DNA of 63,977 bases, counting the filler, from an uncultured Acidimicrobiia bacterium (GTDB lineage Bacteria > Actinomycetota > Acidimicrobiia > Spongiisociales > JAOTWH01), in the NCBI GenBank assembly GCA_964347285.1. It is 7 parts of 7 records of this genome, joined end to end, with 100 filler letters (N's around TTAATTAATTAA, not from the genome) between each part and the next. Parts side by side here need not be neighbours in the genome. Positions count along the whole stretch, not along the records: positions 41,000 to 50,496 come from CAYFYE010000093.1; 6 more parts are not named here. One strand, 5' to 3'. The notes below the pieces were generated by a model. That model worked only from the letters and a program-made list of their open reading frames with translations. It was not told where the DNA came from and searched no databases. How positions within the stretch are numbered: position 1 is the first letter of the stretch; the number at the start of each line of letters is the position of its first letter. A program made the position numbers and the translations under genes. Of this stretch, positions 1 through 63,977 are shown one piece after another.

Positions 1-454
1 CCAGCATCGCCCCTCCGCTGACCATGGCCCCCTTGGCGAAGATGCGGTCCAGCTCACCGTCGTAGTCGGTCGCCTTCAGGGCATCGACGAGCCAGGCTTC
101 CACCGCCCCCGAGTAGAAGGTGAACCCCAGGCCGAGGAAGATCGAGACCACCGAGAAGGCCACCACCCCGGCCTCGATCTGGGCCAGGCCCAGATAGAGG
201 AGGGTGCCGGCGGCCAGCACCACCGTGCTGAGCAGGAACGAGACCCGCCGCCCGGCGGTATCGGCCAGCACCCCGGTGGGGATCTCGAAGATCACCATGC
301 CGGCCGTGAAGAAGGCGTTGGCGATGAAGACCTCCATGATGTCGAGGCCGGCGTCCAGCAAGAACAGGGTGTTGACCCCCCAGATCACCGAGGCCGACAG
401 GGTGTAGAGGCCGGCAATGGTCAGGTAGCCGCGGACGACCCGCTGCGACGTCAT
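1..454 (-). CDS. MFS transporter (partial, runs off window start)
   Basis: Read manually: ATG at 454 with GGAGG upstream; MTSQRVVRGYLTIAGLYTLSASVIWGVNTLFLLDAGL...FEIPTGVLADTAGRRVSF contains MFS motif A. Not in the ORF track. Confidence 0.85.
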   Translation of the reverse strand, partial: MTSQRVVRGYLTIAGLYTLSASVIWGVNTLFLLDAGLDIMEVFIANAFFTAGMVIFEIPTGVLADTAGRRVSFLLSTVVLAAGTLLYLGLAQIEAGVVAFSVVSIFLGLGFTFYSGAVEAWLVDALKATDYDGELDRIFAKGAMVSGGAML

Positions 455-668
455 GGTCCTCCCTGGGGCGACACCCTACCCGCTCGGCCCGGCGGCGAGC
501 GGTTGGCGACGGCTACGTGGCGGCGGGCAGCTCCGACCGGTGCGACGAGCGGCGGCACGACCACTCAACGTGAGAAGCGCCGCCTGCTGCCGACAGCACC
601 GCGGGGAAGCACAGATGAATCGAACGACGCGCCGCACCGCCCGAAACACGGTCGCAGGAAGCGAAAAG

Positions 669-706
669 GTCGCGAAAAAGACTTCCTAAGTCGCGAAAAG
701 ATTTCC
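669..706. promoter_or_regulatory. Imperfect direct repeat, 21-bp period, candidate operator
   Basis: GTCGCGAAAAAGACTTCC (669-686) and GTCGCGAAAAGATTTCC (690-706) in the divergent intergenic region. Confidence 0.3.
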
Positions 707-818
707 ACAGGATGGGGCCGGTGAGACCACTTTGGGTGGGTAGGTTCGGGTGGGTGAGCAGTCCGGTGCTCCTCAGAGGGCCATTGGGAACCACGTTCCC
801 AGGAGGTTCAAGAGAGAT

Positions 819-3581
819 ATGAAAAAGTGGCCAATTGTTCTTACCCTGCTTTTCCTATTGCCTCTCTTGCTGTTGGCCCGATCTGGGCCTACCTCAGCCG
901 TCACCGGCGACCCGCTCATCAACGAGATCCAGGTCAGCACTACCGGTACGGACTGGGAGTTCTTCGAGCTGCAAGGCGCTCCAGGTACGGATCTCTCCAG
1001 CCTGACCCTGGTGGGCATCGAGAGCGACTTCGGCCCCAGCGCCGGGACCATCGATCTGGTGATCGGCCTAGCTGGCCAGAGCATCCCTGCGGATGGTTTC
1101 TGGCTGGGAATCAGCCCCGCCGGTGTAGCCACCTACGGGGTTACCGGCCAACTCGCCATCGCCGACAACAGCTTCGAGAATTCGACGGCAACCTACTTCC
1201 TGGTCTCTGGGTTTACTGGCTCACAGGGTACGGACCTGGATGGAGACAATGACGGTGTCCTGGACAGCACCCCCTGGGGTTTTGTGTCCGATTCGATCAA
1301 CATTCGCGATGCAGGTGCCAGTGACTTCGACTATGGCGCGCTCTCGGTGGGTCCAGACGGTTCCTTCCTGCCCTCAGGCACCTATCGCTGCCCCGACGCT
1401 CCTGATGGGACCTTCACCAATATCCACAACTTCTCTACACCGGATGGCACACCCGGTGTAACCAACGGTTGTGGCGGCCCTCCGCCCGCCGAAGCGTGTG
1501 GCGACGATTTCACCCCCGTCTACACGATCCAGGGCAGCGGCCTCGCCAGCCCGCTGGACGGCAGTGAAGTGTCCACCGAAGGCGTGGTGGTGGGCGACTT
1601 CCAGGATGGCAAGAGCGGTTTCTTCATCCAGGATGCCACTGGTGATGGCGACACCACCACGTCGGACGGTATCTTTGTCTTCAGTACCAGCCCGGACGTC
1701 AACATGGGCGACCTCGTGCGCGTGCGTGGTACGGTCGATGAATTCTTCGGTCTGACCGAGATCACCAGCGTGAGCCAGGTTTGGTTCTGCTCGAGCGGGA
1801 ACAGCGTGGCGCCGACGGCGTTGTCCCTGCCGGTGGAAAGCCTGGATGACTTCGAACCGTATGAAGGCATGCTGGTCACGTTGCCGCAGACGCTGTATAT
1901 CTCCGAGTTCTTCAACTTCGACCGCTTTGGCGAGATCGTGCTCACCACCGAGCGCCAGTTCCAGCCGACAGCGACCTACGAGCCCGGCTCACCCGAGGCG
2001 GCCACTCTCGCCCTGGCGAACTCGCTCAGCCGCATCACCCTCGACGATGGGCGCGGCTCGTCGAACCCCGACCCGGCCATCCACCCCAACGGCAGCATCT
2101 TCGACCTGGATAACCTGTTCCGCGGCGGCGATACGGTCCAGAATGTGACCGGCGCGCTGGATTACAACTTCGGTCTGTACAAGGTGCAGCCCACCCAGGG
2201 CGCGGATTACACCAGCGCCAACCCGCGTACGGATGCACCCGATGATGTGGGTGGAAACTTGAAGGTGGCTTCCTTCAATGTGCTCAACTACTTCACCACC
2301 ATTGACGATGGTGGCCCGATATGTGGCCCGCTGCAAGATCAGGGCTGCCGCGGCGCGGATACCCCCGAAGAGTTCACCCGCCAGCGCGACAAGATCATCG
2401 CTGCCCTGGCTGCCATCGACGCGGATGTGGTTGGCTTGATCGAGATCGAGAATCATCCTGGCGACGTACCCACCGCCGACCTGGTGAGTGGCCTGAACGC
2501 TGTCATGGGACCTGGGACCTATGAGTACATCGCCACTGGCGCCATCGGTTCCGACGCCATCCGCCAGGCCCTGATCTACAAGCCCGCCGCGGTATCACCG
2601 ATGGGAGCGTATGCCATCCTCGATTCCTCGGTGGACCCGCGCTTCCTCGACGATTACAACCGCCCGGTGTTGGCACAGACCTTCCAGGACGACGCCACCG
2701 GTGGCATCTTCACCGTGGCTGTAAATCACCTGAAATCCAAGGGCTCTCCCTGCGATGACATCGGCGACCCCGACACCGGAGATGGCTCGGGCAACTGCAA
2801 CCTGACCCGCAAAGCGGCCGCCGAGGCACTGGTGGACTGGCTGGCCTCTGACCCCACCAACAGCGGCGACGGCGACGTCCTGATCGTCGGTGACTTGAAC
2901 TCCTACGACAAGGAAGACCCCATTGACGTTCTCGTGGGCGGTGGTTACACCGACCTGCTCTTCAACTACGGTGGTGAATTTGCCTACTCCTACGTCTTCG
3001 ACGGGCAGCTCGGCTACCTGGACTACGGCATGGCTAACCAGGATCTAATGCCTGAAGTCACCGGTGTGACAGCCTGGCATATCAACGCTGACGAGCCTGA
3101 CCTGATCGATTACGACATGACCTTCAAGAAGGATGCCCAGGATGCGATCTACGCGCCAGATGCCTATCGCTCGTCCGACCACGACCCGGTGATTGTGGGG
3201 CTAGACGTCTGTGACGAGGTGGCGCCGACGCTGGACGTATCGGTCACACCAGATATGCTCTGGCCGCCCAACCACAAATATGTGACGGTGGTCCCGACGA
3301 TTACCGTCAACGATGACTTTGACCCGAATCCGGTGGTGACCCTGGTTTCCGTGGTGTCCAACGAGCCGGATGATGGTCTCGGCGACGGCGACACGCCCGA
3401 CGACATCGTCATCAACCCGGACGGCACCTTCAGCCTGCGGGCCGAGCGCTCCGGCACGGGTAACGGACGCATTTACACCATCACCTACGAAGCCACCGAC
3501 GCTTGTGGTAATAGCACCCAGGCGACGGCCACGGTGACCGTACCGCATAGCCAACCGAGCCGACAATTGGGCGGTGGATAG
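819..3581 (+). CDS. ExeM/NucH-family extracellular endonuclease
   Basis: Signal peptide; lamin-tail-like INEI region; OB-fold (IQGSGLASPL...EGVVVGDFQ...GFFIQD); EEP domain (VASFNVLNYF, NHLKSKG, GDLNSY, SSDHDPV); AGGAGG at 801-806, ATG at 819. Confidence 0.92.
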   Translation: MKKWPIVLTLLFLLPLLLLARSGPTSAVTGDPLINEIQVSTTGTDWEFFELQGAPGTDLSSLTLVGIESDFGPSAGTIDLVIGLAGQSIPADGFWLGISPAGVATYGVTGQLAIADNSFENSTATYFLVSGFTGSQGTDLDGDNDGVLDSTPWGFVSDSINIRDAGASDFDYGALSVGPDGSFLPSGTYRCPDAPDGTFTNIHNFSTPDGTPGVTNGCGGPPPAEACGDDFTPVYTIQGSGLASPLDGSEVSTEGVVVGDFQDGKSGFFIQDATGDGDTTTSDGIFVFSTSPDVNMGDLVRVRGTVDEFFGLTEITSVSQVWFCSSGNSVAPTALSLPVESLDDFEPYEGMLVTLPQTLYISEFFNFDRFGEIVLTTERQFQPTATYEPGSPEAATLALANSLSRITLDDGRGSSNPDPAIHPNGSIFDLDNLFRGGDTVQNVTGALDYNFGLYKVQPTQGADYTSANPRTDAPDDVGGNLKVASFNVLNYFTTIDDGGPICGPLQDQGCRGADTPEEFTRQRDKIIAALAAIDADVVGLIEIENHPGDVPTADLVSGLNAVMGPGTYEYIATGAIGSDAIRQALIYKPAAVSPMGAYAILDSSVDPRFLDDYNRPVLAQTFQDDATGGIFTVAVNHLKSKGSPCDDIGDPDTGDGSGNCNLTRKAAAEALVDWLASDPTNSGDGDVLIVGDLNSYDKEDPIDVLVGGGYTDLLFNYGGEFAYSYVFDGQLGYLDYGMANQDLMPEVTGVTAWHINADEPDLIDYDMTFKKDAQDAIYAPDAYRSSDHDPVIVGLDVCDEVAPTLDVSVTPDMLWPPNHKYVTVVPTITVNDDFDPNPVVTLVSVVSNEPDDGLGDGDTPDDIVINPDGTFSLRAERSGTGNGRIYTITYEATDACGNSTQATATVTVPHSQPSRQLGGG

Positions 3582-4047
3582 GCGTTTCGCTGTGGCCTTC
3601 GAAGGCGCGTCGCGGATACCCTACGGCGCGGACACGGACACCGCCGGTGACTGGTCGGTCAACGACTTCGACGGGTTCGGGTTCCCCGGCTTCCCCGGCT
3701 TGCCGGCCGTGGGCGAGCCGGAAAACACGCCCGGCGCGGTCAATGCTGACATCACCGTCGAGACCGACCCGCTCGGCGAGTGCGGCGACCAGGCGACTCT
3801 GATCCACGACATGCAGGGCAAGGGACTCGCCAGTCCCGACGTCGGAGCGATCCGTGAGGTCGAAGGCATCGTGGTCGGCGATTTCGAGACGTCGGCCGGA
3901 GGCTTCTTCCTCGCCGACGTCACGACGATGGTCGGGGTCACCGATGCCGCGGTCACCTACGAGGTGACCGACGGCTGCGGCAACGCCACGGTGGCTTCGG
4001 CAGAGGTGGCGGTGCCGATGAGCCAGGGTCAGGGGAAGAACGAATGA
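3574..4047 (+). pseudogene. Internally deleted relic of a second ExeM/NucH-like gene
   Basis: ECGDQATLIHDMQGKGLASPDVGAIREVEGIVVGDFE...GFFL matches the upstream gene's OB-fold start; it is joined to TYEVTDGCGNATVASAEVAVPMSQ, matching the upstream C-terminus. Confidence 0.7.
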
Positions 4048-4080
4048 GGAACGGAATGGCGAAAGGAAGGTAATCAACCC

Positions 4081-5330
4081 ATGAAGAACCGAACGCTAGC
4101 CCTCGGCCTGGCCGTGGGACTCGCCCTGGCGCTGCTCCCGGCAGTAGCCACCGCCAAGCCCGACGACGCGGGTCCCCCGCCGACGGTCCGGTTCGCTACG
4201 TTCAACGCGTCGCTGAACCGGAACTTCGACGGCCAGCTGGCGATCGATCTCGGGGCACCGGGCGACGGACAGGCCGAGATCATCGCCGAGATCATCCAGC
4301 GGGTCCGGCCCGAGGTGCTGTTGATCAACGAGTTTGACTACGACGCAGGCAACGTCGCGCTGGACGGCTTCCAGGACTTCTACCTGTCGGAGGCCCAGGC
4401 GCCGGACGTCGATCCGATCGAGTACCCCTATCGGTTTGCCGCGCCCTCGAACACGGGCATCCACTCCGGCTTCGACCTGGACAACAACACCGTCATCGAC
4501 CCGGTGCCGGCGCCCTTCAACTTCAACTACGCCAACGACGCGTTCGGCTTCGGCTGGTTCCCGGGGCAGTTCGGCATGGCTGTCTACTCGATGCACCCGA
4601 TCGACGTGGACAACATCCGCACCTTCCAGCTCTTCCTGTGGAAGGACATGCCTGGGGCGTTGCTGCCCGACGACCCCGACACGGCGGCGCCGGCCGACTG
4701 GTACTCGCCGGAGGAGCTCGACGTGTTCCGGCTCTCCTCCAAGAGCCACTGGGACGTCCCCATCGATATTGCCGGCCGGACCGTGCACTTCCTGGTGAGC
4801 CATCCGACGCCGCCGGTGTTCGACGGGCCGGAGGACCGCAACGGCACCCGCAACCACGACGAGATCAGGTTCTGGGCCGATTACATCCACCCGGCCCGCA
4901 GCGGCTACATCTACGACGACGACGGCAACTTCGGCGGCCTGCACGCCTCCGACCGCTTCGTCATCGCCGGTGACCAGAACTCGGACCCCCTCGACGGGGA
5001 CAGCATCCCCGGCTCGATCCAGCAGCTGCTGGATCACCCCAAGGTGAACGACAAGTCGACGCCGTCCAGCCCGGGAGGTCCGCAGCAGGCGGCGCTCCAG
5101 GGTGGTGCCAACGAGACCCATTTGAGCGATCCCGCCTTCGACACGGCCGACTTCAGCGACTTCGCCCCCGGCAACCTGAGGGCCGACTACGTGCTGCCCA
5201 AGAACAACATGCAGATCATGGACTCCGGGGTGTTCTGGCCCCTGAGCACCGATCCGTTGTTCCCGCTGGTCGGTACGTTCCCGTTCCCCAGCTCGGACCA
5301 CCGGCTGGTGTGGATCGACGTGCGCGTCAA
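4081..5330 (+). CDS. Secreted endonuclease/exonuclease/phosphatase (EEP) family protein; stop lies in the N gap
   Basis: Signal peptide; RFATFNASLNR, LLINEFDYD, SHPTPPVFDGPEDRNG, AGDQNSD, SSDHRLVW motifs. Confidence 0.88.
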
Positions 5331-5355
5331 NNNNNNNNNNNNNNNNNNNNNNGGG

Positions 5356-5395
5356 GCCCGCTCTCTTCGTAGTGCCCGCTCTCTTCGTAGTGCCC
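5356..5395. repeat. 18-bp tandem repeat abutting the scaffold gap
   Basis: GCCCGCTCTCTTCGTAGT x2 plus GCCC directly after the N run 5331-5352. Confidence 0.8.
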
Positions 5396-5473
5396 CGGTC
5401 CATCCGCCCGGCGTCGCGCCGCCCCGTCCTGAGCCTCCCGGGGGCGACACCCGACCCGCTACCGTCGGGCGGC

Positions 5474-6310
5474 ATGCGTGGCCTCGCCCCCGTCCTCGCC
5501 GTGGTGCTGGCGGCGGCCGCCTGCAACGGAGCCGGCCCGGCCGCCCCGGAAGCGACGACCGGAGGGAGCGAGGAGACCCGGGTGGTCGGGGTCGCCGACG
5601 GGGATTCGATCGTCGTCGAGCTCGACGGGGAGCAACAGGAGGTCCGCCTTTTGGGCATCAACGCCCCCGAGCTCGACGAGTGCCTGGGCCCCGAGGCTCG
5701 TGATCGCATCGGCGGGATCCTGGAGGGCACGACGGTGACGCTGGTGGCCGGCCCCGAGGATCGCGACCAGTTCTCCCGGCTGCTGCGCTACCTGGAGCTG
5801 GACGGCGCCGACGTCAACCGGGCCGCCCTGGCCGCCGGGATGGCCCTGGCGCTGTCGGAGGACCATCCCCGCCGGGAGGGCTACTGGGCCGCCGAGGTCG
5901 GCGCCGTCGCCGACCGGGCCGGGATGTGGTCGCCGGCCGCCTGCGGCCGGCCCCCTCCCCCGGCGGTGGGCATCGCCGCCGTGGAGTGGGACCCGCCCGG
6001 TCCCGATGCCGAGGACCTCTACGGCGAGCTGGTCGAGATCGGCAACGAGGGGGACGGGCCCGTCGACCTGGGGGGCTGGACGCTGCGGGACGAGTCCACC
6101 CGCTGGCGCTACCGATTCCCGGCCGGCTTCTCCCTCGGACCCGGTGGGCGGGTGGTGGTCCGCACCGGCTGCGGGGAGGACGACGCGACCGAGCTGTTCT
6201 GGTGCGCCGGGGATGCGGTGTGGAGCAACGGGGGCGACACCGCCCTGCTGCTCGACGGCAACGGCAACCTGGCCGACCGGTGGGTGTACGGCCCCAAGGC
6301 CGAGTCCTAG
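5474..6310 (+). CDS. Thermonuclease (SNase) + lamin-tail domain lipoprotein
   Basis: Lipobox LAAAAC; VADGDSI, VRLLGINAPE, DQFSRLLRY SNase motifs; C-terminal ELVEIGN...VDLGGWTLRD...VWSNGGDTALL lamin-tail domain. Confidence 0.88.
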   Translation: MRGLAPVLAVVLAAAACNGAGPAAPEATTGGSEETRVVGVADGDSIVVELDGEQQEVRLLGINAPELDECLGPEARDRIGGILEGTTVTLVAGPEDRDQFSRLLRYLELDGADVNRAALAAGMALALSEDHPRREGYWAAEVGAVADRAGMWSPAACGRPPPPAVGIAAVEWDPPGPDAEDLYGELVEIGNEGDGPVDLGGWTLRDESTRWRYRFPAGFSLGPGGRVVVRTGCGEDDATELFWCAGDAVWSNGGDTALLLDGNGNLADRWVYGPKAES

Positions 6311-6570
6311 CCGGCTGCGGCGGTCGACGGCGCCAGCCCTTCGCCCGGCCGTGCCACGCCCCACGGGCGACCCCACCCGAATGCCTCTCCGGCACCGGAT
6401 GCCGGGGAGCGCCGGAACATCGCCTCCAGGTGGTCGCCGACCGCTGAATCAGAGAACCACAAGGAGAGCGCCGGGAACTGGGCAAGGGCACCGGAACCCA
6501 GCGCCCACCAGCGTCGAGAGTCGCCGCCCACACCACCGCTACCGGTGACGGAGGCCTGCGATCCCCGGCG

Positions 6571-7794
6571 CTAGAGCTCTCTCTCCGCCAGCTCCCGGAA
6601 GTCGTCGGGCACGGAACGTCGTCCGAACGCCACGGCGCCGGTGTCGACGGCGTGCTTGCCGAAACGCTTGCGGGCTGCGTCGATGGCCTTGTCGAGCTCC
6701 CAGGCGGCAACGGCTCTCGAGGAGCCGACGCCCCCGCCCGGCGGCAGTTCCAGCTGGAGGGCGACGCCATCGCGAAGCCCCGAGATCGAGATGCCGAGCA
6801 GCGTGATCTCGGTGAGAGCTTCCTCGGCGATGGCCTGCTGCGCCAGCTCCAGTGCCACCCGATAGATGGCGTCACTGGCGGCGATGGCCGAGCCCAGCGT
6901 GCGGCGGCGCGATATCGATGATCGGTCGGGCTTGCGCACCCGAACCGTGACGGTGCGCCCGGCCTTGTCCTTGTCGCGAAGTCGGGTTCCGATGCGGTCT
7001 GCGAGGCGCCGCAAGGTCTGGCTGACGATCGCCTTGGTCGGAGCCTGGCGCTGCAGGGCACTCTGAGCTCCGACGGAGCCGGCGCGCCGGTGGCGCTGCA
7101 CCGGCCGGGGATCACGGTTCCACGCCAGGTCGTGCAGATGCTCGCCGGCCCACTCGCCCAGGTAGCGTTGCAGTGACGATGGGTGGGCCGCGGCGAGCTG
7201 GCCCACGGTGTGGATGCCCCGGTCGGCCAGCTTGGCCTTGGTCGCCGGCCCGACCCCCCACAGCAACTCGACCGGCAGAGGGTGGAGGAAGGCGGTTTCC
7301 TCGTCGGGCTGGACGACTATCAAGCCATCGGGCTTGGCCACCTGGGAGCCCACCTTGGCGAGGAACTTCGTCCGGGCGACGCCGATCGACAGCGGCAACC
7401 TGGTCTCCGTCCGCACCCGGCGCTGGAGGTGCGCCGCCATCTCGGCTGATGGGCCCAGCAGGTGGACGGACCCCGACACGTCGAGCCAAGCCTCGTCGAT
7501 CGAGATTCGCTCGACCTGGGGCGTGAAGTCCTCGCAGATGGCGAACACCTCGTCGCTGAGGCGCTGGTACTCGGAGAAGTGGCCCTCGACGGAGATGATC
7601 TTGGGGCACAGCAGCCGGGCCTGGCGCAGCGGCATGCCCGACTGCACCCCGTAGCGCTTGGCTTCGTACGATGAGGCCAGCACCACCCCGCCGCCGACGG
7701 CGATGGGCTTGCCCTCGAGATCGGGATTGAGCAGCTGCTCGACGGATGCGTAGAAGGCGTCGAGGTCGACGTGCATGATGTCCGCCCGCGCCAT
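6571..7794 (-). CDS. dinB: DNA polymerase IV
   Basis: MHVDLDAFYASVEQ, ASSYEAK, SIDEAWLD, LAKVGSQVAKPDG motifs. Confidence 0.95.
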   Translation of the reverse strand: MARADIMHVDLDAFYASVEQLLNPDLEGKPIAVGGGVVLASSYEAKRYGVQSGMPLRQARLLCPKIISVEGHFSEYQRLSDEVFAICEDFTPQVERISIDEAWLDVSGSVHLLGPSAEMAAHLQRRVRTETRLPLSIGVARTKFLAKVGSQVAKPDGLIVVQPDEETAFLHPLPVELLWGVGPATKAKLADRGIHTVGQLAAAHPSSLQRYLGEWAGEHLHDLAWNRDPRPVQRHRRAGSVGAQSALQRQAPTKAIVSQTLRRLADRIGTRLRDKDKAGRTVTVRVRKPDRSSISRRRTLGSAIAASDAIYRVALELAQQAIAEEALTEITLLGISISGLRDGVALQLELPPGGGVGSSRAVAAWELDKAIDAARKRFGKHAVDTGAVAFGRRSVPDDFRELAEREL

Positions 7795-7915
7795 GGGCTC
7801 ATTGTGGCATGGGGGTATGACGGATCTCTCGGGGTCTCGTGACGACGGGGCGCAGAAGCGCAGCCGGGCCGCTCATCAGCCTCGGGAGCGGCCCGCTGCA
7901 ACCATGGCGGTGCGG

Positions 7916-8218
7916 CTACATGTCGATGGCTTCGTAGACCATCACCGATCCACCGCTCTCGTGGATCGGGCAGTCCTTGGCCGCGGCGGTGGCGGCGTCG
8001 AGGTCATCGGCCATGAGGAGGCTGTAGCCGCTGAGGCCCGATCCCTCGGTGCTGTCGGTCGTGCTCCTGGACTCCCCGAACGGGTTCCCGCCGTCGACGA
8101 GTGCCTCGCCGAGGCTGCCCATCCAGGACTGCCAGGCCGCCATGACCTTGGCGACGTCCTCCTCGGACATGTCCTCCGGCTGGGCGCCCCCGGTGTAGGC
8201 GAGCAGGTACTTGGGCAT
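7916..8218 (-). CDS. YciI/YCII-related protein
   Basis: MPKYLLAY...WQSW...LVDGGNPF...LSGYSLLMADDLDAA...CP pattern; GAAAGGAG RBS. Confidence 0.75.
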   Translation of the reverse strand: MPKYLLAYTGGAQPEDMSEEDVAKVMAAWQSWMGSLGEALVDGGNPFGESRSTTDSTEGSGLSGYSLLMADDLDAATAAAKDCPIHESGGSVMVYEAIDM

Positions 8219-8406
8219 CGACTCGGCTCCTTTCGTGTTGCCAGAGGCGAACCTAGACGACTACCTGTGTTGTGTGCACGAGGACGGTGTCAGCTCGGTA
8301 CGCGGCTGGAAGCCCGCAGCCCTCAGGGTCCGAACCGGTCCAGCAGCTCACAGGAGGGCGGTCCGGCTCGAGCCGCCCCCGGCTCGCTCCCGTTCGGTCC
8401 CCGGCC

Positions 8407-9954
8407 TCACAGCTGCTCGGCCACCGTCTTCATCTCCATGAAGAGGCGCAGGTAGTCGGGCCCGCCGGCCTTGGCGTTCGAGCCCGACATGTTGAAGCCG
8501 CCGAAGGGCTGCACCCCCACCATCGCCCCGGTGATCTTGCGGTTCAGATACAGGTTGCCGACGTGCAGGCGCCGGCGGGACTCGTCGAGGCGGGCCCGAT
8601 CGGTCGAATACAGCCCGCCGGTGAGCCCGTACTCGGTGCCGTTGAAGATCGACACCGCCTCCTCGTAGTCGGCGGCTCGGATCACCGAGAGCACCGGGCC
8701 GAAGATCTCGTGGTTGGCGAGGCGGGCATCGGGCGGCACCTCGGCGAAGATCGTCGGCTGGATGTAGTAGCCGCCGTCGCGGTCGACGGCGCTGCCCCCC
8801 TGGACGAGCTTGGCCTGGCTCTTCCCGCGATCGATCTCGTCGAGGATCATCCGGTGCTGGGCGGCGGTGATCACCGCATTCACCGGGTAGTTCTCGGGGG
8901 CCGGACCCACCTCCAGCTCGGCGGCCCGGGCCACCACCCGCTCCAGCACGGCGTCGTGGACGGCGTCGACGGCGATGAGCCGGGAACAGGCCGAGCACTT
9001 CTGGCCCTGGAACCCGTAGGCGCTCCTGACGACGCCCTCGGCGGCGGCGTCCAGATCGGCCGTCTCGTCGACGATGATGGCGTCCTTGCCCCCCATCTCC
9101 ATGTAGGCCCGTTTCAGCCAGATCTGGCCGGGCCCGACCAGCGCCGATCGCTCGGCGATGCGCAGCCCCACCTCCTTGGACCCGGTGAAGTTGATGAAAC
9201 GGGTCCGGGGGTGGTCGACCAATACGTCGCCCACCTCGGCGCCCGATCCGGGCAGGAAGTTGACCACCCCGGGAGGGATCCCGGCATCCTCCACCACCTT
9301 CATGAACTGGTAGGCGACCACCGGGGTGGCCGAGGCCGGCTTGATCACCACCGTGTTGCCGGCCGCCACCGGGCCCATGGCCATGCCGATCGGGATGGCC
9401 AGCGGGAAGTTCCACGGCGGTATCACCGCCCCCGCCCCCAGCGGCTGGAGGAACGACTGGTTGCTCTCCCCCGGCCAGTCGTAGGTCGGCACCGGCTCGG
9501 CCAGCCGGACCGCCTGGCGGGCGTAGTAGTCGCAGAAGTCGATGGCCTCGGCCACGTCGGCCTCGGCCTCGGCCCAGTTCTTGGCGGCCTCGAAGGTCTC
9601 CCAGGCGGCCAGCTCGAATTTGCGCTCCCGCATGATGTCGCCCACTTTGGCCACCTTCTCGGCCCGCTCCTCGGCCGACCGGGCCGACCAGCCGGGGAAG
9701 GCATCCCAGGCGGCGGCGAGGGCCTGCTCGGCCTGGTCCGGGGTGGCGGTGGCGGCGGTGCCCACCACCTCGTCGGGCTTGCCGGGGTTGACGCTCTCGA
9801 TGCGGGCCGGGCCGTCCACCTCCTCTCCGCCGATCACCAGCGGGGCGTGGGTGCCGAGCTGGGCGCTCACCCCGTTGAGCGCCAGCTGGTAGGCGGCCTC
9901 GGCGGCCGGGTCGGAGAAGTCGGAGTAGGGCTCGTTCTGGAACTCGTCGGACAT
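8407..9954 (-). CDS. pruA: L-glutamate gamma-semialdehyde (P5C) dehydrogenase
   Basis: FQNEP start, EAIDFCDYY, IPPWNFP, FTGSKEVG, EMGGKD, GFQGQKCSACSR, EIFGPV, KAGGPDYL. Confidence 0.92.
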   Translation of the reverse strand: MSDEFQNEPYSDFSDPAAEAAYQLALNGVSAQLGTHAPLVIGGEEVDGPARIESVNPGKPDEVVGTAATATPDQAEQALAAAWDAFPGWSARSAEERAEKVAKVGDIMRERKFELAAWETFEAAKNWAEAEADVAEAIDFCDYYARQAVRLAEPVPTYDWPGESNQSFLQPLGAGAVIPPWNFPLAIPIGMAMGPVAAGNTVVIKPASATPVVAYQFMKVVEDAGIPPGVVNFLPGSGAEVGDVLVDHPRTRFINFTGSKEVGLRIAERSALVGPGQIWLKRAYMEMGGKDAIIVDETADLDAAAEGVVRSAYGFQGQKCSACSRLIAVDAVHDAVLERVVARAAELEVGPAPENYPVNAVITAAQHRMILDEIDRGKSQAKLVQGGSAVDRDGGYYIQPTIFAEVPPDARLANHEIFGPVLSVIRAADYEEAVSIFNGTEYGLTGGLYSTDRARLDESRRRLHVGNLYLNRKITGAMVGVQPFGGFNMSGSNAKAGGPDYLRLFMEMKTVAEQL

Positions 9955-10034
9955 GGGACCTCCTTCGGCCCCAAGTATGCCGGGTCCCGCCCCCCGGCGG
10001 CCCGGTAGGGTGAGGCGATGCAGGAGGAGGCTCC

Positions 10035-10505
10035 ATGTCCGACGTCGTGTATCGCTCCGAGGTGAGGGTGGAGCGGGTCAGGGGTCCGGTGCGCAAGGCG
10101 TGGGTGCCCGGGCGCCAAAAGCCGGTCACCTTCGGCGTCCACGGCTCGATCGCCGAGCACTACGGCACCGACCTCGACGCCTTTCCCCCCGACACCACCA
10201 CCATCGACTACCTGGTGTCGGCCGCCGCCGGGTGACTGACCGGAACGTTTGGAGGCGCGCTGGAGGCGCGCGGCATCAAGGCAAGCGGCGGGACCCTCAC
10301 CTCCTCGGCGGTGGGCGAGGTGGAGCTGGACGGCAAGGTCCTGGTGGTGCGGCGCATCCACGTCACCTACCGGCTGTCCGGGATCCACGACGCCGACCGG
10401 CCCACCGTGGAACGGGTCCTCGGCTTCCACGCCGACTACTGCCCGGTGGCCCGTAGCATTCGCGATTCGATCGCCATCACCACCGCCGTGGAGTACCTGG
10501 AGTGA
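10035..10505 (+). CDS. OsmC/Ohr-family protein with in-frame TGA (candidate selenoprotein)
   Basis: ORFs 10035-10235 and 10311-10505 are in one frame, separated only by TGA 10233-10235: DYLVSAAAG-U-LTGTFGGALEARG...HADYCPVARSI; AGGAGG RBS. Confidence 0.85.
10248..10280 (+). promoter_or_regulatory. Candidate bacterial SECIS element of the OsmC gene
   Basis: GCGCGC(10255-60)-TGGAG-GCGCGC(10266-71) hairpin with a G-containing loop about 26 nt after the UGA; possible lower stem TTTGG/TCAAG. Confidence 0.6.
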
Positions 10506-10506
10506 G

Positions 10507-10759
10507 ATGAGCTCGGTCGTTCGACGCCGCCCCGCCCTCACCGCCCCGGTGGCCGCCCTCGACCGGACCGCCGCCCCCCTGGTGGCCGCCCTGGCCGTGC
10601 TCCTGCTCGCCTACAACAACCTGGTTCTCGCCCTCGAGGCGGCCCATCGGCTGTACGTCCCCCTCAACCTGGCCGCCACCGCCGCCCTGCTGTGGGCGGC
10701 CCGGCGCTCCGGCCTGGGGTGGTCCCACCTCGGCCTCGAGGGGGCCACCCGGCGCCGAG
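10507..10759 (+). CDS. Probable CPBP-family intramembrane protease, N-terminal part (contig end)
   Basis: Hydrophobic ...LYVPLNLAATAALLWAARRSGLGWSHLGL resembles actinobacterial CPBP N-termini; catalytic region absent. Confidence 0.5.
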
Positions 10760-10859
10760 NNNNNNNNNNNNNNNNNNNNNNNNNNNNNNNNNNNNNNNNN
10801 NNNTTAATTAATTAANNNNNNNNNNNNNNNNNNNNNNNNNNNNNNNNNNNNNNNNNNNN
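10760..10859. other. Artificial contig linker
   Basis: N run flanking TTAATTAATTAA (stops in all six frames). Confidence 0.98.
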
Positions 10860-11365
10860 CGCTGCATCAGCGGATCGAGACCGGCGCTCGGCTCGTCCAT
10901 GATCAGCACCTCCGGCCGGTTCATGAACGCCTGGATCACCCCGATCTTCTGGCGGTTTCCCGACGACAGGTCACCGACCTTCTTCGAGAGGTCGGCGTCG
11001 AGCCGGTCGGCCAGCTCGTCGACGTATCCCCACTCGACCCCGCCCCGCAAATTGGCGAAGTAGGTGAAGGTGTCCCGCCCGGTCAGGTTGGGGTACAGCG
11101 CCAAATCGCCCGGCACGTAGCCGATGTGGCGACGGATCTCCACGGAGTCTTCGTGGGAGTCCAGCCCGAGGATGGAGGCCCGACCCGCCGTGGGGCGGAT
11201 CTCATCGAGCACGGTCCGGATCGTCGTCGTCTTTCCGGCTCCGTTCGGGCCCAGAAATCCGAATACCTCGCCGGCGCGGACGTCGAGGTCGAGGTCCACG
11301 AGGGCGCGGACGTCGCCGTAGTGCTTGGTCAAGCCTTCGGTGTGAATAGCGATTCCGGTGGTCAT
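10860..11365 (-). CDS. ABC transporter ATP-binding protein (partial)
   Basis: GPNGAGKTT, LSSGNRQK, LIMDEP. Confidence 0.92.
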
Positions 11366-11688
11366 ACCTTCGTTCTAGTCCTTAGCGACGTGTCCGTCGC
11401 TCGGGCTGGGGGCGGCGGTGACCATGGCTCCGGCGATTACGTCATCTCGGAGGCGAGCTGGGGAAGCACAGTCGGGAGATCTACTGCGACGAGCTGGGAC
11501 ACAGCGCCACCGAACTCGAAGCGTGGAGGGGACTCGGGATCGTGTGACGCGGCCCGGGTGATGAGGCCGGTCGCCGCCGGACTCGGCCATCGCCGGCCCG
11601 CTGCCGCGCATCCCCCGGCGGGAATGTCGTCAATCCGCAGCTCGGGGAGAGATCAGGACCGAGACGCCCGAGACACGGAGGGACCCGG

Positions 11689-12714
11689 CTAATCCCAGTC
11701 GAGGAAGGCCGGCAGTCTTCCGGCCTCGCGCAGACTGCCCACGATGCCGAGGGGGAAGAAGAGGAGCACGGCGAGCAGGATCCCGCCGGTCACGACGATG
11801 TTGAGCTCGGTGGCACCGAACCGAACGATCGAGAACTCGTTGATGGCCACGATGAGCAGGGCGCCGATGATGGGCCCGGCCACGGTGGCCCGGCCCCCGA
11901 TGATGGCCATGAGCACCATCTGCGCGGCTACGCCGATGGCGAAGAAGATGGTGGGGCGCAGGTAGGAGAGCGAGTAGCCCCAGGTGGCACCGGCAGTCCC
12001 GATGAAGAATGCGCTCAAGCCGAACGCGACCACCTTGTACAGGCGGGTGTTGATCCCGGCAACCTCGGCTTTCGTCTCGTCCTGTGAGAGTGCCCGCAGC
12101 CCGAGGCCGAACTTGGAGTGGGCGACCCGGTAGGACAGGTAGACGGCCCCGAAGGCCGAGAACACCATGGCGTAGTAGAAGGGCACCTTCACCCACGTCA
12201 CCGAGAAAGGTGGCAACGGGAGGCTCATCCCGCTCGACTCGCCTACGAGCTCCCAGTTGTCGAAGAGGAGACCGACCACGAAGAGCATGGCGATCGTGGC
12301 GACGATGAACGTGGGTCCCTTGGCGCGAAGGGTGATGAGCCCTGCCACCAGCCCGGCCGCCAGCGCCGCCAGTCCGGCGAAGAACATGCTGATGAAGGGG
12401 GAGATGTCCCAATAGACCAGCGCCAGCCCGGCGACGTAGCCTCCGATGCCGTAGAACACGGTGTGGCCCAAGGAGATGTATCCGGCGTATCCCCCGATGA
12501 TGTTCCAGCTCGACGACAGCGCGATCCACATCAGTCCAACGGTGGCGAGCTGCATGATGTAGTTGTACGAACCGACCGCAGGTTGGATCGCCGGCAGGAG
12601 CAGCACGAACCCCACCACCACGACGAGGGTGATCCGGCGGATTGTTGATCGTCGGGCCTCCCGTTCGGCGAGCGGCTCTGTCGTGGTGTCCGCGGTGACC
12701 TCCACACTCGCCAT
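11689..12714 (-). CDS. Branched-chain amino acid ABC permease, LivM-like
   Basis: WNIIGGYAGYISLGH, SKFGLGLRAL, multiple TM segments. Confidence 0.9.
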   Translation of the reverse strand: MASVEVTADTTTEPLAEREARRSTIRRITLVVVVGFVLLLPAIQPAVGSYNYIMQLATVGLMWIALSSSWNIIGGYAGYISLGHTVFYGIGGYVAGLALVYWDISPFISMFFAGLAALAAGLVAGLITLRAKGPTFIVATIAMLFVVGLLFDNWELVGESSGMSLPLPPFSVTWVKVPFYYAMVFSAFGAVYLSYRVAHSKFGLGLRALSQDETKAEVAGINTRLYKVVAFGLSAFFIGTAGATWGYSLSYLRPTIFFAIGVAAQMVLMAIIGGRATVAGPIIGALLIVAINEFSIVRFGATELNIVVTGGILLAVLLFFPLGIVGSLREAGRLPAFLDWD

Positions 12715-13589
12715 CAGATCCTCAGCTCCTTCCCGAAGAGACCTTGGGGCCGCACCATGAGGATGAGGAACAGGGCCAGGTAGAACGTCATCGGTGACCA
12801 GTCCGGCCCGTATTGATCGGTGACGAAGGCGCTGGCGACCGCCAGCGTCACCGCGCCGATGACGGCTCCCTTGAGGCTGCCGAATCCGCCGAGAACGATC
12901 AATGCCAACAACAAGGCCACCCACTGCCAGTGGCGGGCGGGGAAGAACGGGAAGAGGTAGCTCATGAGCGAGCCGGAGGCCCCGGCCAGCGCCATGCCGA
13001 TCCCGAAGGAGATGGCCGAGATGCGCCGGACGTTGACGCCCACGATCTGGGCGGCGGTGCGGTTCTGCATGGTGGCCCGGACCGCGGTGCCCGTCCGGGT
13101 GAAACGCAGGAACAGCCAGAGTCCGACGAGGAGCGCCACGCTCACCCCCAGCGCCAGCAGCTGCCCGGTGGGGATGAAGAGGTCGCCGAGGACGATGGAG
13201 TCGGTTGCGTAGTCGGGCCGGGTGGAGCGGAAGATCCCGGTGAAGAAGTACCCGAGCAGGCCTTCGACCGCGAGAGCGATCCCAAAGGTCATCAGCACGG
13301 TCATCTCGACGTAGCGGGGACTCGCCTCGATCCTGGGGAAGAAGAGCAGGTAGGTTCCGATCCCCAGAAGGAACAACGCGGGCATCGTCACCGGGATCGA
13401 CAAGAGAGGGTCGAGGCCGAACAGGTCGAAGGCGAAGAAGGCGATGTAGGCGGCGAGGATGATGAACACGCCGTGGGCGAGATTGACGATGCGCATCACG
13501 CCGAACAACAGGGTGAGCCCCGAAGCCATCAGGGCGTACACCCCTCCCAGCAAGATGCCCAGAATCAGCACTTGGAGGAAATCGGTCAT
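12714..13589 (-). CDS. Branched-chain amino acid ABC permease, LivH-like
   Basis: GGVYALMASGLTLLFGVMRIVNLAHG, TRTGTAVRAT. Confidence 0.9.
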   Translation of the reverse strand: MTDFLQVLILGILLGGVYALMASGLTLLFGVMRIVNLAHGVFIILAAYIAFFAFDLFGLDPLLSIPVTMPALFLLGIGTYLLFFPRIEASPRYVEMTVLMTFGIALAVEGLLGYFFTGIFRSTRPDYATDSIVLGDLFIPTGQLLALGVSVALLVGLWLFLRFTRTGTAVRATMQNRTAAQIVGVNVRRISAISFGIGMALAGASGSLMSYLFPFFPARHWQWVALLLALIVLGGFGSLKGAVIGAVTLAVASAFVTDQYGPDWSPMTFYLALFLILMVRPQGLFGKELRI

Positions 13590-14323
13590 GGTTCGCTCCG
13601 GCTGGACAGCTGGGAGCCGAGATAGATCTCGCGAATGCGAGGATCGTCGAGGATTCTCGAGGCAGGTCCCTCGAAGCGCTTGGTGCCCAGATCGAGCACG
13701 ATGCCCCAGTCGACGGCCTGCAGGCCCCGCCATGCGTTCTGCTCGACGAGGATCACCGTGATCCCCAGGTCGGAGAACCCCTTGATCGTGGCGAAGATCT
13801 GGTCTGCCAGCATCGGCGCCAGTCCCAGGCTGGGCTCGTCGATCATCAGCACCTTGGGGTCGACCATCAGTGCCCGGCCCAGCACCAACATCTGCTGCTC
13901 CCCTCCGGAGAGGGTGCCGGCCATTTGACGGGACCTGTCCGAGAGGATGGGGAACATCTCGAAGACATGGGCCAGGCGTTCGGAGACGACCGACCGCTCC
14001 CTCACCAGAAAGGCGCCCATCGTCAGGTTCTCCCGCACCGTCATCTCAGGGAACAGGCTCTGTTCCTGGGGCACGAAGCAGATCCCGGAGGCCAACAGCT
14101 GGTCGGGGCGCATGCCGCTCACCCGGATGCCCTCGAAGCGGATCTCACCGGAGCGGGGCCGGAGGATCCCACATATCGCCTTGAGCAGCGTCGATTTCCC
14201 GGCTCCATTCGGTCCAACGATGCAATGGCTGCGGCCGGCCTCGATCTCCAGCTCCAGCCCTTTGAGGATGTCGGGACCGGCGCCGTAGCCGGCGGTGACG
14301 TTGTCGACCTCGAGCAGCGCCAT
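13586..14323 (-). CDS. ABC ATP-binding protein, LivF-like
   Basis: GPNGAGKST, LSGGEQQML, IDEPSLGLAP, LVEQN. Confidence 0.9.
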   Translation of the reverse strand: MALLEVDNVTAGYGAGPDILKGLELEIEAGRSHCIVGPNGAGKSTLLKAICGILRPRSGEIRFEGIRVSGMRPDQLLASGICFVPQEQSLFPEMTVRENLTMGAFLVRERSVVSERLAHVFEMFPILSDRSRQMAGTLSGGEQQMLVLGRALMVDPKVLMIDEPSLGLAPMLADQIFATIKGFSDLGITVILVEQNAWRGLQAVDWGIVLDLGTKRFEGPASRILDDPRIREIYLGSQLSSRSEP

Positions 14324-15060
14324 CAGGCTCTCCCCAGGTAGGCGTCGAGCACCGTGTCGTTCTCCTGGATGTCCGTCGGGGGACCGTCCACGAGCACCTC
14401 ACCGTGCGCCATCACGATGATCCAGTCGCTCAACTCCATGACCACGGGCATGTTGTGCTCGACCACGAGGAAGGTCATGCCGCTCTCGTTGAGCAGGCGA
14501 ATGCGACCGATGATCCGCTCCATCAGCGCCGGGTTGACTCCGCCGGCCGGCTCGTCCAGGAGCACGAGCTTCGGCTCCGACATGAGCACCGAGGCGAACT
14601 CGAGCAGCTTCTTCTGCCCGTAGGAGAGCTTCTTGGCGGGAAGTGAGGCCAATGTGGAGATGCCGACGAAGTCGAGCAGCTCCATCGCCCGATCCCGCTC
14701 CCGCTTCAGGATCTTGGACCCGAGCAGGCTTCTCACCCCGCCGGCAGGGGCGCTCACCACCATGTTCTCCAAGACGGTCATCTCGCCCAGGTCGCGGGTT
14801 ATCTGGAAGGTTCGGCTGATGCCGAGCCGGGTGAGCCGGTGCGGCAGTAGGCCGGTGACGTCCCTGCCCCGAAACCGAACCGTTCCCGAGTCCGGCTGCA
14901 GCACCCCGTTGATGATGTCGAAGGCGGTGGTCTTGCCTGCTCCGTTGGGACCGATGAGCGCGGTGATGGAGCCCACCTCCACGTTGAACGAGCACCGGTT
15001 CACCGCCTGCAGGCCCCCGAAGGCCTTGTTGAGGTCTCGCACCTCGAGCAGGGCCGTCAC
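14323..15060 (-). CDS. ABC ATP-binding protein, LivG-like
   Basis: FGGLQAV, GPNGAGKTT, LSYGQKK, LDEPAGG, VLDAYLG. Confidence 0.9.
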   Translation of the reverse strand: MTALLEVRDLNKAFGGLQAVNRCSFNVEVGSITALIGPNGAGKTTAFDIINGVLQPDSGTVRFRGRDVTGLLPHRLTRLGISRTFQITRDLGEMTVLENMVVSAPAGGVRSLLGSKILKRERDRAMELLDFVGISTLASLPAKKLSYGQKKLLEFASVLMSEPKLVLLDEPAGGVNPALMERIIGRIRLLNESGMTFLVVEHNMPVVMELSDWIIVMAHGEVLVDGPPTDIQENDTVLDAYLGRA

Positions 15061-15100
15061 CGCCTGGGTCGCCTCACGTCGGCCGCAAACCGGTAGGCGA

Positions 15101-15129
15101 GCGGGAGCCGGGCCGTGCCCGGCTCCCGC
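15101..15129. terminator. 13-bp GC-rich hairpin after the substrate-binding protein gene (partial terminator or mRNA stabiliser)
   Basis: GCGGGAGCCGGGC-CGT-GCCCGGCTCCCGC; no U-tract. Confidence 0.55.
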
Positions 15130-15139
15130 GTTGCCCTGC

Positions 15140-16516
15140 CTACCACTCCGGCTTCGGATAGATCATGTCAACGGTGCCGGGGAACTCGCCCACCGGGAAG
15201 ATGAACTCGAGGACGCCGTCCTGCCACTGGGTGAGCAGGTAGTTGCGGTCGAACGGCAGACCTCGCTCGTCCCAGGAGAAGTCCCCCATCACGGTCTTCA
15301 CCGGGTCGTCGGGCGTCCGCTCTCTCAGCCACTGGCTCATCGCGGCCTGGTCGGTCGACCCGGCGCCGCGTATCGCCTGTTCCATGCCCTGGCACACCGC
15401 AAACGGGATCGCCTCGTCCTCGTCCGGGGCCCGGCCGTGCACGGCGGTGAAGTCCTCGATGAACTCCTCGTTCGAGTATGGCTGGCCGCCCAGCTCCGCC
15501 GGGAAGTTGGCCGACTGGTGCCAAGCGGTGTGGATGATGATGCCGTCGGCGGCGCTTCCCAGGGTCTCCTGGAACTCGGACTGGGCGCCCTGGGACATGT
15601 AGAGCATCTTGGGGTTGTAGTCGACGGTCTGGAAGGCATCGACCAGCGAGATCGTCTCCTCGACCGACGCCGTCGAGGCAAACACGATGTCGGCCTCACT
15701 GTCCTTGATGGAGTTGGCAAGGCCGATCCAGTCGTTGAACTCACCCACCGGCCACTCGTCTTCGTACACCACCTCGATGCCTGCCTCCGCCAGGAAACCG
15801 GGCGCCAGCGAGATTTCCACGCCGGTGTCGGGAATCGTCACCGTCCCGCCGAGGAGACCGTTGCTGATGGCGAGGGCGAAGAAGTCGTCTGCCGCCACCA
15901 CCGCCGCCGTCGCCGGCGCATCATCTGGGGCGATGACACCCTGATCGGTGTAATAGGCGACCGCGTTCACGGGGGAGGAGCCGATGCCTTCGGCCGGGCC
16001 CTGCTGGAAGTAGAAGAGGTTCTCGAAACCCCGCTCCCAGATGCGCTGGGCACCACCGGAGGGGACCGGGTAGACCCAACCGTTGGCCTCGGCTACTGCC
16101 GAGGTGGGGAACGTGATGAGGCTCGAGAACGTGCCGAACAGCACGTCGGCGGCTCCGGCGCTGATGAAGCGCTCGTACTGGCTGACGGCCACCTCGGTGT
16201 CAGACCGGTTGTCCTCGACGAGCAGCTCCAGCGGCCGACCAAGGACACCCCCTCGCTCGTTGATCAAGTCGACACACAGCTGGTAGCCGTCCTGGTGCTT
16301 GATCGCCGGGACCGAGAACTCGCCGGTCAGCGGCAGCGAGGTGCCGATCACGATGGGCTCGCCTTCCGGTTCCGCTGCCGGCGCCTCGGTCTCGGCCGGT
16401 GCCTCCGTTTCGGCGGGCTCTTCCGCCGCCGTGGTGGTCGTCTCCGCAGTGTCGCCGCAGGCGGCGGCGACCAACATCAGCGCGAGGAGAAAAGTGAGTA
16501 GTGGTCGTCGGATCAT
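15140..16516 (-). CDS. ABC substrate-binding lipoprotein, Liv/PBP1 family
   Basis: Lipobox LVAAAC; IVIGTSLPLTG, INERGGVLGRPLEL; GAAGGAGG RBS. Confidence 0.9.
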   Translation of the reverse strand: MIRRPLLTFLLALMLVAAACGDTAETTTTAAEEPAETEAPAETEAPAAEPEGEPIVIGTSLPLTGEFSVPAIKHQDGYQLCVDLINERGGVLGRPLELLVEDNRSDTEVAVSQYERFISAGAADVLFGTFSSLITFPTSAVAEANGWVYPVPSGGAQRIWERGFENLFYFQQGPAEGIGSSPVNAVAYYTDQGVIAPDDAPATAAVVAADDFFALAISNGLLGGTVTIPDTGVEISLAPGFLAEAGIEVVYEDEWPVGEFNDWIGLANSIKDSEADIVFASTASVEETISLVDAFQTVDYNPKMLYMSQGAQSEFQETLGSAADGIIIHTAWHQSANFPAELGGQPYSNEEFIEDFTAVHGRAPDEDEAIPFAVCQGMEQAIRGAGSTDQAAMSQWLRERTPDDPVKTVMGDFSWDERGLPFDRNYLLTQWQDGVLEFIFPVGEFPGTVDMIYPKPEW

Positions 16517-16709
16517 GCGTGACCCTCCTTCGAGTCCGCACCCCAGGGGAGGTGCTTCGATACGGCAGGGGACTGCACCGTCTCCGCCCGCCCTTCGGAG
16601 GTTACTCGCCGGCGCTGTTGGTTGCAGCGCGCTGCCGGAGGGAACTTCCAGACCATGCCGGACGGGCGTGCTGGCAGCGACCGGGAGCCACCCCGGGGTC
16701 GGGTGACCC

Positions 16710-17942
16710 CTACTCGACGCCGGCGTACTGCGCCGCCGTTTCCGGGAACATCGCCCTGGCGATCTTGAAATTGTGGATGTCGGCCGTTCCGTCCATGTGG
16801 AGGAACATCGCCGCATCGCGGAAGTGCTTTTCGATCCCGGTATCGCGCATCACCCCGCTCCCGCCGTGGAGCTCCATGGCCTGGCGGCACACGTCGAAGA
16901 TGTTGTTCCCGGCGTACACCTTTGCCATCCACGTCAGGATGTTGGCGTCTTCGGACTCCGCATCGACGGCCCGGGCGGCGAGGCGGGTCATGGCCCGGAC
17001 CGCCTCGACCTTCGTGGCCATCTCGGCCAGCGCCTTGGCCACCGCCTGGTGTTTGATGAGCACCTTGCCACCCTGGACGAACTCCTGGACGTAGCGAGAG
17101 GTCTCCTCCAGGGCGGCGACGCCCACCCCCAGGTTCTTGGCAGCCTGCAGGATCTTCCCGGGCTGGAAGTACACGCCCGCCTTGCCGAGTGCCTCTCCCT
17201 CGACGAGCAGATGATCGGCGGGGATCCGGCAGTCGTCGAAGATGAGCTCCGCCTGGTTCATGAAGCGTGAGCCGAACTTCTCGTGGACGCGCCCGACGGT
17301 GAATCCGGGAGTACCCCGGGGAATCAGGAAGCTGCTCGTCCCATCCCGGATGCCCTTGGTCGGATCGGTGTTGGCGTAGATGACGTAGAGCTTGGCGTCG
17401 TATCCGTTCGTGATGAACTGCTTCTGTCCGTTGAGCACCCACTCGTCACCGTCTCGCTTGGCCTTGGTGTGCATTGCGGCCTCGGGGGCGTTGTAGGGAA
17501 GCCAGCGGTCGGAGGCGCCGCGAGGCTCGGTCAATGCATGGGCGAGGAGGAATCCTGAGTCCTCCACGATCCGGGGGAACCATTCGTCCTGGAGGTGCTC
17601 GGGAGCGCAGTTGCTCAACAACACAGAGACCTTCCAGATCTGAGCGAGGCTGTCGGTGAAGCCGGAGTCGCCGCGAGCCAGCTCTTCGGCGAGGATCGCA
17701 AAGGTCAGCGCCTGGTGCTCGACCTCGATGCCTCCGTATTGCTCGGGTACGCCGAGCGTGCGCAGCCCGAGGGCATCGACGGCTTCGAGGAGCTCGTAGG
17801 GCACCCGCTCCTCCGGTGGCGCCAGCCACTCCCGGTCGCGGTTGTCCTGCACCCAGGGGATGACGATCTCATTGGTGAACTGCCGGGCCGTCTGGGCCAG
17901 CAGGCGCTGCTCCTCGGTCAGCTCCAGGGTCGACATGCGCAT
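16710..17942 (-). CDS. Acyl-CoA dehydrogenase family protein
   Basis: ALTEPRGASD, LNGQKQFITNG, ELHGGSG, GTADIH. Confidence 0.92.
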   Translation of the reverse strand: MRMSTLELTEEQRLLAQTARQFTNEIVIPWVQDNRDREWLAPPEERVPYELLEAVDALGLRTLGVPEQYGGIEVEHQALTFAILAEELARGDSGFTDSLAQIWKVSVLLSNCAPEHLQDEWFPRIVEDSGFLLAHALTEPRGASDRWLPYNAPEAAMHTKAKRDGDEWVLNGQKQFITNGYDAKLYVIYANTDPTKGIRDGTSSFLIPRGTPGFTVGRVHEKFGSRFMNQAELIFDDCRIPADHLLVEGEALGKAGVYFQPGKILQAAKNLGVGVAALEETSRYVQEFVQGGKVLIKHQAVAKALAEMATKVEAVRAMTRLAARAVDAESEDANILTWMAKVYAGNNIFDVCRQAMELHGGSGVMRDTGIEKHFRDAAMFLHMDGTADIHNFKIARAMFPETAAQYAGVE

Positions 17943-18176
17943 GGCCACCTCCTCGACATACGTTCTGAGACTACGACCCGCGGTGCGCTCATGTGGGCGG
18001 AGGCACCCGTTGGCACTCGAGCGGCGGTGCGGCGTCCCGCGCCACCGGTCCGGTCGCCAGGGAGGGCTGGGCTACGTGAACGGCCGCCAGATCCGATAGG
18101 GGTTCTGGTAGCCCGGCTCGTTCGGCTCCTCGAGGTAGCCCTCGATCTCACTTCGGGAGAAGAGGGTCACCTGCGT

Positions 18177-18625
18177 ATGGCCTGGCTACGTCGCGGACTG
18201 TTGGGTCTGGCGGGGTTGCTCATTCTCATTCAGCTCGTTCCCTACGGCCGGGATCCACGAATCCACTCGTCGTGGTCGAGCGGTCGTGGGATGCCGCCCA
18301 GACCCGTGACCTGGCGGTGCGGGCTTGCTTCGATTGTCACAGCAACGAGACCGTGTGGCCGTGGTACTCGAACATCGCGCCCGTGTCTTGGGCGGTTCAG
18401 CGAGATGTCGACGGGGGACGGGACAAGTTGAACTTCTCGGAGTGGCATCTCGAGCATGAAGGAGACGAGGCGGCCGAGACCGTGCGTGACCGGTCGATGC
18501 CACCTCGGCAATACCTCTTCATGCACCCGGAGGCCCGGCTCAGTGACACCGAACTCGATGCGCTCGCCGCCGGTCTTGCTGCGACGCTCGGAGACCGCAA
18601 GCGAGATGGCGAGCGCGAAGAGTGA
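18177..18625 (+). pseudogene. Haem-binding domain (CxxCH) protein, frameshifted
   Basis: MAWLRRGLLGLAGLLILIQLVPYGRD changes frame near 18255 into NPLVVVERSWD...RACFDCHSNETVWPWYSNIAPVSW. Confidence 0.75.
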
Positions 18626-18924
18626 ACCGACTCCGGTCGGCTACCGGCCAGGTCGGCCGACACCGCGCATCGGATCACTCGGTGTGGCCCTGGTGATGCG
18701 CACGACCGGGTCGCTGCGCACGGTGTGGACCTAGGCTCGATTCCGGAAGGCGAGACGATGTACTCTGCGCTGTCGACGACTATTGGCGCCACGGGCACGG
18801 ATCCTTCATCGTGCCTCGACTCCCTTGAGCACGGCAGAGGCCGAAGGCCCTGAACCTGACCGGACAGCTCCAGAAAGGACCTGGCTTCGCCACAGGTTCT
18901 AGTTTTGGTACGGAGGAGGACCTG

Positions 18925-19389
18925 ATGGCCAACAAGACGCCCAAGACGCCGGCGAAGGTCGACGAGAAGGCCGGCGCGAAGCCGACCCTCCTCGCAGGCG
19001 GCAACCCGCAGATAGCGAAGGGCGATGGCGACGCCCCCGTGCAGGCCTACATCGAGGCCATGCCGGGATGGAAACGCGACGTCGGGCGCTACCTCGACAC
19101 GCTCATCGTGCACAACGTGCCCAACGTCCGCAAGGCCGTGAGGTGGAACTCACCCTTCTATGGCACCGAGGGCCGGGGCTGGTTCCTCAACTTCCATTGC
19201 CTCACGAAGTACGTCAAGGTGGCTTTCTTCAGCGGCACGTCGCTGCGTCCTGCCCCCCCCGTCGAGTCCAAGAACGAAGGTACGCGCTACTTCCATATCT
19301 ACGAGGACGACCAGCTCGACGAGGAGCTCTTGGCGCGTTGGATCAGGCAGGCATCTGAGCTGCCCGGCTGGGCCGGCTTCAGCCGGTGA
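18925..19389 (+). CDS. DUF1801 family protein
   Basis: GNPQIAKGDGDAPVQAYI, KAVRWNSPFYG, YVKVAFF; GGAGGAGG RBS. Confidence 0.85.
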   Translation: MANKTPKTPAKVDEKAGAKPTLLAGGNPQIAKGDGDAPVQAYIEAMPGWKRDVGRYLDTLIVHNVPNVRKAVRWNSPFYGTEGRGWFLNFHCLTKYVKVAFFSGTSLRPAPPVESKNEGTRYFHIYEDDQLDEELLARWIRQASELPGWAGFSR

Positions 19390-19565
19390 GCGGTCTGCCG
19401 GCGCGGCGCCAGCCTGCAAGATTCTGGCCGGGCCATGGATCGGCATCTTCAAGGTACCCCGATCGAAAACATGGCAGCGGATTGACGGGTGATGGCCCGT
19501 GACAACCGGTGGCCCACGCCGAGCCGCCGTTCATCCGATCGCGGAGCAGGAACTGGCACTATGAG

Positions 19566-19903
19566 GGCTTCGTCGGTGGGAAACACTGCTGGGGGCGACG
19601 GGTCTCGGCTCCGGTGATCGCCGCCTACATGCACAGCCGGCGTCGGCCCGGGGTCGGCTTCATCTTCGCGGCGACCGTGCCCTTCTGGGTGCTGGGAGTT
19701 GTGCAGGTCGTACCGATGACGGCGCTGGACGTCTACACCAGCGAACGTGTCGCCGCCGCCATCCTGGCCCGCGTTCCGTCGTGGTAGTGCTGGCGTTCGC
19801 CATGCGGGTGGGCACCCGGCTCTCACATTGTGCCTTCGAGATCACCGTCCTCGCCGTGCTGGGTGCCACCTCGGTGCGACTGCTGTGGTCGGTCTTACAG
19901 TGA
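19566..19903 (+). pseudogene. Degraded C-terminal half of a TauE/SafE sulfite-exporter-like gene
   Basis: Across frames: GFVGG...LLGATG...SAPVIAAYMHS...FIFAATVPFWVLGVVQV...RVGTRLS...FEITVLAVLGATSVRLLWSVLQ*. Confidence 0.5.
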
Positions 19904-19928
19904 GGACGAGAAGTAGGTCGGCCGGCAG

Positions 19929-20846
19929 TCAGTCTCCGATATGGCGGGCCACATAGGCGATCACGCCGCCGATGGCTTCCTGCTGGACGTCGTCGACCTC
20001 GTACTCGCCGTCGGCCCCCCGCACGGGGTAGATGTAGCCGTGCAGGGGGTGGTCGTAGGACACCCAATCCACCTCCTTGCCGGCCTCGGCGAGCAGGTCG
20101 TAGGTGCAGCGGAAGATCCCCTGGAGGTGATCGGTCTCGCGGCCCATGACCAGGATCGGAGTGTCGATCGTGGCGATGCGCTCGGCGGCCACGTTCTCGT
20201 CGATGCGGCGGCGCACCTTTTCGACCTCGGCCATCTGCATCTGCTCGATGTTGCGAAGCCGGGTCTCGGCGTCGACGGTCACGGTGTCGTCGGGGGTGAG
20301 CGCCAGGAACTCGTGGGCGGCCGGCTCGCTGGCCACAGCGACGGCAGCGCCGTCGTACTCCGAGGTGATCTTGAGCACCATCTCGCCGCCGTGACTCATC
20401 CCGATCATGCCGACCCTTTCCGGGTCGATCCAGGGAAGGGCCTTGACGTAGTCGATGATGGCGATCTCGTCCTCGTACTCCAGGGGCGACCGGTTGAAGA
20501 GGTCCCGCCCCTGCCGGATGTCGCGCACCAGCTTCCCACCCTCGTGGTAGCCGAGCTCCACTTCGCTGCGGTAGCGGAGCCAGGCGCAGGCGAAGCCGGC
20601 CTCGAGCAGGCGCTCCATGATGTAGCCCCGGTTGGCGACCGCATCGCGAACCCATGCCATGCCCCCGCCGCCGTTCCCCGACGCCAGCAGCACGACCGGG
20701 AACGGGCCCGGGCCGGCAGGCTTGCGCATGCCGATGGGGGCGTAGAGGCCGTCCCACGTCTCGACATACATCAGGTCGACCGGGTAGTCGGAGCCGGCGA
20801 CCGGCTCGGTGATGGTCACATTCTCCGGATCGAGAGTCGTCACCAC
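19929..20846 (-). CDS. Alpha/beta hydrolase (S9/DLH-like)
   Basis: IDPERVGMIGMSHGG nucleophile elbow; C-terminal HGY. Confidence 0.75.
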   Translation of the reverse strand: MVTTLDPENVTITEPVAGSDYPVDLMYVETWDGLYAPIGMRKPAGPGPFPVVLLASGNGGGGMAWVRDAVANRGYIMERLLEAGFACAWLRYRSEVELGYHEGGKLVRDIRQGRDLFNRSPLEYEDEIAIIDYVKALPWIDPERVGMIGMSHGGEMVLKITSEYDGAAVAVASEPAAHEFLALTPDDTVTVDAETRLRNIEQMQMAEVEKVRRRIDENVAAERIATIDTPILVMGRETDHLQGIFRCTYDLLAEAGKEVDWVSYDHPLHGYIYPVRGADGEYEVDDVQQEAIGGVIAYVARHIGD

Positions 20847-20864
20847 ATCCTCCTCATGAGTCGT

Positions 20865-21292
20865 TCATCCGATCGCCGCTTCCAGACTGGATCCGAGGTC
20901 CGCCAACAGGACCTGGGCGGCGTTGCGGCCGGGGCCCGCCGAGACCGATCCGCCGGGGTGGGTGGTCGCCCCCGTCTGGTAGAGGCCGGGCACCGGGGTG
21001 CGGTGCTCCGCCCAGCCGGCCGCCGGCCGGAGCGCCCCCGACTGATCGGGGCTCATGTCACCGCCGTGGCACGAGCCGTGCCAGTTGTGGGCGTTCATTC
21101 GCTCGAGGTCGAGCGGGCTCTTCAGCGCCGAGGCCAGGATCGTGTCGTCGGTGACGTTGGGGGCATAGCTGCGGAGATGAGCCAGGTTGGCGGTGGCCAC
21201 CTCCGGCATCAGCTCGTCCCACTGTTCCGGTCCCTCTGCCAGCTCGTAGGGCTGGATGCCGACGACCTTCAATGTGTGATTGCCGTCGGGGG
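20865..21292 (-). CDS. Phytoene desaturase-like FAD oxidoreductase, C-terminal part
   Basis: SPLDLE...HRTPVPGLYQTGATTHPGGSVSAGPGRNAA. Confidence 0.85.
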
Positions 21293-21392
21293 NNNNNNNN
21301 NNNNNNNNNNNNNNNNNNNNNNNNNNNNNNNNNNNNTTAATTAATTAANNNNNNNNNNNNNNNNNNNNNNNNNNNNNNNNNNNNNNNNNNNN
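21293..21392. other. Artificial contig linker
   Basis: N-TTAATTAATTAA-N. Confidence 0.98.
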
Positions 21393-21627
21393 GGAGACTC
21401 ACCGAGGAGCTTTGGCTGCCGGGAGCCGGTTCTCCGAAGATGAGATCTGGAGTGCCGAGACCGTCGCACACGACGGGAGGCTCGCATAGAGGCTGGGGAT
21501 TTTCCCACGAGGCCGAGTCCTCAGCCGGGTTGAAAGTGGCCGGTTGCTGGGCCACTCCAAACCCGCCTGTCCCGGCCACCGCAAGGACGACCACAGTCAG
21601 TAGAAGAATCACCCGTCGCTTGTGCAT
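21393..21627 (-). CDS. Secreted hypothetical protein (partial)
   Basis: MHKRRVILLLTVVVLAVAGTGGFGVA signal peptide; purine-rich RBS. Confidence 0.6.
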
Positions 21628-21842
21628 CTCACCTTCCTCCCTGCCCGCAATTGCCACTGAGAGTAGTCTACCACTATGTGTGGCTCCAAATGCCGACCGA
21701 CCGTCAGGGCAACTCACCCCACGACGCACCGTCGTCCCGCCGAGTCGACGATGGCAGCGTCGACGTGACCCGCCCCGGCTGCATCGCACACCTGCGCGTG
21801 GCCGCGCTCGTGTGAGGTCTGCGGCGAGACGGTCACGCCTTC

Positions 21843-21893
21843 CTGCTCCGGTGCGGCGCGACTGCTCCGGTGCGGCGCGACTGCTCCGGTGCG
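21843..21893. repeat. 19-bp tandem repeat, about 2.7 copies
   Basis: CTGCTCCGGTGCGGCGCGA x2 plus CTGCTCCGGTGCG. Confidence 0.85.
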
Positions 21894-22237
21894 TGTCGCC
21901 AGCGGGCCCATCGCCGGCGCGAGGCTGACCGCCGAGCTACGACGGCGCCGCCATTGGGGGCGGCAACATCAGAGTCCACCGCAGGTAGACGCATTCGCTG
22001 CCGGAGTAATGGTCGGTGTGTCCCCAAACTACCGACGGCAAGCTGCGTCGCCCCTGCAGCATCGTTCGACGTAAGGGAGCCGGCCGGCCTCGGCTCTGGG
22101 CGATTCCAGACAGCCGGGTCGCCTTCGGCGGAACGGGCAGCGCACTCGAGATCCCTTTCCGGAGGAGGCACCCCGGGGGGTCTGGGAAGCCGGCCGTCGG
22201 GAACAATTCGGACGGGGAGCCGGTTCGCACCGGCATC

Positions 22238-22804
22238 ATGTCCACTCCCCGTCCCATCCGGGTCCTCGGCATCTCCGGGAGCCTGCGACGCGGCTCGTAC
22301 AACACCGCGGCGCTGCGCGCCGCCGCCGAGCTGGCGCCGCCGGGGATGACGATCGAGATCGCCCCGCTCGACAAGCTCCCCTTCTACGACGCCGACGTGG
22401 AGCGCGAGGAGGGGTTTCCCCCGGCAGTCGAGGAGCTGCGGGACTCGATTCGTGATGCAGATGCGCTGCTCATCGCCACCCCCGAGTACAACTACTCGGT
22501 GCCCGGAGTGCTCAAGAACGCCATCGACTGGGCGTCGCGGGGGAAGGCGGACGCCCCCATCAACCGCAAACCCACTGCGATCATGGGCGCCGGCGGCCGC
22601 CTGGGAACGGTGCGGGCTCAGCTGCACCTGCGGGAGATCGCCCGGCACAACGACCTGAGGGTGGTGGGGCGCCCCGAAGTGCTCATCGACCGGGCGTGGA
22701 CCAAGTTCGACGAGGCGGGCAACCTGACCGACGAGCGCCATCGCGACCAGATCCGACGGCTCTTGGAGGCCCTGGCCGACCTCGTCGTCGCCGCCCGCGA
22801 CTAG
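22238..22804 (+). CDS. NADPH-dependent FMN reductase
   Basis: ISGSLRRGSYN, ATPEYNYSVPGVLKNAIDWASR. Confidence 0.92.
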   Translation: MSTPRPIRVLGISGSLRRGSYNTAALRAAAELAPPGMTIEIAPLDKLPFYDADVEREEGFPPAVEELRDSIRDADALLIATPEYNYSVPGVLKNAIDWASRGKADAPINRKPTAIMGAGGRLGTVRAQLHLREIARHNDLRVVGRPEVLIDRAWTKFDEAGNLTDERHRDQIRRLLEALADLVVAARD

Positions 22805-23085
22805 CTCCGTCCCCGGAGCGGGCCTTCCGGCGGGGCCGGGAGCGTGAGCAGTGTCCCGTGAGGGGATTCCGTCCGGCGCCATCGGGATCGGCCGGTCCTA
22901 GTCCCCCGAGCTCGTTTGGCGCTCGGCCGCTTTTCAGGCATCCGGAGGGCGTCGGGCCGATCGTCCGGACCGCGGCGATCAGCGGGCCGCTACGCCGACC
23001 TGTGTAGCCGGCCTCTGATTCCCCACCCTGCGGCCTCGCCGCTTCCGTGCTCCCCATCAGGATCGCCCGACGCCACACCGCTTCG

Positions 23086-23670
23086 ATGAGTGGTCGTGAC
23101 TGGGGGCTAGTCAGCAATCACCCTCTGCCGGCCCGACCGGTACGCCGCCCAGGGAGCGCCGAGTGGTTCCCTGCCCATCCCGCGGTCCGGGGAGCCGACG
23201 AACCCGAGGACGTTTCGCCATTCGAGGCATTTCTGTGGGGCGATGAGGCCCCGCAGCCGGTGGTCTTCCTCTGGGAGCGCAGAGGGTCACTCAAGCGGGC
23301 GGTGCGTGAGTCCGATATGCCTTCTATGACTGCGCGCCAGACCCGGCTCGAGCGTCGTGATTGGCGCTCCACGATCGCACGACGGGCGCTGCTCGGCATC
23401 GGCTGGATGGCCCTGGTCGCCTCGGTTGTCGCATTGGCCGCCGGCGTGTTGGAGGGACGAGAGGGGTGGATTCTGGTGGCCGGCGCTTCGACGGCCGCCC
23501 TGACGGTCTCGACGATCCTGCCCGAGCCCCTTCCTCGCCTTCGCCGGGTCGATCCACCTCCGATCTTCTCGCCCCTGGCGGCCTATCGCTCCCACGGGCT
23601 TCCGGCGGCGCGCCGCCCGGGAACGGGCCGGAGCACGATGCGCCAGCTGCTCACCCTGCCCACCTCGTAG
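23086..23670 (+). CDS. Hypothetical membrane protein
   Basis: Fills the gap between genes; two hydrophobic segments; no recognised family. Confidence 0.35.
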   Translation: MSGRDWGLVSNHPLPARPVRRPGSAEWFPAHPAVRGADEPEDVSPFEAFLWGDEAPQPVVFLWERRGSLKRAVRESDMPSMTARQTRLERRDWRSTIARRALLGIGWMALVASVVALAAGVLEGREGWILVAGASTAALTVSTILPEPLPRLRRVDPPPIFSPLAAYRSHGLPAARRPGTGRSTMRQLLTLPTS

Positions 23671-23688
23671 CCGACCCGGCCCTCCCGA

Positions 23689-24654
23689 CTAGGTGCGGGC
23701 CTGCAGCGCTTCGATGAGCTTGGGAACGACGTTGTGGACGTCGCCGACGATGCCGAGATCGGCCACGGCGAATATGGGGGCCTCCGGATCCTTGTTGATG
23801 GCGATGATCGTGCCTGAGTCCTTCATGCCGACCAGGTGCTGCATGGCCCCCGAGATGCCGCAGGCGATGTAGACGCTCGGCTTGACGGTCTTGCCGGTCT
23901 GGCCCACCTGGAGGGCGTAGGGAACCCACCCGGCATCGACCACGGCCCGGGTGGCTCCGGTCGCCGCTCCGAGCAGACCGGCCAGCTCCTCGATCATGGG
24001 GAACTTGTCGGCGGTGCCCAGGCCCCGTCCCGCGGAGACGATGATGTCGGCCTCCTCCAGCTTGGGGCCCACCGCCTCCTCCTCGTGCCGCTCGGAGATC
24101 GTCGCCGAACCGGCATGCCCGACGTCGGGCATGTCGATCGGCACGACCGCAGGGACCGCTTCACCGTCCGGTTCTGCCGAAAAGGCCTTGGGGCGGACCA
24201 CCACCAGGGCCGGTGGATCACTGCGGGATGCGGTGGTCACTTTGACCGTCCCTCCCAGGATCTCGTTGCCCACCGTGACTTCGCCGCCCTCCTCGTCGAT
24301 GGCTACCGCGTTCGAGAGGATGGGGCGACCGAGCCGGGCGCTGAGCCGACCGGCCACGTCGCGGTCGGTGTAGGTGAGGCCGAAGAGCACCACATCGGGG
24401 GTGTGCTCGGCGACGAGACCCTCGATGGCGGCGGCGGCCGATGCCGCCGGAAGGTGGTCATCGGGAGTCAGGTGGTAGACGTGCTGGGCCCCGTGGCGGC
24501 CCAGCTCGGCAAACGCCTCGTCGGAGCCGGTCCCCAGGTAGACGACCGAGACCTGCTCGGCCAGGGTGCGGGCCCTGGTCAGTAGCTCGAGCGAGATCGG
24601 GGCCGGCATGCCGGCCACCTCCTCGGAGAACACCCATGCCTGTGCCAGTGTCAT
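23689..24654 (-). CDS. etfA: Electron transfer flavoprotein alpha subunit
   Basis: [34 protein letters not shown]. Confidence 0.95.
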
Positions 24655-25430
24655 CAGATCACCTTGGCCTCTTCGAGGAGCTGGACGATGCGGACGTGCC
24701 CTTCACCGTCGTCCTCGACGATCTCTCCCGCCTGGCGGGCCGGCACCGGGCTCACATCGGTGATCTCCTGGAGCGAGCCGGCCGGACCCACCTGGTCGGA
24801 TTCGAACCCCAGGTCGGCGGCGCTGAGCCGGTCGATCGGCTTGTTCTTGGCGGCCATGATCCCCTTGAAGGTGGGATAGCGGGGCTCGACGGCCCCGGCC
24901 GTCACCGACACCAGGGCCGGCAGGCTCGATTCGATCACGTTGTAGCCGCCGGCCGTCTGTTGCTCGATGCGGATCTTGCCGTTGGAGGCCTCGACTTTGC
25001 GGGCGTAGGTGAGGGCCGGGACGTCCAACAGCTCGGCGATCTGTTGAGGGACGACGCCGGTGTACCCGTCGGTCGACTCGGTTCCGGCCACCACCAGGTC
25101 GAAGCCGTCTCGCCGGATGGCGGCTGCCAGGATCCGGGCCGTCACCAGGGCCGCCGAGCCCCGAAGCGCTTCGTCGTCGACGATCACCGCCTTGTCGGCC
25201 CCCATGGCCAGCGCCTGACGGATCCCCTGCAACGACCCGGAGGGGGACATGGAGTAAACCGTCAGCGTGCCCTCGGCGGCTTCGGCCAGCTGGAGTCCCA
25301 CCTCGACGCCGTAGCGGTCGGTGTCGTCGAGGATCTGATCCTCGGGTCGCACCACGAAGTGGCTCTCGGGGTCGAGGTCGTAGGGAGTTGCCGGGTCGGG
25401 AATCTGCTTCACGCAGACGGCGATGTTCAT
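24654..25430 (-). CDS. etfB: Electron transfer flavoprotein beta subunit
   Basis: AVCVKQIPD, ALAMGAD, EPRYPTFKGIMAAK. Confidence 0.95.
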   Translation of the reverse strand: MNIAVCVKQIPDPATPYDLDPESHFVVRPEDQILDDTDRYGVEVGLQLAEAAEGTLTVYSMSPSGSLQGIRQALAMGADKAVIVDDEALRGSAALVTARILAAAIRRDGFDLVVAGTESTDGYTGVVPQQIAELLDVPALTYARKVEASNGKIRIEQQTAGGYNVIESSLPALVSVTAGAVEPRYPTFKGIMAAKNKPIDRLSAADLGFESDQVGPAGSLQEITDVSPVPARQAGEIVEDDGEGHVRIVQLLEEAKVI

Positions 25431-25470
25431 CGGCCTCCTCGCAGCGGCTAGCGGCGATGTTAGGGCCGGC

Positions 25471-26301
25471 TCAGCCCTCCTCGGCCAGACGGGGCAGGAG
25501 ATGATCGAGGAGCCGGCTGAAGCGTTCCCGGGTTGCGGCTGCGGTCTCCTGCACCTCCTCGTGGGACAGTGGCGTGGCCGAGATCCCGGCGGCCAGGTTG
25601 GTGACTAGCGAGATGCCGAGCACTCGGGCCCCCATGTGGCGGACCGCGATCGCCTCAGGGACCGTGGACATGCCCACGAGATCGGCGCCCAGGCGCTCCA
25701 GCATGCGTATCTCGGCCGGGGTTTCGTAGCTGGGCCCCAACAGCCAGGCGTATACACCCTCTTTCAGCTCGACATCGAGCCCGGCGGCGACCGCCTGCGC
25801 AACCCGGCGCAGCTCTTGCGAGTACAGGTCGGTGAGGTCGGGGAACCGGGGCCCGATCCTATCGTCGTTGGGGCCGGCCAACGGGTTGCGCCCGGTCAGG
25901 TTGATGTGGTCGCTGATCGTCACCAGGTCACCGGGGGCGAGATGGGCGCCGATCCCCCCGGCTGCATTGGTGAGGAGCACGGTCGTGCACCCGCTCATCA
26001 CTGCACAGCGGACCCCGAACACCACCTCGTCCATCGCCCAGCCCTCATACGTGTGGACCCGCCCGGCCAGCAACAGCACCGGCACCCCGTCCATGTCGAC
26101 GGAGAACACGCTGCCGGCATGCCCTTCGACCTTGGGCGCCGGGAAGCCGGGGATGCGGTCGTAGGCGACCTCTGTGGCCCCCTCGCGAGAAGTGGCGTAG
26201 GCGCTCAGACCCGAGCCGAGGACGGCCCCCACCCGGTGGCGGTCGCGTCCGGTTTGGGCGGCGACGGCTGCGGCGGCGGCCTGCAGCTCGGGGTAGCTCA
26301 T
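25471..26301 (-). CDS. punA: Purine-nucleoside phosphorylase
   Basis: VLGSGL, GRVHTYEG, TNAAGG, GPSYETPAE, VGMSTVPE, TNLAAG. Confidence 0.93.
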   Translation of the reverse strand: MSYPELQAAAAAVAAQTGRDRHRVGAVLGSGLSAYATSREGATEVAYDRIPGFPAPKVEGHAGSVFSVDMDGVPVLLLAGRVHTYEGWAMDEVVFGVRCAVMSGCTTVLLTNAAGGIGAHLAPGDLVTISDHINLTGRNPLAGPNDDRIGPRFPDLTDLYSQELRRVAQAVAAGLDVELKEGVYAWLLGPSYETPAEIRMLERLGADLVGMSTVPEAIAVRHMGARVLGISLVTNLAAGISATPLSHEEVQETAAATRERFSRLLDHLLPRLAEEG

Positions 26302-27602
26302 CGCACCTCCTCGATCACCAGGGGGGCCGCCTCGGGCGGCTCGTCGACGATCTCCCAGGCGGTCTCGAGCACCTCGAGGGCGGCCCGAAGCCGAGCCTCG
26401 TCGTTGTAGCCGATGCGGGCCAGCGGCTCGCCGGCCTCGATCGGGTCGCCGGGCTTGGCGAGGATCGTGAACCCGACCGCACGGTCGATATCGTCTTCCT
26501 TGCGGGCGCGACCTGCGCCGAGGCGGACGCCCGCCCTTCCCACCGCCAGCGCGTCACAGGCGGCCACGTAGCCGGGACGCGGTGCTGCCAGCACGTGGAC
26601 GTTGCCCGGTCGGGGAAGGCGCTTCGGGTCGTCGAGCACGGCGGGGTCGCCGCCCTGGGCCTCGATGATCTCCTCGAACTTGGTGATGGCGGCACCCGAG
26701 TCGACACACGCAACCAGCTGTTGTCGTGCTTCCTCGGGATCGGCGGCCAGGCCGCCCAGCATGAGCATCTCTCCGCCGATGCGCTGGACGAGCTCGACGA
26801 GATCTTGGGGGCCGCGACCCCGCAACACCTCGATCGACTCGGCGATCTCGTTGGCGTTGCCCACCTCCCGGCCCAGGGGATGGTCCATATCGGTGAGCAG
26901 GGCGACGAAACGAGTGTTGTGAGCTTGACCGATGCGGACCATCGTTTCCGCCAGCCGGCGGGCATCCTCAACGTCCTTCATGAACGCCCCCCGGCCCACC
27001 TTGACGTCCAGCACGAGAGCGTCGAGGCCCTCGGCCAGCTTCTTGGAGGTGATCGAAGAGGCGATGAGCGGGATGGAAGGGACCGTCCCGGTGACGTCGC
27101 GCAGGGCATACAGGAGACGGTCGGCCGGAACCAGCGTGTCGGACTGGCCGGCGAGCGCCACGCCATGCTCGGCAATCAGCCGATTGAAGTCGCCGGGGGC
27201 GATCGTGGTCGTGAACCCGGGGATGCTCTCCAGCTTGTCGAGCGTGCCCCCGGTGTGTCCCAGGCCCCGGCCGCTGATCATCGGCACCACCGCCCCGCAG
27301 GCGGCCACCATCGGTGCCAGAGGGATGCTGACCTTGTCGCCCACCCCCCCGGTGGAGTGCTTGTCAACCTTGGGCCCGGTCACCTGGGAGAGATCGAGCA
27401 CGTCTCCCGAGTGCAACATGGCCTCGGTCCACGCTCCCAGCTCACCGTCGTCGAGGCCGTTGAAATACACGGCCATCAGCAGAGCGGACATCTGGTAGTC
27501 GGGGATCTCGCCCCTTGTGTATGAGCCGATGAGCCAGGCGATATCGAGTTCCGTGAGCCGACCACCGTCCCTCTTGCGTTCGATGAGCTCGGTGATCGTC
27601 AT
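26298..27602 (-). CDS. pdp: Pyrimidine-nucleoside/thymidine phosphorylase
   Basis: DKHSTGGVGDK, SGRGLGHTGGTLDKLESIPG, YALRDVTGTV. Confidence 0.93.
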   Translation of the reverse strand: MTITELIERKRDGGRLTELDIAWLIGSYTRGEIPDYQMSALLMAVYFNGLDDGELGAWTEAMLHSGDVLDLSQVTGPKVDKHSTGGVGDKVSIPLAPMVAACGAVVPMISGRGLGHTGGTLDKLESIPGFTTTIAPGDFNRLIAEHGVALAGQSDTLVPADRLLYALRDVTGTVPSIPLIASSITSKKLAEGLDALVLDVKVGRGAFMKDVEDARRLAETMVRIGQAHNTRFVALLTDMDHPLGREVGNANEIAESIEVLRGRGPQDLVELVQRIGGEMLMLGGLAADPEEARQQLVACVDSGAAITKFEEIIEAQGGDPAVLDDPKRLPRPGNVHVLAAPRPGYVAACDALAVGRAGVRLGAGRARKEDDIDRAVGFTILAKPGDPIEAGEPLARIGYNDEARLRAALEVLETAWEIVDEPPEAAPLVIEEVR

Positions 27603-28768
27603 GCGATGTCCTCGAGAAACGATTCGCCCCGCTCGGGCTGCCCGAGGCCCAGCGCTTCGGCGGCGGTGGCGGCCACATCGGAGAATTGCTCACGGATCCC
27701 CAGGTCGACGCCGGCGGCGGCCGGCCCGTGCACCAGGAGCGGCACCCGTTCCCGGGTGTGGTCGGTGTCGCCGTCGGTGGGATCGGTGCCGTGATCGGCG
27801 GATATGAAAAGCAGGTCGGCGGGGTCGAGGGCGGCCACCACATGGGGGAGATGCTCGTCGATGAGCCGGAGTCCGGCGGCATACCCTTGGGGGTCCTCGC
27901 GATGGCCGTAGCGCATGTCGAGGTCGACCAGATTGGTCATCACGATGCCCCGCTCCACTTTGCCCAGGGCCCGAATGGTCTGCCTCATCCCGTCGAGATC
28001 ACCCTCGGTGTGGACCGAGTCGGTGAGCCCCCTGGCTGCGAAGAGATCGTTGATCTTTCCCACTCCAAACACCGTCAGGCCCGCTTCCTCGGCCCGATCG
28101 AGGAGCGTAGGACCGTGGGGTGCCATGGCGTAGTCGTGGCGTTCGTAGGTGCGGTGGAACGAGCCCAGCTCGCCTTCGAAGGGGCGGGCGATGACCCTTC
28201 CGATCCGGTAGTCGTCGGCGATGGCCCGGGCGATGGTGCAGATGCGATACAACTCGTCGAGGGGTAGGACGTCCTTGTGGGCGGCGATTTGGAGCACCGA
28301 GTCGGCCGAGGTGTAGAGGATGGGGTGCCCGGTGGCCAGGTGCTCGGAGCCCAGCTCCTCGATGATCACCGTGCCCGAGGCGGCGTAGTTGCCGAGAAAG
28401 CGCCGGCCGGTCTCGTTCTCGAGCCGGACTACCAGCTCGGGGGGGAACCCGGTGGCTGTAAAGGTGGCCTGGGGCTCGGTGGTGATCAGGCCGGCCAGCT
28501 CCCAGTGACCGGTGGTGGAGTCCTTGCCGGCCGAGGCTTCGGTGAGCTTTCCGTAGGCCATCGTCGCGGCCTCGGACGGGGGTACTCCCTCGATGGGATG
28601 GAGGTTGCCCAGACCGGCGGCCTGGAAGTTGGGGAGGTCGAGCCCTCCTACGGCGTGGGCGACATGACCCAGGGTGTCGGCACCACCGTCGCCGTAGGCG
28701 GCGGCGTCGGGGGCGGCGCCCGCGCCACAGGAGTCGATCACGATGATCACGGCGCGCCGGAACTCCAC
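27599..28768 (-). CDS. deoB: Phosphopentomutase
   Basis: IVIDSCGAG, GKDSTTGHWE, YTSADSV, RVIARPF, YGHRED, ADHGTDPT, DHTRE; GTG start with GAGGGAGG. Confidence 0.94.
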   Translation of the reverse strand: MEFRRAVIIVIDSCGAGAAPDAAAYGDGGADTLGHVAHAVGGLDLPNFQAAGLGNLHPIEGVPPSEAATMAYGKLTEASAGKDSTTGHWELAGLITTEPQATFTATGFPPELVVRLENETGRRFLGNYAASGTVIIEELGSEHLATGHPILYTSADSVLQIAAHKDVLPLDELYRICTIARAIADDYRIGRVIARPFEGELGSFHRTYERHDYAMAPHGPTLLDRAEEAGLTVFGVGKINDLFAARGLTDSVHTEGDLDGMRQTIRALGKVERGIVMTNLVDLDMRYGHREDPQGYAAGLRLIDEHLPHVVAALDPADLLFISADHGTDPTDGDTDHTRERVPLLVHGPAAAGVDLGIREQFSDVAATAAEALGLGQPERGESFLEDIA

Positions 28769-28833
28769 GGCCCTCCCTCGGAGCGGATCTCCCAGTATGG
28801 CGCGATCGACGGGTGGGGAGCCGGGACCGGCGG

Positions 28834-30465
28834 CTAGCCCAGCGCGTAGAAGTATCCGTCCCGGGACCCGACGAACAAGCGACCATCCCACACTGCCGGA
28901 GTGGACTCGATGCACCCGCCGAAAGGAGCCACTTCCCAGAGGAGCCGGGGATCGGTCGGATCGGCGAGGTGGTAGGCCCGAATGGCGCCCCCCGACTCGC
29001 AATTGGCGCTCAGCACCAGAGTCTCGTCCACGATCGCCGGAGAGGACCAGGCGTGAAATCCGATCTCATCCCGCCACACCACCTCGCCGTCGGTGGAGTC
29101 GACGACGAGCAGCTCGCCGGGGTGGGTAGGGGCATACAGGTATCCGTCGTGGAGTGCCGGAGTGGCCCACAGCCCACCGGCACCGGTGCGGGCCGGCGGC
29201 ACCGCCACGCTCCACAGCAGCGGATCGCCGGTCGCATGGGGATCCAGCTTGACCAGCTGGCCGACCAGTTCGGACCTGGCGTTGAACCGCTCCAGCTCGA
29301 CCGCTACGTAGAGCATGCCTTCGGCATCGACGACGATCGACGCGTCGACGTCGTCTCCCACCCAGTAGTCGAAGACCACCGGGGCGTCGCCGATCCGTAC
29401 CGCTGAAACATCGAGGCCGACCACCCTTCCGCCCGAGTTGGCGAAGTAGACCCGTTCGTCGAACAGCGCCGGCGAGCTCTCGATGCTGACGTTGCGACCC
29501 ACTGCGGAGATGAGATCGTCGGTATAGCCGGGAACGGCGATGCGGACCTCGGGGTCGACCGTGACCAGACCGGCCTCGTCGTAGTTGCGGCCGAGTTCGA
29601 TTGCGAAGAACCAGCCGTTCTCGCTGCCTTCGTACAGGATGTCGTCGACGAGGACCGGGCTCGCATCCCAGTCGTCGTTCCAGACGCCTTCGACCGAGCT
29701 CGCCGACAGGGACCACAGCTCGGTGGGCTGGGCGCGATCGAGGGCTACGACCCGCAGGTTGCCGTCGCGGGCCCCGAAATAGAGAAGGGGATACCCGTCG
29801 GGATCGAGCGTTACCGAGCCCTTGATGAGGTCGCCGACCGGGAAACTGGGCCGAGTCTCGTTTCCGGTGGCAGCATCGACGAAATGGACGGCGCGGTCGA
29901 ATGCCCCGAAGATCACCTCGGAGATGCCGTCCGGCCGTTCCCATACCACGGGCTGTCCGGTCCAGCCGGTGCCACACCACTGCTTGGTTTCGCCTCCCGT
30001 CGTTGATAGCGCGCACATCGGCGCCTCCGGATATCTCCACAGCACCTGCGGAGTCGCCGGGACCGGGCCGGCTCCGTAGAAGGTGCGGGTCGGATTGCCC
30101 CGAAACATCGTGAGACCCTCGACCGTTCCCCACGGTTCACCGACCGTCTGCGCCGTCACCGTTCCCGACTGCGGTGCGGTGGTTGTGGTGGAAGCCGGTG
30201 CGGTCGTGGTCGCGGTTGATGCGCGCTCTGAGGCCGACGGAGCGGTCGATGGTTCGGCCGACGAGGCCGGCCGGGGCTCGGTGGCCGATGAGCCGCTCTC
30301 CGAGGGGGAGGGTTCCTCGACGGCTCGCTCGGCCGCGGCCGGGGCACTGGGATCGGCGGCTCCTTCCGACGTTGCGTCGGTACAGGCGGACGCCAGCACG
30401 GCGATGGCCAGCGCTCCCAGGAGAGGGAAGGTCGGCGGGACTCGTCGGTTGGGCTCGTGGCGCAT
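28834..30465 (-). CDS. PQQ-like beta-propeller lipoprotein
   Basis: Lipobox VLASAC; S/T/P-rich linker; MFRGNPTR; repeated SSPA/STPA and W-containing blades. Confidence 0.8.
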   Translation of the reverse strand: MRHEPNRRVPPTFPLLGALAIAVLASACTDATSEGAADPSAPAAAERAVEEPSPSESGSSATEPRPASSAEPSTAPSASERASTATTTAPASTTTTAPQSGTVTAQTVGEPWGTVEGLTMFRGNPTRTFYGAGPVPATPQVLWRYPEAPMCALSTTGGETKQWCGTGWTGQPVVWERPDGISEVIFGAFDRAVHFVDAATGNETRPSFPVGDLIKGSVTLDPDGYPLLYFGARDGNLRVVALDRAQPTELWSLSASSVEGVWNDDWDASPVLVDDILYEGSENGWFFAIELGRNYDEAGLVTVDPEVRIAVPGYTDDLISAVGRNVSIESSPALFDERVYFANSGGRVVGLDVSAVRIGDAPVVFDYWVGDDVDASIVVDAEGMLYVAVELERFNARSELVGQLVKLDPHATGDPLLWSVAVPPARTGAGGLWATPALHDGYLYAPTHPGELLVVDSTDGEVVWRDEIGFHAWSSPAIVDETLVLSANCESGGAIRAYHLADPTDPRLLWEVAPFGGCIESTPAVWDGRLFVGSRDGYFYALG

Positions 30466-30545
30466 CGGGGCGGGCTTGCGGTTGGGGTGATTGTGGTGCG
30501 CCGGGACGGCCGAGACCGTCATTGCAATCGTGCGGGTGGGGCCCT

Positions 30546-31163
30546 TCACAGGGTGCCGAACAGCCGATCTCCCATGTCCCCGAGGCCGGGTCGAATATAG
30601 AAGTGCTCGTTCAGGCCGTGGTCCAGCGCGGCGGCGACGATGCGGATGTCGGGATGATCTTCCTCCATGCGCTTGACCCCTTCCGGTGCCGCAACGCAGC
30701 ACAGCGCGGTGATGTCGGCGGCGCCGGCCTCTTTGGCCTTGTCCACCGCCCAGGACAGCGAGCCCCCGGTCGCCAGCATGGGTTCGAGGACCAGTACCCG
30801 GGCCCCGGCCACATCGGGCAGGTTGACGTAGTACTCCATCGGCTCGGCGGTCTCCTCGTCGCGTTGGACTCCGGCGTAGCCGACCTTTACGTGCGGTAGC
30901 AGGTCGACCACTGCTTCGAGCATGCCCAGCCCGGCCCGGAGCACCGCCACCGCGACGATGTCGTCGAAGTCGTACCCGGTAGTGGCTTCGAGGGGCGTTT
31001 CCAGGGTGTACTCGGTGAGCTCGGCACCGGTGGTCGCTTCCACCACGAGGCAATAGGTGAGGCGGCGGGTGGCGGCCCGGAACCCTTCCGGCTCGGTTCG
31101 TTTGTCGCGCAGGATGCTCAGGTAGTGCCGGGCCAACGGGTGCTCGACGACGGTCAGGTCCAC
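30546..31163 (-). CDS. upp: Uracil phosphoribosyltransferase
   Basis: VLRAGLGM, RDEETAEP, EPMLATGGS, YIRPGLGDMGDRLFGT. Confidence 0.95.
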   Translation of the reverse strand: MDLTVVEHPLARHYLSILRDKRTEPEGFRAATRRLTYCLVVEATTGAELTEYTLETPLEATTGYDFDDIVAVAVLRAGLGMLEAVVDLLPHVKVGYAGVQRDEETAEPMEYYVNLPDVAGARVLVLEPMLATGGSLSWAVDKAKEAGAADITALCCVAAPEGVKRMEEDHPDIRIVAAALDHGLNEHFYIRPGLGDMGDRLFGTL

Positions 31164-31261
31164 GACGTCCTCCTCAGGGTGGCCGCAGCGTACCAACGGA
31201 AGCGCAGGCGCCGCCCGTCGATACACTCGCAGGGATGTTCGACACCCTCACCGACCGGCTC

Positions 31262-31361
31262 NNNNNNNNNNNNNNNNNNNNNNNNNNNNNNNNNNNNNNN
31301 NNNNNTTAATTAATTAANNNNNNNNNNNNNNNNNNNNNNNNNNNNNNNNNNNNNNNNNNNN
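31262..31361. other. Artificial contig linker
   Basis: N-TTAATTAATTAA-N. Confidence 0.98.
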
Positions 31362-32431
31362 ACGCCGTACACGTCCTCGTGGATGGCCGGGATCGTGTAC
31401 GACCCCGACAGCATCAGGCCGTGGAGGATGGTGGGTATCCCCGTCGAAGCGGTCGACAGGTAGGCTCCCAGGTTGGCCCAGGTGGTGGCCCGCAGGCCGA
31501 GCACCGTGCCGTCGCTCGAGGCGGCCATCTCCACGTTGGTGATGTGATCCCGGCCGTGAATCGTGGCCAGGTAGTTCTCGGAACGGGTCTCCGTCCACTT
31601 CACCGGCCGGCCCACCTGCTGCGAGGCGAACACGACCATGGCGTCCTCGGGGTAATGAGGGATCTTCGATCCGAACCCGCCGCCTACATCCGGAGCAATC
31701 ACCCGGATCTTGTGTTCGGGGATGCCGGTGTCGAGCGACAGCAGGAACCGGGCGATGTGGGGGTTCTGGCTGGTCACCCACAGGGTCAGCTCCTCCATCG
31801 CCGGGTCCCAGCGGGCCAGGGCGGCCCGGGGCTCCATGGCGGTGGGAATCAGCCGCTGGTTGATGATCGTGTCCTTCACCACGACGTCGGCCTCGGCGAA
31901 GGCCGCATCGACCTCGCCTCCGCTCACCGTCCAGTGGAAGCACACGTTGTTGGGCACGTCGGAGTGGAGCTGGGGGGCCCCGTCCTCCGTTGCCTTCTTG
32001 GCATCGACCACCACGTCCATCGTGTCGTAGGAGACGTCGACGGCATAGGCGGCATCGCGGGCCTGGGCTTCGGTCTCGGCCACCACGATCGCCACCGCGT
32101 CGCCCACGTAGCGGACTACCTCGGTGGCGATGGGTGGATGCTCGGGCGTCTTGGTGTCCGAGTCCGGGACCACCCAGGCGCAGGGAATGCCCCCGAAACC
32201 GGCGTCGGCCATGTCCCGGCCCGAGAACACGCCCAGCACACCCGGCATGGCCGCCGCCGCGGCCGAATCGATGCCGCTGATGCGGGCATGGGCGAACGGC
32301 GATCGCACCACCACCAGGTGCACCATCCCCGGCTGGGCGATGTCATCGGTGAACCGGGCCTGACCGGTGATGAGACGCGGATCTTCTAGGCGCGGGAGGG
32401 CGGCGCCGAACGGTTGCTGTGTCGTCGTCAT
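31362..32431 (-). CDS. Molybdenum hydroxylase large subunit, CoxL form II-like (partial)
   Basis: [37 protein letters not shown]; active-site loop lies beyond the contig end. Confidence 0.88.
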
Positions 32432-32976
32432 GCGTGGCTCCTCTCTGCCGCTCGTCGCTCGGCTTCCCGCAGCGTGATCTTGTGCTCGGCGGGCTCCAGT
32501 TCGAACGGGCTGTGGGCCGCCGTCTGGCGAGCACCTTCCTCCACCGCCAGGACGATGTTCTCGTAACCGGTGCACCGGCACAGGTTGCCTTCGAGGCCGT
32601 GGCGAATGGCAGGTGGCTCGATGTCGGGGATGGACTCGGCCAGCTTGACGGCGGTCATGATCATCCCCGGCGTGCAGAACCCGCACTGCAGGCCGTGCTT
32701 GGCGGAGAAGGCCTGCTGCATCGGATGCAGCTCGCCGTTGCGGGCCAACCCCTCGATGGTGGTGACCGAGCTTCCGTCGGCTTGCACCGCCAGCACCGTG
32801 CAGGACTTGACTGCGGCCCCGTCGACGTGGACGGTGCACGACCCGCACTGGGAGGTGTCGCAACCGACGTTGGTGCCGGTGAGGCCGAGGTCCTCTCGAA
32901 TGAACTCCACCAGCAGAGTGCGGGGCTCCACCTCGCGCTCGTAGCCGGTGCCGTTGACCGTTAGCGATATCTTCAC
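32428..32976 (-). CDS. Molybdenum hydroxylase [2Fe-2S] small subunit, CoxS-like
   Basis: [26 protein letters not shown]. Confidence 0.92.
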
Positions 32977-33353
32977 GTACAACCTCCTCGTGAGGGGATG
33001 GCGAGATGGCTCGACCTCGGAGCAGGGGCAGGGCGCCGAGGGGCGCGTCGATGCGCCGGGGTGGGGTGCTCCGCCCTAGTCCTCGTCCCCAAGGCCGCCT
33101 CCGCGCGACTATCAGCGAGCATACTCGTGGGGCTTCCGCGCGTGCCGGGTCGGGTGGTAGGTGCGGGTGGTCGCGAGCCTCCGCGCCTGGACGAAGCTGG
33201 CCCGACGTGCCGAACCGCAAACGAGTAGGGTCTGCTTCGAGCAAGGGGCTCGGGAGAGATGGCGATGCAGGGCGGCTTCACCGACACCGCACGAGGCGCG
33301 CCCCGTCCCCCCCGGTCCCCGGCACGGTCTCCCCAACCCAACGAGGAGGTGTG

Positions 33354-34226
33354 ATGTATCCGGCCGCGTTCGAATACTCGGCGCCGGCATCCCTGGACGA
33401 GGCACTCGCCATCCTGGCCGAAGAGGGCGACGAGGCCAGGGTCCTGGCCGGCGGCCAGAGTCTCATACCAATGATGAAGCTTCGCCTCGCCTTTCCGGCC
33501 CACCTGGTGGATATCAACAACATCCCCGGGCTCGACTACATCGAGGAGAGCAACGGCCACCTCCGCATCGGGGCGCTGGTCCGCCACCAGCACGTCGTCG
33601 ATTCGGATCTGGTTTCGGCGACCAATCACACCATCGCCTCGGCGGCCCCCTGGATCGCCGATCCGCTGGTACGCAACCGGGGCACGGTGTGCGGCTCGGT
33701 GGCCCACTGCGACCCGGAGGGCGACTGGAATTCGGTGATGCTGGCGGTGAGCGCCGAGGTGGTGGCCCGCTCGGCCGGCGGGGAGCGGGTGATTCCGATC
33801 GACGGCTTCATCGTCGACTTCTTCACGAACTCGTTGCAGCCCGGAGAGATGGTGACCGAGGTCCGGGTCCCCAAGTACGGAGGGCCGGCCGGCGGCGCCT
33901 ATCTCAAGCTGGAGCGAAAAGTTGGTGACTACGCCACCGCCGCGGTGGCCACTCACCTCGAGCTCGACGGCGCCGGCAAGATCGCCAAGGCCGGGGTGGC
34001 GCTGACTGCGGTCAATACCAAGAACACCCGGGCCACGGCCGCCGAACAGGCTTTGGTCGGGGAGACCCCATCGGAGTCCCTCTTCGACGAGGCGGCCGAA
34101 CTGGCGGCGCAGGCGGCCGAGCCCGAGACCAACGTGCGGGGCACCGCCGAGTGGAAGCGACAGGTCGTCAAGGTGTATGCCCGCCGGGGCCTGGAGAAGG
34201 CTTTGGCGACGGCCCAGGGCTCGTAG
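33354..34226 (+). CDS. coxM: CO dehydrogenase medium (FAD) subunit
   Basis: MYPAAFEY, LAGGQSLIPMMKLRLA, VRNRGTVCGS. Confidence 0.92.
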   Translation: MYPAAFEYSAPASLDEALAILAEEGDEARVLAGGQSLIPMMKLRLAFPAHLVDINNIPGLDYIEESNGHLRIGALVRHQHVVDSDLVSATNHTIASAAPWIADPLVRNRGTVCGSVAHCDPEGDWNSVMLAVSAEVVARSAGGERVIPIDGFIVDFFTNSLQPGEMVTEVRVPKYGGPAGGAYLKLERKVGDYATAAVATHLELDGAGKIAKAGVALTAVNTKNTRATAAEQALVGETPSESLFDEAAELAAQAAEPETNVRGTAEWKRQVVKVYARRGLEKALATAQGS

Positions 34227-34235
34227 GAGGATCGC

Positions 34236-34700
34236 ATGGAGATCACCGTCAGAATCAACGGAACGGATCACACCGACGACGTCGAGCCCCGTCAGCTCCT
34301 GGTGGACTTCGTGCGCGGTCGCGGCCTGACCGGAACTCACATCGGCTGCGACACCACCAGCTGCGGCGCCTGCACCGTGCTGGTGGACGGCGTCCCGATG
34401 AAGTCGTGCACGATGTTCGCCGTGCAGGCCAACGGCAAGGGCGTCACCACCGTCGAAGGGCTCAAGCAGAACGGCAACCTGCACCCGATCCAGGTGGCCT
34501 TCAAGGAGAAGCACGGCCTCCAGTGCGGGTTCTGCACGCCGGGGATGATGTTGACCGGCGCCGCGCTGCTCGAAGCGGACCCGGACCCGAGCGAGGACGA
34601 CGTGCGCTGGGCCCTGAGCGGACAGATTTGCCGCTGCACCGGCTATGTGAACATCGTCAAGGCGGTCCAGTACGCCGGCGAGCTGATCCGGGAAGCGTGA
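34236..34700 (+). CDS. coxS: CO dehydrogenase small (FeS) subunit
   Basis: [25 protein letters not shown]. Confidence 0.93.
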   Translation: MEITVRINGTDHTDDVEPRQLLVDFVRGRGLTGTHIGCDTTSCGACTVLVDGVPMKSCTMFAVQANGKGVTTVEGLKQNGNLHPIQVAFKEKHGLQCGFCTPGMMLTGAALLEADPDPSEDDVRWALSGQICRCTGYVNIVKAVQYAGELIREA

Positions 34701-34709
34701 GGAGGAACG

Positions 34710-37076
34710 ATGACGACTACTGCTGAGCCCAGAACGCCCCCGGAGATCGGTGGCGTCGGCCACTCGGTGCGGCGCCACGAGGACGACCGCTTCATCCAGG
34801 GAGCGGGGAACTACCTCGACGACGTGCAACTCCCGGGGATGCTGCACATGGCCATCCTGCGCAGCCCGGTCGCCCACGCCGAGATCAAATCGATCGACAC
34901 CGAAGAGGTCACCAGGCTGCCCGGGGTGGTGGCGGTGGTGACCGGTGCCGACCTGGAGGCGCACAATCTGGCCTGGATGCCCACGCTGTCGGGCGACACC
35001 CAGGCGGTGTTGGCCACCGACAAGGTCCGCTTCCAGGGTCAGGAAGTGGCCGCGGTGATCGCCGAGGACCCTTACGTCGCCCGGGATGCCCTGCCACTGA
35101 TCTTCGTCGATTACGAGGAGCTGCCGGCCATCACCAACCCGCACATGGCGATGGAGGAAGGGGCGCCGGTCATCCGGACCGACAAGGAGGGTCAGACCGA
35201 CAACCTGGCCTATGAATGGGAGGCGGGCGACAAGGAACTCACCGACCGCGCCTTCGCCGAGGCCGACAAGATCGTCACTCTCGACACCCATTACCCGCGC
35301 TCGCACCCGGCCCCGCTGGAGACCTGCGGGGCGGTGGCCGACGTCAACCCGGCCACCGGCGAGGCGACGATCTACCTGACCTCCCAGGCCCCTCATGCCC
35401 ACCGGACCCTGTTTGCCCTGGTGGCGGGCCTGCCCGAGCAGAACATCCGGATCATTTCTCCCGACATCGGGGGCGGTTTCGGCAACAAGGTGCCGATCTA
35501 CCCCGGCTATGTGGTGGCCACCGCCGCCTCGCTGTTGATCGGGCGGCCGGTGAAGTGGGTGGAAACCCGCACCGAGAACTTGATCTCGACCGGGTTTGCC
35601 CGGGATTTCCACATGCACGGCGAATTGGCGCTATCGAGCGATGGGCGGATCCTGGGGATGCGGACCGAGATCTGGTCCGATCAGGGTGCCTTCTACGCCG
35701 ACGCCCAGCCCACCAAGTTCCGGGCCGGGCTGTTCCACATCTGCACCGGTTCGTACGACTACCCGGCCGCCCACGTCGTGGCCCGGGGGGCCTACACCAA
35801 CAAGGCACCGGGGGGAGTGGCCTATCGCTGCTCGTTCCGGGTGACCGAGGCGTCCTACCTCATCGAGCGGCTGGTGCAGAACGCCGCGTATGAGATAGGG
35901 ATGGACCCGGCCGAGTTCCGGATGAAGAACTTCATCCGCCCCGATCAGTTCCCCTATCACTCGCCGACCGGGTTCGTGTACGACTCGGGGGATTACCACA
36001 CCGCCTTGCAGAAGGCCCTCGACGCGGTCGATTACCCGGCGCTGCGCAAGGAGCAGGAGGAGGCTCGCAAAGAGGGGCGTTTGCTGGGTATCGGCATCGC
36101 CAGCTTCACCGAGGTGGTCGGGGCCGGCAACTCCGCCGAGTACGACATCGCCGGCCTGAAGATGTTCGACTCGGCCGAGCTGCGGGTGCACCCCACCGGG
36201 AAGGCGATTCTCAAACTGGGGGTGCGCACCCAGGGCCAGGGCCACGAGACCACGTTCGCCCAGATCGTTGCCGAAGAGCTCGGAATCCCGGCCGCCGACG
36301 TCAAGGTGATGGAGGGCGACACCGACAACACCCCCTACGGGCTGGGCACCTACGCCTCGCGCAGCACCCCGGTGGCGGGCGCGGCCACCGCGGTGATCTC
36401 TCGCAAGCTGCGGGAGAAGGGGCGCCGCATCGCCGCCCATCTGCTGGAGGCGGCCGAGGAGGACCTGGACTGGGAGCCCGGGAAGTTCTTCGTGAAGGGT
36501 TCTCCCGACCAGGCGGTCACCATCCAGGACGTGGCCTTCGCCGCCTACACCAACCCACCCGAGGGCGAGGAAGCCGGTCTGGAAGGGGTCCATTACTACG
36601 ACCCGCCCAACATGACCTATCCGTTCGGGAGCTACGTGGTGGTGGTGGAGGTCGATGCCGAGACCGGCGAGTGGAAGGTGGACCGCATGGTGGCCGTGGA
36701 CGACTGCGGGGTGCGCATCAACCCGATGATCGTTGAAGGCCAGATCCACGGTGGGCTCACCGAGGGGTTCGCCAAGGCAAACATGCAGTGGATCACCTTC
36801 GACAGCGGCGGCAACTGCATCGGCTCCAACTTCATGGACTACCTGGTCCCCACCGCCTGGGAGACGCCCCGCTTCGAGCTGGACGAGACCGTGACCCCCT
36901 CTCCGCACCATCCCATCGGCGCCAAGGGGGTGGGCGAGTCGGCCACCGTGGGGTCGCCGGCCGCCTACGTGAACGCGGTGGTGGACGCCCTGGCCCACCT
37001 CGGCGTGCGCAACATCGACATGCCGGTGCTGCCGCACCGGGTGTGGGAGGCCATCGAGGGAACTCACGGGGAATGA
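34710..37076 (+). CDS. coxL: Form I aerobic CO dehydrogenase large subunit
   Basis: Diagnostic AYRCSFR active-site motif at 35820-35840; M-S-L gene order. Confidence 0.96.
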   Translation: MTTTAEPRTPPEIGGVGHSVRRHEDDRFIQGAGNYLDDVQLPGMLHMAILRSPVAHAEIKSIDTEEVTRLPGVVAVVTGADLEAHNLAWMPTLSGDTQAVLATDKVRFQGQEVAAVIAEDPYVARDALPLIFVDYEELPAITNPHMAMEEGAPVIRTDKEGQTDNLAYEWEAGDKELTDRAFAEADKIVTLDTHYPRSHPAPLETCGAVADVNPATGEATIYLTSQAPHAHRTLFALVAGLPEQNIRIISPDIGGGFGNKVPIYPGYVVATAASLLIGRPVKWVETRTENLISTGFARDFHMHGELALSSDGRILGMRTEIWSDQGAFYADAQPTKFRAGLFHICTGSYDYPAAHVVARGAYTNKAPGGVAYRCSFRVTEASYLIERLVQNAAYEIGMDPAEFRMKNFIRPDQFPYHSPTGFVYDSGDYHTALQKALDAVDYPALRKEQEEARKEGRLLGIGIASFTEVVGAGNSAEYDIAGLKMFDSAELRVHPTGKAILKLGVRTQGQGHETTFAQIVAEELGIPAADVKVMEGDTDNTPYGLGTYASRSTPVAGAATAVISRKLREKGRRIAAHLLEAAEEDLDWEPGKFFVKGSPDQAVTIQDVAFAAYTNPPEGEEAGLEGVHYYDPPNMTYPFGSYVVVVEVDAETGEWKVDRMVAVDDCGVRINPMIVEGQIHGGLTEGFAKANMQWITFDSGGNCIGSNFMDYLVPTAWETPRFELDETVTPSPHHPIGAKGVGESATVGSPAAYVNAVVDALAHLGVRNIDMPVLPHRVWEAIEGTHGE

Positions 37077-37080
37077 ACCC

Positions 37081-38037
37081 TTGAGCGGCGACATACTCCG
37101 ACTGGCGGGCCGCTGGTCGGCGGAAGGGGAGCCGTGCGTCCTGGCCACGGTGGTGTGGCGGCGCGGGCCGTCCTCGGGCAAGCCGGGGGAGCGGGCGCTC
37201 ATAACCGCCGCCGGCGAAGTCCGGGGATGGTTGGGCGGGGCCTGTGCCGAACCGACCGTGATCCGGGAAGCCCTGGCCGCCCTCACCGACGGCCGGTCGC
37301 GGCTCCTCCAGCTCGGTCCTCTCGAGGAGTTCGGCGGTCGGAGCGGAGAAGGGGTGGTCTCGGTCCCGATGGCCTGCGAGAGTGAGGGCGCGATGGAGGT
37401 GTATTTGGAGCCGCTGGTGCCCTCTCCCCAGCTGGTCGTTATCGGACGGTCCCCGGCCGCCGAGGCGCTGGCGCGGATGGGGGAGGTGCTGGGGTGGCGG
37501 TCGACCCTCGTCGACGATGAAGGCGGCGATCACCCCGACGTCCAAATGGTCCGCACCGAGCTCGATCTCGAGCCGCTCGGGCTGAGCGAGCGCGATTTCG
37601 TGGTGGCAGCCACCCAGGGCCACTACGACGAGCCGGCCCTCGACGCCGCTCTGGCCACCGATGCCGGCTACATCGGCCTGATCGCCTCGCGCAAGCGAGC
37701 CGACACCGTCCTGGAGTATTTGCGGGCCAAGGGTGCCACCGACGAGGCGCTGGCCCGGATCCACGCCCCGGCCGGACTCGACCTGGGGGGCCTGCCCCAC
37801 ACCGAGATCGCGGTGGCGGTGCTGGCCGAGTTGGTGGCCCTCAAGGCGGGCGGCGGTCTGGCTACCGGCATCAGGGTCGAGCGTCCCCGCGAGGCGCTCG
37901 ATCCGGTATGTGGCATGACCGTGGACGTGGCCGCCGCCCACTTCCTCACAGAGCATGCTGGAGAGACCTATTACTTCTGTGCAGCCGGCTGCCAAAAGGC
38001 ATTCGAGGCGGACCCGGCCGCCTTCCTGAGCGGATGA
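37081..38037 (+). CDS. XdhC/CoxF-family maturation protein with C-terminal YHS domain
   Basis: GWLGGACAE, MACESEG, ATQGHYD, YIGLIASR, APAGLDLG; C-terminal DPVCGM...YYFCAAGC. Confidence 0.88.
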   Translation: MSGDILRLAGRWSAEGEPCVLATVVWRRGPSSGKPGERALITAAGEVRGWLGGACAEPTVIREALAALTDGRSRLLQLGPLEEFGGRSGEGVVSVPMACESEGAMEVYLEPLVPSPQLVVIGRSPAAEALARMGEVLGWRSTLVDDEGGDHPDVQMVRTELDLEPLGLSERDFVVAATQGHYDEPALDAALATDAGYIGLIASRKRADTVLEYLRAKGATDEALARIHAPAGLDLGGLPHTEIAVAVLAELVALKAGGGLATGIRVERPREALDPVCGMTVDVAAAHFLTEHAGETYYFCAAGCQKAFEADPAAFLSG

Positions 38038-38053
38038 CCCGGAGAGGAGCCCG

Positions 38054-38626
38054 ATGAAGTTCAGCCAAGAGTTCGAGGTGAAGCGGCCGGTGGACGAGGT
38101 GTGGGAGCTGTTCCAGGACGTCCCCGCCGTGGCCCAGTGCCTCCCCGGCGCCGAGCTCACCGAAGACAAAGGAGAGGGTGCCTACGCCGGCCTGCTCCAG
38201 GTCAAGCTGGGCCCGATGACCTCCAAGTTCGAGGGCGAGGCCACGGTGGCCGCCGACCACGGGGCCCGCAGCGCCCACATCGAGGGCAAGGGGGTCGATC
38301 GGGCCGGCGGCAGCCGCGGTCAGCTCACGATGGACTATGCCCTGGCGCCCGCCGACGGCGGGACCCGGGTGACCGTCGACGCCGACTTCACGTTGTCGGG
38401 CGCCATCGCCCAGTTCGGCCGCTCCGGGCTGGTGGAGGAGATGTCGCGGAGGCTGATCGGGGAGTTCGTGGAGTGCCTGGAGGCCAAGCTCTCGGCCGAG
38501 ACAGCCGAGGAAGCCGCCGCGATCGAGGCTCCCGAGGTGAAGGGGCTGTCGTTGTTCTTCGCCAGCCTGTTCGCCTGGATCGGCCGCTTCTTCAAGCGGC
38601 TGTTCGGCGGGAGGGATTCGGACTAG
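38054..38626 (+). CDS. coxG: CoxG/SRPBCC membrane-anchored accessory protein
   Basis: AQCLPGA, VKLGP, AQFGRSGL; C-terminal hydrophobic anchor. Confidence 0.88.
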   Translation: MKFSQEFEVKRPVDEVWELFQDVPAVAQCLPGAELTEDKGEGAYAGLLQVKLGPMTSKFEGEATVAADHGARSAHIEGKGVDRAGGSRGQLTMDYALAPADGGTRVTVDADFTLSGAIAQFGRSGLVEEMSRRLIGEFVECLEAKLSAETAEEAAAIEAPEVKGLSLFFASLFAWIGRFFKRLFGGRDSD

Positions 38627-38714
38627 CCCCGATGCCCCCTCCGCAACTGCCTGCCGGGCAGGCCGGAGCGGGATTCGTGGCCCCATCCCGGGGCTCGGCG
38701 AGGAGCGAGCGCCG

Positions 38715-39194
38715 CTACACGAACATCTGAACGTCGGCGTCGGCGGCGAAATCCAGAAAGGCCGCCGCGCCGGCGATGTCGCAGCCGTCGATGAGGTCCC
38801 CCTCGGTCACCCCCATGACCCCCATCGTGGTGGCGCAGGCGAACAGGCGCACGTCGAGGCCCTTCACCATCTCGATGAACTCCGGAATGTTGGGCAGATT
38901 GGACTCGTCGAGCCACCTCTTCATCATTTGGGTGGCCACCTGGGTCATGCCGGGGAGGGCGCCGACCAGACTGGGTACCGCCACCGGCATGGCCGGATTG
39001 CCCAGCGGGGCCACCTTGAGCTTGCGGTGCTTGTCCCGGTGCAGGATGTCGAGGCCGTAGAACGTGAAGTAGATCCCGACCTCCCACCCCAGGCTGGCGG
39101 CGGTCACCGCCAGGATCAGTGGTGGGTAGGCCTGATCGAGAGTCCCCTTCGAGGCGACCAATGCCAGCCGCTTGGAGTCTCCGTTGCCGTTCAT
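38715..39194 (-). CDS. DsrE/DsrF/DrsH-like (DsrE2-type) sulfur relay protein
   Basis: SKGTLDQAYPPLILA, YFTFYGL, LFACATTM; ATGA overlap with tusA. Confidence 0.88.
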   Translation of the reverse strand: MNGNGDSKRLALVASKGTLDQAYPPLILAVTAASLGWEVGIYFTFYGLDILHRDKHRKLKVAPLGNPAMPVAVPSLVGALPGMTQVATQMMKRWLDESNLPNIPEFIEMVKGLDVRLFACATTMGVMGVTEGDLIDGCDIAGAAAFLDFAADADVQMFV

Positions 39195-39445
39195 GAGCCG
39201 CCCTCCTTGCGGAGCAGGAATCGCTGGGTGTCGCCCCGGTCCTCGATCAACACCAGCGGATTTCCGGTCTGGCGGGCCAGGGCCGGGAAGTCCTCGAGGG
39301 AGCCGGGATCGGTGCAGATCACCTCGAGCACCTCGCCCGGTTGGAGCTTCTTGAGCGCCATCGACGTCTGATACACGGGCAGCGGGCACAGGAGTCCCGT
39401 GCAGTCCAGGGTCTGGCTCACCTCGACGTTCGTGCCGTGGGTCAT
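39191..39445 (-). CDS. tusA: TusA-family sulfur carrier
   Basis: LDCTGLLCPLP, GEVLEVICTDPGS; ATGA overlap with the cysteine synthase gene. Confidence 0.9.
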   Translation of the reverse strand: MTHGTNVEVSQTLDCTGLLCPLPVYQTSMALKKLQPGEVLEVICTDPGSLEDFPALARQTGNPLVLIEDRGDTQRFLLRKEGGS

Positions 39446-40449
39446 TGGCTGTCTCCTTTCTCACCAAAATGGGGAACGCCGTCGGCGCCGAGCAGCTCGG
39501 CGTAGTAGCTGGTGTATTTGAGGCCGCCGTCTGCGGAGATGCCGACCGCGACTCCTTCGCCGGCGATCTGGTGGGCGGCCCAGACGACGGCTCCGGTGGA
39601 AGGCCCGACGATCAGCGCCTCTTCCCGGAACAGCCGGAGGGTCGTCTCGTAGGCAGGGCCGTCGTCGACGCGAATGACCTCGTCGACCACGTCCCAATCC
39701 ATGATCTCCGGTGTCTTCGCTTCCTCGAGGTTCTTGAGACCGGGGAGGCGATGGCCCGGCTGGGGCTCGATGGCAATGATCCGAATGGTCGGGTCCTTCT
39801 CCTTCAGGAATCTGCCCACGCCGGTGACGGTTCCGGTCGTTCCCAGCCCGGCCAGGAAGATGCGGACCCGGCCCTCGGTCTGTTCCCAGATCTCGGGCCC
39901 GGTCGTCTCATAGTGGGCGCGGACGTTGTCGTGGTTGGCGTACTGATTGGGCATCACGTAGCGCTCGCCCCCGGCGCTGGCGGCGAGCGAGCGGGCCAGG
40001 GCTATGGCGCCGTCGGCGGGATAGTCGGTCGGGCACAAGTCGTCGGGGGTCTCCCAAACCTCGGCCCCCAGCATGCGCAACAGGATCTTCTTCTCCTCGG
40101 GGACTCCGTCGGGGATGGTGACCGTCAGCTCCTTGTCGGCCAGGGCCGCCAACGCCGCCAGGGCGATGCCGGTGTTGCCCGACGACGGCTCCACCATTGC
40201 CTTGCCGTCGAGCTCCCCGCGTTCGATGAGCCCGGCCAGCAGGTAACTGGCGGTCCGGTCCTTGATCGATCCGAACGGGCTGAACCATTCCAGCTTGAGG
40301 TAGAGCTCCATCGGACGAGGAGGGGCGACCCGGTTGACCCGCACCAGCGGAGTGGGATCGGCGACACTGGGCAAGAGCTCGTGCACGGCCCCATAGCGGC
40401 GCCGCCGCCGGTCGGCATCGAGTGCCGGTTCGGTCTGGGTAGTGGTCAT
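39442..40449 (-). CDS. PLP-dependent cysteine synthase family protein
   Basis: KLEWFSPFGSIKDR, EPSSGNTG, NQYAN, HYETTGPEIWEQ, GLGTTGT; ATG at 40449 with AGGAGG. Confidence 0.92.
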   Translation of the reverse strand: MTTTQTEPALDADRRRRRYGAVHELLPSVADPTPLVRVNRVAPPRPMELYLKLEWFSPFGSIKDRTASYLLAGLIERGELDGKAMVEPSSGNTGIALAALAALADKELTVTIPDGVPEEKKILLRMLGAEVWETPDDLCPTDYPADGAIALARSLAASAGGERYVMPNQYANHDNVRAHYETTGPEIWEQTEGRVRIFLAGLGTTGTVTGVGRFLKEKDPTIRIIAIEPQPGHRLPGLKNLEEAKTPEIMDWDVVDEVIRVDDGPAYETTLRLFREEALIVGPSTGAVVWAAHQIAGEGVAVGISADGGLKYTSYYAELLGADGVPHFGEKGDSQ

Positions 40450-40460
40450 GTCGCCTCCTG

Positions 40461-40498
40461 AAACGCGAAAAACCCGCTGCGGTGGTACCGAGCGGGTT
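40461..40498 (-). terminator. Attenuator intrinsic terminator in the cysteine synthase leader
   Basis: Minus strand AACCCGCTCGGT-ACC-ACCG(C)AGCGGGTT followed by TTTCGCGTTT. Confidence 0.85.
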
Positions 40499-40525
40499 GC
40501 CTCGTAGGGTCTTGGGGCCGGTCGT

Positions 40526-40597
40526 CTAGGGGCGCGCCCGCTCGTGCTGTGCACAACAACAGCAGTTGCAGCAGCACGGGCAGAACAGCGCGTTCAT
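40526..40597 (-). CDS. Polycysteine leader peptide MNALFCPCCCNCCCCAQHERARP
   Basis: ATG at 40597 to TAG at 40526; 8 Cys in 10 consecutive codons; no SD, TAATCT 8 nt upstream; contains CGAGCGGG complementary to the terminator 5' arm. Confidence 0.88.
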   Translation of the reverse strand: MNALFCPCCCNCCCCAQHERARP

Positions 40598-40899
40598 GGG
40601 ACCACAGATTATCCACACCCGGGAAAAAAGCAACGGGGTTTCTGTCGGGCGACCGCTGTTCGGGCCGTCTGCCGGGAGGCGCGGTCGCCGGCGGCCGGGA
40701 CGTGCGCTGGCCGTGTCAGATCAGACCGGCATGGCAGTCGCCTCGCGGCCGGGCCGGCCGCTTCGAGCGCTGGGTCCACCCGCCGAGCCGGAGACCCGCG
40801 CATTTCCCGCCGCGAGGGATCCTGCTCGGGAGGCCGTTCCTCCGGCTCCGGTTCCTAGTCCCGGCCCGCTTCGACCAGCTTGGCGGCGAGACCGACGGG

Positions 40900-40999
40900 N
40901 NNNNNNNNNNNNNNNNNNNNNNNNNNNNNNNNNNNNNNNNNNNTTAATTAATTAANNNNNNNNNNNNNNNNNNNNNNNNNNNNNNNNNNNNNNNNNNNN
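40900..40999. other. Artificial contig linker
   Basis: N-TTAATTAATTAA-N. Confidence 0.98.
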
Positions 41000-41298
41000 C
41001 CCAGCCGGCCCCGATGGCGATCGAGAAAGTCCCAGTACAGGGTGGTGAAGGGACACGCGTCGTCGCCGACCCTCCGGCCGGGATCGAAGCGGCAGTCCCG
41101 GAAGCCGGCTTGTCGGAGAGCGGCAGCAAACTTGCGCATCGAGGCCAGGACGAAGTGGAGGCGCTGGCGGTGGAAGGGCCGGGTGCGCAGCGCCGCCCTG
41201 CTCTCGATCATGAGGATCGTGTCGCGGTCCGGGTCGGCGCTCGCCAGCGCGCCGATGCGAGTGTTGAGCTGGTCACCGAAGACCCAGATCGTTGGCAC
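41000..41298 (-). pseudogene. FeS cryptochrome/photolyase (PhrB/CryB-like) with large internal deletion
   Basis: N-terminal WVFGDQL...[16 protein letters not shown] joined directly to C-terminal DCRFDP...[16 protein letters not shown]. Confidence 0.8.
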
Positions 41299-41543
41299 GG
41301 GTCAGGCCCAGTCCGGCCGGCGGAGCCCGAAGTCGGTGGGGGGAGCGGGGTGAATTCGAGGGGTGGGCCCATTTGTGCACGGTCCGGGGCACGGCGCCAT
41401 GAAAGCCGAACCGGGTGAGTCCAGGCAACAGCTTCCTCGTCGACGAGCCCTCGGCTGGCCCTTGCCTTCAGTGATCGGCTCGTCGTTGTACGCGGTGCGC
41501 CGTGGGTCCTCGGCGCCGGCTCGGTTGTCGGTACCCGCCGATC

Positions 41544-41591
41544 CTGAGACCCGCCTGAGAACCGGATCCGTCGCCTTCAGACTCGCCTCAG
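41544..41591. promoter_or_regulatory. Two 11-bp-period hexamer direct repeats (OmpR-family/MprA-box-like)
   Basis: CTGAGA-N5-CTGAGA (41544-41560; TCTCAG-N5-TCTCAG on the minus strand) and CTTCAG-N5-CCTCAG (41575-41591). Confidence 0.45.
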
Positions 41592-41635
41592 GATTCCCGG
41601 CGCACTGTGGGGCCCAACGACCTGAGGAGTCATCC

Positions 41636-42349
41636 GTGAAGAAGTATCTGTGGTTCTTACCCGTGACGGCAATTGCGTTCACGGTTCTGGTCGTATCGGC
41701 CCTGGCCGCCCAGAGCACCACCGTCGAGCTGGCCCGGGCGACGGTCATCATCGAGGTGAACTCGACCGATGGTGACGCCGGCCTACAGGTGTCCTGGGAT
41801 GGGGAGGGGTGGAAGAGCATGGCGGTCTTCGCTCCCGACGGAGAGAAGATCCTCGATGTCGAGAACACCGGAGTGCTGGAGGGCTGGGGCCTCACCGAGG
41901 GGTTCTTCGAGAGCCGGGAGCCACCGTTCGACGAGGTTCCGCTCGAGGACTTCCTGGCCTTGTTCCCCGAGGGCGATTATGCCTTCCGCGGAACCACCAT
42001 CGGAGGCGATGAGCTGATCGGAACCGCAACGCTCAGCCACGTCATCCCGGCCGGCCTGAAGATCCTCTCCCCGCAGGAAGAGGCGGTGCCGGGGATCACC
42101 GAGGTCGTCATCAGCTGGGATCCGGGACCGCAGCCCTCCGGCGTCGAGATCATCGGATACGAGGTCGTCGTGGAAACCGAACAGGACCCCCTCAGGGTCT
42201 TCAGCGTTCGAAACCTGCCGGCGGCCACCACCTCCGTGTCGGTGCCTGCCGAGTTCCTGGCCGGGGCCACCGCCTTCAAGTTCGAGGTGCTGGCCATCGA
42301 TGCCGGTGGCAACCAGACCATTACCGAGGGAGCCTTCGAGACTGTGTGA
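41636..42349 (+). CDS. Secreted hypothetical protein with FN3-like C-terminus
   Basis: GAGGAG RBS, GTG start, signal peptide, acidic beta-rich body. Confidence 0.75.
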   Translation: MKKYLWFLPVTAIAFTVLVVSALAAQSTTVELARATVIIEVNSTDGDAGLQVSWDGEGWKSMAVFAPDGEKILDVENTGVLEGWGLTEGFFESREPPFDEVPLEDFLALFPEGDYAFRGTTIGGDELIGTATLSHVIPAGLKILSPQEEAVPGITEVVISWDPGPQPSGVEIIGYEVVVETEQDPLRVFSVRNLPAATTSVSVPAEFLAGATAFKFEVLAIDAGGNQTITEGAFETV

Positions 42350-42413
42350 TCAATATCGGCTCTGGGAGTGAGCACCACCAGAGCAGAACCCACCCGAGCC
42401 CTACCATGGCCCG

Positions 42414-42794
42414 ATGCGGGCTTGGGTGCTCTTGTTCGATGTTGCGGCCGTGGTCCTGTTTGTGACGATCGGGCGTGATACGCATGATGAAGGTCTCGCC
42501 TTCGGCGGCATCATCGGCACCGCCGCCCCGTTCCTCATCGCCTTGATGGCCGGCTGGGCGGCAACCCGGGCCTGGCGCCGTCCCGCTTCGCTCCCCACGG
42601 GCGTCGGCACCCTGGCGGTGACACTGGCCGGCGGCATGCTGCTGCGCGGCACGGTCTTCGACGAGGGCACGGCTGGGGCCTTCATCGTCGTAACGGCTGG
42701 TTTCCTCGCACCGACCATGATGGGATGGCGGGTCGTCGCCTTCCTGGTCCTACGCGGCCGGCCGGCGGCTCGAGTCTTTGTTGGGAGGCGTTGA
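42414..42794 (+). CDS. DUF3054 family membrane protein
   Basis: FVTIGRDTH, TAAPFLIAL, GMLLR, GWR pattern. Confidence 0.82.
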   Translation: MRAWVLLFDVAAVVLFVTIGRDTHDEGLAFGGIIGTAAPFLIALMAGWAATRAWRRPASLPTGVGTLAVTLAGGMLLRGTVFDEGTAGAFIVVTAGFLAPTMMGWRVVAFLVLRGRPAARVFVGRR

Positions 42795-42799
42795 GCGCA

Positions 42800-42960
42800 G
42801 GGTCGACCGGGTCTTCACCGAGGGCGACACGGAGGCCGTCGTGGGGAGCGAGGCGCTCACCGTCAGGGCCACGGGAGAAACGGTTCGAGGGACGATTCGT
42901 ATACGTTGTCCGGTTCGGGGACAGGAAGATCATGGAGTGCGACAACCTCGAATCGGTCGG
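42800..42960 (+). pseudogene. Possible SnoaL/NTF2-like gene remnant
   Basis: RVFTEGDTEAVVG...VRATG then a frame change to KRFEGRFVYVVRFGDRKI. Confidence 0.4.
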
Positions 42961-43001
42961 CGTCGGTGCTCGGGAACAGCAGCCAAGGCCGACGGCAGCC
43001 T

Positions 43002-43517
43002 CTAGTAGTCGAACGGGATGAGTTCGCCGCCGTGGCCGATGAGGAACACGTCCAGTTGCGACCAAGCGGCCGGGTCGCCACCCATCCCCGGTGAATCGGA
43101 CGGCATTCCGGGCACGGCGATCCCCACCGCATCGGGCCGCTCGGCGACGAGTCGGGCGATCGCTTCAGCGGGCACATGACCTTCGACGGCATAACCGCCG
43201 ACGAAGGCCGTGTGGCACGAGGCCGCCTCCGTTGGAATGCCCAGGTCGTTTCTCCTTTGCTCGAGGTCGGGATCGGCTTCCGCGACGACCGTCGCGCCGT
43301 GGTCGCGCATGTACGCGGCCCACTCTTCGCAGCAGCCTCAGCCAACCGCGTGGTGGATCTCCACACCGAGCCCGCTCAGGTCGGCCTCGTCCAGTTGCGT
43401 CGTTGGCGTTGTGTCGGCGGAGCCATTGCTACCGCCGCAGCCGGCGACGGCCAGCACGGAGCCGATCAGCAGGATCCCGGCCGCCCATCCGGCGTGGGAC
43501 CGTCGATGTCGATGCAT
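43002..43517 (-). CDS. DUF411 metal-binding lipoprotein with in-frame TGA (UGCC; candidate selenoprotein)
   Basis: Lipobox AVAGC; EIHHAVG-TGA(43338-40)-GCCEEWAAYM...SCHTA...VEGHVPA...GIAVPGMPSDSPGM all in one frame. Confidence 0.85.
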
Positions 43518-43871
43518 ATCGCGTCCTCGTGACTTGCGATGCACCGAGTCTGTTTATCGGCACGGGCCACGGGTAGGGCCTAAGGTCCCCTAAGGGACGC
43601 CCCATTGGGCGGACTGCTCCGAGCCATCTTCGTCGCGGGATCTCGTGAGACGTTGCTGGTCGACGCAGCGCCCGCATCGGAAACCGCCCTCACGAATGTC
43701 ACGAAGAGCCGATCTCCCTATCTGCGGCTTGGTCGGCAAGGCGGAAGGGGGCGAAGGGTGACGCTTCGACGGCTTCGTGATGCCCCGACCCTCACCGGTC
43801 CCACCGGCACGGCACCACCCACGGCTACGGCTACGGCTACGGCCGACGTTGTGAGACCTCCGCCGCACCCC

Positions 43872-45563
43872 TCATTGCACCTCTCGCCGTCCCTCCTCCG
43901 GCGGGACCCAGATGCGTGCCTCGGAAGCTCCCCGTTCGATGATGGAGAACCGGTTCCGTTCCACGTCCACCCACGGGCCGATCTCTCCGTCCGGCCACCG
44001 GACCCGGACCTCGGCCCCGTCGGCCGTCGCCAGTCCGAAGTGGATCCATCCGAGCTGTCCTCCAGCATGCCCGCCGCCGATCGTGAGCTCGCGTCGAGTG
44101 GTGCCGTCGCCCGTCCTCACCTCGATCCAGGCTCCGATGGCGTCACGGTTCGCACCCGGCTGCGCCAGGCGCAGCGCAATCCAGTTGCCCATCGGCTCGG
44201 GATCGGTATCGATGCCAAACCCGACATTCCGCCACAACCGGACGTTCTCACGGCGGTTCACCTCGACCAGGTCGAGCATGCCGTCGAGATTGAAGTCGGC
44301 CAGGGCGGCGCCCCGGCCCCGTCCGAGGCTGAGAATCCCGGCGGATCGAGCGCTCTCGGTGAACGTGCCGTCCGGATTGCCCAGCAGCAAATTGCTGGGG
44401 TCGTCGGCGGCGTAGTCGGCCTGAGCCTCGACGTTGCCCTTGGAGATGAAGAGGTCGACCAGGCCGTCGTTGTTGACGTCCTGGAACTCCGGGTGCCACG
44501 CGGTGGAGGGCTGCACCTCGTCGCCCACGAACGGGCGATGAGCGGTGACGCCTCGTCGGATGGCGATGTCTCCGTACGTAGGCCGTGAGGGGCCTTCGAC
44601 CAGGGTCTGCAGCTTGTTGTCGCCCTGGCTCGTCAGGAACACCTCGGGAAGCTCGTCACCCGTCAGATCCTGTGTGGCGATGCCCATCCCCCAGATCTGC
44701 ATTGCCTCCCAGCCGTCGGCGTCGGAATAGAGGCGCGGTGGCTCGCCCTCCTCGATGCGCCACAGCTGTTCTCCCCCCTCCAGGTAGTAGTGCCGGTCGT
44801 TGGTCATGCGCAGGTCGCGCCGGCCGGATGCGTTCCAGTCGCCGAAGAGCACCGAGAGGGTGCACAATCCGGGACTCAACTCTGTCGGTGGGCCGTACTC
44901 CCTCCCATCGGCGGCCGGTCGAAGCAGCTCGCTCGGGGCACAGGTGCGGGCCGGCTCGCCCGCCTTGGGGATGTTCAGGTAGTTGCCGAACGCCAGGGTG
45001 GGGAGGCTCGCCGACCCCTCCCACGTGGCGCTGAAGGCGGCCGTCCACTCCCGTCCGCCCTCCAACAACAGCTGCTCGTTGGCCCGCTCGAACCGGCAGT
45101 CACCGCGCCCTCGCAGGAGCACATTTTCCCCCACCCGGAGCACGGCGATATCGATGAGCCCGTCGCCGTCGATGTCGAGGGGATACGCCCCGGCCACCCC
45201 GGTGAGGTCGGTGACCGGATCGGACACCGGCGAAAAGCGCAGCGCCCCACCGACCGGGCTCTCGTTGCGAAAGAGACCGGCCGGGTTGGTGCCGCCGGCG
45301 AAGTAGAGGTCGGGCTTGCCGTCGTCGTTGCAGTCGAACACGGCCACTCCACCGCCGACGAAGAACACGAACTCTCCGTCGTAGGCATGACGGATTCCAG
45401 ACGAGGACGTCTCCTCGACAAAGCGCGGCGGACTCACCGTCTCCGGATCGTCTGAGGCCCAGAGCTCGGTGGCCAGGAAGAAGACGCCGCTACCGGCGAG
45501 GATCCCGGTCGCGAGACCGCCGGCGAACCACCCCCACCTCGCCCTGCCGCTTCGCGGGTTCAT
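43872..45563 (-). CDS. CRTAC1-like FG-GAP/VCBS repeat + ASPIC/UnbV protein
   Basis: DCNDDGKPDL, DIDGDGLID, DVNNDGLVDL, DFNLDGMLDL; NRDAIGA...IHFGLA...VRWPDG; ATGA overlap with the upstream gene. Confidence 0.88.
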   Translation of the reverse strand: MNPRSGRARWGWFAGGLATGILAGSGVFFLATELWASDDPETVSPPRFVEETSSSGIRHAYDGEFVFFVGGGVAVFDCNDDGKPDLYFAGGTNPAGLFRNESPVGGALRFSPVSDPVTDLTGVAGAYPLDIDGDGLIDIAVLRVGENVLLRGRGDCRFERANEQLLLEGGREWTAAFSATWEGSASLPTLAFGNYLNIPKAGEPARTCAPSELLRPAADGREYGPPTELSPGLCTLSVLFGDWNASGRRDLRMTNDRHYYLEGGEQLWRIEEGEPPRLYSDADGWEAMQIWGMGIATQDLTGDELPEVFLTSQGDNKLQTLVEGPSRPTYGDIAIRRGVTAHRPFVGDEVQPSTAWHPEFQDVNNDGLVDLFISKGNVEAQADYAADDPSNLLLGNPDGTFTESARSAGILSLGRGRGAALADFNLDGMLDLVEVNRRENVRLWRNVGFGIDTDPEPMGNWIALRLAQPGANRDAIGAWIEVRTGDGTTRRELTIGGGHAGGQLGWIHFGLATADGAEVRVRWPDGEIGPWVDVERNRFSIIERGASEARIWVPPEEGRREVQ

Positions 45564-47428
45564 TCGCTCTCCCCGTAGTAGCGCTGCGCCTCGGCCCAGG
45601 CCGCCCTCCCCACGGCTGCCCCCATGATCCGTCCCTGCAGATCGTCGGCCCTGACGTGGATTCCCCCGTAGAGCCGCGACAGCCCGGCCTGATCGGCGGC
45701 ATCGGCGTACGTCGCCCACTGCAAGACGACGTCCTCCGTAGGTCCGGCCTCGAATTCCAGTGACCCGGCCGGGATCGTCCATTGCCCCAGCCCACCCGGG
45801 AAGAACTCGCTCCCTGTGAAGCCGGCAAGCACCTCGGCAGAGGCACGACTGAACGTGCTGTGGCCGGAGACGTAGCCGGCGAACGAGGGGGTGACAAAGG
45901 TGGGCAGCTGATAGGGGACCCAGTCCACCGCCCGGATCCACTCGACCCCGCCGGTCTCGAGAATGGGGTCTGCGGGCGTTCCAGTCCACGAGCGCACGGC
46001 GATCTCATCCTCGTGTCCGCGGAGCTGCTCGTGGCGGCCACCGGGGGCGGTGGTGGCGTCGGTGACCTCCTCGACCAGGCCCGGGACGAGGGGCAGTCCG
46101 TCGGGGTGATAAGAGAGAGACTCGAGGTCGCTGGACTGGCCCAACCCTCCCATGTAGCGAATCATCGAGATCGGACGGGCGTAGTCGTAGTAGCCCTTGG
46201 CTCCCCAGGCGGCGACGGCGGCATCGTGATTCGCCCCATTGAGCGCCAGGTACAGCTTGACGTCCCACTCGAGCCGGTCGACGACGGATCCGGCACCGCC
46301 GATTCTCAGGTCGGGAGCCAGCTCATCCGAGACGACGTTGGCAATCGCGTTCCAGTGGCCGGGCGGGGTCTCCGAGTTCGGACCGTCGGCCCAGAACTCG
46401 GCCAGGACCCTGCCGAAATCGGCCTGGTTGACGAGATTGGGTGGGTAGGGGTCCCCGGTCACGGGATTGACCGGATGCCCGTTGCCCTCATAGGAGCCGA
46501 GGGGGGCGGCGCCGAGCGCTGCCGGCGAGACGTCGATCGTTATCCCGGCGCCCGCGTCGAGCAGGCTGCTGTAGCGGATCACCTCGACCGCGGATTCCTT
46601 GAAGGCCTGGTCCGAGTCGAGGTCTCCCAGATACGGTGGGGGGCCGGGGTCGATGGGCAGGCCCTCGGTCCCGCCGCCGGGCAACGCGAATCCGGCGACC
46701 CGACCCCAGTGGGGGCCGATGAAGGACTGGAGACCGCCCTCGATCGGTATCTCGTTTTGGGAGACCATCTGCTCGATCTGCAGGGGCTGCCACCGGTTGG
46801 GATCGGTCATCGTCGTGCCGGGAGCGGCGACCTCCAGTGGAGCATTGACCGGTTCATAGTCGGGGTCGACGTAGCCGCTCGCTTCGTTCGATCCGTCCTC
46901 CAGTCCAGCCGCAAAGACCGCCGCGGCGATCCGGTTGCCGAGGGCGGCGGGCGCAGGGCCATCGGTCGTGATGATGTCGACCGGGTAGCACAGCGACGCC
47001 ATGAGATCGTCGAACTCGGGGATGGAATCGGAGGCTCCTGCCGAGCCGAGGTAGCGGTGTTCGAGCACCCGGTAGGCGGCATAGCTGATGGCCTCGTTGC
47101 GGGCCGCCTCCACATCCGGTGCCGTGTGCTCCTCGGTGACGAAGTAGCCGGTGGCGTTCGGCTCGTAGGCGGCCCAGGCATCCCACATCGCCGCCGACGT
47201 GTGGAACAGGTTGCGGGCGTGGACCGTGGGTGCGGGGAGATCGCGCCGGATGGCGTTCAGGAGGCTCTCGTTCCATTGCCGGGCCACCGACCACTCGGGG
47301 TGGCTCGGGTCGGGGTCGCACGCGGACTCACTCCAGGCGCGTGACAGCGACAATCCGCCGACGGCGAGCACGAATCCGAGAAGTGCCCCCACCCCCATCG
47401 CCGTAGGTTTCGATCGCATGGTCGCCAT
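45560..47428 (-). CDS. Vanadium-dependent haloperoxidase/PAP2 superfamily protein, secreted
   Basis: AKGYYDYARP, PSFAGYVSGHSTFS, SRLYGGIH vanadate/phosphate motifs; PTVHARNL N-domain; signal peptide. Confidence 0.85.
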   Translation of the reverse strand: MATMRSKPTAMGVGALLGFVLAVGGLSLSRAWSESACDPDPSHPEWSVARQWNESLLNAIRRDLPAPTVHARNLFHTSAAMWDAWAAYEPNATGYFVTEEHTAPDVEAARNEAISYAAYRVLEHRYLGSAGASDSIPEFDDLMASLCYPVDIITTDGPAPAALGNRIAAAVFAAGLEDGSNEASGYVDPDYEPVNAPLEVAAPGTTMTDPNRWQPLQIEQMVSQNEIPIEGGLQSFIGPHWGRVAGFALPGGGTEGLPIDPGPPPYLGDLDSDQAFKESAVEVIRYSSLLDAGAGITIDVSPAALGAAPLGSYEGNGHPVNPVTGDPYPPNLVNQADFGRVLAEFWADGPNSETPPGHWNAIANVVSDELAPDLRIGGAGSVVDRLEWDVKLYLALNGANHDAAVAAWGAKGYYDYARPISMIRYMGGLGQSSDLESLSYHPDGLPLVPGLVEEVTDATTAPGGRHEQLRGHEDEIAVRSWTGTPADPILETGGVEWIRAVDWVPYQLPTFVTPSFAGYVSGHSTFSRASAEVLAGFTGSEFFPGGLGQWTIPAGSLEFEAGPTEDVVLQWATYADAADQAGLSRLYGGIHVRADDLQGRIMGAAVGRAAWAEAQRYYGESE

Positions 47429-47672
47429 AGCTCGGCCGCTCTCACCTCTCCGGAGGGGCATCGTATGGACACGGGTGAAGGCTCGCGGGAGTCGCGGCGC
47501 CACAGGACTCCGGCACCCCTGGGTCGACCGGAATCGTAGTGCCAGGGGCGGTGGAGCAGGCGGGTGTCGGCCGATCACCCCCGGACCTCAGGCGCCCTGA
47601 AGTGTGCCAACGCCACGCCACAGTCGGTAGAGCTGGCCCCGCTGCCGAGCGCACAACCTAACCTGGCTCACC

Positions 47673-49181
47673 ATGACACCACCAGAGGCGCCGGGGCCGG
47701 TCACCGACCTCGATTGGGATCCGGACCGGGCCCACGCATTCGGCCGGGCGGTGCTGGAGATCTGGATCGAGCTGCTGGGTCGGCTCGACGACGACCTGCC
47801 GGTGGGCCGTTCCCAACGAGCCGACGAGGTGCGCCGGGAAGTGGCGCTCGAGATCCCGGCGGAGCCGATGGCTCTCGACGACATCGTTACCCACCTGCGC
47901 CGGGTCGCGTTCGAGCGATCTGTCTATCCCGGTCATTCCCGATTCCTGGCCTACATCAGCGGCGCCGGGACGGTCCCGGGCGCGGCCGCCGACCTGCTGG
48001 CGGCCGGCCTCAATCAGAACGTAGGAGGGTGGCGATTGTCCCCGGCTGCCACCGAGATCGAGCAACACATGGTCGGCTGGTTCGCCCGGCGGTTCGGGTT
48101 GCCGGAGACGGCGATGGGGTTCATCACCTCAGGCGGGGCCATGGCCAATCTCATCGGTCTGGCCGTGGCCCGCACCGTGAGGGCCGGCTGGGACGTGCGC
48201 TCCGAGGGGATTCGCGAGGGGCCGCCGTTGACCATCTACGCATCGTCGGAGGTCCACGACACCGTCGATCGGGCCGCCCAGATCCTCGGCATCGGCGACG
48301 CCGGAGTGCGCCGCATCGAAGTCGACGAGCACCAACGGATGAAACCGGCCGCTCTCCGGGAGGCCATCGCGGCCGACGTCGAGGCGGGGCGGCGGCCCAT
48401 CACCGCCGTCGGCACCGCCGGGACGGTCGGGACCGGGGCCATCGATCCGCTCGGCGACATCGCCGACATCTGCGGGGAGTATGGGGTGTGGTTCCACGTC
48501 GACGGGGCCTACGGTGGATCGGCGGCGCTGGTCTCGGCCCTCCGCCCTCTTTTCGACGGCATCGAGCGGGCCGATTCGATCGGCTTCGATCCTCACAAGT
48601 GGCTCTACACGCCCATCTCCGGGGGCTGCATCGTGGTCCGCGACCGGGCCCATCTCGCCGACGCCTTTGCCGTGCAGCCCGCCTATACGTTCAAGGACGA
48701 GGAGCAGACCGGCTGGGGCATCGATCTCTACGAGCTGAGCCCCCACTTCACGCGCGGATTCGGCGCCCTGAAGATCTGGGTGTCGCTGCTTGCCCACGGC
48801 TGGGACGCCTACGAACGGCGCATCAGCCACGACGTGGCATTGGCCCGTTATCTCCACGAGAGGGCGGCCCATCATCCCGAGCTCGAGGCGTGGGGCACGC
48901 CCACCCTGTCCATCGCCTGTTTCCGCTATGTGCCGCCCGACCTCGGCGAGGGCCCGGGCCGAGAGGAGTACTTGGACCGGCTCAACGAACAGATCCTCGT
49001 CGAGCTGCAGCTGGGGGGCCGGGTGTTCCCCTCCAACGCCGTGATCGAGGGACGTTTCACCTTGCGGGCTTGCATCGTGAACTTCCGGACCGAGGCCGAA
49101 GATCTCGATGCGCTGGTGGACGAGACGGCCGAGCACGGGCGGCGCCTCGATCAGGAGCTGCGGCCTCCTTCGTTGCGCTGA
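47673..49181 (+). CDS. Group II PLP-dependent (aromatic amino acid-type) decarboxylase
   Basis: TSGGAMAN, TAGTVGTGAIDPL, WFHVDGAYGG, DPHKWL. Confidence 0.9.
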   Translation: MTPPEAPGPVTDLDWDPDRAHAFGRAVLEIWIELLGRLDDDLPVGRSQRADEVRREVALEIPAEPMALDDIVTHLRRVAFERSVYPGHSRFLAYISGAGTVPGAAADLLAAGLNQNVGGWRLSPAATEIEQHMVGWFARRFGLPETAMGFITSGGAMANLIGLAVARTVRAGWDVRSEGIREGPPLTIYASSEVHDTVDRAAQILGIGDAGVRRIEVDEHQRMKPAALREAIAADVEAGRRPITAVGTAGTVGTGAIDPLGDIADICGEYGVWFHVDGAYGGSAALVSALRPLFDGIERADSIGFDPHKWLYTPISGGCIVVRDRAHLADAFAVQPAYTFKDEEQTGWGIDLYELSPHFTRGFGALKIWVSLLAHGWDAYERRISHDVALARYLHERAAHHPELEAWGTPTLSIACFRYVPPDLGEGPGREEYLDRLNEQILVELQLGGRVFPSNAVIEGRFTLRACIVNFRTEAEDLDALVDETAEHGRRLDQELRPPSLR

Positions 49182-49217
49182 GGCACCAGCACCGGAGGCG
49201 GGCGGTCTGAGATACAT

Positions 49218-50212
49218 GTGGAGCCGCCGGCGTATGCTCGGACCCATGCACACCGTCGCCCGGCGCTGATGGGTGCCGTGTTGCTGGCGGCAAGTGCGTG
49301 CAGCCGGGCGTCAGACGTCGAGGTCACCACCACTGAGACCCTGCCCCCGCCTCCTTCGACGTCCTCCGTGACCGCTACGTCTCCTGGGAACACCACAGCG
49401 AGGACTGCCCCTGATCCGTCCGGCACCTCCTTGCCCGCCGAGCCCACGCGAGCGATGCCCGGTCGGTCCATCGACCATTCGGATCGACCCCTCATATGGT
49501 TCGGGCCGCTGCCGCCGCTTCCTACCGACCCGGGCCGCCCGTTCATCGGTGCCGAGGACTTCTTCGACCTGTTCGAGCCCGATGCAGAGTGGGCCACCGC
49601 GGCCGAGCACATCGACGTGTTCCTCTGTATGGGGAGTGGGTCGGCTGGCACGCCACGGTCCCGGAGCTGCGCCGGATCGTCGAAGACCTCGACCGGCGGG
49701 GGATTGCGGTGGCCGTGGAAGGCAGCCCCCTTTCCCCGAGCGACGAATGTGGCACCGGCGTCGAGAGCTGGGGAGGAATCCCCGAGGGAAGGCGGATTGC
49801 CGCGAAGTTCGAGGCGGCCGGCGGCGTGATCGACTTCTGGGCCATTGATGCGCCCCTGGCCTATGGCCACGTGGTGACCGGCGTCGGCGCTTGTCGGTGG
49901 AGCCCGGAGCGCATTGCCGCCGAGATCGATGAGTTCACCCGGGCGATGCATGAGCACTTCCCCGGCCTGATCGTCGGCGACACCGAGCCGCTTTGGTCCG
50001 ATCGAGTGAGTCTGGATCTCTACGAGCAGTGGATAGAGACGTTTCGCCGCAGGAACGGCTACGACCTTCCGTTCTTTCCTCTCGATGTCGACTGGGGGCG
50101 CCCGGGTTGGCCGGAGGACGCCAGGAACCTCGAAGCCCACTTCCAGGAAGCGGGCATCAATTTCGGGCTGTTCGCCGTCGGGAATTGGAACGACAACTCG
50201 GACCGGGCTTGA
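49218..50212 (+). pseudogene. Lipoprotein of unknown function, frameshifted
   Basis: Lipobox AASAC...HIDVF then a frame change near 49625 to LYGEWVGWHATVPELRRIV... Confidence 0.55.
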
Positions 50213-50496
50213 GGCGGGTGGCACCAGCGGTCCTGATCGCGCTGCTGGGCGCCGCCTGCACCACCGGCGGCGGCATCGGCACCGCCACGCCTCTCTCCCC
50301 CACCGATCCCGACCAGTTCCGGGGCCTGCTGGCCGCTTCCGATGCCCCGGTGGTGGTGAACGTGTGGGCCTCGTTTCGTGGTGTCTGCCGTGCCGCTCCG
50401 AGGCGCCGCCGCTGGGAGTGGCCCACCGGCGGTTCGGCGAAGAGGTGCGCTTCGTGGGACTGAACGTGCAGGACTCCCAGTCCCAGGCGGCGGCGT
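50209..50496 (+). pseudogene. TlpA/thioredoxin-like lipoprotein, frameshifted and cut by the contig end
   Basis: PVVVNVWAS, a 5-nt insertion TCGTT at 50371-75, then WCLPCRSEAP...FVGLNVQD. Confidence 0.75.
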
Positions 50497-50596
50497 NNNN
50501 NNNNNNNNNNNNNNNNNNNNNNNNNNNNNNNNNNNNNNNNTTAATTAATTAANNNNNNNNNNNNNNNNNNNNNNNNNNNNNNNNNNNNNNNNNNNN
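50497..50596. other. Artificial contig linker
   Basis: N-TTAATTAATTAA-N. Confidence 0.98.
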
Positions 50597-52190
50597 CCGG
50601 TTCGGTGAGGCCGTAGACGTCGGGGCTGATCTCATAGGCGTTGGCCTCGAGGTCGAGGGCAGACTGCCGGGCGTCCGCCAGCTCTTCGGCGTCCAGCAGG
50701 CCGACCGACACCAGCTCGAGCTCCTCCTGGGTCTCGTCCTCACCGGCCCAGCCCACCTGCACGTTGCCGATACCCGGTGCGAAGTACTTGAGCTGCACAG
50801 CCCCCGGCTCTTCGACGTTGAACTCGTCGATGACGAGGACGTCGCTGTAGCAGTCGGCCTCGACACAGGTCTCGGCGCCCACCTCGGCCACCCGGCCCCG
50901 GTCGTTGAAACCTACCTCGGGACTCCACCCCTGTGAGTAGCTGAGGGTGCCGACCACGGGGTCGGCGAGCATCGAGATACCGGCTTTGGCGCCGTTGATA
51001 CCGGCCAGCCAGGTGGGGGCGTCGACCAGCTCGCCGTCCTCGAATTCCTCGGGATGCTCGCCCATGCGCCAGACGTTGCCGTCGTTGTCCTGGGCGAAGA
51101 ACGCCAGCTCGGCTTCGACCAGTTCGCCGTCGCTGAAGTCGAGATCCCACGACACCACGGTGTTGATCCCGTCGATGACCTTGGTGAGGTCGGTGACGGT
51201 GATGATCACTTGATGGTCCAACAGCTCATTGTCTTCGTTGGTGATTCCTTCGAACACCAGTTGGGTGCCGGGGATCAGCGGCAGGTACGGGTTGTCGATC
51301 TGGGTAGGGTTGTCGAAATTGTCGTAGTCGAACGCACAACTCGGCCCGTCCAGGCTCGAGCACAGCGAGGACGCTGCTGCGGCCGGGGGCGCCTGCGTGG
51401 CCACCGCCGGTTCGGTGAGGCCGTAGACGTCGGGGCTGATCTCATAGGCGTTGGCCTCGAGCTCGAGGGCGGCCGCCCTGACATCGATGAGCGCGCCCGG
51501 GTCGAGCCGCTCGAACCACACCAGCTCGAGTTCCTCCTGGGTCTCGTCCTCGCCGGCCCAGCCCACCTGCACGTTGCCGATATCCGGTGCGAAGTACTTG
51601 AGCTGGCGGGCGTTGGGCTCATCGACGTTGAACTCGTCGATGACGAGGACGTCGCTGTAGCAGTCGGCCTCGACGCAGGTCTCGGCGCCCACCTCGGCCA
51701 CTTGGCCCCGGTCGTTGAACTCGACCTCGGTGGACCATCCCTGGGAGTAGCTGAGGGTGCCGACCACGGGGTCGGCGAGCATCGAGATACCGGCTTTGGC
51801 GCCGTTGATACCGGCCAGCCAGGTGGGGGCGTCGACCAGCTCGCCGTCCTCGAATTCCTCGGGATGCTCGCCCATGCGCCAGACGTTGCCGTCGTTGTCC
51901 TGGGCGAAGAACGCCAGCTCGGCTTCGACCAGTTCGCCGTCGCTGAAGTCGAGATCCCACGACACCACGGTGTTGATCCCGTCGATGACCTTGGTGAGGT
52001 CGGTGACGGTGATGATCACTTGATGGTCCAACAGCTCATTGTCTTCGTTGGTGATTCCTTCGAACACCAGTTGGGTGCCGGGGATCAGCGGCAGGTACGG
52101 GTTGTCGATCTGGGTGGGGTTGTCGAAGTTGTCGTAGTCGAACGCACAACTCGGCCCGTCGGCCAGGCTGCACAGCGACGATGCGGCGGC
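50597..52190. repeat. 810-bp intragenic tandem duplication
   Basis: Sequence at 50597 recurs at 51407; long identical stretches with a few variable patches. Confidence 0.92.
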
Positions 52191-52325
52191 CGACGGTGGC
52201 TCGGGCGCTGCGATCGTGGTGGCAAGCGTGGGCAGCGTGGTCGTTTCCCCCTCGGAGCTGGTTCCGCACGCCGAGAGCACCAGCAAGCAGGCACCCACAA
52301 TGGCCCCGGTTTCGAGACGCCGCAT
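50597..52325 (-). CDS. Acidic lipoprotein with tandem 270-aa domains (partial)
   Basis: Lipobox VLSAC; two near-identical units NPTQIDNPYLPL...AQDNDGNVWRMGE...VYGLTEP. Confidence 0.85.
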
Positions 52326-52379
52326 ATCACCTACCTTCTCTTGTCGGGGCCGGAGTCGCCGGCCGCCTGCGTGCATCTG

Positions 52380-55300
52380 TCAGTTCGTGGCTTCGGCCGT
52401 GACCGGCTTCCATCGCCTGGGCTTGGCAAAGCGGAGATAGAGGCTCGGCACCACGAGCAGGTTGAGCAGCGTGGCCGTCGCCAGGCCGCCCAGGATCACG
52501 ATGGCCATCGGGTACTCGATCTCCTGACCGGGGATCTCGCCGCCGATCACCAGGGGGACCAGCGCCAGCCCGGTGGTGAGCACGGTCATCGAGATCGGGA
52601 CGAGCCGCTCCTGGGCTCCCCGCAGCACCAGTTCCTTTCCGAAGGCCATGCCCTCCTCGCGTTCGAGGTGCTGGAAGTGGCTGATCATCATGATGCCGTT
52701 GCGGGCCACGATCCCCAGGACCGTGAAGAAGCCCACCAGCGATCCGAGCGACAACTCGCCGCCGGAGACGGAGGCGGCGAGCACGCCGCCCACCAGGGCG
52801 ATCGGCAAAGTGAGAAACGCCAGCACGGCCAGGCGGGGGCTGTTGAACGAGGCGAGCAGCAGCAGGAGAACACCGATGGCGGCCACGACGGCGAACGTCC
52901 ACAGGCGTCCCGTCGCCGCCTGGCGCTCGGTGAACTCGCCCAGCAGCTCGGCGCGGAACCCGGCCGGCCATTCGATCTCCTCCAGCCGTTCCTCGAGCTC
53001 CGCCACCACCGACCCGAGGTCGCGGGTGCCGTCGAGGTTGGCCCCCACGTCCAGAGCCCGGAACGTGTCCTGGTGCTTGATCTGGTTCGGCACCGGGACC
53101 ACGTCGACGTTGGCGACGTCGGTGAGGTGTACGAACTCGCCGCTCGGCGTGTCGATCAGCAGGTTCTGGACGTCGGTGAGGCTGGTCCGGGTGGCGGGCG
53201 TGCTCCAGACCTGGACGTCGTAGGCCTTGCCGTCGCGGAACAGGTCTCCGGCCTCTTCGCCGGCGATCAAGCGCGCCGACGCCCGCCTGACATCCCCCGG
53301 CTTGATCCCGTAGCGCTTGGCAGCCTCCAGGTCGACCTCGACCTTGATCTGGGGAATGTCCAGCTGGAACTCGACGTGGTTTTCCTTTGTTCCCGGGATC
53401 GACCCGAGGATCTCGTTGACCTCTTCGGCCTTCTGCCGGAGGAGCTGGAGATCCGAACCGAACACCCGGACGGTGATCGGTTCGCTCGATCCGGTGAGCA
53501 CCTCGCGGATCCGTTCCTTCAGGTAGGTCTGCACGTCGCGGTACAGCCCGGGGTAGCCGTCGACGGTCTCCTGGATGGCGGCCAGCGTGGTGTTGTAGTC
53601 GACCGCAGGGTCGACGCTGACCCAGTTCTCCCCGAAGTCGATGCCCACGACCTCGTCCATGAGCAGTGCCTGTCCGATATGCGATCCGGCGTTGCGGACG
53701 CCGGGGATGGTGAGCAGCTCGCGATTCACTTCCTCGGTGATCCGGACCATCTCGACCTCACCGGTGCCGGGCCGCGTCAACCAGTGCATCAAGAAGTCTC
53801 GCTCTTTGAAGTCCGGCAGCAGCGACTGGCCCAAGAACGGTACGAGGACGACCCCGATGAGGCTCACCGCTCCGACGGTTGCGTAGGCGCCCCGGGGCCG
53901 GTTGACGATCGGCTTGAGAAGCTTGAGGTAGAGCCGCTTGTACGGCGGCACCATCGGCGACTCGCGATGCATGAGGGTGCGGGGGTTCTTGAAGAAGACC
54001 ATGCTCAACGCCGGCGTTACGGTCAGTGCAACGAGCAGAGACGCCCCCAGCGCCAGCGCATACGAGGTCGCCAGCGGACGGAAGAACGCTCCCGACAAGC
54101 CGGACAGCATGAAGATGGGCGCAATGGCGACGATCTCGATCATCGTGGCATAGACCACCGCGCTCCGGACTTCCAGCGACGCATCGAGGATGACGCGCGC
54201 CGTCGACCTGGTGCCGCCTTCGCGGCGGTGTTGTCGGAGGCGGCGCACGATGTTCTCGATGTCGATGATGGCGTCGTCGACGATGGCGCCGAGCGCGATG
54301 ACGAAGCCCGCCAGGATCATCGTGTTGATCGTGGCGTCGCGGGCATGCAGGACGAGGGCGGCGGTGACGAGTGACAGCGGAATCGCCACGACGCTGATGA
54401 GGGCCGTGCGCCATTGGTAGAGGAACAGGCTCAGCACCAGGATCATCAGGATGGCGCCGAGGAACATGGCCTTGGAGAGATTGCCGATCGCCTCTTCGAT
54501 GAACGTGGCCGGCCGGAAGAGCTCGGCATCGATGAAGAAGCCGGGCAGGGCCGGTTCGAGTTCGGCCAATGCCTCCTCGACCCCTCTGGTCACATCGAGG
54601 GTGTTGGCCCACGGGAGCTTTTCGACGATGAGCATCAAGCCGGGTCCGTCGTAGATGACCGCGTCGCCCAGGAGCGGCTGGTGGTCTCTGACGAGATCGG
54701 CGACGTCCTGGAGCTGGAGAGTCTCGCCGCTGATGGTCTGGACGGGAACCTGAGCGAGATCCTCGGGATTGACGATCGGGGGGATGTGCCTCACGCTGAG
54801 CCGTCCGCCGTCCGCTTCCACCCACCCCCCGGTACCGATGACGTGGCCCTCGGAGTATCGAAGGAGCCCGGCGTCGAGCGCATCCGAAGTGGCGCTCATC
54901 ACGTTTTCGATGGGCACGCCTTGCTCCTGCAACCGGGCGGGATCCACCTGCACCTGGAGCATCTCGAGGCGTTCGCCCCAGATGGGAACATTGGCCACAC
55001 CGGGAACCCGGAGCAGCCGTGCCCGGATCTTCCAGTAGGCGACCATCGACATGTCCATGAGGTCGATCTCGGGATCTTCCGACACCAGCCCGATCTTCAG
55101 GACCCGGCTCGTCGACGACAGCGGTTGGATCATGAACGGTGGGCTCGACCAGGTCGGCAGCGTCGGTGCCACGATGGCGATGCGCTCGCCCACCAGCTGG
55201 CGGGCCGTCAGCAGGTCGGTGCCTCGGTCGAAGAGCAGCAGGATCGATGACAACCCCTCGACGGTCGTAGAGCGCATCTCGTCCAGTCCGGGCACTCCCG

Positions 55301-55520
55301 CCAGGCTCTGTTCGAGGGGGATGGTCACCAGGTTCTCGACCTCGATGGCCGACAGTCCCAGCGACGGCGTTTGGATTTCGACGCGCGGCGGGGCGAATTC
55401 GGGGAACACGTCTACCGACGCGTGCCGGATCTGCTGAACGCCGAAGAACATCAGCCCGCCGGCCAACGCGATCACCAGGAACCGGTATCTGAGGCTCGAG
55501 CCGACGATCCACTTCAGCAT
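52380..55520 (-). CDS. CusA/CzcA-family RND permease
   Basis: DVFPEFAPP, GAIVDDAIIDIEN, GAFFRPLA, ARNGIM, ERLVPISMT. Confidence 0.92.
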   Translation of the reverse strand: MLKWIVGSSLRYRFLVIALAGGLMFFGVQQIRHASVDVFPEFAPPRVEIQTPSLGLSAIEVENLVTIPLEQSLAGVPGLDEMRSTTVEGLSSILLLFDRGTDLLTARQLVGERIAIVAPTLPTWSSPPFMIQPLSSTSRVLKIGLVSEDPEIDLMDMSMVAYWKIRARLLRVPGVANVPIWGERLEMLQVQVDPARLQEQGVPIENVMSATSDALDAGLLRYSEGHVIGTGGWVEADGGRLSVRHIPPIVNPEDLAQVPVQTISGETLQLQDVADLVRDHQPLLGDAVIYDGPGLMLIVEKLPWANTLDVTRGVEEALAELEPALPGFFIDAELFRPATFIEEAIGNLSKAMFLGAILMILVLSLFLYQWRTALISVVAIPLSLVTAALVLHARDATINTMILAGFVIALGAIVDDAIIDIENIVRRLRQHRREGGTRSTARVILDASLEVRSAVVYATMIEIVAIAPIFMLSGLSGAFFRPLATSYALALGASLLVALTVTPALSMVFFKNPRTLMHRESPMVPPYKRLYLKLLKPIVNRPRGAYATVGAVSLIGVVLVPFLGQSLLPDFKERDFLMHWLTRPGTGEVEMVRITEEVNRELLTIPGVRNAGSHIGQALLMDEVVGIDFGENWVSVDPAVDYNTTLAAIQETVDGYPGLYRDVQTYLKERIREVLTGSSEPITVRVFGSDLQLLRQKAEEVNEILGSIPGTKENHVEFQLDIPQIKVEVDLEAAKRYGIKPGDVRRASARLIAGEEAGDLFRDGKAYDVQVWSTPATRTSLTDVQNLLIDTPSGEFVHLTDVANVDVVPVPNQIKHQDTFRALDVGANLDGTRDLGSVVAELEERLEEIEWPAGFRAELLGEFTERQAATGRLWTFAVVAAIGVLLLLLASFNSPRLAVLAFLTLPIALVGGVLAASVSGGELSLGSLVGFFTVLGIVARNGIMMISHFQHLEREEGMAFGKELVLRGAQERLVPISMTVLTTGLALVPLVIGGEIPGQEIEYPMAIVILGGLATATLLNLLVVPSLYLRFAKPRRWKPVTAEATN

Positions 55521-55529
55521 GGCAACCCC

Positions 55530-55958
55530 CTACTTCCCGATCCCGAACTCGGCGCCGTACAGCTCCGGTACGCCGGTGATCACCACCCGCGTTCCCACCG
55601 GCGGGCCCTCCTCGAAGAATGCTTGCTGGTCCTTCTCGATGACCGGTCGAATCTCGTGGCGCACGAACACGAGCGGCTCGGGGTTCGTATACACCCAATA
55701 GGTGCCGGTGGGGTCGATGATCACCGCCGCACTGGTCACGACCAGTCCGTTGTCGGCCTGTTCGACGGTCGCGGTCTGGATGTCGAGCCGTTCGGCCGCC
55801 GATGGGCTCAGGGTGAGCCGCGCCAGATCGCTGCCGTCGATCTTTTCGACCACGACCGGCGGCCTCTCGCTGGACTCGGCGGGACCGCCGCACGCGGCAA
55901 GGGTGGCCGCCAGGACGGCGACCGCGGTCATGACGGCACGGTTAGGTGGTCGCCCCAT
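55530..55958 (-). CDS. Short RND adaptor-like lipoprotein
   Basis: Lipobox TLAAC; AAERLDIQT and VTSAAVIIDPTGTYWVY...GTRVVITG resemble MFP termini without the hairpin/lipoyl domains. Confidence 0.7.
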   Translation of the reverse strand: MGRPPNRAVMTAVAVLAATLAACGGPAESSERPPVVVEKIDGSDLARLTLSPSAAERLDIQTATVEQADNGLVVTSAAVIIDPTGTYWVYTNPEPLVFVRHEIRPVIEKDQQAFFEEGPPVGTRVVITGVPELYGAEFGIGK

Positions 55959-55961
55959 CCA

Positions 55962-58900
55962 TCATCCTCCAGTAGCCACCGGCTCGTGACGTGCAAATAG
56001 GTCGTCGGCAGACGTATCCAGGTCCGCCACCCGGCCCCACCGCAGGTACACCGACGGGACCACGACCGTCGTGAGCAGCACCGTGGTGATCAGGCCGCCG
56101 AGCGTAGCCACCGCCATCGGGCCGACGATCCCGAGACCGGCCTGCGACCCGGCGAACGCCAGGGGGAGGAACACCACGGCGATGGCGATGGCCGAAATGA
56201 CCGACGGCACGACCAGGCGGGCGGTCTCGTCGACGACCAGATTCTGTCCGAAGGCTTCCCCGAGTCGTTCTCGTCGCTGGTAGCCCCTGATCAGCAGGAT
56301 GACCCAGCGGATGGCCAGGCCCAGCACGCCAACGATGCCGGCGACCGACCCGAGTTCGAGCTCTCCGCCCGTCAGCGCCACCGCGATCACGCTTCCAGAG
56401 ATGCCCATCGGCAGCGCCAGCAGCGCCAGCGTGGCCAGCCGCCAGCTGGAGAACGCCGACTGGAGGAGCAGGTAGACGAGGATCAGGGCGGCGAGGCTGG
56501 TGACGATGACCCGCGACTGCGCGGCCCGCACGTCTTCGAAGCCGCCGAGGACCTCGGCGTGGTGCTCCAGGGGGAACGCCAGCTCCTTCACGGCCGCATC
56601 GACATCGGCCGCGGCAGCACCCAGCGAGCGACCGCTCACGGCGGCGATCACGTCGAGGTAGGTGGCCGACGATTCGTGCCTGATGACCGCCGGATTCGAG
56701 GCGATCCGTACGTCGGCCACGTCGCCCAGAGGCACCAGGTCGCCACTGGGCGTCGCGATCGGCAGCGTCTGGATGTCCTCGACGGTCTCTCGGATCTCCG
56801 GTACGCCCCACACCACCGCATCGAACACCTTCTGGTCCTCGAAGAGGTTGCCGACCACGAGCCCGGACACGAGCGTCGCCGCTTGCCGGCGGATGTCGCC
56901 GGGCTTCACCCCGAAGGCCTGTGCCGTCGCCAGGTCGACCTCGATCTCGACCGTCGGCTCTTCGATGACGACGTCGATACGCGCCTCGTCGATGCCGTCG
57001 ATGCCCATCATGGTGGCCTGCACTTGGTCCGCCATCTCCCGGCGGACGGCGGGGTTCTCGCCGTAGATGCGCACCACGAGCTCGTCATCGGGTTGATCCA
57101 GGATCTCGCTGACCCGCTGTTCCGAATACGTCGTGACGCGACTCGCCACGTCGTCGTAGCCGTCGACCACCGATTCGATTCCGTCGATCGTGGCTCCGTA
57201 GTCTGCGGAAGGATCGATGGTGAGCCAGATCTCTGCAGAGTTGACGTTGACGATCTGGTCGGACATGATCGCCCGGCCGACGTGGGCGCCGACGCCGGCG
57301 ACGCCGGTCTGGGTCTGCAGCTCGCCGACCATCTGTGCGGTGATCTCATCCATCCGATCGAGGGAGGTGCCCGGCGCCGCCTGCAATTCGATCAAGAAGT
57401 CGCGTTCTTTGAGTTCCGGCCGGAATGACGGAGTCACCAACACGGCGGCGACGACACCGGCGACGATGAACACACCAAATATGGACAGTGCTCGCCCGAT
57501 CTTCGGCGCCAGGCGAGGTGCCAGTCCCCGGTACCAGCTGCGCAGTCGCACGCTGAAGGGAGGCTCCTTCACCGTTGCGTGGGCCAGCAGAAACACGCTG
57601 AGCGCGGGTCCCACCGTGAGGCTCACCACGAGCGCAGAGACGACGGCTAGCAGGAACGCCAAAGCGATCGGCTCGAGGAAGGCGCCCGCCTCCCCTTCCA
57701 TGGCGATCACCGGCAACACCACCGCCGCCACGATGAGCGCTGCGTACAGGGCGATGCTCCGCATCCGCAGAATCGAGTCGACGATGGCGGGAATCACCCG
57801 GGTACGATCGGTGCCGTTGTCGGCGGCCGCCTCACGGTCGGCCCAGGCGCCCAGGACGGCGTCGTCGATGATCACGATGAGGGCCATGATCAGCCCGGCC
57901 CAGATCATCACGTTCACCGTGAAGTCGAACACCAGGAGCACGAGGCCGGCGACCACCAGAGACGTGGCGATGGTCATCACGGCGACCAGTGCGATCCGCC
58001 AATTGAACAGAAGCGCGGCGAGAGCGAGCAGCAAGAGCACGCCGCCGATGAGGAGCGTCCCCCGCAAGTTGTCTGTGGCCGCCTCGATGAAGGCGGCCGG
58101 TCGGTAGATGGAAGAGTCGATCTCCATGCCCGGGAGTCCGAGGCTCAGTGCCTTGAGCGCTTCGTCGACGCCAGCCGCCACGGCCGGGGTGTTCGCGTCG
58201 GGGAACTTCTCGATGACGAGGAGGAGGCAGGGCCCTTCGGCACACCGGGCGTCGCCGATGAGCGGCTGGTGATCGGTCACGATCTCGGCGACTTCACCCA
58301 GCTCGAGGGGTTCGCCGGCCACGAACACGGCGCCGCCTTCGATCCCTTCGACGGTGACCTGGGCCAGCTCCTCCGGGGTCGATATCGCCTGCTCGTGGAA
58401 CACGTGCAGGCGCTGGTTGACCGTGTCGATGAAGCCGCCGGTACCCGGGAGCGAGGCCTCCAGGAAGGTCAGCGGCGACACCTCGAGCGCGTTGCCGGCG
58501 GTCGAGACCACCTGGCTGAGGGTGACGTTCTGCCGGGCGAGCTCTGCGGGGTCGACCAGCACCTGGAGCTGCTGGTCCCGGAACCCCCAGATCGCCACGT
58601 TGGCGACACCCTCGACGCCGAGCAAGCGGGGAACCATCACCCACTTGGCCAGGACCGACATCTCGATGGGGGTCAGCTCCGTCGAATCCAGCGACACCAT
58701 GGCCACCCGGCTCGTCGACGACAGCGGCTGGATCATCTGGGGCGGGTCGGCCACCTGCGGCAGCCCGGCGGCCTGGGTCAAACGCTCGGCCACGACCTGC
58801 CGGGCGTCGAGGAGGGGGGTGCCCGGTTCGAAGGTCATCACCACCGAGGACAATCCGGGCAGAGAGGCAGACTCGATTTCGTCGAGGAACGCCACCCCGT

Positions 58901-59123
58901 TGAGCAGGTCCTGTTCGAGCGGCACGGTGATCAACTGCTCGACCTCGGCCGCGGACAGACCGAGGGCTTCGGTCTGGACCTCTACGGTCGTCGGGCTGAA
59001 TTCGGGAAGGATGTCCTGCTTGACGTCGTCGAGCTGGAGGAATCCGAAGACCAGCAGCAGTGCCGCCACGGCAATGACGATGCGCCTGAACTTCACGCTC
59101 CAGTTGACCGCCCAGTAGATCAT
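55962..59123 (-). CDS. Second CusA/CzcA-family RND permease with degenerate TM motifs
   Basis: DILPEFSP, VEQLITVPLEQ, MIQPLSSTSRV shared with the paralogue; TM4 reads IIDDAVLGAW. Confidence 0.9.
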   Translation of the reverse strand: MIYWAVNWSVKFRRIVIAVAALLLVFGFLQLDDVKQDILPEFSPTTVEVQTEALGLSAAEVEQLITVPLEQDLLNGVAFLDEIESASLPGLSSVVMTFEPGTPLLDARQVVAERLTQAAGLPQVADPPQMIQPLSSTSRVAMVSLDSTELTPIEMSVLAKWVMVPRLLGVEGVANVAIWGFRDQQLQVLVDPAELARQNVTLSQVVSTAGNALEVSPLTFLEASLPGTGGFIDTVNQRLHVFHEQAISTPEELAQVTVEGIEGGAVFVAGEPLELGEVAEIVTDHQPLIGDARCAEGPCLLLVIEKFPDANTPAVAAGVDEALKALSLGLPGMEIDSSIYRPAAFIEAATDNLRGTLLIGGVLLLLALAALLFNWRIALVAVMTIATSLVVAGLVLLVFDFTVNVMIWAGLIMALIVIIDDAVLGAWADREAAADNGTDRTRVIPAIVDSILRMRSIALYAALIVAAVVLPVIAMEGEAGAFLEPIALAFLLAVVSALVVSLTVGPALSVFLLAHATVKEPPFSVRLRSWYRGLAPRLAPKIGRALSIFGVFIVAGVVAAVLVTPSFRPELKERDFLIELQAAPGTSLDRMDEITAQMVGELQTQTGVAGVGAHVGRAIMSDQIVNVNSAEIWLTIDPSADYGATIDGIESVVDGYDDVASRVTTYSEQRVSEILDQPDDELVVRIYGENPAVRREMADQVQATMMGIDGIDEARIDVVIEEPTVEIEVDLATAQAFGVKPGDIRRQAATLVSGLVVGNLFEDQKVFDAVVWGVPEIRETVEDIQTLPIATPSGDLVPLGDVADVRIASNPAVIRHESSATYLDVIAAVSGRSLGAAAADVDAAVKELAFPLEHHAEVLGGFEDVRAAQSRVIVTSLAALILVYLLLQSAFSSWRLATLALLALPMGISGSVIAVALTGGELELGSVAGIVGVLGLAIRWVILLIRGYQRRERLGEAFGQNLVVDETARLVVPSVISAIAIAVVFLPLAFAGSQAGLGIVGPMAVATLGGLITTVLLTTVVVPSVYLRWGRVADLDTSADDLFARHEPVATGG

Positions 59124-59613
59124 CCGGGAATCCCTCCTTGTGTCGCGACACGTCCCGTCGCCGGGGTCTCGCCTACGTCATTTCGTTCCCTCGTGTCCGC
59201 TCCCGCGAAGCGGTCGCTGCAGAGGTCTTGCTCCACCAGAACCGCGGTAGGGCGCCTCACCGTCGAATTCCCTCCCCAGTCTGCCGAAGCGGGGACCCGA
59301 GCCCCGGCCGGCTTGAGGGTCTGCGGACAGGGGAGTCGGCTTCGGGAGTCCAGTCGCCGAGGGGTGTCTTCGGCTTGGACCTCGTAGGGACGGTGGCGAG
59401 GACTCGGGGAGGACGCCCGTTGGGCGAGTGGCGGAGCTGGAAACCAACATCTGTCGGCGGTTCCCGCTGCTACCCTACGCATCCTTCCCGGACCCTTCCC
59501 GTATCGTTCTACGATCGAGCTAGGTGCTCGACAACCTTCTCACCCGTGTCATCCTTTGACCCTGGCCGGGAAGCGTCACTGATTGGCCACTTCCCTACCG
59601 TTCGAGTCGCCCC

Positions 59614-59713
59614 NNNNNNNNNNNNNNNNNNNNNNNNNNNNNNNNNNNNNNNNNNNNTTAATTAATTAANNNNNNNNNNNNNNNNNNNNNNNNNNNNNNN
59701 NNNNNNNNNNNNN
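59614..59713. other. Artificial contig linker
   Basis: N-TTAATTAATTAA-N. Confidence 0.98.
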
Positions 59714-60036
59714 GCCGCCGACGTGGGCACCGCCACCTGCGGGCCGTCGCTCCAATCGTTGGTGACATCGATCACGATCTTTCCGGCCAGGTCTCCGGCC
59801 ACCTGCAGCACCCCGGGTAGTGCCGAGTAGGGGACCGCCAAGACGACTACCTCTCCCGCTGCAGCCGCTTCGGCAATGCTGCTCGCCGAGGCATTGGGAC
59901 CGGCGGCGGCCACCTGTTTCTGGACCTGGTTGCCGTCGGGTCGACGCACACCGACGATGACCTCGTGGCCTCGTTCCGCCAGTGCCCTGCCCAGACCGCC
60001 GCCGACGTTCCCGGCCCCCAAGACGGTGATCTTCAT
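59714..60036 (-). CDS. NADP oxidoreductase, F420-dependent family (partial)
   Basis: MKITVLGAGNVGGGL, VVVLAVPY, GKIVIDVTN. Confidence 0.85.
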
Positions 60037-60108
60037 CCCGCCCTTCGGCGTGTCACGCTGGCCGCCCAGCGATTCCGGGCCTGATCGCCTCGATGCCAGA
60101 CTGACCCG

Positions 60109-61047
60109 ATGACCGATGTCGACGACGTGGGGCGGCTGTCCGCCGCGGGGATATCCATCGGGACTTGCAGCTGGACGGATCAGACTCTGATCTCTTCTGG
60201 TGCCTTCTACCCTCCCGAGGCCGATGGGGCCGAGGACCGATTGCGCTTCTATGCCTCGCAATTCCCCATCGTCGAAGTCGACTCGACCTATTACGGACCC
60301 CCGAGCGAGCGAACGGCCGGGCTGTGGGTGGAGCGGACCCCCGGCGGTTTCGTCTTCGACGTCAAGGCCTACCGGTTGCTCACCCAACATCCCACCCCGC
60401 CGCGGTCGCTATGGAAGGACATCCGCGACGGCTTGCCGCCGGACGTCGCCGCCAAGCCCAACGTCTATTCCCGCGATCTGCCCCCCGAGCTCCTCGAAGA
60501 GGCCTTTCGGCGCTTCGCCGCCGCCCTGATGCCGCTTCACTCGGCAGGGAAACTGGGGGTGGTGCTCTTCCAGTTCCCACCCTATTTCTACCCCACACCC
60601 CCCAATCGGGAGTACCTCGGTTACATCGCCGAGTGCCTCGCCGAATACCAGGTGGCCGTCGAGTTCCGGCAGGCTCGCTGGATGGAAGACGACTTTGGAC
60701 AAGCGCGCACGGTCGAACTGCTTGCGGAGCACGGGCTGGCCTACGTTGCCGTGGACGGGCCACAAGGTTTCAAGAGCTCGATCCCTCCGGTCACGGCGGT
60801 GACCGCTCCCGTCGCCGAGGTCCGGTTCCACGGGCGCAACGCCGATACCTGGGAGGCCCCCGGCCTCACCGCCGCCGAACGCTTCCGGTACGACTACCGC
60901 TCTGAAGAGCTCGAGGAGTGGGTGCCCCGCATCCTCGATCTCGCCGAGCAGGCCAGGGCGGTCCACGTGCTGATGAACAACTGCTACGCCGACTATGGGA
61001 TCCGGAGCGGTCGCACGATGGCTGCCCTCTTGGCCGGCGCGATGTGA
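60109..61047 (+). CDS. DUF72 family protein
   Basis: IGTCSW, VEVDSTYY, LFQFPP, VEFR, RFHGRN, YDY. Confidence 0.9.
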   Translation: MTDVDDVGRLSAAGISIGTCSWTDQTLISSGAFYPPEADGAEDRLRFYASQFPIVEVDSTYYGPPSERTAGLWVERTPGGFVFDVKAYRLLTQHPTPPRSLWKDIRDGLPPDVAAKPNVYSRDLPPELLEEAFRRFAAALMPLHSAGKLGVVLFQFPPYFYPTPPNREYLGYIAECLAEYQVAVEFRQARWMEDDFGQARTVELLAEHGLAYVAVDGPQGFKSSIPPVTAVTAPVAEVRFHGRNADTWEAPGLTAAERFRYDYRSEELEEWVPRILDLAEQARAVHVLMNNCYADYGIRSGRTMAALLAGAM

Positions 61048-61066
61048 CCGCATCGGTGGCGAGCCG

Positions 61067-62032
61067 TCAGCCCTCCCAGCCGGACAATTCGGAGAGTTGA
61101 TCCCACAGGGCGGCCCTGTCTCGGGCCGAGGTGGCCGTGCCGGGCAGCACCTCGGTGACGTGCGGTCGGCGGTCCAGCCAGAACAGGCCGCTCTCCTCTG
61201 CCGCCTCGGGAGAAGCGGCCAACCAGACGATCGTGTCTGCCCCCTGTTCCGGGGTCCGCAGAAACGGCCTGGTGAGTCGGTAGAAGCCGGGGAGCGAGTG
61301 ACGGACGCCGGGCGTGTCTGCCCAGCCCGGGTGCATGGCATTCACCACGACACCGGTGCCCTCGAGACGCTCCGCCCACATCTCGGTCAGAACGACCTGA
61401 CCCCTCTTGGACCGGGCATACGCCTTGGGCCCGTCGTAGCTGCCGTGCTCCCACTGCAGGTTGCGGAGGCTGATGGCCTGGGTGTACATGCCCCCGGACG
61501 AGACATTGACGATTCGGGCCGGCGCCGACTCCACCAACCTGGGTATGAGGAGATTGGTCAGGAGGAACTGTGACAGGAGGTTGGTGGCCAGAGTCAGCTC
61601 TATGCCCTCGGCCGATTCTCGCCGCTCTTTGAACAGCGTCCCGGCCACGTTGATGAGAACGTGGATCTCCGGCTCGGCCTCCAGCAGTCGCCCGGCCAGG
61701 GCCCGCACCTCACTCATCAGGCTCAGATCGGCCAGCTGTGTGGTTACCAATCTGTTGCCCGTGGCCGCCATGATCGCGTCGCGGGTTCGGCCGGCCTTGT
61801 CGGCGCTCCTCGCCACCAGCACCACCCGTGCCTCGAGGGCGGCAAGCGCCTCAGCAGTGACCCGGCCCACACCGGACGTCGCCCCGGTGACAACGACCGT
61901 GCGATCCCCGAGATCGGCATCGACGGGCTTCCAAGTCCGGGAGCGCAGCCGGTAACCGAGGTTCGTGAATCCGGCCATTCCCGGAAGGAGGGCACGGTCA
62001 CAGAGGGTATCCCACAGCCCCGGGCTGCTCAC
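61067..62032 (-). CDS. Short-chain dehydrogenase/reductase (DHRS12-like)
   Basis: TGATSGVG, VSSGGMY, YARSK, MHPGWADTPG. Confidence 0.92.
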   Translation of the reverse strand: MSSPGLWDTLCDRALLPGMAGFTNLGYRLRSRTWKPVDADLGDRTVVVTGATSGVGRVTAEALAALEARVVLVARSADKAGRTRDAIMAATGNRLVTTQLADLSLMSEVRALAGRLLEAEPEIHVLINVAGTLFKERRESAEGIELTLATNLLSQFLLTNLLIPRLVESAPARIVNVSSGGMYTQAISLRNLQWEHGSYDGPKAYARSKRGQVVLTEMWAERLEGTGVVVNAMHPGWADTPGVRHSLPGFYRLTRPFLRTPEQGADTIVWLAASPEAAEESGLFWLDRRPHVTEVLPGTATSARDRAALWDQLSELSGWEG

Positions 62033-62451
62033 CGCGCCAGCGCCTCGGCCAATCCGTCCAGGGCTCGATTGCCGACCCCCTCCAGAACTCTTCTGATGAA
62101 GAACAGCCGCACCGGCCCGGTGAACTCGAGTTCGGCGGTGTAGGCGATCTCGGCTCCACCTTCGGCGGGCAAGAAGCGGATCTCGTCGACGGCGCGCAGC
62201 GGGCCCCCGATCCCCTCGAGCACGACGCGGCGGCTGGGCTCGTAGGCGGTGATCGTGTACGTCATCGGAATGCGCCGCGGCCCGAAAGCAACCAGCAGCT
62301 CGAACTTCGAGTCCAGGCCGACCGGACTGTCCGACACCATGCGGGATTCAACGACTCCGGGATCCCATTTGGCGATGTTGGAGAAGTCGGCGGTGTAGGC
62401 GAACGCCGCCTCGACAGGTGTGGGCACGGGTACGGGTCTGAGTCGGATCAT
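62029..62451 (-). CDS. SRPBCC/polyketide cyclase family protein
   Basis: FAYTADFSNIAKWDPGV...YEPSRRVVL; GTGA overlap with the SDR gene; start could be 62460. Confidence 0.8.
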   Translation of the reverse strand: MIRLRPVPVPTPVEAAFAYTADFSNIAKWDPGVVESRMVSDSPVGLDSKFELLVAFGPRRIPMTYTITAYEPSRRVVLEGIGGPLRAVDEIRFLPAEGGAEIAYTAELEFTGPVRLFFIRRVLEGVGNRALDGLAEALAR

Positions 62452-62556
62452 CTGTGGCACGTTCCAACCACGCAGCTATTCCAGCAGCAATTGTCGGGTA
62501 GGTTCGCCGGGCATCCAACTCGGTATACGCTTGCCCACCGGCCGGCCGCCGGGGCC

Positions 62557-63525
62557 TCAGTCGAGATGCTTGGGAGGCTCGCCGAGTCGGGCGGCAATGG
62601 CCGTCTCCCGGTCCCGGACGATGCGGGCCGCGATGGCTTCGACGGAGTGGGCGATCCACATGTGGGTCTGGGACCCATCCTCGTAGTTGGCCTCACCGAA
62701 ACTGTGCACCCGGGCCTGTTCCTGGAGCCGGTTGGCCTGCTCGAAGGCGGCCCGAGAATGGGGCTCGTAGACGGCGAAGCATCTGCCCCCGTACCGCTTC
62801 ACGATCGAGAACACCGGTATGTCGCTCGGCCCATCGGCGATGTAGACCATGTTCTGGAAAGGAATCCGTCGATCCTCGCTGGCCATCTTGGAGTTGACGT
62901 CGATGGCGGCGTTCTTGTTGGTCCCCTTGTTGATCTCGAACACGGCCCTGGTCTTGGAGGTGTTGTCGATGGAGTAGATCACGTGGCTGATCGGGCGCTC
63001 CCCCGCTCCGGCGTCCAAGAGCTCCGGCTGTTGCTCCTCCAGATACCCGGGAAGGGGAGTCCGATCGGCGAACTCACAGGCCCAGACGTCCGTCACTCTG
63101 TCAGCGATTGCGCTTCCCAGGATCATCTGGCGGAGTCCCGATGACACGATGTAGTGCTCCACGGTGATGCTGTGCTCGGCATAGGCCTGCTCCGCATCCA
63201 GGATCTTCTGCACCTGGTCGAAGAAGCCGGGGAGGCCGGGATGGAACCCGATCTCGGCCCCCAGCTCCCTGAGCATCCGGTTGGAAAGCCCAGGGAACTT
63301 GCCGTGGCTGACGTAGGTGAGGATGTGGTCGAGGTAGAGCGTGTCCCTTTCCACGAATTCGGCGCCGGCCTTGCCGTAGTAGCCGACCAGGCCCTCTACC
63401 TCTGCCCAGAACTCGCGGCCGTCTACACCGAAATGGCGGAACAGGGGTTCCTCCATGTATCCGGGGATCAGGGTCTTGTCGAAGTCCCAGATGATGGCGA
63501 TAGTGTTCTGGGGAAACAGGGGCAT
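62557..63525 (-). CDS. HAD-family hydrolase
   Basis: WDFDKTL, YIVSSG, KTRAVFEINKG, YIADGPSDIP. Confidence 0.88.
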   Translation of the reverse strand: MPLFPQNTIAIIWDFDKTLIPGYMEEPLFRHFGVDGREFWAEVEGLVGYYGKAGAEFVERDTLYLDHILTYVSHGKFPGLSNRMLRELGAEIGFHPGLPGFFDQVQKILDAEQAYAEHSITVEHYIVSSGLRQMILGSAIADRVTDVWACEFADRTPLPGYLEEQQPELLDAGAGERPISHVIYSIDNTSKTRAVFEINKGTNKNAAIDVNSKMASEDRRIPFQNMVYIADGPSDIPVFSIVKRYGGRCFAVYEPHSRAAFEQANRLQEQARVHSFGEANYEDGSQTHMWIAHSVEAIAARIVRDRETAIAARLGEPPKHLD

Positions 63526-63643
63526 TACCTCTCCCGTTACCTCGGCGCCCGGGCCACCCGCCTTCAATTGATTTTCGCGGACTGGGCCCGGCAGCGTCAA
63601 CCGAAGAGGCCTAGGTTTGACCGCAGTCGAAGGGAGGATCGCC

Positions 63644-63976
63644 ATGGCCAAGTACGCCATCTTCTTCACATACACCCCCGAGGCTTGGGGGGCGATGATC
63701 AAGAACCCCAGCGACCGCTCGGCGGCGGCGAAGCAGCTCGTCGAGTCGCTGGGCGGATCGATCGAGGTGTTCTACTGGATGTTCGGGGGGTGGGACGGCT
63801 TCGCCACCGCCGAACTTCCCGACTCGGTCTCCGCGGCCGCCATCAGCGTTGCGGTCAACAGCTCGGGAGCCTTCAAGTCGGTGAGCACGACCCAGCTGTT
63901 CGATCACGACGACCAGGCCGCTCTGGTGGAGAAGGCCAAGACCGCTCTGGCCGGTTACAGCCCGCCCACCGGCTAG
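63644..63976 (+). CDS. GYD domain-containing protein
   Basis: GGSIEVFYWMFGGWD pattern; GGAGG RBS. Confidence 0.85.
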   Translation: MAKYAIFFTYTPEAWGAMIKNPSDRSAAAKQLVESLGGSIEVFYWMFGGWDGFATAELPDSVSAAAISVAVNSSGAFKSVSTTQLFDHDDQAALVEKAKTALAGYSPPTG

Positions 63977-63977
63977 T

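Follow-up and report, generated by a model that had tools for sequence, protein, structure and literature searches.

The operon described here lies on the minus strand of the window, by which we mean the whole stretch of 63,977 nucleotides (filler included) that was analysed from an uncultured Acidimicrobiia bacterium (GenBank assembly GCA_964347285.1), and its order is leader, terminator, synthase, tusA and dsrE2-like gene. The features, in the direction of transcription, are:

40526..40597, minus strand: polycysteine leader ORF MNALFCPCCCNCCCCAQHERARP, 23 codons plus stop, by translation
40534..40591, minus strand: hairpin over the Cys codons (putative attenuator segment 1:2), from the minimum-free-energy fold of 40600-40450
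about 40466..40504, minus strand: intrinsic-terminator hairpin followed by U5 (fold -22.7 kcal/mol, z -3.9)
39442..40449, minus strand: CysM-like PLP-dependent cysteine synthase of the ‘WETPDDLCP’ clade, 335 aa, PALP domain
39191..39445, minus strand: TusA-family sulfur carrier, 84 aa, active-site Cys20 in LLCPLPVY, PF01206
38715..39194, minus strand: DsrE2B-like protein, 159 aa, conserved Cys120 (FAC), PF13686

The three protein genes are joined by ATGA stop/start overlaps at 39445-39442 (synthase/tusA) and 39194-39191 (tusA/dsrE2-like), so that the coupling claimed in a preliminary description of this DNA is borne out by the minus-strand ORF coordinates, and the two motifs which it reported as kept, CPxP in TusA and FAC in DsrE, are present as LLCPLP (Cys20) and LFAC (Cys120). 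The sequence 5′ of the synthase start ends after 450 nt, where the contig end is followed by N linker. Within the window the operon is adjoined by coxL, xdhC and coxG, and these CO-dehydrogenase surroundings are not conserved among related loci.

The synthase carries the PALP domain (PF00291; E 3.8e-63, 214 bits) and scores below the cut-offs of the NCBIfam models cysKM (252 against 344), cysM (242 against 394) and cysK (222 against 351). Since it stays below all three it falls outside the CysK and CysM equivalogs, and on these profile scores it is a separate subfamily. Among solved structures it is closest to Thermus OASS (1ve1) and enterobacterial CysM, and nearer to these than to Mycobacterium tuberculosis CysM (3dwg/3dki), itself a clear homologue at 138 bits. 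The top Foldseek matches of its AlphaFold model (pLDDT 88.8) were all OASS, CysK or CysM (TM 0.74-0.87), and within the chain confidence is lowest at loop 131-150 (pLDDT about 70). Invariant across 53 aligned synthases are K63, S90-G91-N92-T93, G203-T204-x-G206 and C139, the first three of which align with equivalent motifs in 1ve1 and CysM; these we take to be the PLP-binding lysine (S-x-K-D-R), the substrate loop S-G-N-T-G and the glycine-rich phosphate loop. Cys139 lies in the motif ETPDDLCPTDYP at residues 133-144, which had been described as an extra Cys-containing loop. The loop is indeed extra, as an insertion of about five residues (WETPD) that Thermus OASS, CysM and the CBS-like paralogue lack, whilst the cysteine is not, since it aligns with a Cys of the CBS-like paralogue in the same genome (LCPSDVP) and of M. 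tuberculosis Rv1077 (VCPTAVP). Because CBS-like enzymes share it, Cys139 need not be catalytic, and it was downgraded as a candidate clade-specific catalytic residue. The β-replacement motifs are complete and the genome has no other CysK/CysM-like gene except the CBS-like core, which supports the assimilatory role suggested for this enzyme at the outset.

The leader is a short ORF with clustered Cys codons 5′ of a cysteine gene, as is characteristic of polycysteine-leader attenuators, and its peptide contains eight cysteines, seven of them inside a 10-residue stretch. By analogy with leader-peptide attenuators, the hairpin at 40534..40591 would act as segment 1:2. Just past the Cys codons lies CGAGCGGG, with which the 5′ arm of the terminator hairpin can pair instead to give a predicted antiterminator (alternative pairing of CGAGCGGG with CCCGCUCG, z -0.8); the distance from the terminator to the ribosome-binding site is 17 nt. 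Rfam gave no match across 38000-41500, and a promoter/terminator consensus scan found no promoter and did not list the terminator, the stem of which is bulged. A Cys-cluster sORF was present within 300 nt 5′ of the synthase in 59 of 72 related loci, ending 72-156 nt ahead of the synthase start, compared with none of 72 in the reverse complement, none of 63 in sequence lying another 1.5 kb upstream, and one of 360 shuffles; loci of the fusion type described below had a Cys leader in 0/21 cases. The trio thus lies behind a Cys attenuator as originally proposed, with leader ORF and terminator found and an antiterminator pairing possible, and conservation of the leader well above controls supports regulation by cysteine starvation. 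A shortage of Cys-tRNA would hold ribosomes up on the polycysteine leader and keep the terminator ahead of the synthase from forming. Mycobacterial polycysteine leaderless sORFs precede cysteine and sulfur genes including cysK1-cysE (Canestrari et al., bioRxiv 10.1101/834739) and resemble the window leader as short ORFs with a C-terminal Cys-codon run ahead of such genes, whereas the window leader has, unlike them, a clear intrinsic terminator downstream. In the accessible text of that paper TusA, DsrE and ‘cysteine synthase’ have no occurrences and the synthase-tusA-dsrE2 operon is unmentioned.

Of 80 related loci from species-level genomes, 64 have the synthase, TusA and DsrE2 genes in this arrangement (a count to which locus L008 was added by hand), and the three-gene linkage, the conservation of which had been put forward as a test, therefore holds. 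No other neighbour is conserved around the trio, the next commonest gene cluster being found in 15 loci. This constant order, the want of any other conserved neighbour and the Cys-cluster leader upstream are evidence that the trio is a functional unit.

The window TusA matches PF01206 (E 6.4e-23, 80.8 bits against a cut-off of 28.6), stays below the NCBIfam equivalog cut-offs for TusA (44 against 78) and YedF (53 against 79), and has E. coli TusA and YeeD among its solved relatives. C20-P21-L22-P23 is invariant across 45 aligned sequences. Among 67 orthologues Cys20 was found in all, Cys15 in 27 and Cys44 in 21, which rules out Cys15 as a universal resolving cysteine. The DsrE2B-like protein matches the Pfam family DrsE_2 (PF13686; E 2.7e-44, 151 bits) and falls below the NCBIfam DsrE2 cut-off (166 versus 210 bits). 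Its closest solved relative is 2QS7, the FAC of which aligns with its own, and which is named DsrE2B in the consulted sections of PMC4175335 and PMC11094781; of its 64 orthologues, 63 keep Cys120 and 34 keep Cys138. As defined in the part of PMC4175335 consulted, DsrE2 is genetically linked to Dsr or Hdr systems, and no Dsr or Hdr gene is present in the cassette. Cassette DsrE2 orthologues were taken as matches of at least 64% identity, E <= 1e-44 alone being too loose; matches of 49-56% identity are in sHdr-like clusters or stand alone, and the Hdr-linked DsrE2 copies within the host's taxonomic order are a different paralogue, at about 52% identity. Also within this order, a paralogous TusA-DsrE2-DsrE set adjoins HdrC/B/A-like genes.

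A second setting links the same synthase clade to TusA. In six of the 80 loci the synthase is directly followed by a sulfite reductase of about 800 aa with a C-terminal TusA domain. This fusion architecture is widespread, comprising 312 clusters, with PF01206 in all 120 among the matches listed, and of 29 metagenome fusion loci that extend 1000 nt or more upstream, 23 have a synthase of 58-68% identity there on the same strand. WxTPDDLCP is kept in the fusion loci wherever that part of the synthase is covered (L137 lacks it). Relatives of the fused reductase that have no TusA domain were accompanied by the clade synthase in none of seven cases, and by a different PALP enzyme (34-35% identity) in four of them. 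A phylum-wide fusion-protein search around G007 returned ordinary sulfite reductases only, with a synthase/TusA match in none of 26 other loci. Fusion-type clusters also contain PAPS reductase and siroheme genes. As both the trio and the fusion neighbours were found, there are two distinct contexts that tie the synthase to TusA, and this tie is stronger than cassette linkage alone could show. In a FastTree phylogeny the synthase clade is monophyletic (support 100), with fusion-linked sequences basal and those linked to TusA and DsrE2 nested (support 99). Together, these gene contexts suggest that synthases of the ‘WETPDDLCP’ clade always work with a TusA carrier and never alone. Cassette TusA is nearer to the local sHdr-linked TusA (39-45% identity) than to the fused TusA domains (28-38%), which suggests that it was a second recruitment. 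Five fusion-type genomes have a canonical CysK as well (above cut-off in four), so the clade synthase is there an extra enzyme and not the sole route; CysE gave sub-cut-off matches in three of the five. Neither the synthase-tusA-dsrE2 operon nor the sulfite reductase-TusA fusion was found described in the one library of literature searched.

Searches of the host genome, which is 90.5% complete, found none of NIR_SIR, PAPS_reduct, YeeE, CysE and Prok-JAB; rhodaneses are present. NIR_SIR was not found in 62 of 64 cassette genomes, nor CysE in any of the 18 genomes whose DsrE2 reaches 64% identity, these absences resting on MAGs. Of the genomes sampled from the host's order, 3 of 56 had NIR_SIR, as compared with 100 of 144 elsewhere in the class, and since its absence thus follows phylogeny, order-wide, it does not count as independent evidence.

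We infer that the operon is induced by cysteine scarcity and that its synthase is fed via TusA, directly as persulfide, a reading to which we give about an even chance. The DsrE2B-like protein would load sulfane sulfur onto TusA Cys20, candidate donors being thiosulfate- or polysulfide-derived sulfur or a low-molecular-weight persulfide. TusA-Cys-SSH would then attack the aminoacrylate on PLP, probably derived from O-phosphoserine because CysE was not found, to give presumably a mixed disulfide, TusA-S-S-cysteine, which a cellular reductant would then split to free cysteine. There is chemical precedent: with glutathione persulfide as substrate CysK and CysM form a GS-cysteine disulfide, and S0 is released by assimilatory sulfite reductases (PMC13188885, in part), whilst the TusA-family protein YeeD handles thiosulfate in assimilation (PMC11073785, in part). 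The first of these, a 2026 study, resembles our proposal in leading from a persulfide donor and aminoacrylate through a mixed disulfide to cysteine, and differs in that the donor was glutathione persulfide and the enzymes came from E. coli, Ruegeria and Sulfolobus; a protein carrier (DsrC) was sought and none found, and TusA, DsrE and fusions are unmentioned in its text. In E. coli YeeE/YeeD (TsuA/TsuB) with CysM, a TusA-family protein likewise acts upstream of a CysM-type enzyme in assimilation (PMC11073785, in part), whereas the window TusA, which YeeD matches only distantly (E about 1e-4), is linked to a synthase and DsrE2 and to no transporter. The rhd-tusA-dsrE2 and sHdr relays of sulfur oxidisers share the adjacent TusA/DsrE pair and its conserved active-site cysteines, but here the sulfur is proposed to go to a cysteine-controlled PLP enzyme of biosynthesis instead of to Dsr or sHdr, and no dissimilatory genes are linked. 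Besides this precedent, we count for a TusA-fed synthase the trio linkage, the fusion association, the tree, the second TusA recruitment and the gene inventory. Against it we count the occurrence of Cys139 in CBS-like enzymes, the low confidence of loop 131-150, the limited conservation of Cys15, the thiocarboxylate and JAMM genes considered below, and the lack of reaction of the sole DsrE2B tested biochemically with any of six sulfur compounds (PMC4175335, in part).

TusA and DsrE2 might instead only process inorganic or low-molecular-weight sulfur (thiosulfate, polysulfide or a thiol persulfide), releasing free sulfide or a small persulfide beside an ordinary sulfhydrylase with no protein-to-enzyme transfer. 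Gene linkage alone does not separate direct transfer from such release, for which there is a model in YeeD, which turns thiosulfate to sulfide via Cys-bound intermediates (PMC11073785, in part); thiosulfate is used by E. coli-type CysM, among the closest solved relatives of the synthase, and the genome has its own rhodaneses. We nevertheless consider this unlikely, as the YeeE transporter was not found in the host genome and as it leaves unexplained both why a dedicated synthase clade, and not any CysK, stands beside TusA in both settings and why reductases without TusA have another PALP enzyme beside them. Alternatively, the synthase could be a CysM-type user of a protein thiocarboxylate of the ThiS/CysO/MetO type, with TusA, loaded by DsrE2 or the fused sulfite reductase, supplying sulfur to the E1-activated carrier and a JAMM protease freeing cysteine, as in the CysO-CysM-Mec-MoeZ system of M. 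tuberculosis. The likeness to that system extends to a CysM-like PLP enzyme encoded beside a small carrier protein in a genome without CysE, to the actinobacterial origin of both and to the polycysteine leaders known from mycobacteria. The carriers differ, however, the window TusA being a putative cysteine-persulfide carrier and CysO a ubiquitin-like thiocarboxylate, and the cassette encodes no ThiS/MoaD-type carrier with a C-terminal GG; unlike in M. tuberculosis, neither JAMM protease nor CysO was found in the host genome, a DsrE2B-like protein takes the place of E1 and the only ThiS-family gene sits with MoaE, although a ThiF-family E1 does lie beside a rhodanese match on C175. In fusion-type loci, JAMM (7/20), ThiF (8/20) and ThiS-NIL with a ThrC-like enzyme (5/20) occur directly upstream of the synthase, as the full set does in L066, and the ThiF there has no rhodanese domain and would need a persulfide donor. 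This set matches the Streptomyces MetM/MetO/MoeZ/Mec homocysteine system, as given in Table 2 of PMC13759103 (seen in part), in its ThrC-like enzyme, ThiS-type carrier, ThiF and JAMM, so it may serve methionine and not the synthase; it differs in that the fusion-locus carrier is fused to a NIL domain, and it is not nearby in 13 of 20 fusion-type loci, in the window or in any of the 64 cassette loci. A Prok-JAB protein is encoded somewhere in 42 of 50 cassette genomes, yet 16 JAMM regions from such genomes contained a synthase in no case, a ThiS-like gene in one and ThiF in two, with pyruvate dehydrogenase E1 and a cation antiporter, by solved-structure search, as neighbours in one region each. 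On this balance we regard the thiocarboxylate route as quite improbable.

It would take still more to persuade us that TusA and DsrE2 act after the synthase, stripping sulfo or sulfane sulfur from S-sulfocysteine or cysteine persulfide, or resolving a mixed disulfide, and thereby completing cysteine formation, which we hold to be very unlikely. CysM-type enzymes do form S-sulfocysteine from thiosulfate, the reduction of which needs thiol proteins in E. coli (PMC3528435 and PMC11073785, both in part), thiosulfonate groups are carried by DsrE3A and TusA (PMC4175335, in part), and the mixed-disulfide product of persulfide donors requires a resolving step (PMC13188885, in part); but the cassette has no linked sulfite-handling gene, and the scheme is less economical in the fusion, where TusA joins the producer of reduced sulfur, before cysteine synthesis. 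Lastly, the operon might not make cysteine, its PLP enzyme being a desulfhydrase or a maker of some other β-substituted alanine that feeds TusA and DsrE2 for cofactor or tRNA thiolation. E. coli TusA serves Moco and tRNA thiolation (PMC11094781, in part) and the neighbouring CO-dehydrogenase needs molybdenum cofactor, but a route that consumes cysteine would need the reverse of induction by cysteine shortage, the CODH surroundings are not conserved, and in other phyla the clade lies within sulfate-assimilation clusters with PAPS reductase. This leaves the thiolation role barely credible.

Returning to a synthase fed by TusA, textbook sulfur assimilation has free sulfide and O-acetylserine as its final step, and an assimilation pathway with carrier-bound sulfur is an older idea. 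We know of no function so far for DsrE2B-type proteins. On a wider reading, which we offer tentatively and think less likely than not, TusA would be the assimilatory counterpart of DsrC and would carry the reduced sulfur of assimilation as bound persulfide. In the fusion setting (Planctomycetota, Verrucomicrobiota, Acidobacteriota, Myxococcota and others) the sulfite reductase would pass its product via the fused TusA straight to the WxTPDDLCP synthase, with no free sulfide released, and Acidimicrobiia would have lost sulfate reduction, kept the synthase and recruited a second TusA and a DsrE2B loader that feeds in environmental sulfane sulfur. Were this so, the carrier-bound pathway would be revived and DsrE2B would gain its first biochemical role, and it would be explained how Acidimicrobiia, abundant in soils and the sea, make cysteine when neither sulfite reductase nor PAPS reductase nor CysE was detected in them. 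The 2026 study argues for sulfane sulfur as the real intermediate and found no protein carrier (PMC13188885, in part); TusA is a concrete and widespread candidate, tied to one synthase clade in two gene arrangements, and with three small soluble proteins the carrier question is directly testable. As to the build of the fused reductase, a hidden DsrE domain in mid-protein was considered and dropped, with no DsrE match by tblastn or Pfam, and the linker of the fusion protein is a conserved helical region with an invariant Cys of its own.

The synthase, TusA and DsrE2 genes lie on a 9.5 kb contig, part of a MAG of 2.63 Mb with 90.5% completeness, and were delimited by ORF reading and domain matches, with a leader ORF recognised by translation upstream of the synthase:

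40597-40526, minus strand: leader ORF of 23 codons, MNALFCPCCCNCCCCAQHERARP
40449..39442, minus strand: synthase, a PALP (PLP enzyme domain) protein of 335 aa
39445..39191, minus strand: TusA-family protein of 84 aa
39194..38715, minus strand: DrsE_2/DsrE2-like protein of 159 aa

The three genes are coupled, as the preliminary description had it, by ATGA overlaps of stop and start codons, one at 39445-39442 and the other at 39194-39191. Going upstream from the synthase start, an N-linker joint is reached after 450 nt, and since the N run with its TTAATTAATTAA linker (window 40896-41000) marks concatenated contigs, the promoter-distal context of the operon is missing.

The predicted RNA fold of the leader region has one hairpin spanning the Cys codons; a second, strong one followed by U5 (-22.7 kcal/mol, z -3.9) lies directly before the ribosome-binding site, and a stretch 3' of the Cys codons is able to pair with the 5' arm of this terminator. 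Read from the sequence, leader and hairpins are the anatomy of a predicted leader-peptide attenuator, and the Cys attenuator earlier proposed ahead of the synthase is thus upheld in its Cys ORF, terminator hairpin and alternative pairing, whilst no Rfam family matched the leader region. Within 300 nt upstream of the synthase, 59/72 assessable loci of relatives carry a small ORF with a Cys cluster (≥4 Cys in 8 residues), as against 0/72 in the reverse complement, 0/63 at 1.5 kb further upstream and 1/360 shuffles. Polycysteine leaders are known from mycobacteria (bioRxiv 10.1101/834739), in a paper that makes no mention of TusA or DsrE.

In order to assess conservation, relatives were scanned with one genome per species, giving 80 loci, mostly from Acidimicrobiia MAGs, with synthases 60-72% identical. 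TusA and then DsrE2 follow the synthase directly and in the same order at 64 of these, so that the three-gene linkage is kept; tblastn returned 63, and one further locus (L008) was added by hand, since there the start of TusA and the stop of the synthase overlap. TusA alone was found at 4/80 loci, in one of which the contig ends right there, and neither gene occurs as a free gene at 12/80. Crude gene calling and clustering revealed no other neighbour conserved across the 80 loci, the next commonest being a histidine kinase (15 loci). Two genomes are flagged as unpublished, G020 (locus L020, one row in the 64/80, 62/64, 59/72 and 42/50 counts, in alignments A1 and A2 and in the tree) and G267 (one of 201 sampled class genomes), and dropping both shifts each count by at most 1. 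One locus has a variant order, with TusA upstream of the synthase (L069:78-8428: IscS-like desulfurase, CysK, CysE, AAA ATPase, TusA, synthase, DsrE-like protein of 34% identity, Rrf2 regulator and Cys/Met PLP enzyme).

Across 53 aligned synthases no variation is seen in the motif LGAEVWETPDD-x-CP (x being Leu in >90%), at the PLP lysine K63, or in the SGNT and G-T-x-G loops. Cys139 of the synthase is present at 80/80 loci, Cys20 of TusA (CPLP) in 67/67 proteins, its two other cysteines in 27/67 and 21/67, and DsrE2 Cys120 and Cys138 in 63/64 and 34/64 respectively. The 'extra Cys-containing loop' noted earlier in the synthase holds as an insertion of ~5 residues (WETPD), but the Cys itself is not extra, since it aligns with that of CBS-like enzymes, namely the host MAG's CBS-like paralogue (LCPSDVP) and M. 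tuberculosis Rv1077 (VCPTAVP). The synthase model (pLDDT 88.8 overall, lowest at residues 131-150) has only OASS-type Foldseek neighbours; among solved structures Thermus OASS (1ve1) and enterobacterial CysM come closest, with M. tuberculosis CysM further off. Because it scores below the NCBIfam cysKM, cysM and cysK cut-offs, we regard the synthase as a separate subfamily. The only other CysK-like gene of the host MAG encodes a CBS-type core.

All gene absences reported here rest on MAGs, and in the host MAG there was no match for a sulfite/nitrite reductase domain (NIR_SIR), PAPS reductase, YeeE, CysE or Prok-JAB. Rhodaneses are present, a ThiF-family E1 adjoins a rhodanese match, and there is a single ThiS-family gene, which forms a pair with MoaE. 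NIR_SIR occurs in 11/80 synthase genomes and in only 2 (G011, G013) of the 64 with the cassette; among 201 sampled class genomes it occurs in 103, yet in 3/56 of the host's order versus 100/144 elsewhere, so its absence is a lineage trait and does not correlate independently with the cassette. DsrE2 proteins ≥64% identical were found in 17 sampled genomes plus the host MAG, all of the host's order, with NIR_SIR in one and CysE in none. CysE is rare class-wide (18/201 genomes, 12 above cut-off), and the five positive genomes of the host's order all lack cassette-type DsrE2. The host MAG also encodes two single-chain TusA-DsrE fusions of 225 and 231 aa (L082:1408-2085 on contig C29; L083:294-989, minus strand, on C90).

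Where TusA and DsrE2 are missing as free genes (12 loci), the synthase is followed in 6 cases by a gene for a protein of ~800 aa that joins sulfite reductase domains, through a conserved linker, to a TusA domain at the C-terminus. This fusion (~770-800 aa; L007:5961-8366, L044:6018-8495 and 41 metagenome loci among L123-L181) is widespread, spanning 312 clusters at 90% identity, with PF01206 (TusA) in 120/120 among the matches listed, from Planctomycetota, Verrucomicrobiota, Acidobacteriota, Myxococcota and Poribacteria; TusA C-P-L-N and linker G-E-C-x-A-G-V-F (Cys586) are invariant. Databases name it only 'TusA family protein' (NCBI) or 'sulfite reductase (ferredoxin)' (JGI). An alignment of the fusion proteins, scanned against metagenomes, yielded 59 loci, 41 with the TusA domain, and a same-strand synthase 58-68% identical lies upstream of the fusion in 23/29 loci having ≥1000 nt upstream. 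WxTPDDLCP is kept wherever that part of the synthase falls inside the locus; L137 lacks it. TusA-less reductase relatives have a synthase of this clade in 0/7 cases, and four carry a different PALP enzyme downstream (34-35% identity; two of the four near-identical). PAPS reductase and siroheme genes mark the fusion clusters as sulfate-assimilation clusters. No Cys leader was found upstream in fusion-type loci (0/21).

A FastTree phylogeny (115 rows, rooted on other PALP enzymes) recovered the WxTPDDLCP clade as monophyletic (support 100), with fusion-linked rows as a basal grade and TusA+DsrE2 rows as a nested clade (support 99), a polarity that is tentative because long branches join at the root. 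Cassette TusA is 39-45% identical to local sHdr-linked TusA versus 28-38% to the fused domains; these short sequences suggest a second recruitment of TusA upon loss of the reductase. Five loci of the host's order (L192-L195, L197; e.g. L192:2838-7666) carry, behind an ArsR regulator, TusA (39-45%) and DsrE2 (~52%) with a third DsrE and HdrC-, HdrB- and HdrA-like genes. Clusters of this make-up are of the sHdr sulfur-oxidation type, and the cassette pair probably derives from them. Also common in the class is a DsrE2-like paralogue (33-43% identity), which sits in a conserved cluster with a Pyr_redox_2 flavoprotein and a DsrC-like protein (L182-L191; e.g. L182:1556-3639), so that there is a second context in which DsrE2B-type proteins pair with a small sulfur carrier.

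We favour, at roughly even confidence, a route in which Cys starvation would induce the operon, DsrE2B would load sulfur onto TusA and the TusA persulfide would serve as the synthase's sulfur donor. Such chemistry has precedent, since PMC13188885 reports that CysK and CysM accept glutathione persulfide, giving a mixed disulfide, and that assimilatory sulfite reductases yield S0; its authors' search for a protein carrier (DsrC) was negative. The only DsrE2B studied was unreactive towards each of six sulfur compounds (PMC4175335). In the limited literature searched we found no published description of the synthase-tusA-dsrE2 operon or the reductase-TusA fusion. A thiocarboxylate relay supplying the synthase is improbable but remains a rival, because of a module at fusion-type loci and a Prok-JAB (JAMM protease) protein in 42/50 cassette genomes. 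Of 20 fusion-type loci whose upstream sequence is long enough, 7 have the JAMM gene abutting the synthase; ThiF stands ahead of it in 8 loci, and a ThiS-NIL fusion and a ThrC-like enzyme do so in 5:

L158:28-2893: ThrC-like enzyme, ThiS-NIL, ThiF without rhodanese and JAMM, directly upstream of the synthase; also L126, L137, L140, L141, L142, L156, L163 and, with the same set, L066

This set corresponds to the MetM/MetO/MoeZ/Mec homocysteine system tabulated in PMC13759103 (Table 2) and is similar to the M. tuberculosis CysO system as well. The relay is, however, without support for the host MAG, and 16 JAMM regions from cassette genomes contained a synthase in 0, a ThiS-like gene in 1 and ThiF in 2 cases; a search against solved structures gave pyruvate dehydrogenase E1 and a cation antiporter as neighbours (one region each). 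Cleavage of the ThiS-NIL carrier would be needed to expose its C-terminal GG.

Downstream of the trio, on the opposite strand, lie coxG, xdhC with a YHS domain and form-I coxL, a neighbourhood not kept at other synthase loci when the 80 were clustered. The XdhC-family maturation factor adjoining coxL (window 37081-38037) carries its YHS (metal-binding) domain at the C-terminus.

Follow-up and report, generated by a model that had tools for sequence, protein, structure and literature searches.

A probable selenocysteine-encoding variant of the CopG/DUF411 family in Acidimicrobiia

The closest described relatives of the protein analyzed here are two exported members of the same Pfam family (PF04214, DUF411), namely, CopG of P. 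aeruginosa (structures 6WIS and 6WJE; Hausrath et al. 2020, as presented in PMC7558416 and PMC8456105) and CutG of R. capsulatus. In the consulted sections of these articles, CopG is described as holding a four-copper cluster via a CxCC motif and two Met residues, with a proposed role in Cu(I) oxidation (PMC7558416, PMC8456105), and CutG as having a minor role in copper tolerance (PMC8456105). Two groups of selenoproteins are pertinent as well. In UxxC selenoproteins with the thioredoxin fold (Trx, Grx, TlpA and DsbA/DsbG-like; PMC13188914, Table 1), selenocysteine (Sec) takes the place of the first Cys of CxxC at the start of helix 1, and the UGA is followed by a hairpin. In predicted metal-resistance selenoproteins (the SO_0444 Cu/Zn transporter, an E1-E2 ATPase with UxxC and a CopZ-like (2Fe-2S)-binding protein; PMC13188914, Table 1), Sec is located at a likely metal-binding Cys. 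The bacterial SECIS model places the hairpin 16–37 nt from the UGA and requires a G within the first two nucleotides of the loop (PMC13188914, section 5).

The gene described here belongs to the genome (90.5% complete) of an uncultured Acidimicrobiia bacterium (GCA_964347285.1), contig C93, and lies within the window, by which we mean the whole 63,977-nucleotide stretch of DNA that was analyzed. Its predicted product shares with CopG the predicted fold (TM 0.84, 37% identity), the position of CxCC, the S-C-H and G-H-V-P motifs and the two Met residues, but differs from both CopG and CutG in having a TGA, the probable Sec codon, in place of the first Cys codon, in the presence of a lipoprotein signal and a spacer, where CopG and CutG are soluble periplasmic proteins, in the actinobacterial host, and in the lack of cop, cus or cutO neighbors. 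As in the thioredoxin-fold selenoproteins, the Sec codon falls on the first Cys of CxxC at the start of helix 1 and precedes a hairpin; unlike these, the window protein carries one more Cys (U-x-C-C), and a multi-copper site is predicted for it. With the metal-resistance selenoproteins it has in common a Sec at a likely metal-binding Cys of a protein of metal homeostasis; the families are unrelated, and none of them is called a multi-copper cluster protein in PMC13188914. In contrast to the canonical SECIS model (PMC13188914), the stable hairpin of the window gene has no G among the two nucleotides that open its loop. Taken together, the evidence makes it very likely that the window gene encodes a Sec-containing CopG, in which the TGA at the first Cys of CxCC is decoded as Sec; the product is a predicted lipoprotein that probably binds copper.

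The original prediction had not counted DUF411 among the classical selenoprotein families, and PF04214/CopG is indeed missing from the 119-family table (Table 1) of the 2026 review PMC13188914. The consulted parts of the deep-Sep (PMC12013277) and BSepDB (PMC13326102) articles contain no mention of DUF411 or CopG, no paper linking DUF411 with a selenoprotein was found in a search that covered papers other than subscription ones, and among the matches listed for selenocysteine together with CopG, or for DUF411, there was no title on a Sec-containing CopG/DUF411 protein. The CopG variant is real and conserved, very probably encodes Sec, recurs across Acidimicrobiia and is uncatalogued in the sources checked.

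The gene and the recurrent TGA column

The minus-strand ORFs 43544–43338 and 43310–43002 lie in one frame with TGA 43340–43338 between them and, as had been proposed, are split by nothing else: reading the TGA as U yields a single frame of 180 codons, from GTG 43544 to TAG 43004–43002, with one internal TGA. The likely start is ATG 43517, so that the product comprises 171 amino acids with Sec at residue 60 and the lipobox Cys at residue 27, and is laid out as a signal peptide, a Thr/Gly-rich spacer, the segment H-H-A-V-G-U60-G-C-C-E-E-W and the DUF411 core (Table 1). The remainder of the gene is intact, in agreement with the initial description: the lipobox and the SCHTA, EGHVPA and PGMP motifs are all in place, and the protein matches PF04214 with 89.6 bits against a cut-off of 27 (E 1e-25). 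The export signal, i.e. the lipobox, is identified by pattern only. In NCBIfam 20.0, neither a CopG nor a selenoprotein model covers this protein, and a scan for sigma-70 promoters found none.

Table 1. Coordinates of the probable Sec-CopG gene and associated features (positions in the window unless a contig is given).
Feature	Position	Strand	Basis
CopG/DUF411-family lipoprotein gene, 171 codons through one TGA	43002..43517	-	PF04214, 6WIS match, structure model
Shine-Dalgarno-like GAGGA, 6 nt 5' of ATG 43517	43524..43528	-	sequence
Predicted lipoprotein signal peptide, end V-A-G-C (Cys27 at 43439-43437)	43437..43517	-	sequence, loose lipobox pattern
In-frame TGA, inferred Sec60, position 1 of U-G-C-C (UxxC motif)	43338..43340	-	conserved column, model
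Further motifs with putative copper ligands: S-C-H (Cys 43217-43215), G-H-V-P (His 43178-43176), P-G-M-P..S-P-G-M (Met 43106-43104 and 43085-43083)	43083..43217	-	alignment
Hairpin starting 15 nt past the TGA, candidate non-canonical SECIS: lower stem GTGG/CCAC, upper stem CGCGT/GCGCG, loop ACAT	43299..43323	-	
Alternative hairpin TGCGC-GACCACG-GCGCG, excludes the main one; -6.5 kcal/mol, loop starts with G, 34 nt past the TGA	43293..43309	-	
Other Sec codons in the genome: FdhA, TlpA-like lipoprotein (WxxWUxxC), SelW-like, SelD	C22:11924, C18:3472, C37:18542, C9:25764		

The TGA is not an artifact of assembly. Run X1, possibly the source sample itself, contains an almost identical contig that crosses the TGA with 0 differences, and in the second sample X2 of the same study, a contig over 43313–43553 shows 0 differences as well, although on one side it extends just 25 bases past the codon. 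These contigs rule out an assembly error as the origin of the TGA, and with X2, the check over 43338–40 proposed in the original prediction came out in favor of the TGA.

The same codon recurs at the same column in relatives. In the class-wide sample, there are matches in 19 of the 301 genomes, and all 13 full-length matches (from 12 genomes) carry the TGA at this column, a count that leaves out one C-terminal fragment and 8 weak matches. In the sample of the host order, 50 places were found in 45 of the 401 genomes, and 47 of these have one internal TGA, the other three being a full-length TGT gene and two C-terminal fragments; in the column check performed on 38 of the 47, the TGA aligned with Sec60 in every case. 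In one further locus, L216 (G510, contig C97), the site was not recognized by the motif pattern. Among the best 80 of the 222 confirmed loci in the genome-collection scan, 22 have TGA, 57 have TGY and one was unparsed, with all 22 TGA loci within the 25 best (actinobacterial) ones and none in the other 55; among the best 80 of the 418 metagenome loci, the split is 10 TGA to 70 TGY. Pooling of the Acidimicrobiia-type clade gives 76 loci that collapse to 72 distinct proteins, 65 with TGA and 7 with TGY (Cys), which are kin rather than independent events. The codon in this column switches solely between TGA and TGY. Accordingly, the expected recurrent TGA/Cys pair was found, with the stop on the first conserved Cys of CGCC. 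In other classes of Actinomycetota, 6 genomes beyond the window's own were matched among 401, none with an internal stop.

The window's own branch consists of 10 TGA genes (the window gene, L190–L196, L110 and the second copy of G391), intermixed with Cys homologs, as judged from a quick tree, with L196 placed differently in two trees. Close Cys homologs in this branch are P0003–P0007 and P0011, and a nonsense mutation within a Cys branch was considered and dropped once nine more TGA genes of the same branch turned up. The broader tree of 140 rows is likewise a quick one, with many open forks.

Outside the Acidimicrobiia clade, two metagenome contigs (L161 and L176) carry a TGA at the same column, with the hairpin GATGTG-GGTC(G/A)-CACATC, whose register differs. 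That Sec arose independently in these two is not established by the AU test (p 0.382, quick 44-row tree). Several genomes harbor two Sec-CopG copies (G391 contig C8, G238 contig C57 and G390), with about 13 kb between the copies of G391 and 2.5 kb between those of G238.

Copper motifs and genomic context

The only solved relative detected by sequence is CopG (6WIS/6WJE; E 2.5e-23 for 6WIS). A single-sequence structure model of the window protein was poor (pLDDT 54), and the model built from a 54-row alignment, with Cys substituted for Sec, was used instead (pLDDT 96.2); its Foldseek match to 6WIS has an E-value of 3e-10. Past 6WIS/6WJE, the next Foldseek match drops to E 0.04, and thioredoxins and glutaredoxins are matched weakly. 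In the model, residue 60 falls between strand 1 and helix 1, so that Sec60 would occupy position 1 of a thioredoxin-type CxxC.

If the TGA encodes Sec, the CxCC motif of the window protein becomes U-G-C-C. The remaining putative ligands are strongly conserved: in the 54 aligned proteins, the Cys, the second His and both Met are invariant and the first His is present in at least 90%, and the S-C-H, G-H-V-P and Met motifs are found in 76, 74 and 73 of the 76 clade loci, respectively. The gene neighborhoods are less uniform. In a scan of 149 of the 219 crudely called ORFs from 26 loci, a P-type ATPase gene was found next door in 7 neighborhoods (6 TGA, 1 Cys), and a multicopper oxidase, SCO1, CopCD or CtaG gene in 5, with no copper gene adjoining the window copy or any of the 6 scanned loci of its branch; linkage to copper-resistance genes is typical of the CopG/DUF411 family rather than defining. 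The window gene is flanked by a DUF3054 gene and by an FG-GAP/UnbV and haloperoxidase-like pair, and three heavy-metal P-type ATPases are encoded elsewhere in the genome.

Alternatively, Sec may be inserted into a protein that does not handle copper but acts on another metal or as an unspecialized thiol/selenol oxidoreductase of the cell surface. The thioredoxin-like fold with U-x-x-C is compatible with such a role, as is the lack of a P-type ATPase neighbor in 19 of the 26 neighborhoods, those of the window's branch included; conversely, the residues (Cys, His and Met) that are reported to bind copper in CopG are conserved, and copper-specific neighbors do occur in 5 of the 26 loci. We regard this alternative as a minority possibility that deserves to be taken seriously. 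A copper role appears likely for the family and is less sure for the window copy, for which a CopG-like function in copper handling is favored with moderate confidence.

Several observations were made in and around these neighborhoods. Upstream on the same strand, at 43872–47578 (minus), are the vanadium-haloperoxidase-like (DUF6851/VCPO/PAP2) and FG-GAP/UnbV-ASPIC genes, for which no link to the CopG gene was shown. An imperfect palindrome, TTAGGGGACCTTAGGCCCTA, lies at 43593–43574 (minus), about 55 nt before the start; we take it to resemble a DosR/DevR-type operator. A similar core is found upstream of L193 and L110, and the 15-base core occurs, with up to 2 mismatches, at four places in the window's genome, which may hint at low-oxygen regulation. 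In one sub-branch (L012, L017, L028, L029, L037, L042, L046, L048, L050 and L052), twin-arginine-like signals (RRxF) precede the lipobox, a pattern that suggests export of the folded, metal-loaded protein; the window protein has no such signal. Near the Sec-CopG gene of G291, a gene for a small DUF1573-like Ig-fold protein (L011:2383–2793, plus strand) contains an in-frame TGA in an E-D-G-U/C context and precedes a PCYCGC-family gene, making this region a possible selenoprotein neighborhood. Finally, an 800-base direct duplication with 92% identity is located at 50597–52200, at the start of contig C94.

Hairpins downstream of the TGA

In most of the relatives, the signal that follows the TGA is canonical. 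A hairpin of 6 pairs with the loop C-G-(G/U)-G-U, starting 15 nt past the TGA, is present in 56 of the 65 TGA proteins, in 2 of the 7 Cys genes of the clade (both TGT) and in none of the 112 outgroup contexts. In both loop and spacing, the hairpins of the 56 conform to the SECIS model given in PMC13188914, and in PMC13326102, 87.4% of the BSepDB entries are reported to have a canonical SECIS. The constraint on the RNA is apparent in synonymous positions, with Val always GTC and Leu only CTA or CTG in the 56, as well as in the protein, which the hairpin limits to W-V-(G/V)-Y-L at positions where the Cys homologs mostly have Glu, Asp or Ala. The two TGT genes with the canonical hairpin are likely to be recent Sec-to-Cys reversions. 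Whole or most of the canonical SECIS is retained in the TGT versions L035, L036, L120 and L208, with SelB-positive genomes for L035, L036 and L208; these four are likely reversions of this kind.

The window's branch departs from this pattern. The hairpin noticed originally, 15 nt past the UGA with a loop lacking the usual G, was recovered on folding with the same coordinates and loop: the region 43323–43299 adopts it as the minimum-energy fold (-13.3 kcal/mol, loop ACAU), with a stability within the chance range (z -1.53; 17 of 200 shuffles as good). Only 4 of the 6 canonical pairs can form in the window copy, and the stable hairpin buries each G near the loop (for the Gs in alignment columns 25 and 27, the probability of being unpaired does not exceed 0.02). 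The doubt voiced in the original prediction over the G-less loop is thus justified, in that most relatives are canonical but the window copy and its nearest relative, L190, are not. In each of the four other selenoprotein genes of the genome, by contrast, the first two loop nucleotides of the hairpin include a G. The alternative distal hairpin (Table 1), which is weaker, does have a G at the loop start but sits close to the maximum spacing permitted, and all five of its pairs are kept only in the window gene and L190; with no conservation beyond L190 in the alignment, as read by eye, it was rejected as the SECIS of the branch.

Across the branch, 7 of the 9 aligned members form a stem of 7–8 pairs and a 9-nt loop that varies in sequence and in most cases has no G near its start; the window gene and L190 have four lower pairs in common with the branch, a shifted upper stem and the ACAU loop. 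Covariation in the branch stem is weak: in 7 distinct rows, 87.5% of the cells are paired and two pairs are changed on both sides, with 20 of 500 shuffles as good, and at least 7 of the 8 pairs also form in 4 of the 110 outgroup Cys contexts. This longer, mostly G-less stem is possibly a second class of SECIS.

Alternatively, the family could consist of selenoproteins, with the window copy, along with L190, having lost its SECIS and being poorly recoded or decaying. The G-less loop, the 4 of 6 canonical pairs and the existence of Cys forms in the same branch speak for such a scenario. It has to be reconciled, however, with the complete identity of the 25-nt hairpin region between the window gene and L190 despite near-saturation of downstream synonymous sites (dS 1.57), with the intactness and purifying selection of all 10 TGA genes in the branch, and with the presence of SelB in all 7 other branch genomes; we consider decay improbable.

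Decoding of the TGA and its implications

Translation very likely continues past the TGA. In all 66 distinct TGA genes, no further stop occurs in the next 100 codons, and the Gly/Ser, Cys and Cys codons that follow the TGA differ at third positions, with the Trp invariant. Between the window gene and L190, dN downstream of the TGA is 0.19 against dS of 1.57 (dN/dS about 0.12), and each of the 9 gene pairs compared likewise has a dN far lower than its dS; the codons downstream of the TGA are under purifying selection. Upstream of it, the loose lipobox pattern is found in all 76 clade loci.

Were the TGA a true stop, the locus would be either a pseudogene created by a nonsense mutation or a split gene whose 102-aa part is initiated at ATG 43310, and a protein search does indeed return mostly 102–104 aa database products that start just past the motif, one of them an entry named 'DUF411 domain-containing protein [Acidimicrobiia bacterium]'. 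Yet the TGA recurs in one column of 66 distinct genes, Gly-Cys-Cys-x-x-Trp between the TGA and the ATG is conserved as protein, the ATG chosen by gene callers is kept in just 7 of the 66 genes, and the short form would have neither the signal peptide nor the CxCC site. The order-wide count of TGA and the analysis of downstream codons largely refute this alternative, which we deem very unlikely. Because the databases store the 102–104 aa fragments, the family is systematically mis-annotated, with gene callers cutting the gene in two and databases keeping one of the pieces.

The components required for Sec insertion are encoded in the window's genome, in accord with the expectation that selA, selB, selC and selD should all be found: selA and selB are adjacent on contig C14, selD, with its own TGA, is on C9, and the tRNA-Sec gene is on C27. 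The motif-filtered selenoprotein scan of the genome gave 76 candidates, most of them noise, so the additional Sec codons listed in Table 1 represent an incomplete selenoproteome. Extremely unlikely is a reading of UGA as Cys or Trp by an allo-tRNA or a code change, to which the indirect identification of residue 60 and the non-canonical hairpin leave some room, given that tRNA-SeC is the only tRNA with a TCA anticodon found by ARAGORN in this genome, that TGA terminates its ordinary genes and 11 of the 14 homologous frames examined, and that the column pairs only with Cys codons.

SelB scored above the cut-off in 31 of the 37 genome entries, i.e. in 29 of the 34 with the TGA form (one a duplicate) and in 2 of the 3 with the Cys form, and in all 8 additional genomes (the 7 of the window's branch and that of the TGT carrier). 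Of the five TGA genomes without a SelB match, four have a tRNA-Sec hit of 64–67 bits, one of these also with SelA, and the fifth has a marginal 47-bit tRNA-Sec match alone; among 14 control genomes, 5 likewise score above the cut-off of the tRNA-Sec model. SelB is found in 144 of the 301 genomes class-wide and in 65 of the 76 in the host order, a tally that takes in G254, G275 and G212, which are flagged as unpublished. Given how widespread SelB is in the host order as a whole, its co-occurrence with the TGA form is consistent with Sec and discriminates little.

The view of this protein as an exported metal or redox protein that uses Sec is supported by the TGA column, the machinery and the second sample, Sec insertion itself being what we infer from these. 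That the TGA is decoded as Sec is very likely. Under this reading, SelB and tRNA-Sec would place Sec at the UGA under the direction of the hairpin that starts 15 nt further on and that, in this branch, deviates from the canonical form; the protein would then be exported and lipidated at Cys27, becoming a membrane-anchored, outward-facing lipoprotein with the thioredoxin fold. It would bind copper and interconvert Cu(I) and Cu(II), and Sec60 would head a U-x-x-C redox motif that adjoins, or is part of, a copper cluster like that of P. aeruginosa CopG. More tentatively, Sec60 could be a direct ligand of a four-copper cluster, in a surface copper-selenium cluster protein, and SelB of this branch could read a second, G-independent class of long-stem SECIS alongside the canonical elements; we consider this combination a speculative possibility. 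We know of no described example of a natural copper-selenium cluster protein.

If the Sec reading is true, this variant extends the catalogue of prokaryotic selenoproteins, which now numbers roughly 119 families, by one more. With the branch that retains the UGA with a different hairpin, it offers a natural test of the SECIS features that SelB needs. The structure of a copper-cluster protein of this family being solved, the effect of selenium versus sulfur in a multi-copper site becomes directly testable, with Sec, Cys and apparently recently reverted versions existing side by side in nature.
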